The position numbers and the translations under genes are program-made. Shown piece by piece: positions 1 to 64,000 of a stretch of DNA of 64,000 bases (positions within the stretch are counted from its first letter, which is position 1; each line of letters starts with the position of its first letter). Location of the stretch: NCBI GenBank assembly GCA_030018135.1, contig JASEGJ010000002.1:1230-65229 (forward strand). The letters run 5' to 3'. This DNA comes from Candidatus Hodarchaeaceae archaeon. Its GTDB lineage: Archaea > Hadarchaeota > Hadarchaeia > Hadarchaeales > Hadarchaeaceae. The notes under the pieces were generated by a model. The model saw nothing but the letters and a program-made list of their open reading frames with translations. It was not told where the DNA came from and did no database searches.

Positions 1-573
1 GACCGGATCCTCAGGGAGGGGGTAGCCGACGAAGTCGTGCGCATAGACGACTTCCCGATCCTAAAGGAGATAACGGAGCGCGATAAGGACTTTAAAAGAC
101 ACGTGCGCTCGGAGGGCGATTTTTTAATCACGGACCGCTCGGTCTACGACGATGTCTTGAAGGAGATCAACCGCCGAGTTAAGCGGCTTTGGGGGGCGCA
201 CAAAATCGTCTTCATAGAATTTGCGCGAAACAGCTACACCGAGGCCTTTGAGAATTTTGATCGAGAGGTGTTGGACCGCTCGCTGATTGTCTATCTCTAT
301 TGCCCATTTGAGGTCTGCTTCGAGCGCAACATAAGAAGGTTTAAGGAAAAGCCCGAAGGCTTGGACGAGCACATCGTGCCGCGCGATTTGATGGGCGAGT
401 ACTACCGCCGCGACGACTACGAGGAGCTATTTCTGAGGTCCGAGCACGAGCTGAAAAAGCAGGCCCCGGCGCAGATCGTCGTCGTTAAAAATGATACCGA
501 GGGCTTGGAGGGGTTAAAACGAGAGCTGGAGAAGGTGATCGCCGCGTTGGGCGGCACCGATCGCATTTCGTGA
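1..573 (+). CDS. hypothetical protein, 5' end outside the window (possibly kinase/NTPase-like C-terminal part)
   Basis: Frame 1 is open from base 1 into the listed 37..573 ORF. No catalytic motif is visible in the part present. Confidence 0.45.
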   Translation, partial: DRILREGVADEVVRIDDFPILKEITERDKDFKRHVRSEGDFLITDRSVYDDVLKEINRRVKRLWGAHKIVFIEFARNSYTEAFENFDREVLDRSLIVYLYCPFEVCFERNIRRFKEKPEGLDEHIVPRDLMGEYYRRDDYEELFLRSEHELKKQAPAQIVVVKNDTEGLEGLKRELEKVIAALGGTDRIS

Positions 574-603
574 ATTGACTCATCTTTCATGAATCTTACC
601 CGT

Positions 604-1398
604 TCAAACGTCTCCCGGTAATGTGGGTAAGCGGGCGAGCACGGAGACCTTAAATCTACCATGCCCGTCTCGATCCCTTCCGATGAGCTTGGCCGTTTCA
701 CCGACCTCGGCCCCAAATTTTGTTTTGAGCAACGACGCCATTCGCCTCGCCAAGGTGGTTGAGCTGAGGTACAGATCGAGACCCCTTGGCTTCTCCTCGA
801 TTTTTGCTATAAATGCCGCACGATTTCGCTCGTGCGCGTCAGTCGCATACCCCTCGAGCATGCTCTTGATGCCCCTTAAAGTCTCGGCTGGTATTTCCCC
901 CTTCCCCCTAACCTGCAAAATTGCCTCGTGATAGCCCGCGCTCCTAAGGCTACATACGTCGCAGGTGGTCCACTTTGGCTTCACCTCAACCCTAGCTTGT
1001 TCCGCGTGAGGCTCGACCTGTGACTCATGAACCTTACCCCGCGCATGGATGTCCACAAACACGCCCTGTGGCCCGATCTCCGGCTCGATGCGCAGTTCCA
1101 TTCTGTCTGCTTGGCTTGGACGCACGAACCGCATGCCAGATTGGGTAAGCCGGGCCACCCGTAAAGCCGAGAGCGCTGCCGATTTGGCTGCGTTCCCAAG
1201 GGCTGACTCCTTATCAGCTGGCTCACTCCATCTGTTGCCGACGAGGTACGCGTTACATCTGCTGCAAATTTGCACCCGAACCTCGGATGGGGACCTGACA
1301 AGTCGATTCTCCTCCATAAAACAGGGCTGGCATAAACCTTGGATGAGTGGACCCCTCTCCGCCTCAAGCGCGCCGCATTTATAGCAAAATCGTCGCAT
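604..1398 (-). CDS. NMD3-family ribosome biogenesis protein
   Basis: N-terminal Cys clusters (FCYKCG, CQPCF, CSRCN, CDVC) and the overall layout of archaeal NMD3 homologues. Start placed at MRRFCYKCG. Confidence 0.8.
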   Translation of the reverse strand: MRRFCYKCGALEAERGPLIQGLCQPCFMEENRLVRSPSEVRVQICSRCNAYLVGNRWSEPADKESALGNAAKSAALSALRVARLTQSGMRFVRPSQADRMELRIEPEIGPQGVFVDIHARGKVHESQVEPHAEQARVEVKPKWTTCDVCSLRSAGYHEAILQVRGKGEIPAETLRGIKSMLEGYATDAHERNRAAFIAKIEEKPRGLDLYLSSTTLARRMASLLKTKFGAEVGETAKLIGRDRDGHGRFKVSVLARLPTLPGDV

Positions 1399-1466
1399 GT
1401 TCGCCCCATTAACAGTTCGCAACGATTAGAATTAAGAATGTGGTTTGGTTCGTTGACTTTGGGCGC

Positions 1467-1757
1467 TCACATCCTAACCATTTGCGCATGCGGCACATTC
1501 CGAATTTGGATGACGTTTTCGCGGTCCACGAAGCCCTCCTCAATTGCGCGCTCCACGATCGAACCTATCATGTTTGCGATGGTTGCCTCGCGCAGGGCGG
1601 CCAAGCACTCCTCAACGCTTGCCTCCTTGCCGCCGTAAAATGATTTATCGATCTTGAGCTTGAGTTCGCCCTGCCTGAACTCCTTGCCTATCAGCTCCCC
1701 GTCGCAGATTATCACGAGCACCTCCTTGGCGGTGCGCACCACCCTCAGGCGCGGCAA
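1467..1757 (-). CDS. DUF424-family protein
   Basis: 96-aa ORF resembling the conserved archaeal DUF424 family, packed 2 nt from the aIF2-beta gene. Confidence 0.6.
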   Translation of the reverse strand: MPRLRVVRTAKEVLVIICDGELIGKEFRQGELKLKIDKSFYGGKEASVEECLAALREATIANMIGSIVERAIEEGFVDRENVIQIRNVPHAQMVRM

Positions 1758-1758
1758 G

Positions 1759-2169
1759 CTAAACGCTCCTCACGGAGGCGCGGGCACCACATGCCTCGCA
1801 CTTCAGCATATGGATCCTTTCCTTTTTTATCAGCTTTGTATCGGGCTTATTGCATTCGCGACAGAGCACGAACTCCTGCACGTAGCGCTTGATCCGGTCG
1901 GCGACGACAGACTTCACGAACCTGCCCTGAAAAATCGCCTGAGTGCCCTCGAGATTGCCCGCGGCGCCGAGTTCCCGCAAAAGGTATTTTAGCATATGCT
2001 CGGGCTCGCGATTTAAAGCGCTCGCGATGCTCCTGAAATTCCGCAGGGTCGTGCGGTTGCCTATTACGGCGACATCCGCCTCCGGGATCTGAAAGCGCTC
2101 CCGCTCAAAGACCGCCTTTGGAACCTGCTCAAGGGCGCGATTCAACAACTTTTCGTAGTCCTGTGCCAA
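1759..2169 (-). CDS. eif2b: translation initiation factor aIF2 beta subunit
   Basis: eIF2-beta core with C-terminal zinc ribbon CRECNKPDT...CEACG. A TTG start at 2169 gives the usual x-DYEKLLNRA N-terminus and removes the overlap with the upstream gene. The longest ORF runs to 2220. Confidence 0.9.
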   Translation of the reverse strand: MAQDYEKLLNRALEQVPKAVFERERFQIPEADVAVIGNRTTLRNFRSIASALNREPEHMLKYLLRELGAAGNLEGTQAIFQGRFVKSVVADRIKRYVQEFVLCRECNKPDTKLIKKERIHMLKCEACGARASVRSV

Positions 2170-2173
2170 TTGT

Positions 2174-2908
2174 TCACCCCAGGCGCTTAAACCTGTCGAC
2201 CTTCGGCTCGAATATTTCACCGTCCGAGATCAGCACGCGCAGCGCGTCCTCCACTTCCGCTCGAGTCATGTCCAGCTCAGCGGCGATGTCTATCGGCGCG
2301 ACGCCCTCTCCCTTATCCAGTTTGTCGAACGCGAGCAGGACCTTTTTCTTGACATCCTCGGGCACCTCCGGCAACGGTTCCTCCGCCTCCTCTATTGCCT
2401 CGACCGTTGGCTCAGACTCCGGCACAAATGGCATTTCCACCTCTAGCCGCCTAACCTCTGGCTTGAACTTTGGTCGCGGTCGCTCCCCCCGCGCCAGCAT
2501 CTGCCTTCTCGCGCGCAGTATCTCAAGCTCCCGCACCAGTTCCCAATTTGGGTCCTCGACGCGCGCGATCATCTCCGGCACCAGATATATCTCACCCGCG
2601 TACTCACGAACCCGGCCGATGACATCTATGAGCTCGCCGATGTTCAAGTCCGCCAAGGTTCGCACATCTTGCTGCCAAGCCTTCAGCCTAATCGTCTCGC
2701 TACCGTCGTCGATGCGCAGGGTCGCGTAGGTTTGGTCCTCGCTAAGATATTTTTCAACGACGGTCGCCAAGACCCGAGCGCGGGAGATCCGTTGGCCCCA
2801 CGGCGTGAGGAGGTGGCTGGGCTCGGTGCCGTCGGGGGAGCGCACGTACTTACCACCGACGAGGTCCTCGATCTTAACCTTGAAAGCAGTCGATCGCATG
2901 AGCATCAA
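2174..2908 (-). CDS. OB-fold ssDNA-binding protein with C-terminal winged helix (RPA32-like)
   Basis: N-terminal OB-like region, acidic linker (EAIEEAEEPLPEVPED) and a C-terminal wHTH-like segment (DMTRAEVEDALRVLISDGEIFEP). Confidence 0.65.
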   Translation of the reverse strand: MMLMRSTAFKVKIEDLVGGKYVRSPDGTEPSHLLTPWGQRISRARVLATVVEKYLSEDQTYATLRIDDGSETIRLKAWQQDVRTLADLNIGELIDVIGRVREYAGEIYLVPEMIARVEDPNWELVRELEILRARRQMLARGERPRPKFKPEVRRLEVEMPFVPESEPTVEAIEEAEEPLPEVPEDVKKKVLLAFDKLDKGEGVAPIDIAAELDMTRAEVEDALRVLISDGEIFEPKVDRFKRLG

Positions 2909-2975
2909 GGATATGTCAAAGCCGCAACTTTAAAACCTTTACAACGATGGCAAAATGTGCATATTTGGCTCGCGT

Positions 2976-3026
2976 GATGTCACAGGTGTGACATCCGCGG
3001 CGCTGCCCCAACGTCACAGCTGTGAC
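2976..3026. promoter_or_regulatory. two GTCACA-NN-TGTGAC palindromes in a divergent promoter region
   Basis: GATGTCACAGGTGTGACATC (2976-2995) and GTCACAGCTGTGAC (3013-3026), with centres 34 bp apart, between the RPA-like gene and cgi121. Confidence 0.45.
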
Positions 3027-3182
3027 AATCAACGATGTTCCGCCAGCGGGAGAGCCGCGCGCGCCAAATCCTCCCCTAGGATATTTGAGTGCGTAAGGCA
3101 AAACAAAATTTTGGCTGCCATCAAGTTTTCCGACCGAGCCAACAAACAAATATCGGCGATTATCATAGGGTAACAGAGCACC

Positions 3183-3791
3183 ATGTTCGAGCTAACCGGC
3201 ACATTTGGCAAGCGCACGGTCGGTGTGGTCGGCGGTAGAAAGACCGTAGATGATGTCGACGGGGTGCTCACAAAACTTGCAAGCATTGATCGCAAACATG
3301 GCACGGTAAGCCAAGTGTTTGACGCTTCACGCATCGCTGGCAAGGGGCACCTCGTACACGCCGCGCGACTCGCGCTCATGGCGCACGGCACCAACAGGGG
3401 TTTCGCCAGCTCCATGGAGATCGAGCTCGTGTGCTGGGCTGCGGGCCTGCGACAGATAGACCGGGCACTCGAGAGGGTCGGCATCCGTAGCGGTTGCGAG
3501 ACATTGGCAATTTTGACCATCGGAAGGACACGCGCACAAGTGGGGCGCGCACAAGCGGATGCGGTCCACGAGTTAAAAATTGAACGGGACGACGGGGTTG
3601 TGGAACTCACGCCGCAAAAGGTCCTAACGCTGCTGAGGATCTTCTCCATACCAAAGCGAGAGCTGAAGATCGCCGATGTTCAAAAGCTCGTGTTCGAGCG
3701 CATGGCACTGCTCGGCTTGGAAAAGATGTCCGCTCCACCCTTTAAAGGGGGAGGGGCAATAAAGCTATTTGAGGACCATGGAGAGCGATGA
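3183..3791 (+). CDS. cgi121: KEOPS complex subunit Cgi121
   Basis: Characteristic FDASRIAGKGHLVHAARLALMAH...MEIELVCWAAGLRQI block of archaeal Cgi121. Confidence 0.75.
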   Translation: MFELTGTFGKRTVGVVGGRKTVDDVDGVLTKLASIDRKHGTVSQVFDASRIAGKGHLVHAARLALMAHGTNRGFASSMEIELVCWAAGLRQIDRALERVGIRSGCETLAILTIGRTRAQVGRAQADAVHELKIERDDGVVELTPQKVLTLLRIFSIPKRELKIADVQKLVFERMALLGLEKMSAPPFKGGGAIKLFEDHGER

Positions 3792-4077
3792 GAGAGTATT
3801 CGATGAAATTTTTGGCGACTCATCGAGAGCTCGGGTAGTCGGCCTTCTGCTCAGCAAAGGGAGAAGCCATGGAAAGTCGGATATCTTGGCGGCGACCGAG
3901 ATCAGCCCCCGCGACCTAGAAGCCTGTCTGCAGAAGCTTATGGCCCTAGGCATCATAATTGAGGAGAACAGAAAGTTTCGGATAAATACCAAGTCCAAGG
4001 TTGGTCGGGCGCTTCATGTATTCCACCAAGAACTTCTGCTCGCCGAGGCTGAGGCTTTCGGCCACCACGGCGTTTAG
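3778..4077 (+). CDS. small winged-helix DNA-binding protein
   Basis: ~100 aa with an HTH-like segment (SKGRSHGKSDILAATEISPRDLEACLQKLMALGII). Family not identified. Confidence 0.45.
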   Translation: MESDERVFDEIFGDSSRARVVGLLLSKGRSHGKSDILAATEISPRDLEACLQKLMALGIIIEENRKFRINTKSKVGRALHVFHQELLLAEAEAFGHHGV

Positions 4078-4085
4078 GTGGACCG

Positions 4086-4625
4086 ATGGCAAAACTCATC
4101 GTCACAAGCCGCGGGTTATCGAACACCAGACAGACCATCGCCGCGCTCAGGGTCGTCGTGCCGGGGGCGCGCATCCGACGGACCGGCTTCAGGGGCGTCA
4201 CCTCGCTCGAGGCGGATGGCGACGTATTTGAGCTGGCTAAAAATGTAAACCGGGAATGCTTCGCGAGCGTGGGACGGGCGACGGCGGTATTAATGGAAGT
4301 GGAAAGCAGGCCCGAGGCGATAAAAGGGGCGGCGGTCAAAATTGGCGTCGAAAACATCAGAGGTGACGAAAAGTTTTGCTTCAGGCTGCACAAGCGCGGC
4401 TCGCACCGGCTCGAGCAGGAGACACCGAAACTTGAATACGAGATAGGCGGCGCGATCTGGACCGCCGTCCAACGGAAGTACAAAAGGGAGCCGAAGGTGG
4501 ACCTTAAAAATCCGGATGTGATGGTGATCGCCGAAGTCCTTGGGCCGAACACCGCCGTGGGCATCCTGAGGAAGGCTTGGCGAGCGGGCACTACCCAACA
4601 AGCTCCTCAAAGGACTCGTCCTTGA
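4086..4625 (+). CDS. THUMP domain RNA-binding protein
   Basis: Ferredoxin-like N-terminal part followed by a THUMP-like FCFRLHKRG...LKNPDVMVIAEVLG pattern. Confidence 0.7.
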   Translation: MAKLIVTSRGLSNTRQTIAALRVVVPGARIRRTGFRGVTSLEADGDVFELAKNVNRECFASVGRATAVLMEVESRPEAIKGAAVKIGVENIRGDEKFCFRLHKRGSHRLEQETPKLEYEIGGAIWTAVQRKYKREPKVDLKNPDVMVIAEVLGPNTAVGILRKAWRAGTTQQAPQRTRP

Positions 4626-4878
4626 TTATCTCCGTGACGCGGGCACATGCGGGCATTATCGGCCTTTCGGAGCAGGTGAGGTTGCCGTCCTCGTCGATGG
4701 AAACGTACTTGGCCTTCAGCGGCTCCTTCGCCTCCACGGCGATGCATATGAGCTCTGCCTCCGTGCCCGCGTAGACGTAGAAATAATGTCTTCCCTTGTA
4801 ATTGTAGTAGAAAATCCACCCCTGCCCCCTAGCGATGTTCACCACGTCCGCCAGATTCTTGCACCAGTTGATCTTCAT
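4591..4878 (-). CDS. hypothetical protein (95 aa)
   Basis: Clean ORF with plausible composition, convergent with the THUMP gene. No family recognised. Confidence 0.4.
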   Translation of the reverse strand: MKINWCKNLADVVNIARGQGWIFYYNYKGRHYFYVYAGTEAELICIAVEAKEPLKAKYVSIDEDGNLTCSERPIMPACARVTEIIKDESFEELVG

Positions 4879-4931
4879 GTTTTACCCATTCCGTAGCTTT
4901 GCCCGGCGCCCTTAAAACATTTCAATTGCAC

Positions 4932-6107
4932 TCAAGCGGGCGGGGCTTTAACCCCGGCTGCCTCCTTTAATTTCTCGACTCCAAAATAGGATCCCCTCAC
5001 GATCAGGGAGTCCCCTGCCCTGACCCTGACCTTCATGCTCGGGTCGAAGATGTAACATTTGCCCCTCTTTATCATGAGCACGTATGCGCCCATGGTCGCC
5101 CAGAGGTTTAGCTTGCCCAGCGTTTTACTTACCAAAGGGGAACCTTCCGAAACGTCGACCTTGGCTATTCGCTCGTCGGCCTCGGCGATGGCCCGCGCGA
5201 AGACCGGGTGAAGTTCAACCCCGCGAAGGACGACGTCCACGATGGAGTCCGCGGCGTCCGATATCTTCTCCATGCACTTGACTACCTGCAGCACGCTGTT
5301 GAGCCTCGCGACGTCCCGCTCACGTTTCGCCGCCCTGAGCGTTGCAAGCCAGAGCTTGTAGTTGAGCTTGTCGAACTCCTCCTCGAGCTCCCTGACCCAT
5401 TCGGCGATCTCGCGCGAGCCGAGCAAGATCGAGGAGTACGCCATATCGACCATCACGCTGCTCAGGTCGCGCATCTCCGCGAGCGCATCCCTGATCGACG
5501 CGAGGCCCTGCTTGGGAACTAAAGCCATTTTTGGGGCGGCCGCCATCTTGCTCAGGGTATTTATGCCGTCCTGCGGCCCCCGCGCGATGAGCACGTCGCC
5601 CGCCGACGCCTCGGCATCCCTTGTGGGGGGGACGATCCAGGACTTGTCCCTCTTTATGGCCAAAACCCAAACGCCTATGTTCGAGGGGAGCCTGAGCTCC
5701 GAGAACCTTTTGCCGAGCAGCATCGAGCCATCCGCAACTTCTATCTTGGCCACCTTCTCGTCCGCGTTGGCTATGGCCTCGCGCACGACCGGGTGGATGT
5801 CTATGCCCCTGAGGACGAGATCCGCCATGTCGCCAGTTGCGTTGGATATCGCCTCCGCCGCGCTCGCGACCTGGAGGATGCCAGTTATCTTTCGAGCTTC
5901 CCTGACGTTACGCGCGGCAACTGCCGCAATTATCCTGATGCTGTACATGAGCTCGTCCATGCGCGCCTCCAGCTCATGCACCCGCTCCGCTATTTCATCG
6001 TCTTCAAAAAGCAGCGACGCGTATGCGAGATCTATCATCAAGTCCGAGACATCCTTCATCTCGGTCAGGAGCTCTCGTACGCTTTTCGGCTTCCAGATTT
6101 TCGCCAT
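4932..6107 (-). CDS. regulatory protein with duplicated PhoU-like + TrkA-C (RCK_C) modules
   Basis: Internal duplication: each half has a helical PhoU-like segment followed by a TrkA-C-like segment (GKRFSELRLPSNIGVWVLAIKRD... and SKTLGKLNLWATMGAYVLMIKRG...). Start placed at MAKIW. Confidence 0.8.
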   Translation of the reverse strand: MAKIWKPKSVRELLTEMKDVSDLMIDLAYASLLFEDDEIAERVHELEARMDELMYSIRIIAAVAARNVREARKITGILQVASAAEAISNATGDMADLVLRGIDIHPVVREAIANADEKVAKIEVADGSMLLGKRFSELRLPSNIGVWVLAIKRDKSWIVPPTRDAEASAGDVLIARGPQDGINTLSKMAAAPKMALVPKQGLASIRDALAEMRDLSSVMVDMAYSSILLGSREIAEWVRELEEEFDKLNYKLWLATLRAAKRERDVARLNSVLQVVKCMEKISDAADSIVDVVLRGVELHPVFARAIAEADERIAKVDVSEGSPLVSKTLGKLNLWATMGAYVLMIKRGKCYIFDPSMKVRVRAGDSLIVRGSYFGVEKLKEAAGVKAPPA

Positions 6108-6114
6108 TTTTTTC

Positions 6115-6675
6115 TCACACACCTACTATTTTGACCGCTATAAGTAAGCACGTTACGCCGAGCAAATCGACGATGGAGGTGACGATGGGGATGACCACGT
6201 TGTCTGGGTCAAAGCCCTTCGCGAATGAAATAAATGCGGATGCGACGGTTGCGAACACTATTACCGGCACCAGCATCATGCTGGCTATCAAAAATGTGAG
6301 CATAAACCTGACGGAACTCACGAACACCATGCCGAGCATGTACGCGATGGCGAATATCACTAGGCTGACGAATGAGAAGATCCCGACGCTCATGAATACC
6401 GATGCACTGATGTTGCCGCTCAGCACCCTCTGCCCCTTGAACTTGGGCTCGGCTGTACCCATGTGCAGGGCGGATGCCAGCCTGGCACCCAATATGCTGC
6501 CGATGTTGCCGCCTATGCCGTTTATCGGCGGGATCATCAACAGGATTATCGGCGCCTCCTTGATTTTCTCGATCTGAGCGTTGAGCATGTAGCCCGCAAA
6601 AATTCCTATTATCGCGCACGCCAGCAACACGGGATAGCTTTCAAGCACTATTCTGCGCGCGCTGTAGGTCGTCAA
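6115..6675 (-). CDS. MgtE/SLC41-type divalent cation transporter membrane domain protein (copy 2)
   Basis: 186-aa polytopic protein with MgtE-TM-like motifs (PPINGIGGNIGSILGARLASALH, DPDNVVIPIVTSIVDL). Confidence 0.8.
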   Translation of the reverse strand: MTTYSARRIVLESYPVLLACAIIGIFAGYMLNAQIEKIKEAPIILLMIPPINGIGGNIGSILGARLASALHMGTAEPKFKGQRVLSGNISASVFMSVGIFSFVSLVIFAIAYMLGMVFVSSVRFMLTFLIASMMLVPVIVFATVASAFISFAKGFDPDNVVIPIVTSIVDLLGVTCLLIAVKIVGV

Positions 6676-6679
6676 GCTT

Positions 6680-7240
6680 TCACCCCACTAAAAGTAGAGC
6701 TAGAAAAATGCATGCCACGGTCACGAAGTCGCCGATCGTCGCCATCATCGGGCTTGTGATGTTGTCGGGGTCCAGGCCCTTTACGTACGCGGCCACCGCT
6801 ATCGCAAACGTCATCGCGGCCAGGATGACGCCGGAGGTGAAACCAGCTATAACGGCTATGGCCATCAAGCTCAGGATGCCGATCGTCTCGAAGCCCGTCA
6901 AGACGCATGCCATGAACGAGAGCGCACCTATCGTCGCGGACGCGAGGAAGCTGAGGATCAGCGATGAGATTATGTTTGTCTTCACCTCGGCCGTCAAGGC
7001 GAGCCGGGGCTCGAGGATGCCCGTGTGCAGCGCCGTCCCGAGCCTCGACGCTAGGGCACCGCTGATGTTGCCCCTCAAGTCGAGCAGGGGCGGGACCATC
7101 ACGAGCAACCCGGGAAGGAGGGCGAAGCGCTTCTCCATGCCCCTCAGCGTGAAGCCAGCGCCGAGCTCGATGAAGGCGCAGAACAACAGGATCGACAGCC
7201 CTTGAATTACAATGGTTCTAACGTTGACCTCCCTAGCCAT
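6680..7240 (-). CDS. MgtE/SLC41-type divalent cation transporter membrane domain protein (copy 1)
   Basis: Paralog of the downstream 186-aa gene (PPLLDLRGNISGALASRLGTALH, DPDNITSPMMATIGDF). Confidence 0.8.
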   Translation of the reverse strand: MAREVNVRTIVIQGLSILLFCAFIELGAGFTLRGMEKRFALLPGLLVMVPPLLDLRGNISGALASRLGTALHTGILEPRLALTAEVKTNIISSLILSFLASATIGALSFMACVLTGFETIGILSLMAIAVIAGFTSGVILAAMTFAIAVAAYVKGLDPDNITSPMMATIGDFVTVACIFLALLLVG

Positions 7241-7308
7241 CGCCGCACCCGAAGGAGGTTGGCTTGGTTCCTATTTATATTCAAAAATATTCAAAATTGC
7301 ATGTTGTA

Positions 7309-7333
7309 GGGGAGCGCGCCTACTGAAGTAATC
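7309..7333 (-). promoter_or_regulatory. degenerate fourth copy of the GATTACTTTCRGT...CTCCCC element
   Basis: In gene orientation it reads GATTACTTCAGTAGGCGCGCTCCCC, upstream of the MgtE-like/PhoU operon. Only the two flanks match the three good copies. Confidence 0.3.
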
Positions 7334-7410
7334 GATGGTGAAAAAACAAACCGGGCCATACGATAGCTATAGAACATGAACATGGAAAAGGAATAGTTGT
7401 TTGACAATAT

Positions 7411-8680
7411 GTGGGGACAATGAGCTTGAAGCTTGGCAAGACAGGGTCGGACTATCGCTTGTTTCGCTGGGGCGTGTTGGCTACCGGTTTTACCATCAAC
7501 GCTTGCTTGGGCATTCTATATGCTTGGAGCGTGTTCATCCCCACCCTAGAAGAGGCGTTCGGTTGGACTAGGACGGAGGTGGCGCTACCATTTGTGATAG
7601 CGACCCTGTCTTTCTCCTTCGGTATGATTTTTACTGGTCGATTGCAAGACAGGCCAGGCCCGAGGACCATTGCCCTGTGCGGTGCTGCCCTCGCGGGCGG
7701 AGGCTACATGCTCTCCTCACTTGCGGAGAGCTTGCCGCACCTACTTATCACGTACGGTCTGATCGCTGGGTTGGGCAATGCGGCCGGTTATATCGCCGCG
7801 GTATCCGCTGGGCTCAAGTGGTTTCCGGACAAAAGAGGCCTTGCTTCGGGCATAGTCGTCGGCGGGTACGGCCTTGGAGCATTTGTTTTTGCGCCGGTGG
7901 CGACGCACATGATCGCCGTAGCGGGTTGGAGGATGACATTCACGATTCTTGGATTACTATCTATTTTTGACAATAATGGGCATTTGTTCCCTCGTTTTGA
8001 AAAATCCACCGATGGGATGGATGCCAGCTGGCTGGAAGGTCACACGAACCAGCTCATCCTCAAGCTCAACTTTTTCGGCAGATCTCGATTCATGGGGGAT
8101 GTTAAAAACGGCCCGATTTTACATGCTGTGGGCGATTTTCTTCCTTTCCTGCCTTACCGGGCTCATGGTGATAGCAAATTTGAAACCCATCGCCATTGCC
8201 TTTGCTGGCCTCGACCCGATGGAAGCGGCCATCGCCGTAAGCGTACTGTCGGCGTTCAACTTTATGGGCAGAATAGCGCTGGGCTGGGTTTCAGACGTTG
8301 TCGGGAGGATAAGGACGCTGGCCATGATATCTGCCATGATAGCGGCGAACATGCTTTTGTTTCCGATGTATGGTACGATGGTTTTGATCTACATGGGGGC
8401 GGCGATAGTTGGGCTCTGTTTTGGAACGAATCTTGGATTGTTTCCAGCGATAACAGCCGATAACTGGGGGACGAAGCACCTGGGCGTAAACTACGGAATC
8501 ATGTTGACGGCTTGGGGGGTCGGCGGCTTGGCTGGGCCGGTCATCGGAGGATATGTGCACGATGCAACTGGCAGTTACACGTACGCATTCTGGATTGGGT
8601 CAATACTTGCCATCGTTACATTAATGCTCATGTTTATCGTGACGCGCAAGCGCTTCGGATACCGTAAATATGTGCCGTGA
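7411..8680 (+). pseudogene. MFS transporter (oxalate/formate antiporter-like), frameshifted
   Basis: Two ORFs (7411..8463 and 7949..8680) together make one 12-TM MFS protein. The frames switch inside a T5 run at 7964-7968, and shortening the run by one T gives ...ILGLLSILTIMGICSLVLKNPPMGW. May be an assembly error. Confidence 0.75.
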
Positions 8681-8908
8681 AAAACGGCTTAAAAGATTAG
8701 GGCGTGATATTGCAGTACTCCCGCAGGCAACTAAAAACTAGCGGCTCTTCGATTTTTTTGTCCTCTCCAAAAATTTTCCGGTATTGTTACGGCTCCTTTC
8801 CGGAAAACCTCCTTTAAATATAGCTACGTGATGTTGTTCGACCACCATTTCGATACTGTAAAGGGTATAGACGAATTTTCTTTTATCGAGCGGATCCGCT
8901 GAACTTCG

Positions 8909-9148
8909 CTACCCAAAGAGCTCCTCCTCGTCTTCATCGACATCCTTTTTCTGTTTCGCCTTCGTCCCTTCGACTTCTGCGTATTTCTGTTCAGGCCCCG
9001 GCAACCCGCTGCGGTTTTTATCGGAATTCAGAAGCAGCTCCAGCGCATCCCTGAGAACATTTGCTGGATATTTGTTGACCTTCGCGCAGTATTGCAGAAA
9101 CTCGACATATTTTGCTTGGTCTACTTTGGTAGAAATCACCCTTTTCAT
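8909..9148 (-). CDS. small ribbon-helix-helix-like protein
   Basis: 79 aa. The N-terminus (KRVISTKVDQAKYVEFLQYCAKVNKYPANVLRDALELLL) fits a CopG/Arc-type RHH. The tail is acidic. It lies directly downstream of the integrase. Confidence 0.45.
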   Translation of the reverse strand: MKRVISTKVDQAKYVEFLQYCAKVNKYPANVLRDALELLLNSDKNRSGLPGPEQKYAEVEGTKAKQKKDVDEDEEELFG

Positions 9149-9286
9149 ACTTTGCTCACCTCCTTTTCATTTTTGCAGGATTGTCTACCACGGTTTTCCA
9201 GAGTATACCCGAAGTAGACGGTTTTTGATCATGAAAATGAAAAAACAACCAGCGAAACTTTCGATTGACATAAGCCATCACCCCAA

Positions 9287-10471
9287 CTAAGAAATTTCTG
9301 CCATCTTCTTTGCTAGCAGTTCCCTAACTTCTGGATCCTCCAAAACCTTCATCAGCTTGGATTTCTTCTGTTCGAATTCCCCGCGCTCCTCCTCGATCTT
9401 CAGGGCCGAACCCAAATCCAACGGCATGCCACACTCCAAGCAAAATTTGGATCCTTCTTTCGCCCGGTTTTCGCACCTTGGGCATGTTGTAAACCCATCT
9501 TCCTCTTTTTCTCCAATCACGCCGTGAATCCGCAGGAGCGCCTCGTCGACATCCCGCCCGGAGAGGTGGACGTAAGTAGACGGCATGTTCGAGCCTTGGA
9601 CCCAACCCATGAATGCGTTCATCTGTGCCTCGGTGAGCTTGTTCGCTAGGTGGGTTGCCCGTGCGTGTCTGAAGGAGTGGGGATTCACCCGCTTCTTCAC
9701 TCCTGCTTTTTCCGCCGCCGCCCGTAACCGTTTAACCACGGTTGGATAGCGCATCCGACTTCCCTTCTGCTTGGTCCCTATGTTGACCCAAAGGGGCGCC
9801 TCGGGGTCTTTTCGGAGGGGATGACTGGCGAGCCAAGTAGCGAGATGATTGACCGATGCGATCAGCCTCACCCGCCTCATGCCGGTCTTGCCGCTCACGA
9901 TGAGCTGTGCACCGTACTTGTCAAAGGTAACGTGCTTTATCTTCAAAGTGGCGGGTTCGCCGACCCTGCAACCGCTCTCATAGAGGACCGAGATCAGCGC
10001 CTTGTCCCTCGGGTGCTCCGCCGCCTCGATGAGCCTTCTGACCTCCTCTTTTGTCAGCAGCTCCTCTGGCAGCCTGCGGCCCCCTCTGCCAGAGGTTTTT
10101 ATCCACCTTACTGTGGCCGGATAATCTTCGCCGCCGCCTAGCCACTTGTAGAACTTCTTAAGAGCAACCTTGAAGCCACGTTTTGTCCACTCCGCATAAT
10201 TCATGCGCTCTAGCTTTCCAACCACCGCCTCAATGTCCTCGCGTGTGGCCCGCCTGAAATCCTTTTTCAGCATGACCGCCAGTTTGGGCAACTTCCGCAT
10301 ATAGAAAAGGACCCGAGGTAGACTCAAACCCTCGGAGAAACAGTGATCGTGGAATTTGAGTATCAGCTCCTTGTTCTCCGCCGACACATTCCTGGCCTTG
10401 CGTAACCTGATCAGGGCACGCTCAAGCCCACGCTTCATGCCATGGATTTCGTACCTCGGCTCGTCTTCCAT
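9287..10471 (-). CDS. tyrosine recombinase / phage-type integrase with C-terminal zinc ribbon
   Basis: Catalytic-domain signatures (RVGEPATLK..., HSFRHARATHL, MGWVQGSNMPSTYVHLS) plus a CPRC...CLEC ribbon. It is adjacent to tRNA-Thr. Confidence 0.9.
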   Translation of the reverse strand: MEDEPRYEIHGMKRGLERALIRLRKARNVSAENKELILKFHDHCFSEGLSLPRVLFYMRKLPKLAVMLKKDFRRATREDIEAVVGKLERMNYAEWTKRGFKVALKKFYKWLGGGEDYPATVRWIKTSGRGGRRLPEELLTKEEVRRLIEAAEHPRDKALISVLYESGCRVGEPATLKIKHVTFDKYGAQLIVSGKTGMRRVRLIASVNHLATWLASHPLRKDPEAPLWVNIGTKQKGSRMRYPTVVKRLRAAAEKAGVKKRVNPHSFRHARATHLANKLTEAQMNAFMGWVQGSNMPSTYVHLSGRDVDEALLRIHGVIGEKEEDGFTTCPRCENRAKEGSKFCLECGMPLDLGSALKIEEERGEFEQKKSKLMKVLEDPEVRELLAKKMAEIS

Positions 10472-10550
10472 CTTATCTTCCTTGAAGGACTATATACCTT
10501 AAAGGTATAATCCTCCTCTTTTGGGTGTGGGCTTTAGCACTCAAAGCGAG

Positions 10551-10642
10551 GAGCCGCCGGTGGGTCATGATCCCACGACCTATCGCTTACGAGGCGATCG
10601 CTTTTGGCGTGCCGAAGCACCCTGCCAGCTGAGCTACGGCGG
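10551..10642 (-). tRNA. tRNA-Thr (anticodon CGU) with a putative ~19-nt non-canonical intron in the D-arm
   Basis: Hand fold: acceptor GCCGCCG/CGGCGGC, anticodon arm ATCGC-CTCGTAA-GCGAT, T arm GTGGG-ATCATGA-CCCAC. A canonical D arm (GCTC...GAGC) appears only after removing GGTGCTTCGGCACGCCAAA (10602-10620). No CCA is encoded. Confidence 0.65.
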
Positions 10643-10726
10643 CCCAATTAACATTTGCCGAAACTTAACTTAACCATTTTCCCAAAGCAATCTTCAGTAA
10701 GGCGCTGCTAAAACAGTTTATTTGCC

Positions 10727-10815
10727 ATGGCGCCGGGGCAGGGATTTGAACCCTGGCGACCCGAAGGGTCAACAGATCTCGAGTCTGCCGCCTTACCTGG
10801 CTTGGCTACCCCGGC
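10727..10815 (-). tRNA. tRNA-Ser (anticodon CGA), class II, CCA encoded
   Basis: Hand fold: acceptor GCCGGGG/CCCCGGC, 3-bp D stem, anticodon loop CTCGAGA, long variable arm ACCC-TTCG-GGT, T stem CAGGG/CCCTG. As assembled the T loop is 8 nt (TTCAAATC). Confidence 0.85.
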
Positions 10816-10849
10816 CCATACTAGATGTGTCGCTCGGCCCTTAAATCGG

Positions 10850-13800
10850 CTATAGGAAATCAGCAAGGCTGAGCTGTCTATGGGCATCGCTCTCGAAGAC
10901 CGAGCGGATGTCGCGCTGCGTCAACTTCAGGCGCTGCTTTGTGTAATCGCTCACGCTATACTCTTGGGCGATCTGCATCGCCACCTGAAGGTACTTCTCC
11001 ACCCCTCCCCTCGTCACCGTCAGCACGAGCTTACCCCCGCACTTGCCGCAGACCCCGCTGAGGGGCACCCGGCGATGCTTGGCGTTGCAGGCGACGCACC
11101 TGAACTGCTGGCTCGAGAACGCGCGAAGGTTGCCTTTGAGGTCCGGGATGAAGTGGTGTTCGATTAGCCGCTCGGCCACATCGCGTTCATCCACGGCCCT
11201 GATTTTTCGCGCGAGGGAGAGCTGGGCGGCCGTCTTCTCGATCATCGTCTCAAGCGTCTTGTATCGGCTCGAGCGAGGCCCGCTCGAGATGTCGCTGGTA
11301 TCGTAAGAAAATTTTAATCCTTCATATTGGGCCCTCGTACCCAACCTCCGCTTCACCGTTTCCATCGTCGCCAGCAGCTCGCTCGGACTGGCAGATCGGA
11401 GCGTTGCCTCATAGAACTCAAGCGGATAGGCCATCATGACATCCATGTTGTGTGCCTCCTCGTCTATCTCGGCAGGATCGAGGCGCGTGGTGAGCACCAA
11501 GGGCGCGTCCATCGTGCCCCCCCTTGTGGAGGGCAAGAAGCGTTTGCTGAAGTTAAGTAAGGCGTCCAACAATAACATCACTGCATCTTCATCCCCATCT
11601 GCGTTCCTTCTTTTGGCCGCATGGAAGTAGGGATGTGCATAGCCGACATTTGCGTCCGTGAAGCCTACCACGCGCCCGACTATGCCGGCCGAAGTATGGG
11701 GTGCCAGCCCGATGACCAAATGGCCAACCAAATCCCCGGGCCAGGTCGCATTGTAGAAAGGCGGCAGACCATAGAACTTTTGAAGGAGCTCGTCGATGAA
11801 CTTCGAGGCCCGCAACAGATAATCGGCACAAGCCCTCGAGAGGAGAACGTCCTGCACCTTGAGCTCTACCAATTGATCGTCGCGCTCAAGGGGTCTACCA
11901 TCGCAGTCGTTGATATAACCCAGCTCGCGCAATCGCTCGATCGGGGTGCCTATCTCCCGCGGTCGGAAATGCGTCAGCGGGAGATCGGTGGCATCGAACC
12001 TGACCGTGCCATCCTTAAAAACGTATATCCCGCGCTTCGCCCGCAGGATGCCCTTCTCCAGGGGTTCCGGAATTTTGTATGCGCTCGTCATCCCCCTGAC
12101 GCCCTTAAGCTCGTCCGGCGGGGCCTCCCCTAGCCTCCTCAATGCGCCCTCCAAAAGGGACTTGACATTAATCCTTCTTTGGTCGAAGTAGGCGGTTGGG
12201 GCATTGCACGCCAGACATCGATCCTCGCCCGAGGGTCGCCCGCAGCGCGTGCAGATGCGCGAGTAGTTTGTGATGGCCCCGCACTTCGGACATTTTCGTG
12301 AGAAGGTAACTTCGCCGCATTCGGGGCACTCCAACCTCGCCACCTCGACGAAAACTTCGCCGCCCTCCGCCGCCTTTATCACGCTACGGGTCGCTCCCCC
12401 GGCCAGGCCCACGCCGAAAAGCAGGTGCACTGGTGGCGACATGACCCTTGGGTTCGCCTTCTCCGGTCTGCCCATCCTGCAACCGATCCTCGTAGGCGCC
12501 TTCCATCTGACTGGGAAACCCGCTAACGCTTGAACAAGGACCATGACTTCCTTCGTTGGGTGGGAACTCAAGGTCGAGTTTAGCTTTTCATCCGTTAACA
12601 TGTTTCCGTCGAGCAGCCCGAGGCATCTGCACAGGGGAAGCGCTGGGTCTTCGATGATGACGTGACCATCTCCAACCATATGAGGCACCCCTAGGACCTC
12701 GAGCAAGCGCTTGGGCCCTGGGTCGATTTTTACCCTGATGCGCTTGAGGCGCCCAGCTTCGAACTCTGGCTCGCCCTTTGAAAGCCAGCTGCCGAGTTCC
12801 TTGAGCTCCTCGACGCTGATGTCGTGAAAGTGATACGTGTAAGCTGGGTGTAGTGGCACACCGAGCTTTTCGGATATCTCGACGGCCAAGTCGGGCGGGG
12901 GCCTTTGGTAGGGCGATGTCACATAAGGCGTTGCGTCGATCTCGAGTTCCCTTTGCGCCAAGGCTTTTTTGACCTCCTGACTCCACCACGTTTCGCAATA
13001 TCCCGCCGGCATAAGCGGGTGGTTGTTCTCCAGAAATTCCCCGAACCCGAGCAGGATGTCCCCCAAAAAGAGAATTTCGCTGATCCCATCCCTGAGCTCG
13101 ATCGCCTGCTCAACCGAATTCACCTGCACGACGGAGCCGTCGATGAGTTTGACAATTGGTCCCTCGATCGAGTTCACGGGCGCTACCGCGGCCCCCTTGC
13201 CCGGGCGCTCGATCTTGAGCTGGGTGCCAACCGCAAGGAAATCATCGAGTACCGCCATCGTTGCGGGATGGATGCCAGCCGCTGCGATTCCGGTGTTTCG
13301 AGCCCGGCCGTATCTGAGCCTGAAGCCTCCTGCGCGATCGGGGTGAGCGAGAACGGGCCTGCCGGCGATGATCTCCTCGAGGTACTTCCCCCCCTTTGGA
13401 TAAACTGGTCCCGTTTCCTCCGCGGAGGGCGCCCTGGCCACGAGATCCGACAGCCAATCCCAGCCGTCGATATTGAGTCTTCTCACGTGCTTCAGGATTT
13501 TCGGTGCCTTCTGGAGCACGCCTTCGACGAGGGCAAGAACCGCGCCCCCCCTGACCATATTGTGCCCTATGCGCTTGATGTCACGATAGCCGGTCACGGT
13601 CACCCCGCGCTCGGTCGGCTCTCCAGTTATCTCCACAGGAATATTGCGCACCGCGGCCCGGATGTCATCGGGCGATGGAGGGGTGTACTGCAGGTGGGCA
13701 ACATCTGTCGCGTAGAGGTCCACCTCTTCAATGAAGCGCTCTATCTCATCGTCCGTCGGCTTATAGGGACCGAGGTAAAACTTCCTGCGCACGAAGTCCC

Positions 13801-14281
13801 CGGTGAGGACGGCTAAGGCCGCGGCCGTTCCGCCTGCGGATCTGATCGGCCCGGCGAAGTAGATGGCGAGGTAAGGGGAATCATCGAAGTTTCTCCTTAT
13901 CTCCACATGGGTTATGCCCTCGATGGGGGCCGCCGCTGCTATGCCCTCGGTTATGATCGCCAAGGAAGTTCGGATTGCCTGCTCGGCCGCTTGCTTATCC
14001 TCAAATTCGCCGAAGTGCCCATCGACTATCATCTCCGCAACTTTAAGCGCGAGTTCTTCTCGCGGTAGCCCCTTCTCGAGTTCGCGGATGGCCCCGGCTA
14101 CGCCGGGCGGCCCGACCAGCTTCTCGACGCGAGCGGCCAAGTCCTCGGCTCTGGGGATCTCCGGCTCCAGTTCCGGATCTAGGCCAAGCGAGCGGGCTTT
14201 CCTAGCTATCTCGTACGCTTCTTCCACCTTGCCCTCAAGGCTTCTGAAGTAGACCATCATATCCGGGCTTGCAACGATCAT
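10850..14281 (-). CDS. polC: DNA polymerase II (PolD) large subunit DP2
   Basis: 1143-aa protein with typical DP2 blocks and the Cys clusters CPECGE...CPKCG and CVACN...CGKCGG. Confidence 0.97.
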   Translation of the reverse strand: MIVASPDMMVYFRSLEGKVEEAYEIARKARSLGLDPELEPEIPRAEDLAARVEKLVGPPGVAGAIRELEKGLPREELALKVAEMIVDGHFGEFEDKQAAEQAIRTSLAIITEGIAAAAPIEGITHVEIRRNFDDSPYLAIYFAGPIRSAGGTAAALAVLTGDFVRRKFYLGPYKPTDDEIERFIEEVDLYATDVAHLQYTPPSPDDIRAAVRNIPVEITGEPTERGVTVTGYRDIKRIGHNMVRGGAVLALVEGVLQKAPKILKHVRRLNIDGWDWLSDLVARAPSAEETGPVYPKGGKYLEEIIAGRPVLAHPDRAGGFRLRYGRARNTGIAAAGIHPATMAVLDDFLAVGTQLKIERPGKGAAVAPVNSIEGPIVKLIDGSVVQVNSVEQAIELRDGISEILFLGDILLGFGEFLENNHPLMPAGYCETWWSQEVKKALAQRELEIDATPYVTSPYQRPPPDLAVEISEKLGVPLHPAYTYHFHDISVEELKELGSWLSKGEPEFEAGRLKRIRVKIDPGPKRLLEVLGVPHMVGDGHVIIEDPALPLCRCLGLLDGNMLTDEKLNSTLSSHPTKEVMVLVQALAGFPVRWKAPTRIGCRMGRPEKANPRVMSPPVHLLFGVGLAGGATRSVIKAAEGGEVFVEVARLECPECGEVTFSRKCPKCGAITNYSRICTRCGRPSGEDRCLACNAPTAYFDQRRINVKSLLEGALRRLGEAPPDELKGVRGMTSAYKIPEPLEKGILRAKRGIYVFKDGTVRFDATDLPLTHFRPREIGTPIERLRELGYINDCDGRPLERDDQLVELKVQDVLLSRACADYLLRASKFIDELLQKFYGLPPFYNATWPGDLVGHLVIGLAPHTSAGIVGRVVGFTDANVGYAHPYFHAAKRRNADGDEDAVMLLLDALLNFSKRFLPSTRGGTMDAPLVLTTRLDPAEIDEEAHNMDVMMAYPLEFYEATLRSASPSELLATMETVKRRLGTRAQYEGLKFSYDTSDISSGPRSSRYKTLETMIEKTAAQLSLARKIRAVDERDVAERLIEHHFIPDLKGNLRAFSSQQFRCVACNAKHRRVPLSGVCGKCGGKLVLTVTRGGVEKYLQVAMQIAQEYSVSDYTKQRLKLTQRDIRSVFESDAHRQLSLADFL

Positions 14282-15093
14282 CGGCTCACCACCAAGTGCT
14301 TAATATTCGGGATGACGAAATCTGGGGCCATCCTCGTACCTCTAACCCGCCTGACATCGCCCTCCGTGCTCACGCCGCTCAAAACCAATATCGTCGTGAG
14401 CCCGGCCCTCTTACCCGCCCTTACATCAGTATCAAGCCTATCTCCAACTATCGCCGTCTCGCTGGGCATCGAGCCAAGTAAATCGAGCAAAAATTTTATC
14501 ATGTGCTGTGAGGGCTTGCCTATTACCACCCTCGGCCGCTTGCCGGACGCGCCGGTCAACGCACCCACCATCGCGCCTGCGCCCGGACAAAGGCCCGTCT
14601 CAGTTGGGTATGCGCCATCCACATTTGTCGCTATTAGCTCCGCGCCAGCGAGGAGAGCTCGCAAACCAGCCGTCAATCTTTCATAATTCAGGGTTCGGTC
14701 CATGCCCACCACCACATGCGTGGCCTCCGCGGCGCGATCGTCCGCCAAGAGCTCCAAGCCTGCCCGCCTCAGCTCCTGTTTTAGCCCTGGCTCCCCAATT
14801 ACATGGATTCTCGCGCGGGGTGCGCGTCTGCGCAGGTAGAGCGAGGTCACATGTGCGGAAGTTACCACCTCAGACTCACGTGCGGCTATGCCCATGCGCG
14901 CGAGTTTGCGTACGTACGCACTCCGTGTGTAGGCCGAATTATTGGTTGAAAATACCAACTTTTTACCCATCGCTCGAAGGCGCTCCACCGCTTCGGCTGC
15001 GCCCTCTATTGGAGTATCGCCGATGTAGAGCACGCCATCCATGTCGAGGATGAACGCTGAAAGCCTGTCCACGACAGCCGCGAGCTTATGCAA
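14278..15093 (-). CDS. HAD-IIA family phosphatase (NagD/PNPPase-like)
   Basis: Motif I FILDMDGVLY, then STNNS and the C-terminal GDRLDTD motif. Overlaps DP2 by 4 nt and DP1 by 8 nt. Confidence 0.85.
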   Translation of the reverse strand: MHKLAAVVDRLSAFILDMDGVLYIGDTPIEGAAEAVERLRAMGKKLVFSTNNSAYTRSAYVRKLARMGIAARESEVVTSAHVTSLYLRRRAPRARIHVIGEPGLKQELRRAGLELLADDRAAEATHVVVGMDRTLNYERLTAGLRALLAGAELIATNVDGAYPTETGLCPGAGAMVGALTGASGKRPRVVIGKPSQHMIKFLLDLLGSMPSETAIVGDRLDTDVRAGKRAGLTTILVLSGVSTEGDVRRVRGTRMAPDFVIPNIKHLVVSR

Positions 15094-16654
15094 AGTATAT
15101 CGCCCTGGTTTGACCCGTCTGCAAATCTATAATCGGCACTATCCCTGGCGTCGGCTTTACGCCCAAGCGCTTCATGTAGCTAGTCATCTCCTGGAAGGTG
15201 CCAGAGTTCACGACGGTAATATCGCGATATTTCTCGTAACCATAAACATGCATGTGACCGCAGTGAAAAACATCGGGCACATCCTCGATCACCAAATAAT
15301 CCTTGTCCTCTGGCGCTATTGCGGTGCGACCGCCGTATATCGGAGCGAGATGCCTTTTTTGGAGCATCTTGATCATCGATGAGGTCGGCTTCTCACGATT
15401 TAATCCCGGCACCATTGCCACTAGATCGTCGAAGCTTCTGCCGTGATACACGAGAAATCTGACCCCATGTATCAGTAGCCATGCCGGGTTGCCGACCATC
15501 AAGGAATTTAAATCATAAAGGGCTGATGTGACATCCCTTGGCAGGGCTGGCTGTGGCTCGGATGGGCGGACCGCATCGTGGTTGCCGGGGGCTATTATTA
15601 GCGTTATGTGGTCGGGAATCTGAGCGAGTAGTTCGGTTGCTGCCTCATATTGCCTGAAAATATCGTGGATGAGGAGCTCCTCCTCCTGTTGAGGGTAGAC
15701 GCCGACTCCGTCAACGAGGTCGCCAGCAATAACAACATACTTGACCCGCCCGGCAAGCTCACGTTGCTCGGGGTTGCCGACCTCGCCCCGTAACCACTTC
15801 AAAAACTTCATGAACGCGTCCTCCAGAAACATCTCGCTGCCCACATGGAGATCAGATAACAACGCCGCGCACACGGGATCTGCCGCACAGGAGGGCTCCC
15901 GCGGGGTTGGCACATCCGGCCAAATGATGTCAATCGCGATCAAACGCGGCGCGGCGTCGCCCTTGCGCAGCATTGCCTCGATTCCTATTACCTCATCTGT
16001 GACCACCTCGGCCGCCTTTCGCATGAGTTCGCGGCGCCCTTTGAATATCCAAGCCGTTGCCCTCCCGCTCAGATCCTCGAGTTCCAACACGATGTGGCCG
16101 CTTCTTGTTTCGCGCTTGTCCGCAACTATCCCAATGACCCTAACCGCGTCGCCATCGTCATAAGCGGTTAAGCTACTGATCGGCACTGCCTCGTGCAGGT
16201 CCACCCTCTTTCGTAGCATATTGCTTAGCCTGTCGTAACGATCCTTAAACAGCTTCACAAAATCCTTTAGCTCCCCCTCGCTGTAGCTGTGTCCAGTTAT
16301 GTCCTTCAACAACTCGATGCGGGGTTCGACATCGGCCGCTTGAGGCTTAAATTTCAAGTGAACCAGTTCTGGTACGGTTCTGGTCGGCCCCTCAACCACC
16401 GCAGTCTCTTGTCTTTCGATGGCCAGATAGCTACTTGACGGTGGCTGATGCCTGGTCTCGATGTCAACCTCCAAAATTTTTGTAACGAGGCCCTCCGTGA
16501 GCACCGGAGGTTTATCCACCATTTCCCTGAGATAAGTCAATACTCGCTCAACCGCCGATTGGCTATCCGTTTGTTTGCGCAGGGTATCTAGGGCGCCCGG
16601 CGTGATGTGAATGTCCGTATCCATAAGCCTGCGGATTATTGAAACCTCGTCCAT
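15086..16654 (-). CDS. polB: DNA polymerase II (PolD) small subunit DP1
   Basis: OB and calcineurin-like phosphoesterase domains (VIAGDLVDGVG, APGNHD, FHCGHMHV). Confidence 0.95.
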   Translation of the reverse strand: MDEVSIIRRLMDTDIHITPGALDTLRKQTDSQSAVERVLTYLREMVDKPPVLTEGLVTKILEVDIETRHQPPSSSYLAIERQETAVVEGPTRTVPELVHLKFKPQAADVEPRIELLKDITGHSYSEGELKDFVKLFKDRYDRLSNMLRKRVDLHEAVPISSLTAYDDGDAVRVIGIVADKRETRSGHIVLELEDLSGRATAWIFKGRRELMRKAAEVVTDEVIGIEAMLRKGDAAPRLIAIDIIWPDVPTPREPSCAADPVCAALLSDLHVGSEMFLEDAFMKFLKWLRGEVGNPEQRELAGRVKYVVIAGDLVDGVGVYPQQEEELLIHDIFRQYEAATELLAQIPDHITLIIAPGNHDAVRPSEPQPALPRDVTSALYDLNSLMVGNPAWLLIHGVRFLVYHGRSFDDLVAMVPGLNREKPTSSMIKMLQKRHLAPIYGGRTAIAPEDKDYLVIEDVPDVFHCGHMHVYGYEKYRDITVVNSGTFQEMTSYMKRLGVKPTPGIVPIIDLQTGQTRAIYFA

Positions 16655-16663
16655 ATCTACACC

Positions 16664-17950
16664 TTACATAAGCGTGAGCTGGCGCGGCAGCGTGAGTGCC
16701 TCCAAACCGCTGATGGAATAATCCTCTTGAATTGCCGCCCTTGCCTGTATCGCTTGGATATTCATGGTAATCTCTTTGGTTCTGCCGTACCGCCCCTTAC
16801 TGATGATACAAGCATTTATTATCCCCATCATGTCAAGCTCTGAAATCAAATCGCTGACGCGGCGGGAGGTCAGGATATCCAGACCGCTCTGACGGCATAG
16901 CATGCAGTAAACGCTGTAAACGTCCCCAGTGACGATCCTGCGGGCCCCGCGCTCCCCGAGGAGTATGATGCTGTATAGGACGAGCTTGGATTGCGTCGGC
17001 AGCGTGCGGATGACCTCCAGCATTTTGTCCTGTTCGATCTTCTGGAATGCGCGCCTGACATGTTCAACTGTAATCATTTCGGCCCCCTCTCGCTCTCCAA
17101 GTTCACCTGCGACGCGTAGCAAGTCAAGCGCCCGCCGCGCGTCTCCATGCTCTCTAGCTGCATGGGCCGCGCAAAGCCCTATCACCCCATTGTCCAAAAC
17201 GCCGTCGATGAAGCTCATCGCTGCTCGCTTCTCCAAGATGTCCTTGAGCTGCAGCGCGTTATAAGGCGGAAACACAAGTTCCTCCTCGCTGAGGCTGCTC
17301 CTTACGCGGGGGTCAAGGTATCCCATGAAGTTTAAATCGTTTGAGATGCCGACGATGCTGACCTTAGCGTTCTTGAGGTCTGAATTCATGCGGGTTAGGT
17401 TGTAGAGGACCCCATCGCCGCTCTTTAAGACCAGCTTATCTATTTCATCTAATACGATCACTGCAAGCTGTCTATCATGATCTATCGCATCGAAAAAGCA
17501 TCGATAAACCTGGTCCGTTGGCCATCCGGTCATCGGAACTTGTTGGGGCATGCCAAACGAGCTTAGGCATCCGTGGCCATACCTTTCGCGCGCCTTCTCG
17601 AGGAAGACATTTGCCAGCGTCGCGAGGATGCGATACTGCGTATTAACGATCTCGCAATTCAGGTAAACCACCTCAACTTTGCGTGGCGAACGGTCACTAA
17701 CCCTCTCAAGTTCCTTCGTCACGTATCTCACGGTTGCTGTTTTGCCCGTGCCCGTCTTGCCGTAGATAAACAAATTTGATGGTGTCTCCCCGCGCAGGGG
17801 TGCGGCGAGTATCCGCGCAAGCTGATGGATTTGCTCCTCACGGTGTGGTAGTTCCTCTGGTGTATAAGTTGGGCGCAGGTACTCCCTGTTTTTGAATATT
17901 GGTTTCGTTTCCAACAACATCTCGAATATTCCCTCCGAACTCTTCGTCAT
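16664..17950 (-). CDS. cdc6: Orc1/Cdc6 replication initiator
   Basis: AAA+ Walker A (GKTGTGKT), Walker B (VLDEID), C-terminal winged helix. Start placed at MTKSSEG; the longest ORF runs to 17983. Confidence 0.95.
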   Translation of the reverse strand: MTKSSEGIFEMLLETKPIFKNREYLRPTYTPEELPHREEQIHQLARILAAPLRGETPSNLFIYGKTGTGKTATVRYVTKELERVSDRSPRKVEVVYLNCEIVNTQYRILATLANVFLEKARERYGHGCLSSFGMPQQVPMTGWPTDQVYRCFFDAIDHDRQLAVIVLDEIDKLVLKSGDGVLYNLTRMNSDLKNAKVSIVGISNDLNFMGYLDPRVRSSLSEEELVFPPYNALQLKDILEKRAAMSFIDGVLDNGVIGLCAAHAAREHGDARRALDLLRVAGELGEREGAEMITVEHVRRAFQKIEQDKMLEVIRTLPTQSKLVLYSIILLGERGARRIVTGDVYSVYCMLCRQSGLDILTSRRVSDLISELDMMGIINACIISKGRYGRTKEITMNIQAIQARAAIQEDYSISGLEALTLPRQLTLM

Positions 17951-18443
17951 GTTTACCAGCCTCCTCTCCAGCTTTCTTTTCAAACAGCTTACTTAGCCAC
18001 TGGCTCCAGCCCTCCAGAGCGATAGCTAAACGATTGACCAAAAATTTCTCCTCTGGTGGCAGATTTTCCGCGCTCGCGGGCGAAAGCGCCGACTGCAAGA
18101 GTTTCTGAACCCGCACCTCCAGCAGGGCATCCACCGCTGATTGAAACTCCTCAACTTTGTCCTGCTGACCAGTAGCCCGCAGGTACGCGATTTGTTGTGC
18201 AATTGAACTGTAAAAGTCAGGGGGCAGGGGTTCTAGCTGGTGAGATCGTTCCTCGACCAGCACCAGCTTCCGCAGCTCTATCGTCGTAAGCCTTTGAATT
18301 GGCTCGATATAACCATGTCGCTCAAGTACGCCAGCTTCCCATGGCTCGAACTCGGCCTCCTGTCCAGCCACGAGCGGGCCTATCTGCCTACCCACCAATT
18401 TTATCGCCGGCAAATCCTTGATAACCCGAACGCGTTGTCCCAT
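17838..18443 (-). CDS. GINS subunit (beta-domain first, Gins23-like order)
   Basis: N-terminal small beta domain (VRVIKDLPAIKLVGRQIGPLVAGQEAEFEPWEAGVLERHGYIEPI), then a helical domain with LPPDFY. It sits between mcm and cdc6. The 3' end overlaps cdc6 by about 110 nt. Confidence 0.6.
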   Translation of the reverse strand: MGQRVRVIKDLPAIKLVGRQIGPLVAGQEAEFEPWEAGVLERHGYIEPIQRLTTIELRKLVLVEERSHQLEPLPPDFYSSIAQQIAYLRATGQQDKVEEFQSAVDALLEVRVQKLLQSALSPASAENLPPEEKFLVNRLAIALEGWSQWLSKLFEKKAGEEAGKHDEEFGGNIRDVVGNETNIQKQGVPAPNLYTRGTTTP

Positions 18444-18447
18444 GAAC

Positions 18448-20454
18448 TCACCTCACCGCGCGGCTGATCATGCCCGGCTTTGGCTCGTAAAGATGGCCCC
18501 TCATTTTCTCCTTGTCGATCATCTCATCGACGAAGGACTCCTTGATGCCCTCCAGCGAGGCGAGGCGCTTTATTTCACCGACGGGGGCTGCGCCACCATA
18601 TTCGCCCTCGAGGTCCTTGATTATATCCAGCACGCGCTCCAGCTTCTCACGCTGCGACCTGCTTTTCCCCGTCATCAAGACATCGATGTCCACCCTGCCC
18701 GTCTCCGGGTCTATACCCGCCTCGTGTAGCGATATCTTCACCAACTTAATCGCCCGGTTCGCGTCCTCGACAGTTATGCGGTCGCTCAAGCGCATCCTGG
18801 CATTGGCTTTTGTCAAACGCACGAGTGCCTCAAGTTGCCTAGCGGTGATTGGAAGCGGCATGTCTCCCTTTTCAGCGACTTTCCTCCACTCCACGAAGAA
18901 ATCCTCGATTGCTTTCAACGGCTCCTTACCCTCGAACTTTGGGTCGATGTACTTGCGTGCGTAAATGATTATCTTCCGCAAGGTGTCCATGTCGAGCGGG
19001 GGTTTAACAACTCGCGTTGGCTCGTGATGTAACTCGAGGATGTGGCGTGCGACGACGCGGTCCCGCTCAGCGAACGGCTCATCACGCATGATAAAGATCA
19101 GGTCGAAGCGAGAGAGGATCATCGGTGGCAAATTGATCTGTTCTGCGAGGGGTCTATACTTGTCGAATCTGCCGAGTGCTGGGTTCGCGGCGGCTAAAAT
19201 TGCGGTGCGGGTGTTAAGCGTTGCGACGATGCCTGCCTTGGCCACGCTGACCGTTTGCTGCTCCATCGACTCAAGAATGGCGCTGGCATCCTCTTCGCTC
19301 ATCTTGTCAAATTCATCTATGGCTGCAAGTCCTCCGTCGGATATCACCAGCGCCCCCGCCTCAAGTGCCCAACCGCCGCCTATCTCGTCCCGGACAGCTG
19401 CTGCCGTGAGCCCGGCTCCCGTCGCCTTCTTACCCGAAGTGTAAAGGCCCCGCGGCGCGACCAGCGACGCCCATTTTAGGACCTCCGACTTAGCTGTCCC
19501 CGGGTCACCGGTCAAAAGAATATGGGTATCGCCCCGTTTACGAGTGCCGTCCGGCAGATCTATCGCCGGGCACCCGAAGAGCTGTAGCGCTATGGCCTCT
19601 TTGATGGGCTCGTAACCGTATATGCTGGGTGCGATTGATTGAATGATTAAATTGCGGAGCCACTGATCCTTCGCCAGTTCTTTAATTCTTGCCTCGTCCT
19701 CTGGGCTGAGCTCCGCCTCCTCCACGCCCTTTTGTACGACCTCGATGTGGTTGACAAAAAGTATCTTGCGGAATGTCGTCTTACGTTGCCGTGGCATGCC
19801 CTCTTGAAATACGCGCAGGATTCCGGATATTATCACATGATTTCCGGGCACCGCTTTGTCGACGAAGTCGTCCTTTATAATTCCGTCAAGTTGGCGCGGC
19901 ATCCGCCCGCCGCGCAGTTCCTCCGGGCGCTCTTGAACTCGAATGCTCTGCCAATCCCTGAACTCAGAGCTTTCGATCTCAAGTTTGAACGGTCCTTTTC
20001 TTGAGCAATTCGGGTTCTCACAAATCAACGGTTCCCTGAATACCTCGTCAATCTGCATCACCCGATTTTCCTCACCACAACGCAAACACTTGAACACGGA
20101 TTCCTTGATTTCGGGCTTAACTTCGCTTACGCGCGTTATGATTCCCTCAACTTGGATGAACTTGCCGACCTGCGACGCGCGGATATCGCGTATGAGAGTG
20201 GCCTTATCTATGTTCTTAATGCGAAGATGCGCGCTAGGTAACTTGGTTATCTCCACCAAGATCGCGTCGGCTGTATCGAGGAAGTCGTTCGGGTGCTCCA
20301 GTAGGGCCTTAGCGAGTTCCATATCAAACTCGAGCAACCGCTCAAATTCGATGACGAGGGATTTTTGCCCCTTCGCCGCCAGCCTGCGGAGCTCCTTCAG
20401 AATCCCCCTGGCGTGTAGGAATTCCCCGAGCTTCTCTTTGACTGATGAATCCAA
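18448..20454 (-). CDS. mcm: MCM replicative helicase
   Basis: Zinc motif CLRCG...CENPNC, Walker A GDPGTAKS, Walker B AIDEFDKM, arginine finger SRFDLIF, C-terminal wHTH. A TTG start at 20454 is preceded by GGGGGT and gives about 668 aa. The longest ORF (to 20619) runs through AT-rich promoter-like DNA. Confidence 0.95.
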   Translation of the reverse strand: MDSSVKEKLGEFLHARGILKELRRLAAKGQKSLVIEFERLLEFDMELAKALLEHPNDFLDTADAILVEITKLPSAHLRIKNIDKATLIRDIRASQVGKFIQVEGIITRVSEVKPEIKESVFKCLRCGEENRVMQIDEVFREPLICENPNCSRKGPFKLEIESSEFRDWQSIRVQERPEELRGGRMPRQLDGIIKDDFVDKAVPGNHVIISGILRVFQEGMPRQRKTTFRKILFVNHIEVVQKGVEEAELSPEDEARIKELAKDQWLRNLIIQSIAPSIYGYEPIKEAIALQLFGCPAIDLPDGTRKRGDTHILLTGDPGTAKSEVLKWASLVAPRGLYTSGKKATGAGLTAAAVRDEIGGGWALEAGALVISDGGLAAIDEFDKMSEEDASAILESMEQQTVSVAKAGIVATLNTRTAILAAANPALGRFDKYRPLAEQINLPPMILSRFDLIFIMRDEPFAERDRVVARHILELHHEPTRVVKPPLDMDTLRKIIIYARKYIDPKFEGKEPLKAIEDFFVEWRKVAEKGDMPLPITARQLEALVRLTKANARMRLSDRITVEDANRAIKLVKISLHEAGIDPETGRVDIDVLMTGKSRSQREKLERVLDIIKDLEGEYGGAAPVGEIKRLASLEGIKESFVDEMIDKEKMRGHLYEPKPGMISRAVR

Positions 20455-20690
20455 GTTCGTTACCCCCAAGTGGCAATTGTCGAAAGGGATCCGATCCGGC
20501 TTATAGGAGTTGTCGTGCAAAAATTGAAGTTTATGTTTAAAAGAAAGGAAATTTTTAGATGCGGTTTGCTTATAGATGTGTAAATTTTTTTGATTGTCAA
20601 ATGCAATGCCCCTCCGCACTGAAACGGTCTAATTGGAAGCCCTATCCATCGAAGCCCCGTTGGTATCCCATAAAAATCCTTGAAAGCTGA

Positions 20691-20729
20691 TTTTAAAGCG
20701 TCTTTTGGGAGAGGTCACCGAAAGTAATC
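20691..20729 (-). promoter_or_regulatory. copy A of the GATTACTTTCGGTGACCTCTC..CCAAAAGACGCTTTAAAA promoter element
   Basis: Near-identical to the copies at 39615-39657 and 53051-53092. It ends in a TTTAAA TATA-like box pointing towards mcm. Confidence 0.55.
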
Positions 20730-20989
20730 CCAATTTCCATTTATGGGGGTTTTAAAATTCCTTTCAAAAATAACTTGATTTGGCCGAGATTTTCTATAAA
20801 ACAAGTTCAAATCTCTGAGTTCCAGACGAAGCACTTGAAATAACAGGAAATTTAGGTTTGAAAGCTTCGAGTTTTGACTTAAGCTTCCGATTTTAAATCG
20901 CTCCGAATCTTGATATGCTGCAAGCACGAGCCCCTCAAAGCCCCTGATGTGAAAAATGTTTGACTTTTGCCTAAAAGGGATGATTGGGC

Positions 20990-22288
20990 TCAATGAACCT
21001 TTATGTATTCATAAGCTTGAGTTGCAGACTCGAATGCATAGTGAACCTTCTGATAATCCCTTCTGAACTCTGTTACATCAGCCGCAACTCGTTCCGGGTT
21101 CTCACCGTCTATAACAACACGCTTAATGAACTCTGCTATATCTCCCATCTCCCCCTCCTTCATGCCAAGCCTCGTGACCTCAGATGTCCCGAGCCTTATT
21201 CCGCCCGGATTTTTGTAGTGCCTGCCCTCACGTATGTCCCAAGGTAGTAGGTTGCGATTGAGCACGATGTTCGCCTTCTCGAGTCGTTGCTCCAGCGTGC
21301 CTCCATCACCATACTTGGTGATATCGACGACCAAGGTATGCGAAGCGGTGAAACCGAGGTCAGGACATAAAACGGAGAAACCTCGCTCGTAAAGTGCTTG
21401 GCCGAGGGCCCTCGCATTTTTAATTATTTGGGCCGCGTACTCCTTACCGAACTCGAACATCTCCGCCAATGTTATCGCCAACGCCGCGACCGCATGCAGG
21501 TGGTGATTGCTCACTATGCCGGGGAAGACGGCTTTGTTTACGGGCTCCGCCAGCTCCTTCTTGCACAAGATCATGCCGTGCTGGGGGCCGGGCAGAGTTT
21601 TGTGCGTGCTGCAGGTCATCAACTCGGCTCCTTCCCTGAGCGGGTCTTGAAACTGCCCACCTGCGATCAGCCCCGCGACGTGGGCAGCATCGTACATCAC
21701 GCGAGTGCCGTGTTCTTTCGCTACCTCGCTCAGTTCCTTGACCGGGTGAGGAAACAGGAACACACTCCCCCCGAATGTCAAGAGCTTTGGCTTGACCTCG
21801 GCGATCTTCTTCGCTGTCGCGTCGACATCTATGTTCATGCGCCTCTCGTTGAATGGGAAGTACTCGACTCCCAGCCCGTGAACTGCTCCGGCCGTTCCCC
21901 CGAACTTCTTTTTCCCCATGCTGATGTGACCGCCCGATGCGATTGATAAGCACATCATGGTGTCGCCAGGTTCAGCTAGAGCTGTGTAAGCTGCGAGGTT
22001 GGCGGTTAGCCCAGAGACCGGCTGGACGTTCGCATGCTCCGCCTTAAAAAGCTCCCGGGCTAGCTCCATCGCGAGCAGCTCGACTTGATCGATGTAAATG
22101 CAACCCGCATACACGCGCTCGCCCGGCCAGCCTTCGGCATAGCGGTTACCTAGGTCCGCCGTGAGGGCCTCCCGGACCGCAGGAGAGGGCACGTTCTCGC
22201 TCGCAATTAAATTGATGGTCGTCTTCATCCACTCATGGTGTTTCCTCAATAACTCCAAGGTGCGATCGAATGCCTCCCTAGGGAGCAT
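20990..22288 (-). CDS. glyA: serine hydroxymethyltransferase
   Basis: Typical SHMT blocks (NLIASEN, THKTLPGPQHG with the PLP lysine). Confidence 0.95.
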   Translation of the reverse strand: MLPREAFDRTLELLRKHHEWMKTTINLIASENVPSPAVREALTADLGNRYAEGWPGERVYAGCIYIDQVELLAMELARELFKAEHANVQPVSGLTANLAAYTALAEPGDTMMCLSIASGGHISMGKKKFGGTAGAVHGLGVEYFPFNERRMNIDVDATAKKIAEVKPKLLTFGGSVFLFPHPVKELSEVAKEHGTRVMYDAAHVAGLIAGGQFQDPLREGAELMTCSTHKTLPGPQHGMILCKKELAEPVNKAVFPGIVSNHHLHAVAALAITLAEMFEFGKEYAAQIIKNARALGQALYERGFSVLCPDLGFTASHTLVVDITKYGDGGTLEQRLEKANIVLNRNLLPWDIREGRHYKNPGGIRLGTSEVTRLGMKEGEMGDIAEFIKRVVIDGENPERVAADVTEFRRDYQKVHYAFESATQAYEYIKVH

Positions 22289-23510
22289 GTTGCCACCTCA
22301 ATAACTTTTTGACTTCCTCATATATGGCTGGCACCTCCAGCGGCCGCTCGGAGACCTCAATCACCTCCTCCGGGTCCTTGAGCATGGCCCCGGTCGCTAC
22401 GCAAACTATGCGCTCATCGCCGTCAATTGCACCCTGCTCGACCAGCTTTCTGAGCCCCGCTACCGTCGAAGCGCTCGCCGGCTCCACCCCAATGCCCTCA
22501 AGTTTGGCCAACAGCTTTTGGGCCGCGATGATCTCCTCATCGCTGACGCATTCGGCCGTGCCGCCAGAGGCGCGGATCGCCCTGATCGCCTTGGGGCCGT
22601 TGACCGGCTTGCCTATGCGTATCGCGGTGGCTATTGTCTCGGGATTTTCCACAGGCAAGAACTCATCCAGCCCGCGCTTTATCGCATCCACAATGGGCAT
22701 GGCTCCTTCGGCTTGAATTCCCGTCATCATAGGCATGCCTCCAGTTATGTCCGTCGCGTCGAACTCCAAAAAGCCCTTATAAATGGCCCATATATTGGCG
22801 CAGTTGCCCATCGGCACGACCACCCGATCGGGCACTTCCCAGCCCAACTGGTCCGCGATCTCAAAAGCAATCGATTTCTGTCCCTGCAATCTGAACGGGT
22901 TCACGGAATTAAGTAAATAAATGTCATCTGCCTCATCGCAGACCCTTCGAATAATCGCTAGCGCCTGATCGAAGTTTCCTCTAATCGACAAAACTCGGGC
23001 GCCGTACATGATCGCCTGTGCAAGCTTGCCGAGGGCCACCTTGCCGCTGGGCAACAATACGACGCACCTCAGACCTGCCTTCGCCGCATATGCGGCCAGC
23101 GAAGCCGAGGTGTTGCCAGTCGACGCGCAAGCGACGGCCTTTACGCCGAACTCGAGCGCCTTGGTGACGCCGACCGTCATGCCCCTATCCTTGAACGAGC
23201 CGGTGGGATTTGCGCCCTCGTATTTAACGTGGAGCTCGCGCACACCCACCTCCTCAGCGAGGCGGTCGCAACGATAGAGCGGGGTACCCCCCTCGTGCAA
23301 GGTGACAATTTTTGAATCGTCGAAGATTGGCATGAGCGTGCGGTACTTCCATACGCCCAGCGGGTCCGTCTTCAATCGCTTCCGGTCGAGCTTTTCCGCC
23401 AGCTCATCCAGATTTAGCTCTATCTCGAGCAAGCCCCCGCACCTTGGGCAGGTGTAGAGCTTCTCATGCGGGTCGAACTTGCTATTGCACTTGATGCACT
23501 CATACCGCAT
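22278..23510 (-). CDS. thrC: threonine synthase
   Basis: N-terminal zinc ribbon (CIKC...CPRCGG) and a PLP-fold core with the FKDRG lysine motif. Confidence 0.93.
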   Translation of the reverse strand: MRYECIKCNSKFDPHEKLYTCPRCGGLLEIELNLDELAEKLDRKRLKTDPLGVWKYRTLMPIFDDSKIVTLHEGGTPLYRCDRLAEEVGVRELHVKYEGANPTGSFKDRGMTVGVTKALEFGVKAVACASTGNTSASLAAYAAKAGLRCVVLLPSGKVALGKLAQAIMYGARVLSIRGNFDQALAIIRRVCDEADDIYLLNSVNPFRLQGQKSIAFEIADQLGWEVPDRVVVPMGNCANIWAIYKGFLEFDATDITGGMPMMTGIQAEGAMPIVDAIKRGLDEFLPVENPETIATAIRIGKPVNGPKAIRAIRASGGTAECVSDEEIIAAQKLLAKLEGIGVEPASASTVAGLRKLVEQGAIDGDERIVCVATGAMLKDPEEVIEVSERPLEVPAIYEEVKKLLRWQHAP

Positions 23511-23512
23511 GG

Positions 23513-24529
23513 CTAGTCCCCAAGAGCCGTGTGGATGTCTATTAAGTCGCCGAGGAGCGCGCTGGAGGTCTCCCGAGGGCCGGCCCCAAAACCCGTGATG
23601 GTGACCTCCCGTGCGAGGTCTGTTTCAAACGTCACAGCATTGAGGGTTCCGCCCACCGCAAGTGGGTGACCGACTGGGACAAGCTTCGGCCCTACCTCGA
23701 GGGAGTCACGCTTTGCGACGCCTATCAGCTTCACAGCGTATCCAGCCTCCTGCGCCAAACGAATCGCCTCCGGCCTTATTCTTCTGATGCCAACTACCTT
23801 GACGTCCTTAAGCTTGGCGCTTATGCCAAGGACGGCGTTTGCTAGTATTGTAATCTTGCATGCGGTATCTGTGCCCTCGATATCCAGCGTTGGGTCCTTC
23901 TCCGCTATCCCCAGCTCCTGCGCCTCGCGCAATACAACATCAAAGGGCGCGCCTTCCTTGCTCATGCGAGTGAGGATGTAGTTCGTCGTGCCGTTCAGGA
24001 CGCCGCGGATGGCGTGGACCATGTTGCCTGCCAACATCTTCTTAGCCAGCCCGATCACCGGAACTGCACCGCCAACCGACCCAGAATAACGGAATTCAAC
24101 GCCTTTCTGCTTGGCTAGCCTATCGAGCTCCCGAAAGGCGACGACCAGCGGGCCTTTGTTCGAGGTTATCACATGCCTGCCTGCCATCATTGCCTTTTTG
24201 ATGTGGGTTAGGCCCGGCTCGCCATTTTTGATGTTTGTCGGCGTGAGCTCGAATACCAAATCTGCCTCCACTTCTTCAATCACTTCTAGGGCCGACCTGC
24301 CCTTCTTTCCCCGCGCGGGATAGTCCGCAACCGTGTTGGCCTTTTCCGCTGTCTTGAGCAACTTCTTGACATCAAGGCCGCCCTCGTCGACGGCTGCACC
24401 GTATTCGTCGACCGCCGCAACTACGCTAGGAGTTAATCCATAGTTTGTGAGCAGGAATTCCTTTTTCTCTAGAAGCGAACGTCCGAATGCCCTGCCGAGG
24501 TTTCCAAAGCCTATCATAATTAGCCGCAC
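23513..24529 (-). CDS. hom: homoserine dehydrogenase
   Basis: NAD-binding GFGNLGR N-terminus and the homoserine DH catalytic domain. Sits inside the thr operon. Confidence 0.9.
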   Translation of the reverse strand: MRLIMIGFGNLGRAFGRSLLEKKEFLLTNYGLTPSVVAAVDEYGAAVDEGGLDVKKLLKTAEKANTVADYPARGKKGRSALEVIEEVEADLVFELTPTNIKNGEPGLTHIKKAMMAGRHVITSNKGPLVVAFRELDRLAKQKGVEFRYSGSVGGAVPVIGLAKKMLAGNMVHAIRGVLNGTTNYILTRMSKEGAPFDVVLREAQELGIAEKDPTLDIEGTDTACKITILANAVLGISAKLKDVKVVGIRRIRPEAIRLAQEAGYAVKLIGVAKRDSLEVGPKLVPVGHPLAVGGTLNAVTFETDLAREVTITGFGAGPRETSSALLGDLIDIHTALGD

Positions 24530-25032
24530 TACATCCCCTCTAGCGATGTTATCATCAACAACTTTTTTTCACCCGCTATTTTCTCAAGGCGGGAGAGGGC
24601 CGCTCGGGCACGCTTTTCATCGCTTGCCATAATTGTCGCCCTCGCGGCCGATTCTTCGCCCACCGCCCCCATTGCCAAACTCAGATCCGATACCATAACG
24701 CCGCGAATGACATTGACGCGGTCGATTGTATCGCGAATATCTGTATGGATGATGTGGCCTATCATCAGAACTATGCTCTTCACCATGCCCTCGCGCTCAC
24801 CGATGCGCGTGATGCGGATGCCCATGTTACGAAGCGCGGCAATTATCCGGTTAAGCCTAGCCCTTTCGTCCACATCAAAAATTACGGTGACTGGCACGCG
24901 GCCGAGGGGGGTCTTGCGATCGCGCTGATGCACGACATTCTGAATATTGCCGCCGAACCGTGAAATCGGATCCAGCACCTTGACGAGCTGCCCCGGTACG
25001 TCCTCGAGTTCCATTTCTATTCGCACAAGCAT
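24529..25032 (-). CDS. ACT-domain amino-acid-binding regulatory protein
   Basis: N-terminal ACT-like fold (LVRIEMELEDVPGQLVKVLDPISRFGGNIQNVVH), located between thrB and hom. Confidence 0.7.
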   Translation of the reverse strand: MLVRIEMELEDVPGQLVKVLDPISRFGGNIQNVVHQRDRKTPLGRVPVTVIFDVDERARLNRIIAALRNMGIRITRIGEREGMVKSIVLMIGHIIHTDIRDTIDRVNVIRGVMVSDLSLAMGAVGEESAARATIMASDEKRARAALSRLEKIAGEKKLLMITSLEGM

Positions 25033-25036
25033 CTAA

Positions 25037-25972
25037 TCACTCCTTTGCCACCACCCGAACTCCTAGTCCGGGCGTGGTGATAACTGTTTCGCATCCCACG
25101 CCCGCGCGCTTAAATGCCCTGCGCATCGCGCCCGCAATCTCTTCGGCGTCGCTGCCCACGTCTGCTATCGCGAATACGCTTGGGCCGGATCCCGCCAATG
25201 CCGCGCCGAGAGCACCGGATTTTAGGGCCGCGCGCTTGACATCGTGAAATCCGGGCACAAGGGGGATGCGAACAGGCTCTGCGATGCTATCCACCATGCA
25301 TCTGCCAAAAAGCTTGAGATCACCGGATTTTAGGGCCGCGACCATCGCGCTCGCTTTTCCCACGTTCGCAACGGCATCATGTAATGACACCTCCTTGGGT
25401 ACGAGTTGCCTACCCAACTTTGTGGGCAGCTCCATCGCCGGTTGAGCAACTACTATTTTCATCCGCGGTGGCTCAAGCCTGACGTACTCGAGCGGCTTGA
25501 TCGAGGTTATAATCGTGAACCCCCCCACTAAGGCTGGAGTTACGTTATCGTAATGGGCGCTACCGGCGATCTTGCCCTCCGCCTCTGCGGCCGCCTCTAT
25601 CAGCTGCGTATGGGGCAGCCCGCCATCAAAAAGTTCATTTGCGATCACCGCCCCAGCTACCGCCCCCGCTCCGCTGCTACCGATGCCGCTACCTGGTTTG
25701 ATCCCCTTTTTAATGGTAAACTCCAGCCCCTCATCGCGGCCCATCAGTTCCATCGCGCTCGATGCTGCTATGGAAACCGCATTCTTTTTTGGATCCCTTG
25801 AGATGCCCTCCGCCCCGACGCCGCTGATATTGAGTACCCTGATACCCCTCTTTTTTGAGATCCTGCCTTCAACGATGTCCACCGGCTCGGCGAGCGCTAG
25901 CCCGAAAACATCGAAACCCGGGCCTAGATTGGCGATTGTCGAAGGGGACGACACAACAACGCGCGAGACCAT
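25037..25972 (-). CDS. thrB: homoserine kinase
   Basis: GHMP kinase motifs (NLGPGFDVFGLAL, PGSGIGSSGA). Confidence 0.9.
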   Translation of the reverse strand: MVSRVVVSSPSTIANLGPGFDVFGLALAEPVDIVEGRISKKRGIRVLNISGVGAEGISRDPKKNAVSIAASSAMELMGRDEGLEFTIKKGIKPGSGIGSSGAGAVAGAVIANELFDGGLPHTQLIEAAAEAEGKIAGSAHYDNVTPALVGGFTIITSIKPLEYVRLEPPRMKIVVAQPAMELPTKLGRQLVPKEVSLHDAVANVGKASAMVAALKSGDLKLFGRCMVDSIAEPVRIPLVPGFHDVKRAALKSGALGAALAGSGPSVFAIADVGSDAEEIAGAMRRAFKRAGVGCETVITTPGLGVRVVAKE

Positions 25973-25991
25973 CGGATTCCCAGCCGTCTGA

Positions 25992-26564
25992 TCAAGCCCT
26001 AGCCCGCGGGTACCGCCTGCGGCGGGGTACCAATATTATCAGCAAGCCGCCCTTGATCTCAACTGTATACTCGCTCGGCGCCGCATCCGGCGGTAGCTCA
26101 AATGCCGCAAAATAGGCCTCGCCACTACGTTTGCGCGCGATGACCTCCAGCGTATTCCCCAGTTGCCTTACTTCAACGTCATTTTTGCCCACATCGGAAA
26201 CCTGCATCGTCAAAACTACTTCATTCAGCTTTTCGATTTTTCCGACATTAGTCTCAAGCATTTTCGTCACTGGCCTCACCTCGCGAGGTTTGGCCTCGGC
26301 CCCCAGCGGGGCACGTTTGGGCGCGGATGGAATTTCCTCGATAACTGGCGCCACCCTTGCTGGGCGCTCGCGCTCGCCTATTCTCGTTACCTTGACTTCG
26401 GGCTTGCCCTTGCCATCGTCCCTTATTTCTATCTTGAAACCGGAAACGCCCGGCATCCGCTCGAACCCACTTATGTCCACCCTCTCGAACTCGCGGTCGA
26501 AGTCCCTAAACATTCGCCGCATTCGCCTGAAAAACTCATCGAACGGGTCCATTGTCAGCACCAA
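25992..26564 (-). CDS. Hsp20/alpha-crystallin-like protein (divergent)
   Basis: The C-terminal half resembles an ACD (DVEVRQLGNTLEVIARKR...YTVEIKGGLLIILVPRR). The N-terminal part is not recognised. Confidence 0.45.
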   Translation of the reverse strand: MVLTMDPFDEFFRRMRRMFRDFDREFERVDISGFERMPGVSGFKIEIRDDGKGKPEVKVTRIGERERPARVAPVIEEIPSAPKRAPLGAEAKPREVRPVTKMLETNVGKIEKLNEVVLTMQVSDVGKNDVEVRQLGNTLEVIARKRSGEAYFAAFELPPDAAPSEYTVEIKGGLLIILVPRRRRYPRARA

Positions 26565-26610
26565 ACATCATTAAAGTCTTTAATCAGCATTTATATTTAG
26601 GAGTGGTGCC

Positions 26611-29052
26611 GTGATCGAAAAAAACTTTGTTGTCAGGGTCAGGCAGAAACTCGACATGCTGGAGGAAACCGATAAAAATGTGTGTTACATCGGTCGCAAA
26701 CGTGGCGTGTGGCAAAAGTATGGTTCCAAAGCGGCCCTGTTGATCGGACGATTAGCTGAGAAATCAGAAAGTGGCAGAGATAAATATGGTCAACATGCCC
26801 TGTTGGACAGCATAAGCCCACATGTCATCTTCATTTGTGGCGCACGTGGATCTGGAAAATCGTACACATTGGGTGTTATAGCCGAGGAAATTGCGCTGAA
26901 GAACCCGAGTCTAGCTGTAGTCATAATTGACACCCTTGGCGTCTTCTGGAGCATGAAGTACCCAAATAAGGAAAAATCCGAGGTCGAGATTCTCAAGGGT
27001 TGGGAATTCCAGCCAAGGGGCATACAAAATTTGTATGTCTTCATACCTGGTGGCTACGTTGACAGGGTGCCGCGTGAAACCTATGATGCCAGTTTTGCGA
27101 TCAAGCCCGCCGAGCTGAGCGTTGAGGATTGGTGCTTGACGTTTGGCATCGATCGATATAGCCCAGTTGGACTATTGATGGACCGAGCGATTGAAAAAGT
27201 GCGCAATGGGTATGCCAAGGTCGTACAAATATCTGGGAGGCGGGAAATTCGCAGGGTCACGGGAAAGGGGTCAAACTTCAGCATTGATGATCTAGTTGAG
27301 TGCATAGACTCGGACGTTGAATTGACATCGAAAAAAGCTGGCTTTAAGGTAGACTCCAGACGCGCTTTGATTTCAAGGCTAGTTGCCGCGCGGGCTTGGG
27401 GGATATTTGGCGAAGGTGGCACAGATGTCCACGAAATCGCTCGCGAAGGCAGGATCAATGTCGTCGACGTCAGTTTTCTCGAGGAAAATGTGCGTGCGCT
27501 TGTAGTCGGCCTGTTGGCGCGTAAAATAATGGCTGCTAGAATAATATCCACGCGTAAGGAGGCGGTTGAGCGATTGCTTGAAGGCCGCGTGATCGAGGGT
27601 TTGGAGGAAATACCGGCCACTTGGTTGCTCGTGGACGAAGCTCATGTCTTTGTGCCTGCCGGAGGCAAGAAAACGGCTGCCAGCGATTCCCTAATCGAAT
27701 TCGTGAAGCAGGGGCGCCGCCCGGGCCTGACGGCCGTCCTTGCAACTCAACAGCCCAGCGCTTTAAGCTCAAGGGTGGTTTCGCAAGTCGACATGGTGAT
27801 TATCCACAAGCTAATCTTCGAGGACGATATCAAGGCCGCATTTAGGCGAATACCGACTGTGTTGCCGCCCGAGTTCAGGGAGCCCGCATTTGTTAAAATG
27901 CTGCCCATAGGCATCGCTATAATCGGGGACAAGGAAACAAGTCGGGCGTTTGTTGCATCGATTAGACCACGCCTCAGCCAACATGAGGGGCGGGAGGCCA
28001 CCCCACAACTTGAGAGGCCCGCATTTATGGATAAGCGCAAGATCTGGGGAGAAGTCCGGGACGTAGTACTCGCTCGTTTGAGGGGGGCACAGGGACAACT
28101 TGTGGATTTAGCCGAGATCGAAGACATCATTAAAAATGTTTCGGTGAAGTACGGGGTTGAAATCCCCGTTCGCTCGGTTCTCATGGACCTCAAACGAGAT
28201 GGCTTTCTTGATTTTGATGAAAAGGTGGCTTGGGTGCCCACAAAAATGGCTGGGGTAGAGGCTGCGGCAATGGAGAAGGAAATTCAAGCCATCAAATTTA
28301 GCATAGGTCGCGACATTGTCCAACGTGCCGCTGACGGAGATCGCCGAAAGCGATATGGAATTTTTGGGGAGCGAGAAAGACTGGCCTCGCTTGAGCAAAT
28401 TTACTACCCACTTTGGCGCGCGCTGGTGGACTACTCCTCAAAGGAGGGGAAGTACGTCAACTTAAGGATATATGTGGACGCCGTAACTGGTGAAGTCCTG
28501 CTCTTGGAGCGCGGCAAGGTTGTGCGAAGCCACGGTGTTCGTGAGCTGGCCAAACTTGGGCCGGGGTCCCGCAAGGTGCTATTTTACCTCGCGCGGCGCG
28601 GGCGGACAACCAGCACCGAGTTGGCTGCAGCTCTTAAGATGAGTCAAAGGAGTATTGCCGTGCGCCTTGGTGAATTGAAGGCGCTTGGGCTGCTCAATGT
28701 CAAGGAAAAAGGAGGGCTTAGATCGTTCGAGCTGAGTTTTCCGCCCAAGCGACTCCCGGAATGCCTTACCGATGGAAGGATATTGAGCGCTGAAAACCTG
28801 CCAGAGCCTTCGAGTGTAAGAGTCGAAGTTGGTAGATGCACGGTCATCGACGACCAGGTCGACGCCAAGAAATTACAAAAAGTGATAGGGATATGGGAGG
28901 GAGCTGAAATTTCCGGGCATGAACTGGTTTACTATCCCTACTGGCGGGCGACGTTTGCGGATGGGCGAGGCAACACGAGAAACGCGATCTATGATGGCTT
29001 AACCGGAAAACGGGATGTCTACGCCGAGTACGTGCTGAGGCGAAGGATGTAG
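26611..29052 (+). CDS. HerA/FtsK-superfamily (DUF87-like) ATPase with C-terminal repeat + wHTH extension
   Basis: Walker A GARGSGKSY, Walker B WLLVDEAH, ATQQPS block. The C-terminal ~330 aa carry two YYP(L/Y)WRA...(D)xxTG repeats flanking a wHTH (RKVLFYLARRGRTTSTELAAALKMSQRSIAVRLGELKALGLL). Confidence 0.8.
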   Translation: MIEKNFVVRVRQKLDMLEETDKNVCYIGRKRGVWQKYGSKAALLIGRLAEKSESGRDKYGQHALLDSISPHVIFICGARGSGKSYTLGVIAEEIALKNPSLAVVIIDTLGVFWSMKYPNKEKSEVEILKGWEFQPRGIQNLYVFIPGGYVDRVPRETYDASFAIKPAELSVEDWCLTFGIDRYSPVGLLMDRAIEKVRNGYAKVVQISGRREIRRVTGKGSNFSIDDLVECIDSDVELTSKKAGFKVDSRRALISRLVAARAWGIFGEGGTDVHEIAREGRINVVDVSFLEENVRALVVGLLARKIMAARIISTRKEAVERLLEGRVIEGLEEIPATWLLVDEAHVFVPAGGKKTAASDSLIEFVKQGRRPGLTAVLATQQPSALSSRVVSQVDMVIIHKLIFEDDIKAAFRRIPTVLPPEFREPAFVKMLPIGIAIIGDKETSRAFVASIRPRLSQHEGREATPQLERPAFMDKRKIWGEVRDVVLARLRGAQGQLVDLAEIEDIIKNVSVKYGVEIPVRSVLMDLKRDGFLDFDEKVAWVPTKMAGVEAAAMEKEIQAIKFSIGRDIVQRAADGDRRKRYGIFGERERLASLEQIYYPLWRALVDYSSKEGKYVNLRIYVDAVTGEVLLLERGKVVRSHGVRELAKLGPGSRKVLFYLARRGRTTSTELAAALKMSQRSIAVRLGELKALGLLNVKEKGGLRSFELSFPPKRLPECLTDGRILSAENLPEPSSVRVEVGRCTVIDDQVDAKKLQKVIGIWEGAEISGHELVYYPYWRATFADGRGNTRNAIYDGLTGKRDVYAEYVLRRRM

Positions 29053-29064
29053 GGGTTGTGAGCT

Positions 29065-29697
29065 TTGGTAGTGCCACTGATCACCAGCGGCGGCTTGATC
29101 CTGCTCACCATGACGATCGGGCCCATCGGCGCCGTGCCGTATGCAATCGACCGCGGCCTATCCATCGTTCAGGCGACCGTGGTTGTGTGCTCCGTGAACG
29201 TCGCGCTCGTCCCGATGTGGTTCGGCATCATGGAAGTTTTTGGATATAGCAAGAGGTACCACAAATACCTCGCAAACAGGGCATTGAAATACGTCTCGCG
29301 TAGGTCTGCGGAATTTCAAAGGAACCTTCAGGTTTGTGTGGCCGAGTTCGAGCGGCGACTCGGGCACATCGGCTTTTTCATCGGCTTGACCGTCTTCTCC
29401 TTCATCTTCGGGGTCGTTTGGCCCTCGATCGGCGCCTACTTTCTAAACATCAAGAGGGTGCCTGCACTCATCTCGATCTCGATCGGCGCAATCGGTAACG
29501 CCATCCTCTTCGGGTTAGCCGCGGTCGGAATGCTCCAGTTCGTGCCTAGCCCGAGGGCTCTTTACATTGGGCTGATGATGCTGACGGTCGCGTTTTTGTT
29601 CTACGGAAAGCTAAGGGAAATAAGGGTCCTGCGATCTATAGTGCGCAGATTGGAGAGGAGGCGCGGCAGCGATTACTCTTCTTCAAGCTCCTCGTAA
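29065..29697 (+). CDS. integral membrane protein (possibly small-multidrug-export-like)
   Basis: 210 aa, 4-5 hydrophobic segments, 12 nt downstream of the HerA-like gene. Confidence 0.55.
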   Translation: MVVPLITSGGLILLTMTIGPIGAVPYAIDRGLSIVQATVVVCSVNVALVPMWFGIMEVFGYSKRYHKYLANRALKYVSRRSAEFQRNLQVCVAEFERRLGHIGFFIGLTVFSFIFGVVWPSIGAYFLNIKRVPALISISIGAIGNAILFGLAAVGMLQFVPSPRALYIGLMMLTVAFLFYGKLREIRVLRSIVRRLERRRGSDYSSSSSS

Positions 29698-29816
29698 ATT
29701 TTTTCCTCTTCTTCGTAGAGGCAGGTGCCATCCGAGTAGTAGTCGCACTCCGCACAGCACTCATTTTTGTTCTCGCAGTCGTCATACATATAGCACTTGG
29801 AGCAACATTTCGGCAT
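29673..29816 (-). CDS. cysteine-rich acidic micro-protein (47 aa), absent from the ORF track
   Basis: Translates to MPKCCSKCYMYDDCENKNECCAECDYYSDGTCLYEEEEKIYEELEEE. GGAGGT lies 6 nt upstream of the ATG, and a TTAAATAA box lies further upstream. Confidence 0.45.
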   Translation of the reverse strand: MPKCCSKCYMYDDCENKNECCAECDYYSDGTCLYEEEEKIYEELEEE

Positions 29817-29890
29817 TTACAACCTCCAAGAATTTTCGTTTCATCAACGCCAAACCCATTATTTAAGGTTTTCGCGCGCGCGGGGGTTGT

Positions 29891-30027
29891 AGAAAATTCG
29901 TATGTATTAAGCTTGCCGAAAAGAAGCCCGATTTAGCCTCCGTTCAATGCGTTATCCTACAAAACTGATGAAAAGAAGGTCAAAAAAAGCTCCGTTTTAA
30001 AAACAGCTTAATACGTACGAAAATTCT
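29891..30027. repeat. 23-bp imperfect inverted repeat separated by 91 bp
   Basis: AGAAAATTCGTATGTATTAAGCT (29891-29913) against AGCTTAATACGTACGAAAATTCT (30005-30027): 20 of 23 positions complementary. Confidence 0.6.
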
Positions 30028-30138
30028 GATTTTTAAGTGCCTGAATCTGGCCTATAGGGAAGTCGAGGGGGACGGAACGAAGCGATATATTTATAAGCTG
30101 TGCCTACCCTAAAGGCTCAATCAAACTTTGGTGATCAC

Positions 30139-30387
30139 ATGGAATTCTGCCCCAAATGCGGTAGCGTGCTTTTACCCAAAAAGGCGGGGCGCAGCACGAG
30201 GCTCGCCTGTCCGCGTTGCGGTTACAAGGGCAAACTAAAGAAGCCCACGGCTTACAAGATCAGCGAGAAGGGAAAGGAAGCCAAGGAAGTCGCAGTTGTG
30301 GAGGAGAAAGAAACGAAAAAGAAGAAGCGGCCGGAGCCGGAATACGAGCTTGAGCCGATCGAGTACTACGAGGATCTCTACGAGTAG
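30139..30387 (+). CDS. zinc-ribbon protein resembling the N-terminal domain of TFS/RpoM only
   Basis: MEFCPKCGSVLLP...LACPRCGY matches the Rpb9/TFS N-terminal ribbon. The C-terminal TFIIS-type ribbon is replaced by a K/E-rich tail. An ATATATTTATAA box lies upstream. Confidence 0.55.
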   Translation: MEFCPKCGSVLLPKKAGRSTRLACPRCGYKGKLKKPTAYKISEKGKEAKEVAVVEEKETKKKKRPEPEYELEPIEYYEDLYE

Positions 30388-31200
30388 CTAAACCTTGACG
30401 ACCGCCCCCTCCAGGGCCTTTCCGCACGCGCAGGAGCGCGCAGCTGGGATTCGGGAGATTGTGGAGAACAATAGCCTTTTGACCCGCTCTATATTGGTCG
30501 CCATCAGCTCCGCTACTTCTGCATGGGTCAGTTTTGCCCTTGAGATGCCCGCCGCAAAATTTGTGACCACCGCAACCGCCGCATAGCAGAGCTCAAGCTC
30601 GCGCGCCAGCACGCATTCGGGCACATTCGTCATTCCGACGAGATCGCAACCCAGGCGGCGTAGCGCTCTAATTTCGGCCGCCGTCTCGAAGCGTGGGCCA
30701 TCCATGCACGCATAAACTGCGCGGGGGTGGAGCTTGATTTTTAACTCGCGCGCCGCCTCGGTTAGGATGCTGCGAAGCTCAGGGCAGTAGGGTTCCGTTA
30801 CGTCGATGTGCACAACCCCCCTCTCGCCCCCCTCGTAAAACGTCGCAGGGCGCCGCTTGGTGAAGTCCACGAATTGGTCGAGCAATGCAAGTTCGCCCGG
30901 TCGCATCTTAGAGTTAATAGAACCGGACGCCGTCGTCGCCAGCACGCGCTTTACGCCGAGCTCGTGAAGCGCCCATAAATTCGCGCGGTAATTGACCATG
31001 TGCGGCGGCACCGTGTGCCCCTTGCCGTGGCGCGGCAAGAAGGCAACCCGGCGATCGTCAAGCTTACCAACGATCACCTCGGGAGATCTGCCGTACGGCG
31101 TGTCGACGACGGTAGCTTCGACATCCTGGAGAAGGTCTAAAGCGTAGACGCCGGAACCGCCTATGACCGCGATCTCCGCCTTCAGGTCATCACCCCCCAA
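30388..31200 (-). CDS. mtnP: S-methyl-5'-thioadenosine phosphorylase (PNP family)
   Basis: [11 protein letters not shown]-terminus, FLPRHG, and MTNVPE blocks typical of MTAP. Confidence 0.88.
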
Positions 31201-31957
31201 ACCTGCGCTCCCTTCCTTGATAAGTACGTATCGCTCGCAAAAAATCTATCCTCGTGAATTCGGGCCAGTTGGCCTCACAAAAGTAAAGCTCGCTGTACGC
31301 CGACTGCCATAGCAGAAAGCCGCTCAACCTCTCCTCCCCACTTGTCCTTATGATTAAGTCCGGGTCCGGCTCGCCAGCCGTGTAGAGGTGGCTACCGATG
31401 AGCGGTTCATCGATGTCCTCAGGCTTCAGCTCGCCGCCCTTGACGCGCTCGCATATCCTCCTGACGGCCGAGACAATCTCTGCCCTGCCGCCGTAACCTA
31501 TCGCAACGTTGAGGAAATACGCATCGTGATCCCGGGTCGCTTCCTCGGCCTTCTTTATGGCTGCCACCACCCGCTCCGGTAGGCGGCTGAGGTCCCCGAT
31601 CACGCGGATGCGGACCTTGTTTTTATGAACGTCTGTCGCGATCTTCTCGAACCTCTCTGCAAATAGGTCCATTAAGGCCTCGACCTCCTTGCTCGGCCTA
31701 TTAAAGTTCTCGGTGGAAAAGGCGTAAACAGTTCCGTATTTGATGCCAAGCTCCTGACACCAGCCGAGGACCTCCTCGAGCTTTTCGGCGCCGAGGACAT
31801 GACCCCGCCATTCCTCCAAGCCCGCCTCGCGCGCGAAGCGGCGGTTGCCATCCAGAATAATGGCCACGTGCTTTGGCATCTTGTTTTTCCTTACTTCGTC
31901 AAGTAAACGTCGCTCATAGTACCTCGCGGCCAAGCGGTACAACCTATCTAAAATCAT
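31190..31957 (-). CDS. uppS: cis-prenyltransferase (undecaprenyl diphosphate synthase family)
   Basis: [13 protein letters not shown], the [15 protein letters not shown] motif and a C-terminal RRFG. Confidence 0.92.
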
Positions 31958-32013
31958 TTTTATCCAAGGTTGTTTATGCGTGCTACTTTAAACCATTTTC
32001 AATCATACCTTTT

Positions 32014-32568
32014 ATGCGTGGACAAATGCGCGTTGCGGTCGGCTCCACCAACCCGGTGAAAATAAAAGCGGTGCGCAATATCCTCGGGGAACTGTTTCGA
32101 GATTTGAGAGTGGAAGGGATAAACGTGGGTCCGGAAATCCCGCCGCAACCGATCGGTCAGGAGACGGTAATCAAGGGTGCCGTAGACAGGGCCCGACATG
32201 CCATCTCGGCCGGAGGTTTTGATCTCGGAGTTGGCATTGAAGCGGGTTTGGTGCCAATCGAGCAAGCGAACTCTGGTTTTGTGGACATGCAGTGGTGCGC
32301 CATCGTCGATAAATGCGGGCGCGTGACGCTCGGACACAGCGCAGGTTTTGAATACCCGCCGGCGGTGATAGATGAGGTTCTGGAGAAGAACGTCGAAGTT
32401 GGAAAAATTATGGAGCGCTTGACCGGCATAAAACAAATCGGGAAGCGCATGGGCGCAATCGGCTACCTCTCCCACGGCAAGATAGATCGAGTTCGCCTCA
32501 CTGAACAAGCCGTGCTGATGGCGATGTTACCGCGGTTGAATCCTGAATTGTACGGGCTTTCTAGGTAA
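32014..32568 (+). CDS. inosine/xanthosine triphosphatase (YjjX/NTPase family)
   Basis: MRVAVGSTNPVKIKAV N-terminus and the family layout. Start placed at 32014; the longer listed ORF overlaps uppS. Confidence 0.75.
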   Translation: MRGQMRVAVGSTNPVKIKAVRNILGELFRDLRVEGINVGPEIPPQPIGQETVIKGAVDRARHAISAGGFDLGVGIEAGLVPIEQANSGFVDMQWCAIVDKCGRVTLGHSAGFEYPPAVIDEVLEKNVEVGKIMERLTGIKQIGKRMGAIGYLSHGKIDRVRLTEQAVLMAMLPRLNPELYGLSR

Positions 32569-32721
32569 AAATCTTGACTAAAATTAATTAAAATGAGCTT
32601 ATTTTGTTAAATTTAGCCGTATTAATGCTTTAAAAGGAAAAATTTTTATATAAAGGGGCAGAATGAACTTGTGTGGCTGACCGAGAAAAGGTGGGGTGAA
32701 TAATCACATAGGGTAGGAAAA

Positions 32722-35043
32722 GTGGTGCACGTCAGCAAAATAGAGATGCGGGGTTTCAAGTCCTTTGGAAACACAAAAGTGAGCCTTCCCCTCTCTTCGT
32801 GTTTAACGGCGATCGTTGGGCCGAACGGTTCCGGAAAGAGCAACATAATCGAGGCTTTTTGTTTCGTCCTGGGGTGGATGAGCGCCAAGACCATGCGCGC
32901 CGAGAGGTTTTCCGATTTGTTGTTCAACGGCGGCAACGGTCAACGGCCGGCGCCATTCGCGGAGGTTTCGCTTCACTTCGACAACAGCGATGGAGTTTTG
33001 CCCGTTGACTCGAAAACCGTTGTGATAGCGCGGCGCGTGGATCGCAGCGGCAAATGCGTGTATAGACTTAATAAAAAGCGCGCGTCGCGACAGGAGATAG
33101 TCGACCTGCTCTCGAAAGTCATGTCGAGCCCGGGCGGTTACAATTTCATAATGCAGGGAGATGTCGACCGATTTATAAAGATGAATCCCCTCGAGCGCAG
33201 ATCGATCATCGACGACCTCGCGGGAATCGCGGAATACGACGAGAAGAAAGAAAAGTCGCTTGCGGAGCTTCAACGAGTCGAGACAAATCTTCAGAGCATG
33301 GGTGCCATCCTCAACGAGATCGGCATGCAAATGGAAAAGTTGCGCATAGAGAAGGAGGGGGCCATGCGCTACAGGCAACTTAAAAATCAGCTCGAGCAGG
33401 GGCGCGCAATGCTGCTGCTCGCTCAACAAAACATCTGCGGGCGGAAGCTGTCCGAAATTCAGCGCAAGATAAGTGCTAAAAACGGTGAACTCTCAGAGCT
33501 CCGCGATGAATCGCAAAAAATTGCAGACGCAATAAATCAACACGAAAGAAAAATCAAGCAACTTGATAAACTCATCCATGAAAAGCAAAGCGCGGACATC
33601 CTCGCCGCGGCCGAGAATTTGCGCGAGCGCATCCGCACCCTGACCGAGATGATAGCGTCCACAAACGACGAGCAAACCGCGGTTAAAACAAGAATCGCAA
33701 ACGTCCAAGCTGAGATCAAAAAAGTTAGCGGGGAGGCTCAAAGGGTGGCCGGCGAGGGACCCGAGCGATTGCTGAGAGAAATAGAAAAAATCTCAACGAA
33801 ATTTACGGAGCTCCGCGATGAGTTCGATGGCCTGCTCCAAACATTGGATAGGGCCGACCGCAGGTCTTTTACGGATGTGCGCAAGGTGCTTGGCCGAGCA
33901 CAAAAGGTGCTTCACGACATGCGCCCCATAATCAACGATTTCGATGGATGCATCAAGCGGACAACGGAGTTATGGAATAAGTTTCCACAGGTCCCCACAG
34001 GTGATTTACGCAAACCAGAATCTGAACTCCAGGGGCTGCAGGCAGATCTGATATCCCTAGAGGGACAGCACGTTCAGCTCGATAAAAGGTTCGAGGAACT
34101 GCAGCGAAAAGTGCAGGAGGCCAGAGTTGCCCTCGAGACCGCTTCTAAGCGAGGGGATGAGGTACAAAAATCCATCCGGGCAATGTGTGGGGAAAAGGAG
34201 AGCTCGCAGCGCAAGATATCGTCCTTGAGGGGAAGGGCCACGCGCATTCAGGAAGAAATTCAGGCCCTCGAGGGCAAGCTGCAGGAGTACCGCATTGAGG
34301 AAGCTCGCCTGCAGACCCAACTTGATGCGACTGAAAGGGAGTCAAAGCGCATTAAGGTAAGAGTGAAGGAAGTCAAACATGTCGATCCATCCAAGTTGGA
34401 GCGGGAAATAGAAAAGGTGGAGGCCGAACTTGAGACGATTGGGCCAGTTAACGAGCGAGCGATAAGGGACTTCAGAAACACAGAACGCCGTTACAGCGCC
34501 CAGAAGGCACAGTACGACAAGCTGGTGGGCGAAAGGCAGTCCATCCTCGATTTCATGCGGGAAATAGATCAAAAGAAGACCGAGGTCTTCATGAAGACGT
34601 TCAATGAAATATCCAAGAATTTTGGCAAAATCTTCAGCGAGCTCTCCCCGGGCGGCTCGGCGAGGCTGATCCTAGAGAACCCCGAGCACCCGCTCGATGG
34701 GGGGCTGGAGATAGAGGCAAAGCCCGCCGGCAAGGAGGTCGTACATGTCGGCGCCATGTCGGGCGGCGAGCGGGCCCTGACGGCGCTTGCGTTCATCTTC
34801 TCGATCCAGCGGGCGAGGCCGACCGCGCTCTACGTGCTCGACGAGATAGACGCTCACCTAGACGACGAAAACCTGCGACGTGTTGCGGAGATGCTGCACC
34901 GCTCCTCACGGGAAACACAAATAGTAGTCGTCACGCTGAGGGATTCGATGATGTCCGTTGCTGATCGCCTCTTCGGCGTAAGCATGGATAGCAGCGGGGT
35001 TTCGCGCATGGTGTCGGTCGAGCTGGCTGGCTTGGCTGCATGA
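32722..35043 (+). CDS. smc: SMC-type chromosome segregation ATPase, unusually short (773 aa)
   Basis: N-terminal head with GPNGSGKSN, C-terminal head with signature MSGGERALTALAFIF and Walker B LYVLDEIDAHLD. The coiled-coil middle is only about 435 aa. Followed by scpA and scpB. Confidence 0.88.
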   Translation: MVHVSKIEMRGFKSFGNTKVSLPLSSCLTAIVGPNGSGKSNIIEAFCFVLGWMSAKTMRAERFSDLLFNGGNGQRPAPFAEVSLHFDNSDGVLPVDSKTVVIARRVDRSGKCVYRLNKKRASRQEIVDLLSKVMSSPGGYNFIMQGDVDRFIKMNPLERRSIIDDLAGIAEYDEKKEKSLAELQRVETNLQSMGAILNEIGMQMEKLRIEKEGAMRYRQLKNQLEQGRAMLLLAQQNICGRKLSEIQRKISAKNGELSELRDESQKIADAINQHERKIKQLDKLIHEKQSADILAAAENLRERIRTLTEMIASTNDEQTAVKTRIANVQAEIKKVSGEAQRVAGEGPERLLREIEKISTKFTELRDEFDGLLQTLDRADRRSFTDVRKVLGRAQKVLHDMRPIINDFDGCIKRTTELWNKFPQVPTGDLRKPESELQGLQADLISLEGQHVQLDKRFEELQRKVQEARVALETASKRGDEVQKSIRAMCGEKESSQRKISSLRGRATRIQEEIQALEGKLQEYRIEEARLQTQLDATERESKRIKVRVKEVKHVDPSKLEREIEKVEAELETIGPVNERAIRDFRNTERRYSAQKAQYDKLVGERQSILDFMREIDQKKTEVFMKTFNEISKNFGKIFSELSPGGSARLILENPEHPLDGGLEIEAKPAGKEVVHVGAMSGGERALTALAFIFSIQRARPTALYVLDEIDAHLDDENLRRVAEMLHRSSRETQIVVVTLRDSMMSVADRLFGVSMDSSGVSRMVSVELAGLAA

Positions 35044-35044
35044 G

Positions 35045-35713
35045 GTGTTCGCTATGACCGTAGTGGTGGACCAACCGTTTCAAATATTGCTTGAGCTCGT
35101 CCAATCGCACAAGCTTGACCCGTGGGATGTGGATATCGAGAGGCTTGCTGACATCTTCGCGCGGCGCATAAGGGAGATGCGGGAGCTCGACCTCCGCGTG
35201 TCGGGGCGGACGCTGCTGTCGGCGTCGGTGCTGTTGCGCATAAAGTCCGACTACGTGCTAAATGGCAACGGGCATGAGCAATCCAGCGAGGAGGAACTCG
35301 ACGAGGTTTTTGACCTCAACCTGCCTGAGCTGGGCTCCATCATGATGATACAGCGGACACCTCGAAAGATCACGCTTGTGGACCTAATGGACGCGCTCCG
35401 GGGCGCCCTGAAGGAGGCTCCGACGCATGCGCGGCCGTCCAGAGGGGCGATGGAAAAAGTCGTGCGGATGCTGAACGAATACCACATCAACATCGAGAAG
35501 TACCTCGAGAGGCTACATAAACGGGTAGCCGAGCTGGCAGCCGATGGCCGCAGGATCACGATGTCCGAGCTCATCACGGAGCGGACCAGGATAGCCGTGG
35601 CGCGAACTTTGCTCCTCCTCTTGTTCTTGGGCGTGCAGGGGAAGGTGGCGATATGGCAGGATGAGCCCCTCGGCGAGATATTCGTCTCCCTACTAAAGCC
35701 GCCGGGTGCTTAG
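35045..35713 (+). CDS. scpA: segregation and condensation protein A (kleisin)
   Basis: N-terminal LLELVQSHKLDPWDVDI motif typical of ScpA. Sits directly after smc. Confidence 0.85.
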   Translation: MFAMTVVVDQPFQILLELVQSHKLDPWDVDIERLADIFARRIREMRELDLRVSGRTLLSASVLLRIKSDYVLNGNGHEQSSEEELDEVFDLNLPELGSIMMIQRTPRKITLVDLMDALRGALKEAPTHARPSRGAMEKVVRMLNEYHINIEKYLERLHKRVAELAADGRRITMSELITERTRIAVARTLLLLLFLGVQGKVAIWQDEPLGEIFVSLLKPPGA

Positions 35714-36224
35714 CATGGGCATCGAAGAGGATCGCTCGACCATAGAGGCGGCCCTCTACGCCGCCGACCGCCCTTTGACCCTGAGTGAGCTCTGCGGGGT
35801 GCTCGGCACCTCCTCCGAGACCTACGTACGCAAGCTCATCGATGCGCTCATGGCAAACTACAAGAAGCGCGGGGGACCCCTCATGCTATCGGAGACTGCT
35901 AAGGACACGTTCGCGCTCACCCTCAGCGAGGGTTACATGCCGAAGCTCGAGGGCATCATGCCCAAGACCAAGCTCTCCCGTAGCACCCTGAAGACGCTCG
36001 CGCTCGTAGCGTACAAGCAGCCGATCCAGCAGGCGAGGCTCGCGGAGTTTCGCGGGGGGAGGGTGTACGAGCACGTAAAGCAGCTCGCGGCCCTCGGCTT
36101 CGTCGAGTCGAGGCCGTTTGGCCGCACCCGGGTGCTCCGGACATCGAAAAGGTTCGCTGGCTACTTCGGCTTCGAGGACGATATGGACAAGATCCGCGAG
36201 CGGCTTGAGGAGTTAATGCGATAG
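35706..36224 (+). CDS. scpB: segregation and condensation protein B
   Basis: Tandem wHTH layout (IEAALYAADRPLTLSEL..., LKTLALVAYKQPIQQARLAEFRG). Overlaps scpA by 8 nt. Confidence 0.85.
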   Translation: MLSMGIEEDRSTIEAALYAADRPLTLSELCGVLGTSSETYVRKLIDALMANYKKRGGPLMLSETAKDTFALTLSEGYMPKLEGIMPKTKLSRSTLKTLALVAYKQPIQQARLAEFRGGRVYEHVKQLAALGFVESRPFGRTRVLRTSKRFAGYFGFEDDMDKIRERLEELMR

Positions 36225-36305
36225 CTGTTTTTTGCTTTCCCTTCCGCTGCTCCCGGCCAGAACACTTTTAACCGCTGGCGTGAAACAGCAAACGATGTGG
36301 TTTAT

Positions 36306-36737
36306 ATGGCGAGATGGCAGGGCAGGTCGTTGACCAAGCCAAGCGGCGGGCGAATTTGGGCCAAGCGCAAGAAGCGCAAGCGGGAGATGGGCAGCGAGTT
36401 CGTCGAGACCAAATTGGGCGCAACCAAGCGCGTCGCGCACAGGGCGAGGGGCGGGGCCAGCAAGTTCAGGTTATTGGCGGTGGACATCGCAAATGTCACG
36501 GACCCAAAAACTGGGCAGACAAAAAAGGCGAAAATTATAACCGTGGTCGAAAATCAGGCCGACCCGCACTTCGTGCGCCGAAACGTACTCACCAAGGGCG
36601 CGGTGATCGAGACCGAGCTCGGGCGGGCGCGCGTGACCAGCAGGCCCGGGCAACAGGGCGTCATAAGCGCGGTGCTGCTTGAGGGGCCCAAGGCACCGGA
36701 GGGCAAGCCCGCCGAACCTGAACCCGAAAAATCATAG
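36306..36737 (+). CDS. rps8e: 30S ribosomal protein S8e
   Basis: MARWQGRSLTKPSGGR... N-terminus and the S8e core. Confidence 0.9.
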   Translation: MARWQGRSLTKPSGGRIWAKRKKRKREMGSEFVETKLGATKRVAHRARGGASKFRLLAVDIANVTDPKTGQTKKAKIITVVENQADPHFVRRNVLTKGAVIETELGRARVTSRPGQQGVISAVLLEGPKAPEGKPAEPEPEKS

Positions 36738-37160
36738 CGTTTGCTGTTTTCCCTTTCCCACGATGTGCACTACCTCCCAGCCCCGCCTCCGCAGGCGCCG
36801 CGCTATGAAGCGGCGGTGGCAGGCGCTGGGGCTCGACTCAACGCACATGATCGTCGCCACCCTCTCGCGGGCCAGCTGCGTCAGCTTCTCCAGCCCATGT
36901 TTGAAATCTGCGGTGTGCATGTGGGCTTCATATCCTCCCCTGCGATAGCCCCCCAGCTCTCGGAGGTGAACGTAATCTATGCCCCTAGCCGGCAAGGTCT
37001 CCTGCAGATTTTCCTTCACGAACTCCGGCCACTTAGAGGTCGGAAACGAGCGAACGTCGACAACCAGCTCTATGCCGAAGCGCTCGAGCAACGCCAAGAA
37101 ATCGTCGAACTTTCGGTTGCCGTAGCCAATGGTGTAAATCCTCGCCGTGGCGACCCCCAA
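36732..37160 (-). CDS. DUF488-family protein
   Basis: IYTIGYGNR...LVDVRSFPTSK...CVESSPSACHRRFIA pattern of DUF488. Confidence 0.8.
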   Translation of the reverse strand: MGVATARIYTIGYGNRKFDDFLALLERFGIELVVDVRSFPTSKWPEFVKENLQETLPARGIDYVHLRELGGYRRGGYEAHMHTADFKHGLEKLTQLARERVATIMCVESSPSACHRRFIARRLRRRGWEVVHIVGKGKQQTL

Positions 37161-37216
37161 TTTTTTTATCTCCCCAAAACCTTTAAGGTAGCCGAGCGGA
37201 CCTTCGTGGCGGTAAC

Positions 37217-38017
37217 ATGCAACAAATTCAAATCTCGCTCACCCCCGCAGAGTCGAAGCGCCTGATCTCCAAGGCCGTCGTCAAGCTACCAGAGGTTCAA
37301 AGGGCATTTCAGGAGGGCATCGTGGTCATCAACGTTGGCTCGACCAACGCTTGCGTGGCGGAGGAATTGCTCGGACAAAAAGTCGAGCACGAGCGTTTTG
37401 TGGCGGGCGTGGTCCTACCGAAGGGTACCTGCGTCGTGCCGCGCGAAAAGCGCAGGCGCGAGATCGTCGTTCGCAGGGGCGAGGTCATCGAAGCAAGGGC
37501 GGACGACGTGCTCCCCGAGATGGGCCCGGGCGACGTTTTCATAAAGGGCGCAAATGCGCTCGACGCGAGCGGCATCGCGGGCGTCTTGCTGGCGGACCCA
37601 AGGGGTGGCACGATGGGCAGGTCCATCGGGGCACTGCTTTCGAGGGGCGTTAACATAATCGTCCCAGTCGGACTCGAAAAATTCATCCCCGGCAGCGTGA
37701 ATGAAATCGCGGTAATCGCCGGCATGGATAGGATGGCTTTCGCTACCGGTGTGCCCCTCGGCCTCATGCCGGTCGTCGGCAAGGTCATCACGGAGGTAGA
37801 GGCCATTCAAATTCTAACGGGAGGCGAGGCTAAGGTGATGGGCAAGGGCGGCTTATCGGGAGCGGAGGGCAGCGTAACTTTGCTCGTGCGCGGCACGCCG
37901 GAGCAGGTGAAAAAATTCAAGGACATGATGAAATCCATCAAGGGGGAAGGGCCCCCGAAGGTCGAGACCGACTGCAAGGCCTGCGATCGGCAAAACTGCT
38001 GGCTGAGGGCGCGGTAG
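37217..38017 (+). CDS. conserved hypothetical protein (266 aa)
   Basis: Long clean ORF with protein-like composition. No family recognised. C-terminal CKACDRQNC. Confidence 0.5.
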   Translation: MQQIQISLTPAESKRLISKAVVKLPEVQRAFQEGIVVINVGSTNACVAEELLGQKVEHERFVAGVVLPKGTCVVPREKRRREIVVRRGEVIEARADDVLPEMGPGDVFIKGANALDASGIAGVLLADPRGGTMGRSIGALLSRGVNIIVPVGLEKFIPGSVNEIAVIAGMDRMAFATGVPLGLMPVVGKVITEVEAIQILTGGEAKVMGKGGLSGAEGSVTLLVRGTPEQVKKFKDMMKSIKGEGPPKVETDCKACDRQNCWLRAR

Positions 38018-38353
38018 CTAACCCTTGCCCTCGTGGGTCCGGAGCTTGAAGCGGTACTCCACGGGCACGGCCTCCTTGACGACCTTGGAGCCGGCCACGA
38101 CCTCGTCGACGCTGTGGACCACGCCCCCCCACTCCTCTATGGCCGAGCGGATCGTGCCGTAGTCCAGCTCGCCGTCTATCGTCACCTTGATGGTCTCGGT
38201 ATCCTTGTCTATCTCGATCAGCGTCACGTTCACCCCCTCTATGCCCCGCATGGAACTCAACTTCATCGCGAACTCTGGCAGGGTGGGGCTGTGCGGCTTG
38301 AGCACATCGAGCACAAGCCGACGGAGCTTCGGAGAATCTGTCTTCTTTGCCAT
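38018..38353 (-). CDS. DUF211-family protein
   Basis: LRRLVLDVLKPH...GIEGVNVTLIEIDKDTETIKVTIDG pattern of DUF211. Confidence 0.75.
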   Translation of the reverse strand: MAKKTDSPKLRRLVLDVLKPHSPTLPEFAMKLSSMRGIEGVNVTLIEIDKDTETIKVTIDGELDYGTIRSAIEEWGGVVHSVDEVVAGSKVVKEAVPVEYRFKLRTHEGKG

Positions 38354-38419
38354 TAAATTATCACCTTTTATATATTTCGAAATGCTTATTAATTAGTAAT
38401 AAGGGTTTGACCTAAGCTT

Positions 38420-38716
38420 TTGGGGGGAAAATTGCGCAGGCTAGGTAAGGTCATGCATGTTACGAAGCGCGGGCTCGTGCTACGCGTCGAGGGGGTGCCG
38501 GAGCTCGGCAGGGCGGTATACGATGGGGAGCGCAGGCGCGTCGGCAGCGTGCTGGACGTATTTGGGCCCATCGGTAGCCCGTATGCGATGGTAAGGCCGG
38601 CCCAGGGCATGAGCCATGAGGACCTGACCGCGCTGATGGATAGGGAGTTGTTCACCAGAGAGAGGGAGTCGCATGGAAAGGGTGGAAAAGCAAAAGAAAT
38701 GCCCGGAATGCGGTAG
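38420..38716 (+). CDS. gar1: H/ACA RNP protein Gar1
   Basis: [16 protein letters not shown]...[18 protein letters not shown] is the Gar1 signature, and the conserved gar1-tfb gene order is present. Confidence 0.8.
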
Positions 38717-39593
38717 CGGAAAGCTCGTGCGTGATTACGAGCGGGCCGAACTGGTCTGCGCTACCTGCGGCTTCGTCATTTACGACAAGATCATGGACAT
38801 GGGGCCGGAGTGGCGGGCCTTCGACCAGGAGCAGCGGGACAGGCGAGGGCGGGTAGGGGCCCCCATGACCTACACCATCCACGATAAGGGCCTGTCGACC
38901 ATGATCGACTGGCGGGACAGGGACAGCCACGGCAAGAACCTGACACCCAAGCGGAGGGCGCAAATTTACCGCCTTCGCAAGTGGCAGCGCAGGATCCGCG
39001 TTTCGGATGCCACCGAGCGCAACCTAGCCTTCGCGCTGTCCGAACTCGACCGAATGGCGTCGCACCTCGGGCTGCCCCGCAACGTGCGGGAGGCGGCGGC
39101 GGTGATTTACAGGCGGGCGGTTGAGGAGAGGCTGATCCGCGGGCGGTCCATCGAGGGCGTCGCGGCGGCGGCGCTGTACGCGGCCTGCAGGGAGTGCAAG
39201 GTCCCGCGCACGCTCGACGAGATCGCCGAGGTCTCCCGCGTTGGCAAGAAGGAGATCGGGCGCAGCTACCGCTTCATAGCCAGGGAGCTGCTGATCCACC
39301 TGCGCCCGACGAGCCCGATCGACTACGTCCCGCGCTTCGGGAGCGAGCTGGGCCTGTCAGGCGAGGTTCAGTCCAAGGCGGTGGAGCTGCTCAAGGAGGC
39401 CAGCAATAAGGGGCTGACCTCCGGGCGGGGGCCGACGGGAGTCGCTGCGGCTGCGATTTACATAGCCAGCGTGCTCCAGGGCGAGAGGCGGACGCAGCGG
39501 GATGTGGCCGATGTGGCACGGGTTACTGAGGTCACCGTGAGGAACCGATATAAAGAACTCTGCGAAAAGCTCGGATTAGACGTAGAGCTTTAA
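38673..39593 (+). CDS. tfb: transcription initiation factor TFB
   Basis: N-terminal zinc ribbon CPECGS...CATCG, B-reader, and two cyclin repeats. Confidence 0.95.
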
Positions 39594-39614
39594 ATTTTCC
39601 TTCTTTTCATTTAG

Positions 39615-39657
39615 GATTACTTTCAGTGACCTCTCTCCCCAAAAGACGCTTAAAGCG
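39615..39657 (+). promoter_or_regulatory. copy B of the GATTACTTTCAGTGACCTCTCTCCCCAAAAGACGCTTAAAGCG promoter element
   Basis: Same sequence and same orientation relative to the downstream gene as copies A and C. The TTAAA box lies about 30 nt before the ORF start, and GGAGGTG lies just before TTG 39689. Confidence 0.6.
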
Positions 39658-39679
39658 ATGATGAGAGGGCTCCACGGAG

Positions 39680-40855
39680 GTGGTGAGTTTGAAGGAAATC
39701 GTTGGAGATCAGGATGGAGTTATCCTCGATACATTGGAGATGGTGCCGAGCGAAATTTCAGGGCGAAAAGTCGTTGCCAAAAGTTTAAGCAACAAGGTGG
39801 CCTTATATCCTCCCGCATCAGGGAAGTGGGGCGGAGGCAGAGAATCTAAAAAAGTCATCCTCAACAGAATCGTGCTATTGGATAGGCTGTTTTTTGAGGG
39901 ACTTGGGCTATGGCAAGGTGAAGGAAGCAAGGGCAAGGGTATCTATTTTTGTAACTCTAACTTGCAAATCATGCGCCATTTCTTAACGTTCGTCGAAGAA
40001 AAGCTAGGGTTACCAAGAGCTGACTTTAAAGTTACAGTCTGCACACCTCGCTCTAGCGAGCAGGATGAAATCAGAGAGAAATTGTCCGAAGTGCTCGGAG
40101 TTCCGATCAACAATTTCACAGCTGTGTGCGTCGATCCCAGAATCAATAAGGAAAACGTTCAGGTATACATTAACTCGATTGTACTAGTTGAACTGCTAAA
40201 GAATTTACATGAAAAGTTGAAGCCGTTGATCAGATCGAATACAGAGTTCGCGGCAGCTTACCTACGGGGCATATTTGCTGGAGAAGGCTCCGTGTTATTG
40301 AAAAAGTCCGGGGTTTTATTCCACGTTGACTTCGCTACCAAAGATGAAAGCTCAGTTGAGTTCTATAAACAATGCCTCGATCTTCTCGGAATTGCACATG
40401 GCAAATATATGGAACGGAGTCTAAAATTTCAAATCTATGGCCGGCGAAATTTCCAACGCTTCAAGGAGCTCGACATCCACACCCTGCACCCGGAGAAGCA
40501 TGTAAAGTTTGAACAAGGATTCGCAAACTACAAACGCACAAATGTGTTGGATGGTGAGGAAGCCCGATCGCTCATCATACAGCAACTCGCCTCGGGTCCG
40601 AAAACCTACGACGAGCTTGCGGCAGCGTTGGGTAAGGCTAGGACGACGATTCAAGCCCACCACATCCCGATCCTCGAACGCCGAGGCCTCTTGAAATGTG
40701 TCGGGAAGCGTGGTCAAGCTTCGCTCTGGGCCCTTACGGAAGGCAAAATAACTCCACCGCCAAATGTTAATCGAGCCCCATGCGAGGAACCTACGCCCTG
40801 CTCGTGCACGTGCCCTACGACCTCGCCGTCAGCGTGGGCGAGCTCGGCACGCTGA
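39680..40855 (+). CDS. LAGLIDADG-type (double-motif) endonuclease-like protein fused to a C-terminal winged helix
   Basis: Two LAGLIDADG-like motifs (LFFEGLGLWQGEGS and AAAYLRGIFAGEGS). C-terminal wHTH (LIIQQLASGPKTYDELAAALGKARTTIQAHHIPILERRGLL). Visibly AT-richer than its flanks. The last ~25 codons overlap the next gene and may not be real. Confidence 0.6.
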   Translation: MVSLKEIVGDQDGVILDTLEMVPSEISGRKVVAKSLSNKVALYPPASGKWGGGRESKKVILNRIVLLDRLFFEGLGLWQGEGSKGKGIYFCNSNLQIMRHFLTFVEEKLGLPRADFKVTVCTPRSSEQDEIREKLSEVLGVPINNFTAVCVDPRINKENVQVYINSIVLVELLKNLHEKLKPLIRSNTEFAAAYLRGIFAGEGSVLLKKSGVLFHVDFATKDESSVEFYKQCLDLLGIAHGKYMERSLKFQIYGRRNFQRFKELDIHTLHPEKHVKFEQGFANYKRTNVLDGEEARSLIIQQLASGPKTYDELAAALGKARTTIQAHHIPILERRGLLKCVGKRGQASLWALTEGKITPPPNVNRAPCEEPTPCSCTCPTTSPSAWASSAR

Positions 40856-41205
40856 GCTTCAACGCAGGCTACTACGCCTACATCGGCTCGGCGCTGGGCG
40901 GCCTCAAGGCGCGAGTGGGGCGCCACCTCCGAGCTGAGAAGAGGCCCCACTGGCACATCGACTTCCTCCTGGCGAGGAGCAGGGCTGTGGACATCGTCGC
41001 AGCCCCCTCTCGAACGCGAAGGGAGTGCGCGGTCGCGGGGGAGCTGGCAAAAAAACTCCAAAGCGTCAGAGGATTCGGCTCCAGCGATTGTGCCTGCCAG
41101 TCGCACCTTTTCTACAGCCCCGACTTCAACGAGCTCCTCAGGCGGGTGCTGCTGGGCTTCAGGGCGTGCGGGTTGAAGCCCGCCAAGGGTGGTCCGCTTG
41201 GGTAG
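40780..41205 (+). CDS. GIY-YIG superfamily nuclease, DUF123 family
   Basis: GTYALLV...GYYAYIGSALGGLKARVGRHL...HWHIDFL is the DUF123 (URI-like) signature. Confidence 0.8.
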   Translation: MRGTYALLVHVPYDLAVSVGELGTLSFNAGYYAYIGSALGGLKARVGRHLRAEKRPHWHIDFLLARSRAVDIVAAPSRTRRECAVAGELAKKLQSVRGFGSSDCACQSHLFYSPDFNELLRRVLLGFRACGLKPAKGGPLG

Positions 41206-41812
41206 GCGGTGGCAGCTCGAGCGGGGGCGGGACCACTTCTACCGCATGGCCAAGCGCGAGCGCTACAGGTCACGTGCGGCCTTCAAGCTGAAGCAGTTGG
41301 ACGAACGCTACAACCTCCTGCGCCGCGGGCATGTCGTCGTCGATTTGGGCGCCGCACCAGGGGGCTGGCTCCAGGTGGCCCGCGAGCGCGTGGGGGGCGA
41401 GGGCTTCGTGCTGGGCATCGACCTACAGGCGATAGCCGAGCTGCCGCACGAGAACGTCGCCACGCTCGTCGCCGACATCACCGACGCCTCCACGCCCGAG
41501 CTCATCATGGCGAAGTTGCCCAGGGCTGCTGACGTCGTGCTCTCCGACGCCTCACCCAAAATCTCAGGCGTTTGGGACGTCGACCAAGCGAGGTCGGTCG
41601 AGCTCGCCCGCTCCGCGCTGGCGATCGCAGATGCAATCCTAGCTCCCGGAGGAAAGTTGCTCGTCAAGGTCTTTCAGGGAGGGATGTTCGAGGAGCTGGT
41701 CGCCGAGGTGAGGCGGAGGTTCAGCTCCCTCAAGGTCACCAAGCCCGCCGCCTCGCGCAGGGGGAGCGCCGAGGTCTACGTCGTGGCGAAGGGCTTCAGG
41801 CGATCTCGATAG
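41189..41812 (+). CDS. rlmE: 23S rRNA 2'-O-ribose methyltransferase RlmE/FtsJ
   Basis: DHFYRMAKRERYRSRAAFKL, SAM motif VVDLGAAPGGW, and the K-D-K-E family layout. Confidence 0.9.
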   Translation: MVRLGRRWQLERGRDHFYRMAKRERYRSRAAFKLKQLDERYNLLRRGHVVVDLGAAPGGWLQVARERVGGEGFVLGIDLQAIAELPHENVATLVADITDASTPELIMAKLPRAADVVLSDASPKISGVWDVDQARSVELARSALAIADAILAPGGKLLVKVFQGGMFEELVAEVRRRFSSLKVTKPAASRRGSAEVYVVAKGFRRSR

Positions 41813-42187
41813 CCCGCCCCGCGGCCTTCGGCAGGGTTACCTTGAGCACGCCGTTTTCCTGCTTCGTTGCCACCTGCTCGACCCTCACCGCACAGGGCAG
41901 CGCGACCACGCGATAGAAGCGGTCGACCCGCTCCCTCAGCAATGCTTCCTTCGGCGTCTCCCTCTTTGCCCCGAGCTCAAGCGAGTCGCCGAACGCCCTG
42001 AGCTTGACGTCCCCCTCCGCACGCCGGGCAGGTCGGCGTGCACCACCAGCCTTTCTCCCTCGTCGCAGATGTCCACGCGCGGCTCGTACGGGAGTTCGAA
42101 CGGGATGCGCTAGGGCCTCGGGCCGCGAGGGATGAGCGGCGGGCGCGGGTAGCCGAAGTCCCACTCCCATGGGCTAGGGCGCGACAT
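41796..42187 (-). pseudogene. Hsp20/alpha-crystallin small heat-shock protein, disrupted
   Basis: The reconstructed protein MSRPSPWEWDFGYPRPPLIPRGPRP*RIPFELPYEPRVDICDEGERLVVHADLPGVRRG/DVKLRAFGD...GVLKVTLPK needs readthrough of an in-frame TAG (42110-42112) and a frame change in a C5/G5 run (42011-42015). Confidence 0.7.
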
Positions 42188-42224
42188 AGCACCACCGACT
42201 TAAACTATGTACTGAGGACAAAAA

Positions 42225-43388
42225 TCATTTCGCGAGCGAGCGGATCATCTCACCCAGGGGCGCGTCCGTCCGCAGGCCGGTGGGCGAGAAGTGCGTTCTG
42301 GACGCGAAGTAGCCCCGCCCCTTGAGCTCGGCTATGAAATCTGCGATCTTCGGCGGCGGCGCCTTCGCGCGCCTGGCCACCTCGTGGATGTCGTAAAATG
42401 TCGGCGGTCCGTCCGCCTCCTCGACGCAGCGGTTCAACAGCGTTAGGGCGCTATGTCTAAGCTTGAAGTCGCGACTATGAAGGTCGGCGATCACCCTTTG
42501 GACGAACGCCTCGTCCATCAGTTGCCCTAACCAGAGCGGGCCAGCGTGGGTGAGCTTACCCCCGCATTCGCAGGTGCTGGGCAGCTCCGCGGTGATGCCC
42601 CTCGAAATCGCCCGACGCCCGCAGGCGTGGCAATGCGACACGTAGCCCTGCCTTGCCAAGACATCGTCCGAGGCTCTGGCTCCTGCTCCGGCGCGAAGGT
42701 AGACTCTGAAGTAGTGCAGGGTGCTGTGAGCTAAAAGCGGGATGAGCGCGAACTCGTGTCTGCCGCCGACCCGCTGGCAGAAGCTGACGAGGATCCTGAC
42801 TCCAAGCTCGTGGCAGTACTCCGTCCGAAGCGGGCGGGCGCCGTACCTCCGCAGGCATGCCCTCGCGTGCGTGCCGCTGAGGGGTGCCGTATCGGTCGCG
42901 GTCAGCATCAGGACGCCGCGGTTCACGAGCGCGGCGCAGGCGGCGTCCACGAATGGCGCGGGGGAGCCGAATGGATCGAGGTCGACGACGTGAAACCTCG
43001 GCCTGTGGCTCCAGAGCAGGGCGTTCGCGTCCTCGTTTCTGACCTCGACCAGCCTCGCCAGCCCATTGAGCTCGGCGTTCCTGCGGATGAGCTCGAAGGC
43101 CTCGGGGGAGCGGTCGTTGAGCACGACGTTTGAGACGCCCTCCACCTCCTTGGCATAGCGAAGCCCCCTAGCCCCAACTCCCGCGAGCGGGTCGCATATG
43201 CGGAGGCCGCCAACCTCCTTGGCCAAGACTTGCATCGCGGAGACCGAGATGTCTCGGCAGAGCTCCATCAGCGGGTTGTAGAACACTCGCGTGAGCGAGG
43301 GGGCGTAGTCGCCCGCCGGCGTTCGAAACCGCTCGAGCTCTGGGACCTCGAGCCTGGTGGCGCCCTCGGTTATGAACTGCGTCGGCAT
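42225..43388 (-). CDS. trm1: tRNA (guanine26-N2)-dimethyltransferase Trm1
   Basis: FYNPLMELCRDISV, DPLAGVGARGLRYA, DLDPFGSPAPF and a Cys cluster CHACG...CECGG. Start placed at MPTQFITEG. Confidence 0.9.
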   Translation of the reverse strand: MPTQFITEGATRLEVPELERFRTPAGDYAPSLTRVFYNPLMELCRDISVSAMQVLAKEVGGLRICDPLAGVGARGLRYAKEVEGVSNVVLNDRSPEAFELIRRNAELNGLARLVEVRNEDANALLWSHRPRFHVVDLDPFGSPAPFVDAACAALVNRGVLMLTATDTAPLSGTHARACLRRYGARPLRTEYCHELGVRILVSFCQRVGGRHEFALIPLLAHSTLHYFRVYLRAGAGARASDDVLARQGYVSHCHACGRRAISRGITAELPSTCECGGKLTHAGPLWLGQLMDEAFVQRVIADLHSRDFKLRHSALTLLNRCVEEADGPPTFYDIHEVARRAKAPPPKIADFIAELKGRGYFASRTHFSPTGLRTDAPLGEMIRSLAK

Positions 43389-43632
43389 GCTCTCAAAACT
43401 GGTACGTCGGCGGGCGTCTAATCTCTTACGGGCCCGCGGCCAACGGTTCGTCATTATCCCGACTTGGTCACAGATCTAAGGTTGGATGGCGGGTCGTCAG
43501 TTGAGCGGGGGCGGTTTATATGGGAAAAAAACGTCATCGAGATCACAAAGCCATCCTGCTCGCCGAAGAATTGAGCTATAATTCTCCCCCTCCGATATAT
43601 GCTGGGCAAAAAAAAATGGACGGCGGTGGGTT

Positions 43633-44301
43633 ATGGTTCTAAAGGGGGATGCGCTTAGAAGGGCCGCGCTGAGGGCCGTGCTTACCTTGCTGCTCCTCAG
43701 TTTGCCCCTGATGCTCGCGGACCTAATCCAGCGCCTCCGAATTACGTACCTGCCGGAATTGAGGGTGGACGAAATCCTCGCCCTGTCCGGCATGACCTTG
43801 TTCGGGCTGTTCGCGGTCTTGAAGCTGACAGATAGGAGGGCGCTGGTCAGGCCGGGGAAGCGGAACTCCGCCCGGGAATTCGCCGCCGGGACCGCGATCT
43901 TGGCGTGCATGGACGTCCTCGGCCTCCTGGCGGCCAACTTGATACTCTTCGAGGGCGTCGTCTCCACCGGCGCGGGCGTAGGATTGTTCTTCCTTTGGTT
44001 CGCGGTGATAATCGGCCCCCTGGGCGAGGAGTGGATTTTCAGGCACGTCCTCATCAGCGGGTTGAGGCGGGTCGGAAGGGGGCTCAAGCGTTTGCCGCCC
44101 ATCTATGTTTGCGTCGCCGCCTCCGCCCTGATATTCGGCCTCGCGCACCTATTTGATCCGACCATAAAGAGATCGCTCGCGGACATCCCACCCATCGCCT
44201 ACTCCGGCGCCCTCTACGGCGTGGGCTACGTTAAGTACGGCCTGGCGAGCGCGATCCTGCTTCACGCGTTGGGCAACCTCGCGGTCGCACTCCTTTTATG
44301 A
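43633..44301 (+). CDS. CPBP-family (CAAX/Abi) intramembrane protease
   Basis: GPLGEEWIFRHV, FGLAHL and LLHALGNL motifs in a polytopic protein. Confidence 0.8.
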   Translation: MVLKGDALRRAALRAVLTLLLLSLPLMLADLIQRLRITYLPELRVDEILALSGMTLFGLFAVLKLTDRRALVRPGKRNSAREFAAGTAILACMDVLGLLAANLILFEGVVSTGAGVGLFFLWFAVIIGPLGEEWIFRHVLISGLRRVGRGLKRLPPIYVCVAASALIFGLAHLFDPTIKRSLADIPPIAYSGALYGVGYVKYGLASAILLHALGNLAVALLL

Positions 44302-44402
44302 CGGCAAATTTTGCCGATCGGGTAGGTAAAACAACACTGAAGATGTAAAGGCTATATTGTAGACGGCTAGGGTATTTATAAACATCCGAAAAGCTGGGGG
44401 GT

Positions 44403-44923
44403 GAAAACCCACGCCAGAAAATTCAGGGAAGAGCGCCTGGGGGAGGTGAAGAAGCACAGGAATGAAACGAATATCGGGCTGCTCTTTCGCGGTCCCCTCT
44501 ATCGTGGGGGCAGGGAGAACCTCTGTTTCATCCCCTGAACGTCAGCACGAGGGAAAGGGTGGCCTTGGACCCGGAGCGCATGACCATCAGTTCGATGTAC
44601 CGCGAGATCCCGAGCTTCGATGTGTTCTCGATGCGCGCCGAGGAGATGCTGGCCGAAAAGGCGAGGGCAATCTTCACGAGAAACAAGCCCCGGATCTTTA
44701 CGATATGTGGTTCCTGCTCGAGAAGGGAATCCGGCTGGACCTGAAGCTGGTGAACCGAAAACTCGCGGCGTGCGGGATGAAGTTCGACGCGAAAAAATTC
44801 GTTGAGCGGATTGAGGGAATGGCCAAACTCTGGAGGGTCGACCTAAAAAATTTGATCATCGGGGAGCTACCGGAGTTCGAGGCGATAAAAGACAGCGTCA
44901 TCAAAAGTGTTTGGCAGTTGTAA
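44403..44923 (+). pseudogene. AbiEii/AbiGii-type nucleotidyltransferase toxin remnant (N-terminally truncated, frameshifted)
   Basis: C-terminal family block ...RAEEMLAEKARAIFTRNKPR / DLYDMWFLLEKG... is split over two frames at CCCCGG (around 44690). The nucleotidyltransferase N-domain is absent. Confidence 0.55.
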
Positions 44924-45213
44924 TGTGGCGACTTTTAGATGGATGACGGGTACGTCGCCCCCCTCACACCCAGCAGGCTTCCGTACCCCCACACCGCTCT
45001 ACTCCGAAACCGTGCTTCGCTTTGCTGGGAACACGACGAGGAGGATTGCCCGCCGCAGTTAGAGGTCATAGAACTCAAGGTAGTGAAAGGACCAAAAGCT
45101 GAAGTCAGTTGGCGGGGCTGCTGCCCCTGCCCAAGGAGGATGTGGTCGAGTCCGTGATAGCGTCCCACCTGTCGAGGGTGCAGAAACTTATTTTTGGGGA
45201 GACAGGTCTGTTT

Positions 45214-46445
45214 ATGCGCAATTTGAAAAAGGCCCTAGGTGGGGAGCTGGACCTCAAGGGAAATATGGGAACGCTGACGATAATGTCCCTACTTTTTGGG
45301 GCATCCTTCAGCATGTTTCTCGCCGTGTGGCAGCCCTTCGTAATAAGCCTGGGGGTCTCGATGACATTCCTCGGCCTACTTCAAAGTTTATGGGGCTGGT
45401 ATGGCATCGTTCCATCGATTTTCGGGCCCATAGGAGGATGGGCTTCCGATAGGCTCGGCAGAAAGCTACTCATAATGTTGGGGGGGATGTTGACCCTAGC
45501 CGCGCTTTTTACATACTTTTTAGCTTGGATGATGGGCAGTTATCTGATCCTTATTCCGGGCGCGATCGCGATGGGGCTTGGAGCCATATCTTGGGCGGCT
45601 AGAGATTCCGCAATAGCTGAGTCAGTTGAGAGGGAGAGGTGGGGAAGCGCTTATAGCCTGATAATTTTTTTTGGATTGATGCCGGGAATTTTCCTTCCGT
45701 TGACGGGGGGCTACATCGCTGAGAGATTCGGCTTCGGCGCGGTATTCCTCATCACCGTGGCCATCCAGGGCGGATATTTGGCCATGGCTTTCTTCCGACT
45801 GAAGGAGACCGTCCGCAGGTCCGTCAAAGGTGTGACATCGTTTTTTAGGGAGCTCAAATGCTCCCTGCGGAGGATATTCATCCGCCCACGAGCTTGAGGA
45901 CCTTTTACCTTGTGATGGCATTCGATGCATTTTCATGGGGTTTGGGGGCGACGATCCTTTACGGCATGCTCGTGAAAACATATGGCTTCACGACTTTTCA
46001 GATAGGCATCCTTTGGAGCATCTTCAACATCTCGTGGGTGGCGACTCAGTTGCCAATAGGGAGGCTCGTCGACAAGTATGGAAGCAAGGCCCTTTTGCTG
46101 GCCTCTGAAACCATAGGAATCCTAACCATCTCGGGATGGCTCCTGTCAGCGAGGTTCTTGGCCTTCGCGACATTGGCGATATTTCACGGGATCGTGGCGG
46201 CTGGTTGGGTTCCAGCCATGCAGACGATGCTGGCATCGGGCGCGGTTTCAACGGAGCGAGGTGAGGTGATGGGCAGGCTCTCCGCATTTCAAGGAAGTGC
46301 TGGATTTTCGGCCCCACTTATAGGGGGCGCTCTCTACGACAAGTTCGGATTTTGGGCCCCCCTGCTGGCGAACTTGGTTGGAGCTTTGATCGTGCTATTT
46401 TTAATCGCAGTTAAAATTCGCGAACCGAGGGCCCCGCAGCCCTAA
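45214..46445 (+). pseudogene. MFS transporter, frameshifted in the central loop
   Basis: ORFs 45109..45897 (TM1-6) and 45858..46445 (TM7-12) form one MFS protein. The frames switch around 45875-45895. Confidence 0.7.
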
Positions 46446-46617
46446 GATCCTCTCAAGTTTTATTCGGAATGTTGATGCGGGTGAGCTGAGCGATAAGCAG
46501 ATAGGCTTGCTGGCCGACTTTTGACGAACCGGGGCTCCGAAATTCGGTTATGCGTGGGGTGGCCCACCGAAGCGCATACTTTATGCCATGGATAAAAAAG
46601 AAAAGATGTTTCAATGG

Positions 46618-47029
46618 CTACGGACCTAAGCAAGTTCTGAGCGGAACCCGCTCCAGGTCAGGGACGCGATCGAATGCCTCGTCGCTTGAGATTACCTTTC
46701 GATCGAGGAGAGCGCGGCGGCAGCGACCAAGCCGTCGAAATAGCTAAGGCCATACTTTTCCTCGAGCTCGCACCGAAGTGCCAGCAGGCCCGCGCCGAGC
46801 GTCTGCGCCTCCTTTACTTGGTGGCGCCTCAAGACCTCGCGGAGCGCGAGCAATGCAACTTTCACCTGCGCCGGCCTCCTGCCTCTCGCCCGGAGGACGA
46901 CCTGAAACTCCAACACCACCACATCCGGGGCAACCACATCCGAGCGATCCTTGAGGAGCTGCAGTGCCTTAGCATGCTTTGGGTCCCTTGGGTTGACGCG
47001 AATAGGACCCCCGTATCAGCGACCGGCAT
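46618..47029 (-). pseudogene. PIN-domain (VapC-like) toxin, at least two frameshifts
   Basis: MPVADTGVLFA / VNPRDPKHAKALQLLKDRSDVVAPDVVVLEFQ...YFDGLVAAAALSSIE / KVISSDEAFDRVPDLERV is spread over three frames. One break is at an A3 run near 46692. Confidence 0.55.
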
Positions 47030-47158
47030 GCCTCATCACCCACCTCTCGGCCCGTCTTTCCTCCTTGGCCTCGTCGTAGGGCTCCCGTACAACATCCCCC
47101 AAGCGCTCAATTGCGTTAGCCCTTAAGACGTTCTTCGTCACACATCTGAAATGTGTAA

Positions 47159-47707
47159 TCACCGCGTTCGGGGTAATGCCTCCATCACGAGTTCCGCGAG
47201 CATGCTGGGCAGCTTCGCTCGATTGCCCGGCGTGACCTCGAACAACTTGACGTCGGGCCTAGACTTGACCGCGCCTATGAAGCCGCTAGCCGTTCGCTGG
47301 TGGATGACCGCAAGCAGCGGCTTGGGCGAGTCAAGCGCCGCCAGCACAGCGCGCCTGAAGCCCTCGCTGTGCACCTCCATCGGGGCGATCTCGTCTATCA
47401 CCACGAAGTCCGCCTCCCTTAGCGCCCGCCCGATCGAGGCCTCGCTCATCTCGTCCACGTTCGCAACGTTCACGCGGTACTTGCTCACCTGGAGGCCCGA
47501 GGGCTGATCGACATGTGCTAAAATGCGCTCCTCGCCCGTCACGAGGTCGACCATCTTGAAGCCGAGCCTCTCGCCCCGCTCCCTGATCTCCGGGCAGTAA
47601 AGCCCCCCCGCTTTAAAGCCGCGCGCGCGCAGGAGTTCGACCGCGCCCTCGATGACCGATGTCTTGCCGCTGCCGGGGCGCCCGGTGATCAGGAAGTTGT
47701 TCGGCAT
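47159..47707 (-). CDS. nucleoside-triphosphatase THEP1 family
   Basis: FLITGRPGSGKTS Walker A and VVIDEIAPME Walker B in about 180 aa. Start placed at MPNNF. Confidence 0.85.
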   Translation of the reverse strand: MPNNFLITGRPGSGKTSVIEGAVELLRARGFKAGGLYCPEIRERGERLGFKMVDLVTGEERILAHVDQPSGLQVSKYRVNVANVDEMSEASIGRALREADFVVIDEIAPMEVHSEGFRRAVLAALDSPKPLLAVIHQRTASGFIGAVKSRPDVKLFEVTPGNRAKLPSMLAELVMEALPRTR

Positions 47708-47741
47708 TCCACCACATCGCTTGAAATATCCGCGACCAAAC

Positions 47742-48494
47742 TTGTATGAGGGTGATTTGATAATAACGCTGTCGGGGGAGCGGGTGAGCAAGCAGCAACT
47801 GAGGGAGCGGGTGTGGCGGGAGCTGGAGGCCAAGGGCGTCGTCGCGTTTCCTAGGCCGGCTTGCGGGCGCATCCCGAACTTCATAGGCAGCGAGCTCGCC
47901 GCCGAACGCCTGCGCTCGCTTCCGGCCTACGCCTCGGCTAGGACGATCATGGCCAACCCAGATGCCGCGCAGCTTGCCGTTCGAGAACTCGCGCTGCGGG
48001 ACGGCAAGCGCCTGCTGATGGCATCGCCCCGCCTTCGAGCCGGCTTCATCCTGCTCGACCCGAGGACCATCCGGGACCCGAGGCGAGCTGCGACGATCCG
48101 AGGGGCCCTCAAGCACGGGCGCAAAGTAAATGTCAGGCAAGTGAAAGTTGACTTGATCGTCGAAGGATCCGTCGCGGTCGATTTGAAGGGGGGTCGAGTG
48201 GGCAAGGGCGGAGGCTTCGGCGACCTCGAGGTGGCCATCCTCAGGGAGGTCGGCGCGGCGACGGACGACACGCCGATCCTCACAACCGTCCACGAGCTAC
48301 AGATCGTCGAAAGCGTCCCCATGACCGAGCACGACGCGCCGGTCGACTTCATCATCACCCCCGGAAGGACGATCGAGGTAAAACGTGTTCATCGGAAGCC
48401 CAAGGGCATCCTCTGGGAGCTTTTGCCCCCCGATGGATTTAAGCGGATGCCAATCCTTGGCGAGATCAGGGCAAGTCGCCAACAGCCTCCTTAA
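47742..48494 (+). CDS. 5-formyltetrahydrofolate cyclo-ligase family protein
   Basis: GRIPNF..., VDLIVEGSVAVDLKGGRVGKGGGFGDLE and the family layout. The TTG start is provisional. Confidence 0.75.
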   Translation: MYEGDLIITLSGERVSKQQLRERVWRELEAKGVVAFPRPACGRIPNFIGSELAAERLRSLPAYASARTIMANPDAAQLAVRELALRDGKRLLMASPRLRAGFILLDPRTIRDPRRAATIRGALKHGRKVNVRQVKVDLIVEGSVAVDLKGGRVGKGGGFGDLEVAILREVGAATDDTPILTTVHELQIVESVPMTEHDAPVDFIITPGRTIEVKRVHRKPKGILWELLPPDGFKRMPILGEIRASRQQPP

Positions 48495-48544
48495 AATTTG
48501 GCGTTCTAAATTATGGAAGTGTGAATTAAGGCGAGGTCGGAAAG

Positions 48545-48652
48545 TTGAAATGTCCTAGATGCGGGGCCCGTGATGCGCCCCCACACGCCTGCGCGATGGT
48601 CCCAAAGGTCATTTGGGCGTGCTCTAAGTGCGGATACTTCATCGGGGAGTAA
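48545..48652 (+). CDS. possible 35-aa zinc-ribbon micro-protein
   Basis: (M)KCPRCGARDAPPHACAMVPKVIWACSKCGYFIGE has two CxxC pairs. GAGGT lies upstream of a TTG start. Below the ORF-track cutoff. Confidence 0.3.
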   Translation: MKCPRCGARDAPPHACAMVPKVIWACSKCGYFIGE

Positions 48653-48759
48653 TCCTTTCCCCAAAGAAGGGGGTGTTTGCTTTAGGCCTGCCCACCGGAG
48701 GTTAAAAGAGCTAGAAAAACTTGGATTAGTCATAAGAACTCCAAAAAAAAGTGGGAACT

Positions 48760-49526
48760 ATGTGCGAGAAACAAGCGCATAATGCCAACAAACCGCAAGA
48801 AATCGCGGGCGTGGACGAGGCGGGTAGAGTACCGAGGTCATGCTTGGTGCGCCCATAGGCCCAGTGTTTGGCCCGATGGTTCTTTGCGGTGCGATGTTTG
48901 AAAAAAAAGCGCTCGACGAACTCAAAGTTGCCGGCGTCAGGGATTCGAAGCTCCTGAGCCCGAGCAAGCGTGAAGCACTCGCCAAACTGATAGCCAAAAA
49001 GGCGTTGAAAATCGAGGTCGTCGAGCTCTCGCCTGCGGAAATTGACGAGTTGCGGCTCGTAAGAAAAATAAACCTCAACGAGGTTGAGGCCATGAATTTC
49101 GCCCGGATCTTGGATCGCCTGAAGCCGGAGATCGCCTACGTCGACTCCGCGGACCCGGACCCAAAGATGTTTGAGGGGAGGATCAGGCGCCACATGGGGG
49201 GTAAGCCAGAACTTGTGGTGGAAAACTTCGCCGACCGCAAATATCCGGCGGTCGCTGCGGCCTCCATCGTTGCGAAGGTCCGGCGCGACCAGCGCGTCGC
49301 GGAGCTGCGCCAGCGCTACGGCGACTTCGGCTCCGGCTACTCGTCGGACCCGAGGACCATCCGATTCCTCGAGCGATGGGTCCGCGAGCACGGAGAGCTG
49401 CCGGAGTTCTCCCGCCGCTCGTGGGAGACGGCGCGGCGCGTCGGGAAACAGATGAAACAGAAGTCGTGCGGCAAAGCGAAAGGGACTAAAAAATGTGAAA
49501 ATTTTCACGATCGAGGGCGGGCTTGA
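48760..49526 (+). pseudogene. rnhB: ribonuclease HII, N-terminal catalytic motif in a different frame
   Basis: ATG 48760 encodes MCEKQAHNANKPQEIAGVDEAGRVPRS... and then stops. The rest (GAPIGPVFGPMVLCGA...DSKLL...SGYSSDPRT) is in the 48840..49526 frame. The DEAGR motif is needed for activity, so this is a frameshift or an assembly error. Confidence 0.8.
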
Positions 49527-50176
49527 AACCGTTTAAAATTGGCCCCCGATGTCCCCGACACAACTAACAACGAGCTTCATCGACTGTCTTTTCGACGTTC
49601 TTCGCTCGCTAACCCTCGATGGCGGGTTTTCTCGGGAGCCACCCACCTGTTTCACACCAGGGTTGGCTTCAAGGTCATCGTTAGGTGTTTCCGCCAGTTA
49701 CTCCCCGAAGGACCCAATTTTGGTGTGTTTTTCGGTGGGCTTGCTCAGATGTGCCCGCGGTGATGCACCGGTGTTCACGAGTCGCACCAGCTCTCGATTC
49801 CCGCGGATATCCCTTCATCGCGATATAAATTTGGCTTTTGGTGATTATAAGGTTTAGACCATTGGTCCCCCCTTTTATAGGCCGCCTTGTCCAGCCAACC
49901 TGAGCGGGAGTTCCGGGGCGGGCTCCCTGTACAAAATCGTCAACACGGCGAGGAGCGCCCCGACGAGGACAAGCGGGCCAAACTTTAATCACGGCGTAAG
50001 ATAATGCTTTCAACGATATTAGGCGGATTGTAGTAGATACTAGAAATATGTCAAAAATATTCGGTGAAAATCTTATTATTCTTATAAAGTGGCTTGTTCA
50101 AGAAAAATAAGTGCAATTAAAGCTGCATTGAACTAAAAAGCGAAAATTTTATATGGGGCTGAAATGAAGTATTATT

Positions 50177-50466
50177 GCGCCGAGAGGGTGAAACCGGGAA
50201 GGCCTCTAGAACCGACCCCTGTGGATCCCACTGGTAGGAACCCTAAGAGATATAGGCCAGTCTGGAGGGGTTCCGAACAGCAGGCTGTGGAGGTAGGTTC
50301 GAAAACGCTTGACGGGCTACAGCGTGGAAAGCCCGTAAGGGTAATCCGCACGATCCGTGATGGATCGGAACGACGTGGTTCGGCGGGCTGTCTGAAAAGG
50401 CGGTTCGCGCGGGCTACGTCGTCTGCAGCCATCGAGTGGCTGAGGTTTGGGCCTTTATCTCGGCGC
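50177..50466 (+). ncRNA. ~290-nt structured RNA of unassigned class
   Basis: A TTTTATAT box (50147-50154) lies about 27 nt upstream. A terminal 9-bp helix pairs GCGCCGAGA (50177-85) with TCTCGGCGC (50458-66) and is followed by TTTT. Many nested helices are present, including a GAAA-capped 9-bp hairpin (50385-50406). The ORFs on both strands here look non-protein-like. Confidence 0.55.
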
Positions 50467-50537
50467 CTTTTATCCGTCTAATTAACGGAAACTTAAATTT
50501 CGATAAAATTCAAACGAAAATTGATCGTGGTGTCCGC

Positions 50538-51413
50538 GTGAGCGTCATCCGTAGTTTTGATCCGTGGGGGGATCCTCTTTGTACCTGCCCGAAAAAATAC
50601 AGCTTCGACCCCTACACCGGCTGTCCGCATTCCTGTTTGTACTGCTACATCACCTCTTACGTGCCTCGCGCCTTCGATTGTAGACCAAAGGAGAACTTGA
50701 TCAAACGCGTCGAGCGGGACCTGGGTAAGATCGACAAACGTTGCGCCATAAGCATGTCCAACAGCTCCGATCCGTATCCGCCCATGGAGGCGAAGCTAAA
50801 GTTGACTCGATCTTGCCTCGAGCTTTTTGCACGCGAGTGCTGCCGCGTGCTCGTGATAACCAAGTCTGACCTCGTCGCGAGGGACGTTGACCTCCTCGCT
50901 CAAATGTCGGTTGCGGTGAGCGTGACGATCACAACGATGGATGAGGAGTTGAACAGGAAGCTCGAGCCCGGCGCACCGAGTTCAAGACGGCGGCTAACCG
51001 CCATGAGAGAGCTTGCCAACCATCAAGTATCGGTTACCCTGCGCCTCGATCCAATTATCCCATTCGTAAACGATGCTCAGTTCGAGGATGTAATCGAAGC
51101 CGCTGCTGCGTGCGGGATCGAGCACGTGACCTCCTCGACGTTCAAGTTGCGGCCCGACAACTGGCGGCGGATTCGAGATGCCTTTCCCGATGCCGCGGCT
51201 CGCATGGGGCCGCTTTATTTTAAACATGGTGGGCGATATCGCAACAGCTGGTATCTGCCCATTGATCTCAGGCGAAGGTTGATGACCCGAGCAAAGGCAA
51301 CGTGCGATAGACTTGGGCTTACGTTCGCCACATGCCGCGAGGGGATACCCGAGTTGATGTCCGGGATGAGCTGCGATGGCAGCCACCTCGTCCGCATGCC
51401 CAGCTCCAACTAA
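50538..51413 (+). CDS. radical SAM protein, SplB/DNA-repair-photolyase-like
   Basis: CPHSCLYCY CxxxCxxC cluster near the N-terminus and a TIM-barrel-like remainder. The GTG start is provisional. Confidence 0.8.
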   Translation: MSVIRSFDPWGDPLCTCPKKYSFDPYTGCPHSCLYCYITSYVPRAFDCRPKENLIKRVERDLGKIDKRCAISMSNSSDPYPPMEAKLKLTRSCLELFARECCRVLVITKSDLVARDVDLLAQMSVAVSVTITTMDEELNRKLEPGAPSSRRRLTAMRELANHQVSVTLRLDPIIPFVNDAQFEDVIEAAAACGIEHVTSSTFKLRPDNWRRIRDAFPDAAARMGPLYFKHGGRYRNSWYLPIDLRRRLMTRAKATCDRLGLTFATCREGIPELMSGMSCDGSHLVRMPSSN

Positions 51414-51414
51414 G

Positions 51415-52053
51415 CTACTTTAGAACCTCCCCAGTTTTCAAATACCACAGGTAGAGGTCCAACTCAGCTAAGGATATGCCGAGTCTCTTCGCCAGCTTCG
51501 CCAGCTTCCCCTCGATCTCCAAATATTTTTTCCCTGTCAGAGTTTTCGGTGCCCGATCTATCATTCCGTGCTCGTGCATGACCGAGAGGATATGCCTATC
51601 CAAAATTGCTATGTCATCGAAGCCAACGTTCCTCAAAAAATGACTTGCCTCTTTGTAGCCGATGCCTTTTACATTTTTGACCAACCACTCCCTCGCGCTT
51701 TTGGCGTCCGAGAACTTTTTGATGATGTTTTTTATGTTTCTAAACCTTCTCGCCTCGCAGATGAACTCCGCCCTGTTGCTGTAAAATCTATGCCCCATTT
51801 TTCTGAGCCTGTTCATGAGCTCAATTTTTGATAATGTTGAGAACCCTTCGCTGCCCAACTCCCGCTGAATCTTTACTCCCAACTTGGCGGAGGAGTTGGC
51901 GGTTAGGATGCAAAAACAAAGCTCCGAGAACCATTCGTCCGTGCCTCTCCTCCCGAGCCCATTGAACATCCGCATTCTTTCGCCGACTATTCTGCTAACA
52001 TCGCCCGAGCTCAGCGCCTTCACTTGCTCGACAAGCGCGTCTGCGTCCATCAA
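51415..52053 (-). CDS. ogg: N-glycosylase/DNA lyase (archaeal Ogg2-type 8-oxoguanine glycosylase)
   Basis: HhH-GPD layout with VKGIGYKEASHFLRNVG...AILDRH. Confidence 0.82.
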   Translation of the reverse strand: MMDADALVEQVKALSSGDVSRIVGERMRMFNGLGRRGTDEWFSELCFCILTANSSAKLGVKIQRELGSEGFSTLSKIELMNRLRKMGHRFYSNRAEFICEARRFRNIKNIIKKFSDAKSAREWLVKNVKGIGYKEASHFLRNVGFDDIAILDRHILSVMHEHGMIDRAPKTLTGKKYLEIEGKLAKLAKRLGISLAELDLYLWYLKTGEVLK

Positions 52054-52191
52054 ACCACGCTTTAGCCTAAGTTGCTACTTTATCCTCCAAAATTGTTGCT
52101 GGGTAAACCCTTGAGATTCAATCGGACGCATCTATTTTTAACCCTTGATGGGCCCCTTAAAATCATCAAAATCGTGATACCATTGAGCAGC

Positions 52192-53022
52192 CTACGGCGC
52201 GGTCGCTTCCACCGCCGCATCGAGCTGCCCTTGCGTGAATTTTAGCAACTCGTGCGCAGTACATGGGGGTATCTTCCAATCGTGCATCGCTGCATCTACT
52301 GGGCTTGCATCGAGCACTGAAAAGTTTGCCACCTGTTCGGGCGCGAGCGGCAGCGATACCAAGCCCGACTTCGGATTGAGGCTCATCGGTGCCAACAAAA
52401 GACCTCGCCTCAACCGAAGTTCGGAGAGGAGGCAGGTGTCCAATCCCATTTTAACAATAATCTGGGGGCCAGTTGCATCGATGCAAAAACTAGAGCATCG
52501 CTCGATCAAATAGCCCGCAATATATCTCGTTAGCGTTCCCTGAATGTCGCTTAATACTTCCACGTTATCGAACCCCGCGTCGTAGGGGATCGCCTCGAGG
52601 GGGATGATGAGATCGAAGCCGAGTTCGCCGGAGTACTTGACCCATGGCTCGGAAAGCCCACCATCTGATAGCGCATCCAACACGGCGATCGTAACCTTTT
52701 TGGCGAAATTTAATCCGCCATTGGTCGAGCGAATGGTCCAAACCAAATCATGGCCGAGCGAATGGTGTGGCTCCCGCGGCTGCGCGTAGCGCCAGTAGGA
52801 TGCGTAAAAGGCCGTTGCGCCAGCGCGCAAAGCCAACTCTATCGTTGCCTCTGAGTCGAAAACCACCGGGCGCCCGCGCTCGGCATCCTCTGAGGTGAGG
52901 TAACGCTGTACGCTCTTGGTGCGTCGGTTGAAGAATGCGCACTCTCGCACGGCGGTGCCGTTGCCTGCACGCGCGAAATCCAGGATCGCCCGTTTGACGT
53001 CCGATCGTCTGTAGTAGTTCAT
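52192..53022 (-). CDS. PriS-like archaeo-eukaryotic primase (AEP) fold protein lacking catalytic residues
   Basis: Co-linear with PriS blocks: RECAFF (PriS REFGF), AFYASYWRYAQP...GHDLVWTIRS (PriS ...ELVFDIDA), YSGELGFDLIIPL (PriS YSGRGYHI) and LRLRRGLLLAPMSLNPKSGL (PriS LRLPSTLHSKVGL). Start at MNYYRR, preceded by GAGGGGAG. Confidence 0.6.
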   Translation of the reverse strand: MNYYRRSDVKRAILDFARAGNGTAVRECAFFNRRTKSVQRYLTSEDAERGRPVVFDSEATIELALRAGATAFYASYWRYAQPREPHHSLGHDLVWTIRSTNGGLNFAKKVTIAVLDALSDGGLSEPWVKYSGELGFDLIIPLEAIPYDAGFDNVEVLSDIQGTLTRYIAGYLIERCSSFCIDATGPQIIVKMGLDTCLLSELRLRRGLLLAPMSLNPKSGLVSLPLAPEQVANFSVLDASPVDAAMHDWKIPPCTAHELLKFTQGQLDAAVEATAP

Positions 53023-53050
53023 TCCGCTCCCCTCGAACGGTTGGAGGGTG

Positions 53051-53092
53051 CTTTTAAGCGGTTTTGGGGGAGAGAGGTCACCGAAAGTAATC
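53051..53092 (-). promoter_or_regulatory. copy C of the GATTACTTTCGGTGACCTCTCTCCCCCAAAACCGCTTAAAAG promoter element
   Basis: Same element and same orientation as copies A and B. The TTAAAA box lies about 35 nt before the ATG at 53022. Confidence 0.6.
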
Positions 53093-53126
53093 GTTTTTTT
53101 ATACATATGCAACAAAAAAATAAGGA

Positions 53127-53693
53127 TTAAACGGATTTTCTCAATATCGCAAGCTGAGTCTCGAGCTTGTTCGAGAATTCCTGATCATCAGACCAATCGA
53201 GGCGCACCAGTTCCTCCGCCGCCCGAAGTGTGCGATGGATGCGCTCGGTGACCTCTGGGCTAAGCCCGCCCCGCCCCGCAAGGCCGCAAAGTTCGGCGAT
53301 CTCGCTGGTGAGCGAGGTCTGCTCCCCATGTCCCACCAATATAGACCTGCCCAGCGCTTCTTCCATCGCCCTCAACCTCAGATCCGCTGGCAGTATTGCA
53401 TCAAAGCTATGGAGTTCCATCGGTTGCCAAGCCGGGCTTGAGAAGAATGAACTGAGCTTGGGTGCGGCTGCTGCTGGAACCGCTATGACGCTTTTTCCGA
53501 GCTTGAGGTGGGGGATGCCCGTGAGCAAGCCCGGGCTGATGTGCTGGTAAGTCTTCGTCGAGCCATCCCTGCCGAGGTACCTCACTCGGGTGGAAAAGCC
53601 GAAGAGTTTACGGTAAAACGATGTCCGCCTAGTGCCCGTGAACTTGATGTCAAAACTAAATACGTGGGCAAGGGTTTGGAGCCTTTTCGACAT
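53127..53693 (-). CDS. hypothetical protein (188 aa)
   Basis: Clean ORF with an apparently leaderless start about 25 nt after a GTTAAATTTT box. No family recognised. Confidence 0.5.
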   Translation of the reverse strand: MSKRLQTLAHVFSFDIKFTGTRRTSFYRKLFGFSTRVRYLGRDGSTKTYQHISPGLLTGIPHLKLGKSVIAVPAAAAPKLSSFFSSPAWQPMELHSFDAILPADLRLRAMEEALGRSILVGHGEQTSLTSEIAELCGLAGRGGLSPEVTERIHRTLRAAEELVRLDWSDDQEFSNKLETQLAILRKSV

Positions 53694-53733
53694 GTTTGAT
53701 ACATATGTAGCACAAAATTTAACTCTTCTCCTA

Positions 53734-53947
53734 CCCCTTTATTTCCAGTGGAAGTTTATTGTAAAACTATAACTCTTTTTTGATACATGTGTACAATAAT
53801 AACTATCTACTCAAAAATTAATTAAAAGTCCTCCAGAGGAAATGAAGGGTGGAGAATGACTCGATCTTAAAATGTGGTCGAATCCAAGATTGATGATGTC
53901 ATGCTCACAAAGCTTTTAGCGTTTTAACCCCCCTTCTCCAGTGGTGG
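53734..53947. other. candidate replication origin: three ORB-like boxes around an AT-rich unwinding stretch
   Basis: ORB-like boxes at 53734-53754 (minus: CTTCCACTGGAAATAAAGGGG), 53831-53852 (plus: CTCCAGAGGAAATGAAGGGTGG) and 53928-53947 (minus: CCACCACTGGAGAAGGGGGG). A ~76-bp AT-rich spacer lies at 53755-53830. Confidence 0.6.
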
Positions 53948-53999
53948 TTGCACGCCCCTTGGCGAAAAGCTCGAGCCCGCGACGCGCGGCACGAGCGAG

Positions 54000-54956
54000 G
54001 TGGTGACGGAACAAGAGCTACGCGACCTGCTCGAGCGGAAGGTCCCGACAGTTTATTGCGGCTATGAGCCTTCCGGCAAGATCCACTTCGGCCATGCGTT
54101 GACGGTACGAAAGCTCATAGATTTCCAGGAGCTTGGGGCTCGGGTGATAGTCCTGCTAGCGGACCTGCACGCGTACCTAAACGACAAGGGCACGCTGGAC
54201 GAGATCCGCCGCATAGCCGACTACAACCGTCACTGCTTCATCGCCCTCGGACTCGACCCCAAACGCACCGAGTTCGTGGTGGGCTCCGACTTCCAGCTTC
54301 AGCCCAAGTATTTCATGGACGTTTTGCGGATGGCGGTCGACACCACGTTGCTCCGCGCGAGGCGGTCCATGGACATGATCGCGCGGCACCTCGAAAACCC
54401 GGATGTCGCGCAGGTGCTGTATCCCCTGATGCAGGCCGTCGACATGGCTTGGCTGGGCGTCGATGTCGCGGTCGGGGGGATCGACCAGCGAAAGGTTCAC
54501 ATGGTGGCGCGGGAGAAGCTCCCAGCCTTGGGCTATAAAAAGCCCGTCTGCGTGCACATGCCGCTGCTCCACGGCTTGGACGGCGCGGTGAAGATGTCCT
54601 CGAGCAAGGGGAACTTCATCGCGGTCGACGATGAGCCGGCAACAATCGAGGAGAAAATCGAGAAGGCCTTTTGTCCGCCGAAGCAGGTGAGGGACAATCC
54701 CGTCATCGAGTACGCGGAGCACGTCGCGCTCCCCGCCCTAGGTCACCTCGAGGTAAAAAGGTCGCCGCGCCATGGCGGACCGATTGAGCTCAAGGATTCG
54801 AGCGAGCTTGAAAGGCTGTACGCCGCAGGCGGGCTTCATCCAGCCGACCTGAAGGCGGCTCTCTCCGAGGCGCTCATCGAACTCTTGGCGCCGGTCAGGC
54901 GATATTTTAAAGAACACCCCAACGCTCGGCCGCCGGGGCCATCACGGGTGCTCTGA
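54000..54956 (+). CDS. tyrS: tyrosine--tRNA ligase (archaeal type)
   Basis: YCGYEPSGKIHFGH (HIGH) and KMSSSKG (KMSKS). The in-frame upstream peptide PLGEKLEPATRGTSEVV looks coding but has no start codon. GTG 53941 becomes in-frame if the C4 run at 53955-58 is one base longer. Confidence 0.92.
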   Translation: MVTEQELRDLLERKVPTVYCGYEPSGKIHFGHALTVRKLIDFQELGARVIVLLADLHAYLNDKGTLDEIRRIADYNRHCFIALGLDPKRTEFVVGSDFQLQPKYFMDVLRMAVDTTLLRARRSMDMIARHLENPDVAQVLYPLMQAVDMAWLGVDVAVGGIDQRKVHMVAREKLPALGYKKPVCVHMPLLHGLDGAVKMSSSKGNFIAVDDEPATIEEKIEKAFCPPKQVRDNPVIEYAEHVALPALGHLEVKRSPRHGGPIELKDSSELERLYAAGGLHPADLKAALSEALIELLAPVRRYFKEHPNARPPGPSRVL

Positions 54957-55015
54957 ACCGACATTTGCAATGTTTTTAAGAGGAGGCGCCCCAACCAAGG
55001 TGAGGAGGCTGAGAA

Positions 55016-55836
55016 ATGAGAGCCAAGCCGCGCTCGATAAGCATCACCTCCGGCAAAGGAGGAACCGGCAAGACCACGCTGACCGCGAACCTCGGCATCG
55101 CCCTCGCCAGCCTCGGCCGCGAAACCACCATTTTGGACGGCGACTTGGCGATGGCGAACCTCGCCCTAGTTCTTGGGATGCACAAATATGAGATGTCGTT
55201 TCTCGATGTGTTGGCGGGCAGGGCAGATGTCGCCGACGCGATATACGAGAATTACGGCGTCAAGGTCGTCCCGACGGGATTTCGCTTCGAAGATATCCAC
55301 GATGCGCTCTCGAAGGTCAAGCGCGAGCGCGTTGAGGAGGTCGTCAGCGAACTCCTGCGGCAGACCGAGTTTTTGCTCATAGACGCGCCGGCAGGAATTG
55401 CCGACTCGACGATAATATCCATAGCAGCTGCTCGGGAGATGCTGCCCGTGACGAACCCGACTTACGCCAGCTTGGTGGACTGCTACAAGACGATCAGGCT
55501 TGCCAACGTGCTCGGTGCTTGGACCCGGGGTCTAGTGGTGAACCGCACGGGAAGATCAGCCGATCTTTCGCTCGCCGATGTGGAGCACTTAATGGGTAGG
55601 ACCTTGGGGGCAATGCCCATCTTGGCAGCCCCGACGATCAAAAGGTGCTCGAAGCTGAGCGCGAGAGCGTGCCAGTTGTGGTGTACGAGCCTGAGTGCCC
55701 AGCTTCCGTCGCCATAAACGGGCTTGCCAAGATCATCGCGGGCGACGGCGACCTGCCATACGCGCCATCCGCCGAGGATGAGGTCAGCGAGACCGTCCGG
55801 AGGCTGACGCGCGCCCTCACCGGCCGACGCGCCTGA
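55016..55836 (+). pseudogene. minD: MinD/ParA-family ATPase, frameshifted near the C-terminus
   Basis: Deviant Walker A SGKGGTGKT. The C-terminal conserved part (PDDQKVLEAERESVPVVVYEP...) is in the 55645..55836 frame. The switch maps to a G5 run at 55606-55610. Confidence 0.8.
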
Positions 55837-56554
55837 TTCCACCGGCGAACCAAAGCAGCATCAGCGAGAAAAGTGCGGCAGATAGAGCGAGCTTCACGTA
55901 CTCAATGCCGGTCCCTCCAGCCGGGCTAATGAAGCCTTCGACGAAACCGGCGATGACCAAGAGCATCAACGAGGCCGGCAGCAGGTTCTTCACATCGCGC
56001 CCGGCGGCCTTCAGGTCGATAAGATTACCTCGCTTGATCAGGGCTTTGGCAGCGCCTAGACCCAACCTTATCCCGCAGGTTGCTGCGACCAAGATCGCCG
56101 ATAGCTCGATGAGCCCGTGGGGCAAGATCAACGAGAAGAACTCGAGCGAAGAGAAGTCCGTCGCTCTCCCCGCTAGATAAAACGGAAGATAGCCGAGCGC
56201 CAACCCATTTACGATGAGGACGAAGACCGGGAATATCCCGAATACCAACCCGAGCCCCACGATTTCTACGGTTATCGAGACGTTGTTCGCGATGACATGC
56301 GCCGCCAGCTCGAGTCCATTGGATATTCCAGACGCTTCGTTTTCCATCCTCTCCAGCTTTGGCTCGACCTCCCCCCTTATGACCCGGCCAGCAGCGCTCT
56401 CCCCGTAGATGCCCGCAAGAGCGCCGACCGCGATAGCGCACGCGAACGCGACCGTCACCAACGCAAGCAGGTGAAAGTTTCGGTGAAGCGACTTGATAAA
56501 ATCCACCGCCAAATAGCGCCCAAGCCGCCTGCCCAGCGACATTTTGACAGGCAT
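55817..56554 (-). CDS. SpoIIM/DUF95-family membrane protein
   Basis: Polytopic, with the ILPHGLIELSAI motif typical of the family. Confidence 0.65.
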   Translation of the reverse strand: MPVKMSLGRRLGRYLAVDFIKSLHRNFHLLALVTVAFACAIAVGALAGIYGESAAGRVIRGEVEPKLERMENEASGISNGLELAAHVIANNVSITVEIVGLGLVFGIFPVFVLIVNGLALGYLPFYLAGRATDFSSLEFFSLILPHGLIELSAILVAATCGIRLGLGAAKALIKRGNLIDLKAAGRDVKNLLPASLMLLVIAGFVEGFISPAGGTGIEYVKLALSAALFSLMLLWFAGGIRRVGR

Positions 56555-56563
56555 GTAAAGCCC

Positions 56564-56911
56564 CTAATTCATGAACTCATTTTTTGTCATGGTGGCGGCC
56601 AGTGAAATGAAGATAATACTCGCCACTAGGAAAGCCCTGTAAAGACCAAACTTGGGTAGGCAGAGGTACAGCGCCATGGCGAAACCAACGTTTGCTATCA
56701 TGGCGAGAACGGCGCCCCGCGCCACCTGCGTTGCGAACTCCTCGCCCCGGTGGAGGCCGGCGAGAAATATTGTGCCACCCGCCCTGATCGGCGCCCCCGC
56801 GATCAAGCCGCCGTACAATGGGCCTAGCAAGGAGGCCATCAGTAGAGCCCCGGCCACGATGATGCCGCCGAAGATGAAGTCGAATGCGATTGTTTTTATT
56901 CTCGAGTCCAT
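56564..56911 (-). CDS. small membrane protein (DUF3147-like)
   Basis: 115 aa with four hydrophobic segments. The family call is tentative. Confidence 0.45.
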   Translation of the reverse strand: MDSRIKTIAFDFIFGGIIVAGALLMASLLGPLYGGLIAGAPIRAGGTIFLAGLHRGEEFATQVARGAVLAMIANVGFAMALYLCLPKFGLYRAFLVASIIFISLAATMTKNEFMN

Positions 56912-57028
56912 GGTTTGACCCCACTTCTTTTTACTTTCAGGACATTAAACTGTTGTCATAACTTCGTAACCACCGCGGCAACCCCTTTTGTACACCACTT
57001 GAGGGCCCAGCGAGCGAGCATATCCGAC

Positions 57029-57586
57029 TTAGCGCAGATAAATATTGCCACCGTGCAGGTCGACGGCCACGACGAGGGGCCCGAAGTCACGAACTCGCAA
57101 CACCCAAATCGCCTCCGCCGTCCCGAGGTCCTGCCATAACATCTTCTCGACTCCTTTGATGGCCCGTGCAGCTAGGACACCGGCACCGCCCGTGAAAGCG
57201 AGATATATGCAGCCCAATCGCCTAAGCTCCGACGCAACGTCCTCCCCAACTCCCCCCTTGCCGATCAGCGCGCGCACGCCAGTCAATTCGACAAATTCTG
57301 CCTGCATGCTATCGAGGCGGGCGCTGGTGGTGGGCCCGGCGGACAAAACTTGCCAGCCCCCCCTCGTTTTCATCGCCAAAGGCCCACAATGATAAATCGC
57401 CGCGCCGCGTAGGTCGAGCGGCAACCGTTTACCCGAGCGGAGGGACTCCAGCGCTCGGGCGTACGCTTTATCGCGAGCAGTGATGATCCGCTCGCTGATG
57501 CTGACGAAGTCGCCAACTCGAAGTCGCTTTATCTGTCGCTCATCAAGCGGCGGTCTCAGTTTTGTAGCATGGGGGACGAAAATCAC
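57029..57586 (-). CDS. class I fumarate hydratase, beta (C-terminal domain) subunit
   Basis: Fe-S hydro-lyase beta-type blocks (YHCGP, GPTTSARLD, LIGKGG). Overlaps the alpha subunit gene by 4 nt. Confidence 0.88.
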   Translation of the reverse strand: MIFVPHATKLRPPLDERQIKRLRVGDFVSISERIITARDKAYARALESLRSGKRLPLDLRGAAIYHCGPLAMKTRGGWQVLSAGPTTSARLDSMQAEFVELTGVRALIGKGGVGEDVASELRRLGCIYLAFTGGAGVLAARAIKGVEKMLWQDLGTAEAIWVLRVRDFGPLVVAVDLHGGNIYLR

Positions 57587-58440
57587 GGAACTTCCACCAC
57601 CAGTCGATCGTCGACAAGCCTAGCTGATGCCCGGCGCGCGGCCCAGCATTGAAAGTTGATCGCGACTGGCAGGCTGGCCATATGGCATGCTGCCTTCTCG
57701 ACGTGGACCCCAAGGACCGTCGTCCTGCCGCCTAGACCCATGGGTCCAATGCCGAACTCGTTGGCCGCGTCAGCGAGGCGGAGCTCAAGGTCGGCGAGCC
57801 CCCGATCTCTGTTCGAGGTGCCCAACGGGCGCAGGAGCGCCCTTTTGGCGAGCAGGCAGGCAACGTCCGCGGAGCCCCCCACGCCGACCCCCACAATCGT
57901 AGGCGGACAGGGCTTGCCCCCGGATTCAGCGACGGCGAACAAGACGGCGCGCTTAATTGCCGCTTGGCCGTCGGTGGGTCTGAGCATATAGAGCCTGCTC
58001 CAGTTTTCGCTACCGGCGCCCTTGATAAGGATGTCGATTTGTAAGTGTTTGCCGCGGATTAGGTCAATATGGACGATCGGCTGGCCCGCATTAGATTTTT
58101 TTCCGGTGAGTGGATCGACTGCATTCTGACGAAGTGGCACAGCCCGTGCCGCCCTTTTGATGGCATCCGATAACGCCCGAACTAAATCGAAGCCGAGATC
58201 GAGCTCCGAGCCCAGTTTGACGAAGAAAATTGGGATGCCGGTGTCTTGGCAAATCGGCACCCCGAGTTTTCGCGCGAGTTCTAGGTTCTTGAGCATGCAG
58301 TCGAATTGCACCGTGGCAATTTTATTTCGCTCACGTTTTCTTGATCGCTCAATCGCATCAACGATGTCTTTTGGTAGCGTCGTCGCGGCTCGCTGAAGCA
58401 TCTCGACTACGACATCACGGAACTCGTTTTTAAGTGGCAT
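57583..58440 (-). CDS. class I fumarate hydratase, alpha (N-terminal domain) subunit
   Basis: CQDTGIPIFFVKLG and the cluster-ligand-containing core. Start placed at MPLKNEF. Confidence 0.88.
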   Translation of the reverse strand: MPLKNEFRDVVVEMLQRAATTLPKDIVDAIERSRKRERNKIATVQFDCMLKNLELARKLGVPICQDTGIPIFFVKLGSELDLGFDLVRALSDAIKRAARAVPLRQNAVDPLTGKKSNAGQPIVHIDLIRGKHLQIDILIKGAGSENWSRLYMLRPTDGQAAIKRAVLFAVAESGGKPCPPTIVGVGVGGSADVACLLAKRALLRPLGTSNRDRGLADLELRLADAANEFGIGPMGLGGRTTVLGVHVEKAACHMASLPVAINFQCWAARRASARLVDDRLVVEVP

Positions 58441-58517
58441 GCGATCGACTCCAAATAGGTTTGATAACATTAAAACACCTTCGCGAGAATGCTTTTTGTT
58501 TGAGATGTGGGCCTACC

Positions 58518-58886
58518 ATGCTCCTAGTCGACTTAACAACTGGCAAAACCTTGGCGAACGAGGTCAAATTAGCGGGCACAATTTGGCAGATGTTTCTCGG
58601 TCTGATGTTTAAGGGCGGATTTCCAGCCGACCGAGCTTTGCTTTTTAAGCTGCCGAGGCCCGGCAAATACAGCGTTCACACATTTTTTGTCGCGGTTCCG
58701 ATCGACTTGATATATCTCGACTCCGGTTTCACTGTTGTTGAGCTTCGCGCGCATCTTAAGCCTTGGCGCATCTACAGACCGAAATCTATCGCAAATTATA
58801 TCATCGAGCTTCCAGTGGGCAGCATCGCACGTGCAGGCGCTGAGATCGGGCATAAGGTGGCTCTGAAGGAGGACACCGATGCATAA
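58518..58886 (+). CDS. DUF192-family protein
   Basis: GLMF...ALLF...HTFFVAVPIDLIYLD...IIELPVG pattern of DUF192. Confidence 0.72.
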   Translation: MLLVDLTTGKTLANEVKLAGTIWQMFLGLMFKGGFPADRALLFKLPRPGKYSVHTFFVAVPIDLIYLDSGFTVVELRAHLKPWRIYRPKSIANYIIELPVGSIARAGAEIGHKVALKEDTDA

Positions 58887-58989
58887 AAAATTTCATGCCT
58901 CATAGGAATGCTGGTGCATAACAGCCCAATAGTAACACATAAATTATAGGAAAAACGACAAAAAATGGGCTGGCCGAGCTGGCGAGGGG

Positions 58990-59916
58990 GTGACATCAGG
59001 CGGTGAGCAGGTGGAAATCCCCGAAGCGCTGGCGGCGGCAGCGGCATACTTGGCTTCTGAAATAAATGCCGATGCGATGCTTGCATTGATGGAAGATGGG
59101 AGGGCATACAACCCGACATTTCAGGAGATTTTCGACAGATTCATGATCCGAAATACGACAAATTCTCACAAAAAGAGGATCAAATTTGTTATAGCAACGT
59201 CAGATCAGGAAACTTACGAAAAGCTAAGTACTCGCTCACAGACCAAAGTTATTAAACTCGCTTTGCAGCCCCCAGGCAGGATTAGCAAAATTCAACACGC
59301 GATATGCAGTGGCGTACAAAAGGGTGTTTTCTGGCCAGGCGAGCTCATAGTATGTTTAACTGGAGACGGTTTCTTGGGTGGAATCGATACACTTTTTGTT
59401 CATCGAGTCGTGGGGTCCGAGTCAACGTTTGCAGAAATGATCGAATCAGATCCGGTACTATGCGCGGTCGTCGAGATAGCGATGGAACTGGGCCGAGATG
59501 GTTACCACGGCCAACCGATAGGCACGGCATTCATGGTAGGCGACAGCAAGGCGGTTCTGAGACTCTCAAATCAACTCATGTTAAACCCGTTTAGGGGCCA
59601 TCCTCCAGCAATAGTCACGGATAGGAAAGACAAGGAAATCATTAAGAAGTATGCAGTATTCGATGGCGCATTTATCGTGAACGATGATGGGCGAGTTTTG
59701 GCGGCGGGACGATATCTAAGCGCGAACGCCAAGGTTGACATCCCTCGCGGCCTCGGAACCCGCCACACAGCGGTAGCGGCGATGACCGCGGCGACAAATG
59801 CCAAAGGGGTCACAGTTTCCGGGGAGGATGGCGCAGTGAGGATTTTCGAGCACGGCGAACTCAAGGCGAAGATCAATCCCAAGAGCAAGACATTAACCGA
59901 GATATTGATAGAGTAG
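58990..59916 (+). CDS. dacZ: diadenylate cyclase (DisA_N/DAC domain, archaeal DacZ-like)
   Basis: C-terminal DAC domain with DGAFIV...GRYL and GLGTRHTAVAAMT motifs. Confidence 0.82.
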   Translation: MTSGGEQVEIPEALAAAAAYLASEINADAMLALMEDGRAYNPTFQEIFDRFMIRNTTNSHKKRIKFVIATSDQETYEKLSTRSQTKVIKLALQPPGRISKIQHAICSGVQKGVFWPGELIVCLTGDGFLGGIDTLFVHRVVGSESTFAEMIESDPVLCAVVEIAMELGRDGYHGQPIGTAFMVGDSKAVLRLSNQLMLNPFRGHPPAIVTDRKDKEIIKKYAVFDGAFIVNDDGRVLAAGRYLSANAKVDIPRGLGTRHTAVAAMTAATNAKGVTVSGEDGAVRIFEHGELKAKINPKSKTLTEILIE

Positions 59917-59920
59917 GCCG

Positions 59921-60784
59921 CTAGCCAGTTACATATTCAAGCGTTTGCGGAAGGCCCCACTTTAGCTTGAATTTACGCCGGAAATATTTCAGGACATTTT
60001 CGACATCGCGCCCCAACAGCTCTTTTGCATTACGATGGCTGGTCGGTACCCATTGGGGCCAATCTATGATCAACACTTCACCGCTGGGCTTGACGACGAT
60101 ATTATGTTCGCTAAGGTCTGCGTGCACGATGCCCAGTTGATATGCTCGCTTAACGTTTTCGATTACATCCTCGAGCACGATACCGGGCTCGGTTATACCT
60201 GCAACGTTTGCAAGCTCCACACCATCTATTAGCCCCATCACCACGACGTGACGATCAATTGCGATCGGTTTCGGCACCGAGACATGTGGGTGAAGCCTTT
60301 GTAGCGCGTCGAACTCGCGTTTAGCAGCCGATCGCGAGGCGTAAACCCAACTGCAACTGGGTGCATAAGGGCGAAGTTTTTTGACACGGGTAAAGCTCGT
60401 CCGCCCCAGGCGATTAAACTTAACCGCAACTTTTGTACCATCCGGCATGAGCGCATCGTAAATGTCGGCTTCCTTGCCTATGCCGAGTGGGTTACCAAAG
60501 GCCTCGAGCACGCTTCTTTCGACCAGTGCCCTAAGCGCTAGTGCATCGTATCCAGCTGGCAGAAGCCTATAGCCGACATAGCCGGTCGTTCGGCGCACTA
60601 TCAGCTTGAACTTGCTTAGTCTGTCGAGTAGGTAATCCACATCTTTTGATGCAAGCCCGCTTAATACGGACAGTTTGTCAACTGGGACGAACTCATAGTG
60701 GCGCATCCCTCGCTCCATTACGGCGAGCATTTTGAAGTCATCAGGCCGCAGCTGCTTGAACACATTGATTGCTTGCAGGATCAT
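59921..60784 (-). CDS. rio2: RIO-type serine/threonine kinase Rio2
   Basis: N-terminal wHTH followed by a RIO kinase domain (GKEADIY, VHADLSEHNIVV, IDWPQ). Confidence 0.9.
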   Translation of the reverse strand: MILQAINVFKQLRPDDFKMLAVMERGMRHYEFVPVDKLSVLSGLASKDVDYLLDRLSKFKLIVRRTTGYVGYRLLPAGYDALALRALVERSVLEAFGNPLGIGKEADIYDALMPDGTKVAVKFNRLGRTSFTRVKKLRPYAPSCSWVYASRSAAKREFDALQRLHPHVSVPKPIAIDRHVVVMGLIDGVELANVAGITEPGIVLEDVIENVKRAYQLGIVHADLSEHNIVVKPSGEVLIIDWPQWVPTSHRNAKELLGRDVENVLKYFRRKFKLKWGLPQTLEYVTG

Positions 60785-60837
60785 TTTCTCAAAAAGCTAT
60801 ATTTGTTCAGCGGCTAAAACAGTTTGAGGGGACATCG

Positions 60838-62550
60838 GTGCGTTATGCGACCTTGGCCGAGGCCTTTGAGAAGCTCGAGAAAACCTCAGCGTATCTTGAG
60901 AAGAATGCCATTATCGCAGATCTGTTGAGGAAGACACCTGCCAAAGACATGGAGATGGTCGTCTCACTTTTGTTGGGCAAAACATACCCAACCTATGTGT
61001 CTAAGGAGACGGGCGTTGGTCCGCAGCAGCTAAAAAAGGCGTTGGCCCAAGCCTCGGGCTACTCATCCGCGGATATAGATAGGCTTTTGAAAAAAGTCGG
61101 CGATTTGGGCGAAGTTGCCCGACAGCTGCAGGAGAAGAAAAAACAGGTGACATTGTTCGCGGGACACTTAACAGTAGAGAAAGTTTTCAATAACATCAAG
61201 GCGCTGCCTGAGATCGCAGGCGAGGGCTCAGTTGATAAGAAGATATCCGCGATCGCTGAACTCTTGGCCAGCGCGTCTCCGCTTGAGGCTAAGTACGTGG
61301 TTCGCACAGTGTTGGGGGACCTCAGAATAGGCGTGGCAGAGGGGCGTCTCCGCGATGCAATAGCCAGCGCATTCAACGTTTCCCCAGATGTTGTTGAACA
61401 TGCATACATGCTGACAACAGATTATGCCGTTGTTGCTAAAGCCGCCGCAGCTCGAGGCGAGCGGGGTTTGGAGGAACTTGGGTTAGAGGTCGGTCACCCA
61501 GTCAATCCGATGCTGGCGCAGCGCGCTGAAACTCTGGAGGAGATACTCGAACGCATGGGTGGCAAAGCTGCATTTGAGATCAAGCTCGATGGTATTAGGA
61601 TTCAAGCCCATAAGGACGGAGATCAGATAAGTTTGTTCACACGCCGTATGGAGGATTACACGTCCATGTTCCCAGACTTGATAGAACCGCTGCGTCAAGC
61701 GCTGAAGCCCAAACGCGTGATCGTCGATGGGGAACTCGTCGCGATCGACAAGCGGACGGGCAAGCCAATGCCGTTTCAGGAGGTCCTAAAGCGGCGCCGT
61801 AAGTACGAGATCAAGGAAGCCATAGAGCAACTCCCAATCGAGATGCACATATTTGATGTGATGTTTTGCGAAAAGGAGTCCATGCTCGACCGACCGTACA
61901 CCGAGCGCAGAACGGTACTCGAGAAAATCGTCGAACCGATAGCCGGCAAGGTTCTAGTGGTCGAACAGATAGTCAGCGGTGATCCAGACGAAATTAAGAC
62001 CTTCATGAACAAGTCCATCGGCATGGGACATGAGGGGCTGTTAGCAAAGGATTTAAAGGCAAATTATCGCGCCGGCAGACGCGAGTTCGTCTGGTTGAAG
62101 TTAAAGCCGACAGTTGAAACCCTTGATCTTGCGGTAGTTGGTTCGTTCGCGGGCAGGGGCAAGCGCGCCGGCACGTTTGGCAGCTATTTACTTGCTGCCC
62201 GCGATTCAAAGACCGATAAGCTTTACACGGTGACGAAGCTTGGTAGCGGGTTCACCGATGAGCAACTTGAAGAGTTTACGAAAGAATTTAAACCACTAAT
62301 AGTAGATAAGAAACCCGCGAACGTAGTCGCCGAAATTGAGCCAGACCTTTGGCTAAAACCCAAAATCGTTTTTGAGATTATATACGAGGAAATCCAGAAG
62401 TCGCCGGCAGAAAAACATACGAGCGGATTCGGCCTGAGATTTCCGAGGTTTGTGAAGTTGCGCGAGGACAAAAGCGCCGACGAGGTAAACACGGTCGAGG
62501 AGATAGAACATCTTTACCTTGAGCAGCAAAAAAGAAAAACGAGGAAATAA
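60838..62550 (+). CDS. lig: ATP-dependent DNA ligase
   Basis: Adenylation motif EIKLDGIRIQ, then EGLLAK, WLKLK and an OB domain. A GTG start at 60838 avoids the overlap with rio2. Confidence 0.95.
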   Translation: MRYATLAEAFEKLEKTSAYLEKNAIIADLLRKTPAKDMEMVVSLLLGKTYPTYVSKETGVGPQQLKKALAQASGYSSADIDRLLKKVGDLGEVARQLQEKKKQVTLFAGHLTVEKVFNNIKALPEIAGEGSVDKKISAIAELLASASPLEAKYVVRTVLGDLRIGVAEGRLRDAIASAFNVSPDVVEHAYMLTTDYAVVAKAAAARGERGLEELGLEVGHPVNPMLAQRAETLEEILERMGGKAAFEIKLDGIRIQAHKDGDQISLFTRRMEDYTSMFPDLIEPLRQALKPKRVIVDGELVAIDKRTGKPMPFQEVLKRRRKYEIKEAIEQLPIEMHIFDVMFCEKESMLDRPYTERRTVLEKIVEPIAGKVLVVEQIVSGDPDEIKTFMNKSIGMGHEGLLAKDLKANYRAGRREFVWLKLKPTVETLDLAVVGSFAGRGKRAGTFGSYLLAARDSKTDKLYTVTKLGSGFTDEQLEEFTKEFKPLIVDKKPANVVAEIEPDLWLKPKIVFEIIYEEIQKSPAEKHTSGFGLRFPRFVKLREDKSADEVNTVEEIEHLYLEQQKRKTRK

Positions 62551-62562
62551 AGATCGGATTCA

Positions 62563-63963
62563 TCAGCCAACGAGTTCGGCGAATACATGGTTCTCGAACT
62601 CTTCTAAAAATTTTTGTAATTTGCTTTCCTCAACTTGTGCGCCGCAAGCAACGGCGTGTCCGCCGCCCTCGCCCCCCACGGCTTTGGCTGCTTTACGGAT
62701 GGCTTGTGCCATGTCCAAACCCTTTAGAAATAAGAGCTTTGAACATCGCGCCGAAATCCTTGCCACGCCTTGGCTTCGAACGATGCCCAAAATCGGTTTA
62801 TACGGGTCACATGCGCGATGTCCAAGTGCCATACTAGCTACTGTTCCGATGAACGTATCCTTTAGTACGCCAGTAGCATCAAAGTACTGCAAATAGCCGC
62901 GGGGCGTTTTCATGAGCCCTTCTTGTTCGACGAATTCCATGCCTTCAGCTATGCATCGCCTATAATACCTGATTAGGTTTAGCATCGCTCTGTAGTAAAC
63001 CTTACGGTCTCCTCTGGCAACCTCAAAACCGATCAACGGTTGCTCATGGCGCGCAGTCGAGTTAATGCACGTTGCAAATTCATCAGCACCCCTGAGCATC
63101 GACCGCTCGTTTTCCTTTAAGAGGGTGTGGGCTTCTCCTATTATCAACCCTGGTACGTAAGCGACTAGCTCCTCCGGTACGTGCATGAAGGCCCTTGTGA
63201 TGAGTTCGGTCGCCAGCCGCCGTTTCTCCTCATCGGTAAGGTCAACGGGGCGCCTCCAACCATACTCGCCTTTGATTGGAATGTTCAGATCCTTGAGCAA
63301 CGTTATGCAGCCAGCAGCCGAGTTGCTTACGCCGGGTATAGGGGGATCGGTGAGGGTTTCAAGCGCCTTGAAAATCGGTCTAGTATGGCGGCCATAGAGT
63401 AACAGGTCAGTTTTGTGCATCAAAACTCCAGCTTTGACCCCATCTTGCGCAATCTGGCGGTTGTAGCCCTTTAACTTACCCCATGCATTTTGGATGTCAC
63501 CGATCGCCCCGACGATGGCAAGCGCAGAAAGATCAGTGTTAGCAGGATCTAGTTCGCAAGCGATCGTGTACGCTACGCCAGCCCCACTTATCTCCTGAAC
63601 GCCATCAAGGCCGCAGCTATGCGCGTTTATATGGATGAGTTCAGGCCAGTCATCCGCCTTTTCTGGCTCATGGTGATCAGCAACGATGACATCGTGCCCC
63701 CTGAACTTCTCTCCGACATTTCGTAATTGTGAACTACCGAGATCGGTAAATACGGTTAGATCAGCGGGGTCAAGTTGATCAGTAACGTCGCGGTATAGCA
63801 TGTGGACGAATTTTGTATGATGTTCGATATTCATACGTTTGAGTGCAGTTGAGATAATTGCGGCGGCACAAACGCCGTCCGCATCCATATGCGAAATTAC
63901 GGCCACGGAATCATTGCGGTGAGCGCGAATTAATCGAGCGGCATCCCTTGCTAAATTAAGCAT
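62563..63963 (-). CDS. DHH-family RecJ-like nuclease (GAN/Cdc45 homologue)
   Basis: DHH motifs (ISHMDADGV, VADHH) and a DHHA1-like C-terminus (GGGHAVACG). Confidence 0.85.
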   Translation of the reverse strand: MLNLARDAARLIRAHRNDSVAVISHMDADGVCAAAIISTALKRMNIEHHTKFVHMLYRDVTDQLDPADLTVFTDLGSSQLRNVGEKFRGHDVIVADHHEPEKADDWPELIHINAHSCGLDGVQEISGAGVAYTIACELDPANTDLSALAIVGAIGDIQNAWGKLKGYNRQIAQDGVKAGVLMHKTDLLLYGRHTRPIFKALETLTDPPIPGVSNSAAGCITLLKDLNIPIKGEYGWRRPVDLTDEEKRRLATELITRAFMHVPEELVAYVPGLIIGEAHTLLKENERSMLRGADEFATCINSTARHEQPLIGFEVARGDRKVYYRAMLNLIRYYRRCIAEGMEFVEQEGLMKTPRGYLQYFDATGVLKDTFIGTVASMALGHRACDPYKPILGIVRSQGVARISARCSKLLFLKGLDMAQAIRKAAKAVGGEGGGHAVACGAQVEESKLQKFLEEFENHVFAELVG

Positions 63964-64000
63964 CCACGACCCTCAATCGTAAACTTTTATGATGCTTGTC

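What the first reader, a model, noticed from the sequence alone, without database searches (positions are those of the whole stretch)
50141..50472. Discrete promoter-to-terminator unit encoding a ~290-nt highly structured RNA I cannot classify
A strong TTTTATAT box sits about 27 nt upstream of GCGCCGAGA (50177). That sequence pairs perfectly with TCTCGGCGC (50458-50466), which is followed immediately by TTTT. Inside this terminal helix I can draw the following: AAGGCC/GGCCTT; ACCCCT (50215-20) with AGGGGT (50266-71); GTGG-ATC-CCAC; ACTGG/CCAGT; CGAAC/GTTCG; CGATCC/GGATCG; AGCCA/TGGCT; a GAAA-capped 9-bp hairpin (50385-50406); and an interleaved pair of stems (ACGCT 50305-09 with AGCGT 50321-25, and ACGGGCT 50312-18 with AGCCCGT 50330-36) that could form a pseudoknot. 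CGGGCTAC occurs twice (50313, 50411), so AGCCCG has two alternative partners. The size and the closed ends suggest SRP or RNase P RNA. However, the near-invariant GAGGAAAGUCC and ACAGAA-CCGGCUUA (RNase P) and CAGGCCCGGAAGGGAGCA (archaeal SRP) motifs are absent.
Basis: partly seen in the sequence, partly recalled or inferred. Interest (0 to 1): 0.65.

Follow-up and report, generated by a model that had tools for sequence, protein, structure and literature searches.

The report
New circular structured RNA of Hadarchaeota
This is a real gene whose ~290-nt transcript is cut at a tRNA-intron-type motif and joined end to end into a ~264-nt, highly folded circular RNA that matches no known RNA family and, in environmental RNA data, is about as abundant as the signal-recognition-particle RNA, so it is probably a new cellular RNA whose job is still unknown.

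Summary
Window 50177-50466 (+) is a stand-alone RNA gene with a conserved BRE/TATA promoter and an oligo-T terminator. Homologues occur in 32 of 66 Hadarchaeota genomes, all in one family, plus 27 metagenome contigs.

A 14-helix fold is strongly supported: 97% of cells pair, 53 of 87 pairs show compensatory changes, and slid controls reach only 36-48%. The RNA is not SRP or RNase P RNA, since both lie elsewhere in this genome, and it matches no Rfam 15 family.

New here: the "closed ends" are a bulge-helix-bulge (BHB) processing stem. In four metatranscriptome runs, contigs of at least four related species cover only the inside of this stem. They join the second nucleotide of the 3' bulge back to the last nucleotide of the 5' bulge (window 50456->50193), giving 257-267-nt circles. 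DNA runs and the SRP RNA of the same organism show no such joint. EndA and RtcB are both encoded.

The mature product is therefore most likely an abundant circular ncRNA, with k-mer depth about 1-10x that of SRP RNA. Ligation creates an invariant ACCGG loop. The function is unknown, and the gene has been lost in several genera.

The parts
50135..50150 (+). BRE/TATA promoter (GAAAATTTTATATGG)
   Evidence: It lies ~29 nt upstream of the first conserved base. The motif GAAAGnTTTTTATGG sits at the same distance in all 23 aligned homologues.
50177..50466 (+). Precursor RNA (290 nt), from the inferred start G50177 to the end of the terminal helix
   Evidence: Sequence conservation begins and ends exactly here. 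CM R1 scores 271.7 bits. G-U pairs that never vary fix the strand.
50177..50185 (+). P1 5' strand: outer helix of the BHB motif, removed on processing
   Evidence: It pairs with 50458-50466. 99% of cells pair and 3 pairs show compensatory change. RNA-seq coverage is zero.
50186..50189 (+). P2 5' strand (GGGU): central 4-bp helix of the BHB
   Evidence: It pairs with GCCU 50451-50454. All 4 pairs covary; for example G-C 18 against A-U 13 with no mismatch. On the metagenome set 100% of cells pair.
50190..50193 (+). 5' bulge (GAAA) with the 5' cleavage site before A50193 (or C50194)
   Evidence: Circular contigs re-enter at 50193, with an ambiguity of 1 nt. The bulge is 3 nt in 29 of 32 homologues, 3 nt on hand re-alignment of the G023 copy (L057), and 4 nt here and in L055.
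50193..50456 (+). Mature circular RNA (264 nt)
   Evidence: Contig 69447 of metatranscriptome X11 (~93% identical) joins 50456 back to 50193. Coverage is confined to this interval. Homologous circles of 257-267 nt are seen in runs X11-X14.
50194..50197 (+). CCGG: inner helix h' of the BHB in the precursor (with UUGG 50447-50450); part of the ACCGG junction loop in the circle
   Evidence: Read directly from the sequence. CCGG is near-invariant. The circular fold leaves ACCGG as a 5-nt loop.
50198..50205 (+). P2' 5' strand (GAAGGCCU): pairs with GGGCCUUU 50449-50456 in the circle
Evidence: 87% of cells pair and only 1 of 500 shuffles reaches that. It appears in the MFE of the circular molecule.
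50209..50300 (+). Domain I: P3 (50209-20 / 50289-300), P4 (invariant UGGAUCCCACUG / CAGCAGGCU), P5 hairpin with conserved AGGCC loop (50254-58)
   Evidence: In P3, 11 of 12 pairs show compensatory change. P4 is almost invariant. P5 covaries.
50307..50437 (+). Domain II: P6, P7 and a four-way junction carrying P8 (GNRA-capped, 50324-49), P9 (50351-67) and P10 (50372-420, rich in invariant G-U pairs)
   Evidence: Helices 8-14 all pair in 93-100% of cells and show compensatory changes.
50451..50454 (+). P2 3' strand (GCCU), retained in the circle
50455..50457 (+). 3' bulge (UUA) with the 3' cleavage site after U50456
   Evidence: The joint leaves from 50456. The bulge is 3 nt in 32 of 32 homologues.
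50458..50466 (+). P1 3' strand, removed on processing
50468..50471 (+). Oligo-T terminator
   Evidence: TTTT follows P1 after one C. T-runs occupy the same place in homologues.

Best explanation
Window 50177-50466 is a dedicated gene for a circular non-coding RNA.

**Inferred from sequence.** Transcription starts about 29 nt downstream of a strong BRE/TATA box and stops at the T-run.

**Shown by covariation.** The two ends of the transcript form a bulge-helix-bulge (BHB) motif of the kind found at archaeal tRNA introns and rRNA processing stems. It consists of a 9-bp outer helix P1, a 3-nt bulge on the 3' strand, a 4-bp helix P2, a 3-4-nt bulge on the 5' strand and a short inner helix.

**Shown for close relatives by RNA-seq contigs, inferred for this genome.** The RNA is cut after the second nucleotide of each bulge and the inner piece is ligated into a 264-nt circle. 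The P1 flanks disappear.

**Inferred from pathway knowledge and gene presence.** The enzymes are the tRNA-splicing endonuclease EndA and the ligase RtcB.

**Inferred from folding and moderate covariation.** After excision the freed 3' strand of P2 re-pairs with GAAGGCCU. This new helix, P2', closes a three-way junction and presents the invariant ACCGG as a hairpin loop spanning the ligation site.

**The circle.** It carries two covariation-supported domains with long invariant internal loops and G-U-rich helices. It accumulates to SRP-RNA-like or higher levels.

**Function (inferred only).** My best guess is that it is the exonuclease-resistant RNA core or scaffold of a lineage-specific ribonucleoprotein, or an RNA-binding-protein regulator. 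It is non-essential, because several genera have deleted it. It may be linked to the stress and DNA-repair gene island next to the replication origin, where the gene always sits.
For: **Real, structured and on this strand**
- z = -6.4.
- 87 pairs, 97.2% of cells paired, 53 pairs with compensatory change, 0 of 500 shuffles as good; slid controls reach 36-48%.
- Replicated on 27 metagenome copies: 98.1% paired.
- Invariant G-U pairs fix the strand.
- No conserved ORF.

**Not a known family**
- No Rfam hit at gathering threshold or at E<=10, either here or in 20 homologues.
- SRP RNA (147 bits) and RNase P RNA (204 bits) lie on other contigs.

**Circular**
- X11 contig 69447 (293 nt, ~93% identical) maps 50302-50456 and then 50193-50330. 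Its ends overlap by about one k-mer, which gives a 263-264-nt circle.
- On G011's copy, contigs 99.7-100% identical (0-1 mismatch) join 581->315, a 267-nt circle, in four samples. Depths are 27, 271, 911 and 20, and coverage on the P1 flanks is zero.
- A 287-nt contig of another species joins ...GGCCCUU|A(A)CCGG in three runs.
- A fourth variant joins at the same place.

**Controls**
- The SRP RNA of the same organism in the same runs is a linear 315-nt contig ending in adapter, with no joint.
- DNA contigs of relatives run colinear through 49983-50899 without a joint.

**BHB geometry**
- The junctions fall in the bulges that flank the 4-bp P2.
- The 3' bulge is 3 nt in 32 of 32 homologues. 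The 5' bulge is 3 nt in 29 of 32, and also in the G023 copy once that is re-aligned by hand.
- The divergent G023 copy keeps the motif with different letters: GGGG/UUCC, bulges UAG and CUG, inner helix CUCC/GGAG.

**Enzymes and energetics**
- EndA and RtcB are encoded.
- The BHB-constrained precursor fold lies only 2.2 kcal/mol above the MFE.

**Pathway knowledge.** BHB cleavage by EndA followed by ligation is the established archaeal route to circular RNAs (PMC12558985; PMC4731332).

**Abundance.** k-mer depth against SRP RNA is 271 vs 29, ~500-1300 vs 541, and 20 vs 6.
Against: - Circularity is seen in assembled contigs (Logan), not in raw reads, and in relatives that are 93-100% identical to homologues. 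No RNA run holds this exact genome.
- In this window the 5' bulge is 4 nt (GAAA) rather than the canonical 3.
- The inner helix is only 4 bp here (two of them G-U) and needs a 1-nt bulge in many homologues.
- The unconstrained MFE of the precursor prefers P2' to the BHB conformer.
- Contigs cannot show what fraction of molecules is circular, or whether the circle is later re-opened.
- The libraries were size-fractionated, so abundance ratios are rough.
- No protein partner, ligand or target was found. The gene is deleted in several genera, which argues against a core housekeeping role: G004, G008 and most of g11.
Confidence: 0.8

Rival explanations
1. The circle is only a processing intermediate. 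As with archaeal 16S/23S rRNA or the permuted 23S rRNA of Pyrococcus, it is re-opened at another site, and the functional RNA is a linear, circularly permuted molecule.
For: BHB-derived circles of rRNA are intermediates in other archaea (PMC7758197, PMC12918454). Contigs cannot distinguish a closed circle from a mixture of permuted linear forms that all contain the junction.
Against: - No second set of defined ends appears. Run by run, each junction-spanning contig of the G011-type and 287-nt species closes on itself, with only arbitrary break points.
- The invariant ACCGG loop sits exactly on the junction, so the ligated form is what selection sees.
Confidence: 0.1
2. It is a linear ~290-nt structured RNA closed by the terminal helix. 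On this view it is a divergent relative or functional analogue of SRP or RNase P RNA.
For: The size, the closed ends and a multi-helix fold. P1 is highly conserved in sequence.
Against: - RNA coverage stops inside the terminal helix and the ends are joined.
- Canonical SRP and RNase P RNAs exist in the genome.
- No partial match to either model at E<=10.
Confidence: 0.04
3. The functional product is the pair of ligated 'exons', a ~26-nt P1 hairpin. The 264-nt circle would then be a stable excised intron with no role of its own.
For: The geometry is that of a tRNA intron. P1 is almost invariant in sequence, which a mere stem would not need. RNAs under 31 nt cannot appear in the contigs.
Against: Nearly all conservation and covariation (74 of 87 pairs, long invariant loops) lies inside the circle, which a junk intron would not keep across about 11 genera. 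The circle is very abundant.
Confidence: 0.03
4. It is a cis-acting leader or riboswitch of the downstream radical-SAM (SplB-like) gene at 50526-51413.
For: It lies on the same strand, about 55 nt upstream of that gene in this window and in about 20 genomes.
Against: - It has its own terminator.
- In at least 10 genomes the radical-SAM gene is absent and the RNA abuts the convergent Ogg gene.
- G004 and G008 keep the radical-SAM gene without the RNA.
- RNA coverage ends inside the RNA.
Confidence: 0.01
5. The back-joints are assembly artefacts of short-read contigs.
For: Only contigs, not reads, were available. The RNA contains an internal near-repeat (CGGGCUAC appears twice).
Against: - The same junction appears in four samples and at least four sequence variants.
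- The junction lies at the two predicted BHB bulges, not at the repeat.
- The linear SRP RNA control and the DNA controls show no joint.
- Contig lengths equal the circle plus an end overlap of about one k-mer: 26-30 nt in four of the five contigs, about 20 nt in one.
Confidence: 0.02

Closest known systems
BHB-excised circular RNAs of Archaea (circular tRNA introns such as the tRNA-Trp intron that carries a C/D box sRNA; circular pre-16S/23S rRNA)
   Same: The motif is the same: outer helix, 3-nt bulge, 4-bp helix, 3-nt bulge, inner helix. The cut positions and the end-to-end ligation also match, presumably by the same enzymes, EndA and RtcB (PMC12558985).
   Different: - It is not embedded in a tRNA or rRNA gene. 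The 'exons' are just a 9-bp stem with its own promoter and terminator.
- The excised part is a 264-nt multi-domain conserved RNA with no C/D or H/ACA boxes.
- It appears to be the end product rather than a by-product or intermediate.
Circularly permuted SRP RNA of Thermoproteus (circularisation restores function; PMC4731332)
   Same: It is a stand-alone ncRNA gene of about 300 nt whose functional form is made by BHB cleavage and circularisation.
   Different: That RNA is a recognisable, though permuted, SRP RNA. This one matches no SRP model, even partially, and the genome has a canonical linear SRP RNA.
Large orphan 'ornate' bacterial ncRNAs (OLE, GOLLD, ROOL, raiA)
   Same: It is a lineage-restricted, highly conserved multi-helix RNA. 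It has invariant loops, high abundance and no known function. Its palindromic loops could mediate self-association. (The comparison rests on my own knowledge of these classes.)
   Different: It is archaeal, smaller and circular. It shows no sequence or Rfam relationship to these classes.
Archaeal SRP RNA (RF01857) and RNase P RNA (RF00373)
   Same: The size (~290-310 nt), a GC-rich island behind a strong promoter, and paired 5' and 3' ends in the primary transcript.
   Different: There is no model match and the signature motifs are absent. The architecture differs, with two domains on a three-way junction. The terminal helix is removed. Genuine genes for both RNAs lie elsewhere in the genome.
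Metazoan tRNA-intronic circular RNAs (tricRNAs; PMC4536317)
   Same: These are stable circles produced by the tRNA splicing endonuclease and an RtcB-type ligase.
   Different: tricRNAs derive from true tRNA introns and are not conserved structured RNAs with their own gene.

Membership tests
Archaea_SRP (Rfam RF01857) | Covariance-model score at or above the gathering threshold (96.5 bits), with the helix 8 and helix 6 motifs | tested here: not met
   No match even at E<=10 in 50000-50600 or in 20 homologues. The genome's SRP RNA is at C7:1427-1734, scoring 147 bits.
RNaseP_arch (Rfam RF00373) | Covariance-model score at or above 84 bits, with the CR-I to CR-V motifs and the P4 pseudoknot | tested here: not met
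   No match at E<=10. The genome's RNase P RNA is at C41:16740-17026, scoring 204.5 bits.
Any Rfam 15 family (4227 models) | A match at the gathering score, or a weak match that recurs across homologues | tested here: not met
   In the RNA itself, the best hit in this window is 16.8 bits against a threshold of 45 (trypanosomatid snoRNA), and among 20 homologues there is only one chance-level hit (DUF3800-VI, 23.5 bits against 35, E = 2.2, in one homologue). No hit recurs. Rotated (permuted) sequences could not be submitted.
Archaeal BHB (bulge-helix-bulge) splicing-endonuclease substrate | Two 3-nt bulges on opposite strands, separated by exactly 4 bp | tested here: met
   P2 is 4 bp in all sequences, with 98-100% of cells paired and covarying. 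The 3' bulge is 3 nt in 32 of 32. The 5' bulge is 3 nt in 29 of 32 (and in G023 after hand re-alignment), but 4 nt (GAAA) in this window.
Archaeal BHB (bulge-helix-bulge) splicing-endonuclease substrate | Flanking outer and inner helices (h and h') | tested here: inconclusive
   The outer helix P1 is 9 bp and 99% paired. The inner helix here is CCGG/UUGG. In many homologues it needs a 1-nt bulge. In the G023 copy it is a perfect CUCC/GGAG. I read this by eye and did not test it statistically.
Archaeal BHB (bulge-helix-bulge) splicing-endonuclease substrate | Cleavage inside both bulges at symmetric positions, followed by ligation of the excised piece | tested here: met
   Junctions are 50456->50193 (ambiguity 1 nt) and L054 581->315 (ambiguity 2 nt). 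That is, after the second nucleotide of the 3' bulge to the last nucleotide of the 5' bulge. This was observed in relatives, not in this exact strain.
Archaeal BHB (bulge-helix-bulge) splicing-endonuclease substrate | EndA and an RNA ligase (RtcB) present, and shown to act on the substrate | not testable with these tools
   The genes are present: EndA has a 189-aa frame at C33 scoring 122 bits, and RtcB at C11 scores 521 bits. Enzymatic action on this RNA was not tested and cannot be tested here.
Circular RNA | A back-joint present in RNA but not in DNA; exonuclease (RNase R) resistance | tested here: met
   The back-joint is present in 4 RNA runs and absent from 4 DNA runs. The linear SRP control is clean. 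RNase R resistance cannot be tested here.
Riboswitch / cis-regulatory leader | A constant association with a downstream gene on the same transcript | tested here: not met
   The downstream radical-SAM gene is missing in at least 10 genomes that carry the RNA and is present in genomes that lack it. The RNA has its own terminator.
C/D box or H/ACA guide sRNA (common cargo of archaeal circular RNAs) | Conserved C (RUGAUGA) and D (CUGA) boxes, or an ACA box with a pseudouridylation pocket | tested here: not met
   GUGAUGG in the P9 loop is GUGAAGG, GUAAA or AAAA in homologues. CUGA is not conserved. There is no ACA tail.

The most novel reading that the evidence does not exclude
The circle may be the working core of a previously unknown archaeal RNA machine, rather than a passive stable RNA. 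One version is a self-associating RNA: its two palindromic apical loops are ACCGG, which exists as a loop only after ligation, and AGGCC of P5, and these could mediate dimer or higher-order assembly, as in the bacterial ROOL, GOLLD and OLE particles. Another version is the RNA subunit of a new RNP that acts in the heat, oxidative and DNA-damage response. That idea rests on the gene's fixed position between a Cys-rich mini-protein/Hsp20-like pair and the SplB-like/Ogg/pseudo-primase/oriC block.
Probability: 0.15. Interest if true: 0.9.

Novelty: categorically new. Interest (0 to 1): 0.78.

Why it matters
Nearly all large, conserved, abundant structured RNAs known in Archaea are universal housekeeping RNAs: rRNA, tRNA, SRP RNA and RNase P RNA. 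This one would be different. It is a lineage-specific, multi-domain RNA with a dedicated gene. Its mature form is made by borrowing the tRNA-splicing machinery to produce a circle, and its conserved loop exists only after ligation.

Three consequences follow:
- The BHB/EndA/RtcB pathway is used to manufacture a free-standing functional circular RNA, not only to remove introns or mature rRNA.
- An uncultured subsurface and hot-spring phylum gains a highly expressed molecular marker.
- The RNA is a tractable candidate for structural and biochemical work. At 264 nt it can be made in vitro with EndA and RtcB, which could reveal a new RNA function.

There is also a practical point. Covariance-model annotation and linear-RNA thinking would both miss the true product.

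Tried and rejected
**Known-family membership.**
- Rfam at gathering threshold on the whole window and at E<=10 on the locus and on 20 homologues gave nothing.
- SRP or RNase P identity was rejected, because genuine genes lie elsewhere.
- A C/D box, H/ACA or K-turn reading of the P8 and P9 loops was rejected: the motifs are not conserved.

**Alternative kinds of element.**
- Protein coding (the 105-aa ORF at 50164-50481) was rejected.
- A leader of the radical-SAM gene was rejected by synteny.
- A mobile or viral origin was rejected: the gene is single-copy and syntenic, and the two IMG/VR pattern hits are not the RNA.

**Structure details.**
- For a J2/3-L5 pseudoknot (GCCU/AGGC), 89% of cells pair, but 40 of 500 shuffles do as well, and it competes with P2'. 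I left it as unproven.
- An unrestricted scan for extra covarying 4-bp helices gave only promiscuous G/U-rich pairings.

**Wider distribution and partners.**
- Divergent homologues were sought outside the family in several ways: laxer CM filters on 34 genomes, filters off on syntenic regions anchored on the PriS-like gene, and filters off on regions anchored on the Cys-rich gene. Only a decayed remnant in G018 (L060:165-403) turned up.
- In the tested genomes lacking the RNA, no neighbour is consistently co-lost: the Cys-rich gene is kept where found, the PriS-like gene is kept in g11 and G008, the radical-SAM gene is kept in G004 and G008, and the Hsp20-like gene is kept in g11 and G004.

**Literature.** Searches for a described Hadarchaeota ncRNA found none.

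**Expression in this strain.** No RNA run holds this exact genome, so its own transcript ends could not be read.
Full report
**The observation.**
A TTTTATAT box lies at 50141-48. GCGCCGAGA at 50177-85 is complementary to UCUCGGCGC at 50458-66, which is followed by C and then TTTT.
- The + strand folds to -146.7 kcal/mol. Shuffles average -112.9 +/- 5.3, giving z = -6.4, and none of 200 folds as well. The - strand gives z = -3.8.
- An ORF of 105 codons overlaps the region. Homologues differ by 1-2-nt indels and carry stops in every frame, so it is not coding.

**Not a known family.**
- cmscan against Rfam 15 finds only two intron-containing tRNAs in the window at gathering threshold.
- At E<=10 on 50000-50600 there are only two chance-level snoRNA hits.
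- Scanning 20 homologous loci found no recurring family.
- The window's genome is 1.1 Mb in 45 contigs and 93% complete. It has a canonical SRP RNA (C7:1427-1734, 147 bits) and RNase P RNA (C41:16740-17026, 204 bits) elsewhere. So this is a third RNA of about that size.

**Relatives and distribution.**
- BLASTN found copies of 68-78% identity in 23 of 61 related genomes.
- A flanked alignment shows that conservation begins exactly at GCGCC and ends exactly at GGCGC. A conserved GAAAGnTTTTTATGG promoter lies ~29 nt upstream and T-runs lie downstream.
- A covariance model (R1) found the RNA in 32 of the 66 genomes held for the phylum. All are in the window's own family (32 of 48 genomes, 11 of that family's 12 genera).
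- Laxer filters on the other 34 genomes added nothing credible.
- An exact-pattern scan of 185,579 species genomes returned 25 stretches of DNA. Twenty-one are MAGs titled Hadesarchaea, Hadarchaeota or Hadarchaeales, counting one mis-titled 'Hodarchaeaceae', which is G002. One is a short contig binned as Bathyarchaeota that carries a full copy (276 bits). Three are chance bacterial hits.
- A metagenome scan gave 27 more copies. The two IMG/VR hits are not the RNA.
- The organism is therefore a member of the Hadarchaeota, and the RNA is specific to one family of that phylum.

**Secondary structure.** RNAalifold on 23 sequences gave 87 pairs, 43 of them with compensatory changes.

| Measure | 32 CM-aligned sequences | 27 metagenome copies |
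|---|---|---|
| Cells paired | 97.2% | 98.1% |
| Pairs with compensatory change | 53 of 87 | 28 of 87 |
| Shuffles as good | 0 of 500 | 0 of 500 |
| Cells paired when partners are slid 1-3 columns | 36-48% | 34-47% |

Window coordinates are:

| Helix | Coordinates | Note |
|---|---|---|
| P1 | 50177-85 / 50458-66 | outer helix |
| P2 | GGGU 50186-89 / GCCU 50451-54 | 4 bp |
| P3 | 50209-20 / 50289-300 | domain I; 12 bp, 11 covarying |
| P4 | invariant UGGAUCCCACUG / CAGCAGGCU | domain I |
| P5 | hairpin with conserved AGGCC loop | domain I |
| P6 | 50307-10 / 50434-37 | domain II |
| P7 | 50315-22 / 50423-30 | domain II; opens a four-way junction |
| P8 | on the four-way junction | GNRA-capped |
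| P9 | on the four-way junction | |
| P10 | on the four-way junction | long, with invariant G-U pairs |

It contradicts ACCCCU/AGGGGU, GUGG..CCAC, ACUGG/CCAGU, AGCCA/UGGCU and both arms of the proposed pseudoknot.

**Transcription and the circular junction.** No RNA run holds this exact strain. One size-fractionated subsurface metatranscriptome, X11, shares words with the RNA.
- On the window, X11 contigs cover only 50193-50456, with zero depth outside.
- Contig 69447 (293 nt, ~93% identical) maps 50302-50456 and then continues at 50193-50330. This is a back-joint 50456->50193 with an ambiguity of 1 nt.
- The contig's two ends repeat about 30 nt, as expected for a k-mer assembly of a 263-264-nt circle.
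- A second contig shows ...CCCGUGGCCCUU directly before A50193. That is the same junction in another species, and it recurs in X12 and X13 at depth 88.
- Using the G011 homologue (L054, RNA at 300-590) as reference, a 100%-identical contig joins 581->315, a 267-nt circle.
- A search with that sequence found three more runs from other samples of the same study. All show the same joint, at depths 271, 911 and 20, and none covers positions 300-314 or 582-590.
- A fourth variant joins at the equivalent place.

**Controls.**
- The SRP RNA of G011 in the same four runs is a linear 315-nt contig with Illumina adapter at its end and no joint.
- Four DNA metagenome runs holding 90-95%-identical relatives give contigs that run colinear across 49983-50899 with no joint.

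**Why the junction identifies the mechanism.**
- The two joined positions lie in the unpaired nucleotides on either side of the 4-bp helix P2. These are UU|A (50455-57), between P2 and P1 on the 3' strand, and GAA|A (50190-93), between P2 and CCGG on the 5' strand.
- Outer helix, 3-nt bulge, 4-bp helix, 3-nt bulge on the other strand, inner helix is the bulge-helix-bulge motif cut by the archaeal tRNA-splicing endonuclease. The excised pieces are ligated into circles by RtcB. This is established for tRNA introns, pre-rRNA and the permuted Thermoproteus SRP RNA (PMC12558985; PMC4731332; the cut position after the second bulge nucleotide is from my own knowledge).
- Across the 32 homologues the 3' bulge is always 3 nt. 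The 5' bulge is 3 nt in 29, and also in the G023 copy once re-aligned by hand. It is 4 nt in this window and in L055.
- P2 shows clean G-C to A-U swaps (18:13 and 9:14) with no mismatches.
- The very divergent G023 copy (69 bits) keeps the motif with different letters: GGGG/UUCC, bulges UAG and CUG, inner helix CUCC/GGAG.
- The genome encodes EndA (189-aa frame, 122 bits) and RtcB (521 bits).
- Forcing the BHB conformer costs only 2.2 kcal/mol relative to the precursor MFE.

**The mature form.**
- Folding the 264-nt sequence as a circle pairs GAAGGCCU (50198-205) with GGGCCUUU (50449-56). It leaves ACCGG as a 5-nt loop lying on the ligation site.
- In the alignment this helix, P2', pairs in 87% of cells, and only 1 of 500 shuffles reaches that. 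The exceptions are lineages where the register shifts.
- P2 and P2' share the 3' strand. The simplest reading is a switch: BHB in the precursor, P2' in the circle.
- ACCGG is almost invariant, which suggests selection acts on the ligated form.

**Abundance.** k-mer depths of the G011 circle against the G011 SRP RNA are:

| Run | Circle | SRP RNA |
|---|---|---|
| X11 | 27-31 | 0 |
| X12 | 271 | 29 |
| X13 | about 500-1300 | 541 |
| X14 | 20 | 6 |

They are rough, because they are contig depths from size-selected libraries. Even so, they place the RNA among the major stable RNAs of the cell.

**Genomic context.**
- On the 3' side the order is RNA, an optional SplB-like radical-SAM gene, then convergent Ogg and a PriS-like gene. 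This holds in nearly all genomes. Earlier notes of this scan place the replication origin just beyond that block.
- On the 5' side nearly all genomes carry a divergently transcribed 46-47-aa protein with 8-10 cysteines in the copies read. Its start lies 105-120 nt from the RNA start where the contig extends that far. An Hsp20-like gene follows it.
- In this genome those two genes lie instead at 29676-29816 and 26028-26483. Related strains diverge from the window upstream of ~49983. A rearrangement breakpoint therefore lies just upstream of the promoter.
- The radical-SAM gene is absent from at least 10 genomes that have the RNA, which excludes a leader function.

**Losses.**
- The RNA has been cleanly deleted in G004, where the Cys-rich gene sits 134 nt from the radical-SAM gene.
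- It is missing in G008.
- It is missing in most of genus g11, where Ogg, the radical-SAM gene and the RNA are absent together and G018 keeps a decayed remnant.
- It is therefore dispensable in some lineages. None of its neighbours is consistently co-lost across those lineages.

**What remains unknown.**
- No ligand, target or protein partner is indicated.
- No C/D box, H/ACA or K-turn signatures are conserved.
- A J2/3-L5 pseudoknot is possible but does not exceed the shuffles.
- The two palindromic loops, ACCGG and AGGCC, could mediate self-association. This is speculation. An earlier agent of this scan, working on a homologue, raised the same idea for the GGCC loop.
- My best-supported statement about function is limited. 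The RNA is an abundant, exonuclease-proof, lineage-specific structured RNA, and most likely an RNP core or scaffold.

**Verdict.**
- It is a new RNA family whose dedicated gene uses the tRNA-splicing machinery to make a conserved circular RNA.
- Circularity in this exact strain is inferred from relatives and from the conserved motif. It rests on assembled contigs rather than raw reads.

Noticed in passing
window 10552-10643 (-) and 10731-10815 (-): Two adjacent tRNA genes each carry an insertion relative to the tRNA model. One is a 22-nt insert in the D-arm region, which is a non-canonical intron position. The other has a 13-nt block in the variable-loop region. This fits with an active BHB splicing system in this genome.
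   Followed up: no
window 29676-29816 (-) and 26028-26483 (-): The first is a 47-aa protein with 9 cysteines (MPKCCSKCYMYDDCENKNECCAECDYYSDGTC...). The second is an Hsp20-like gene of about 200 aa. In nearly all other genomes these two are the divergent upstream neighbours of the RNA, but here they lie about 20 kb away. The Cys-rich gene also persists in genomes that have lost the RNA.
   Followed up: partly
window 49850-49985: DNA contigs of related strains (90-95% identical) break away from the window at 49850, 49896 and 49983-85. The ORF-free stretch 49527-50010 upstream of the RNA promoter is therefore strain-variable. It probably marks the rearrangement that separated the RNA from the Cys-rich/Hsp20-like pair.
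   Followed up: partly
G000:C11:68229-70859 (L093): The RtcB match is split. Profile positions 23-50 and 49-426 lie ~1.4 kb apart within one 874-aa frame. This suggests an intein in the RNA ligase gene.
   Followed up: no
L060:165-403 (-) (G018:C2): A decayed remnant of the RNA (10.6 bits, with domain II motifs recognisable) lies between the PriS-like and Cys-rich genes of a g11 genome. The sister genomes G010 and G024 have lost it completely, and G069 keeps a full copy at 162 bits.
   Followed up: partly
run X13, contig 920, laid on L054:554-583: A 256-nt RNA contig (depth 228) shares the last 30 nt before the junction with the G011 circle. It then continues into a different sequence (GGCGGGAGGAAGCCUGCAGAGAUGGCCGAA...). 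It is either a strain with a divergent 5' region or a different ligation partner.
   Followed up: no
L077 (JBBIVD010000178.1, 3681 bp): A contig binned as 'Candidatus Bathyarchaeota' carries a full-score copy of the RNA (276 bits). It is probably a mis-binned Hadarchaeota contig.
   Followed up: no
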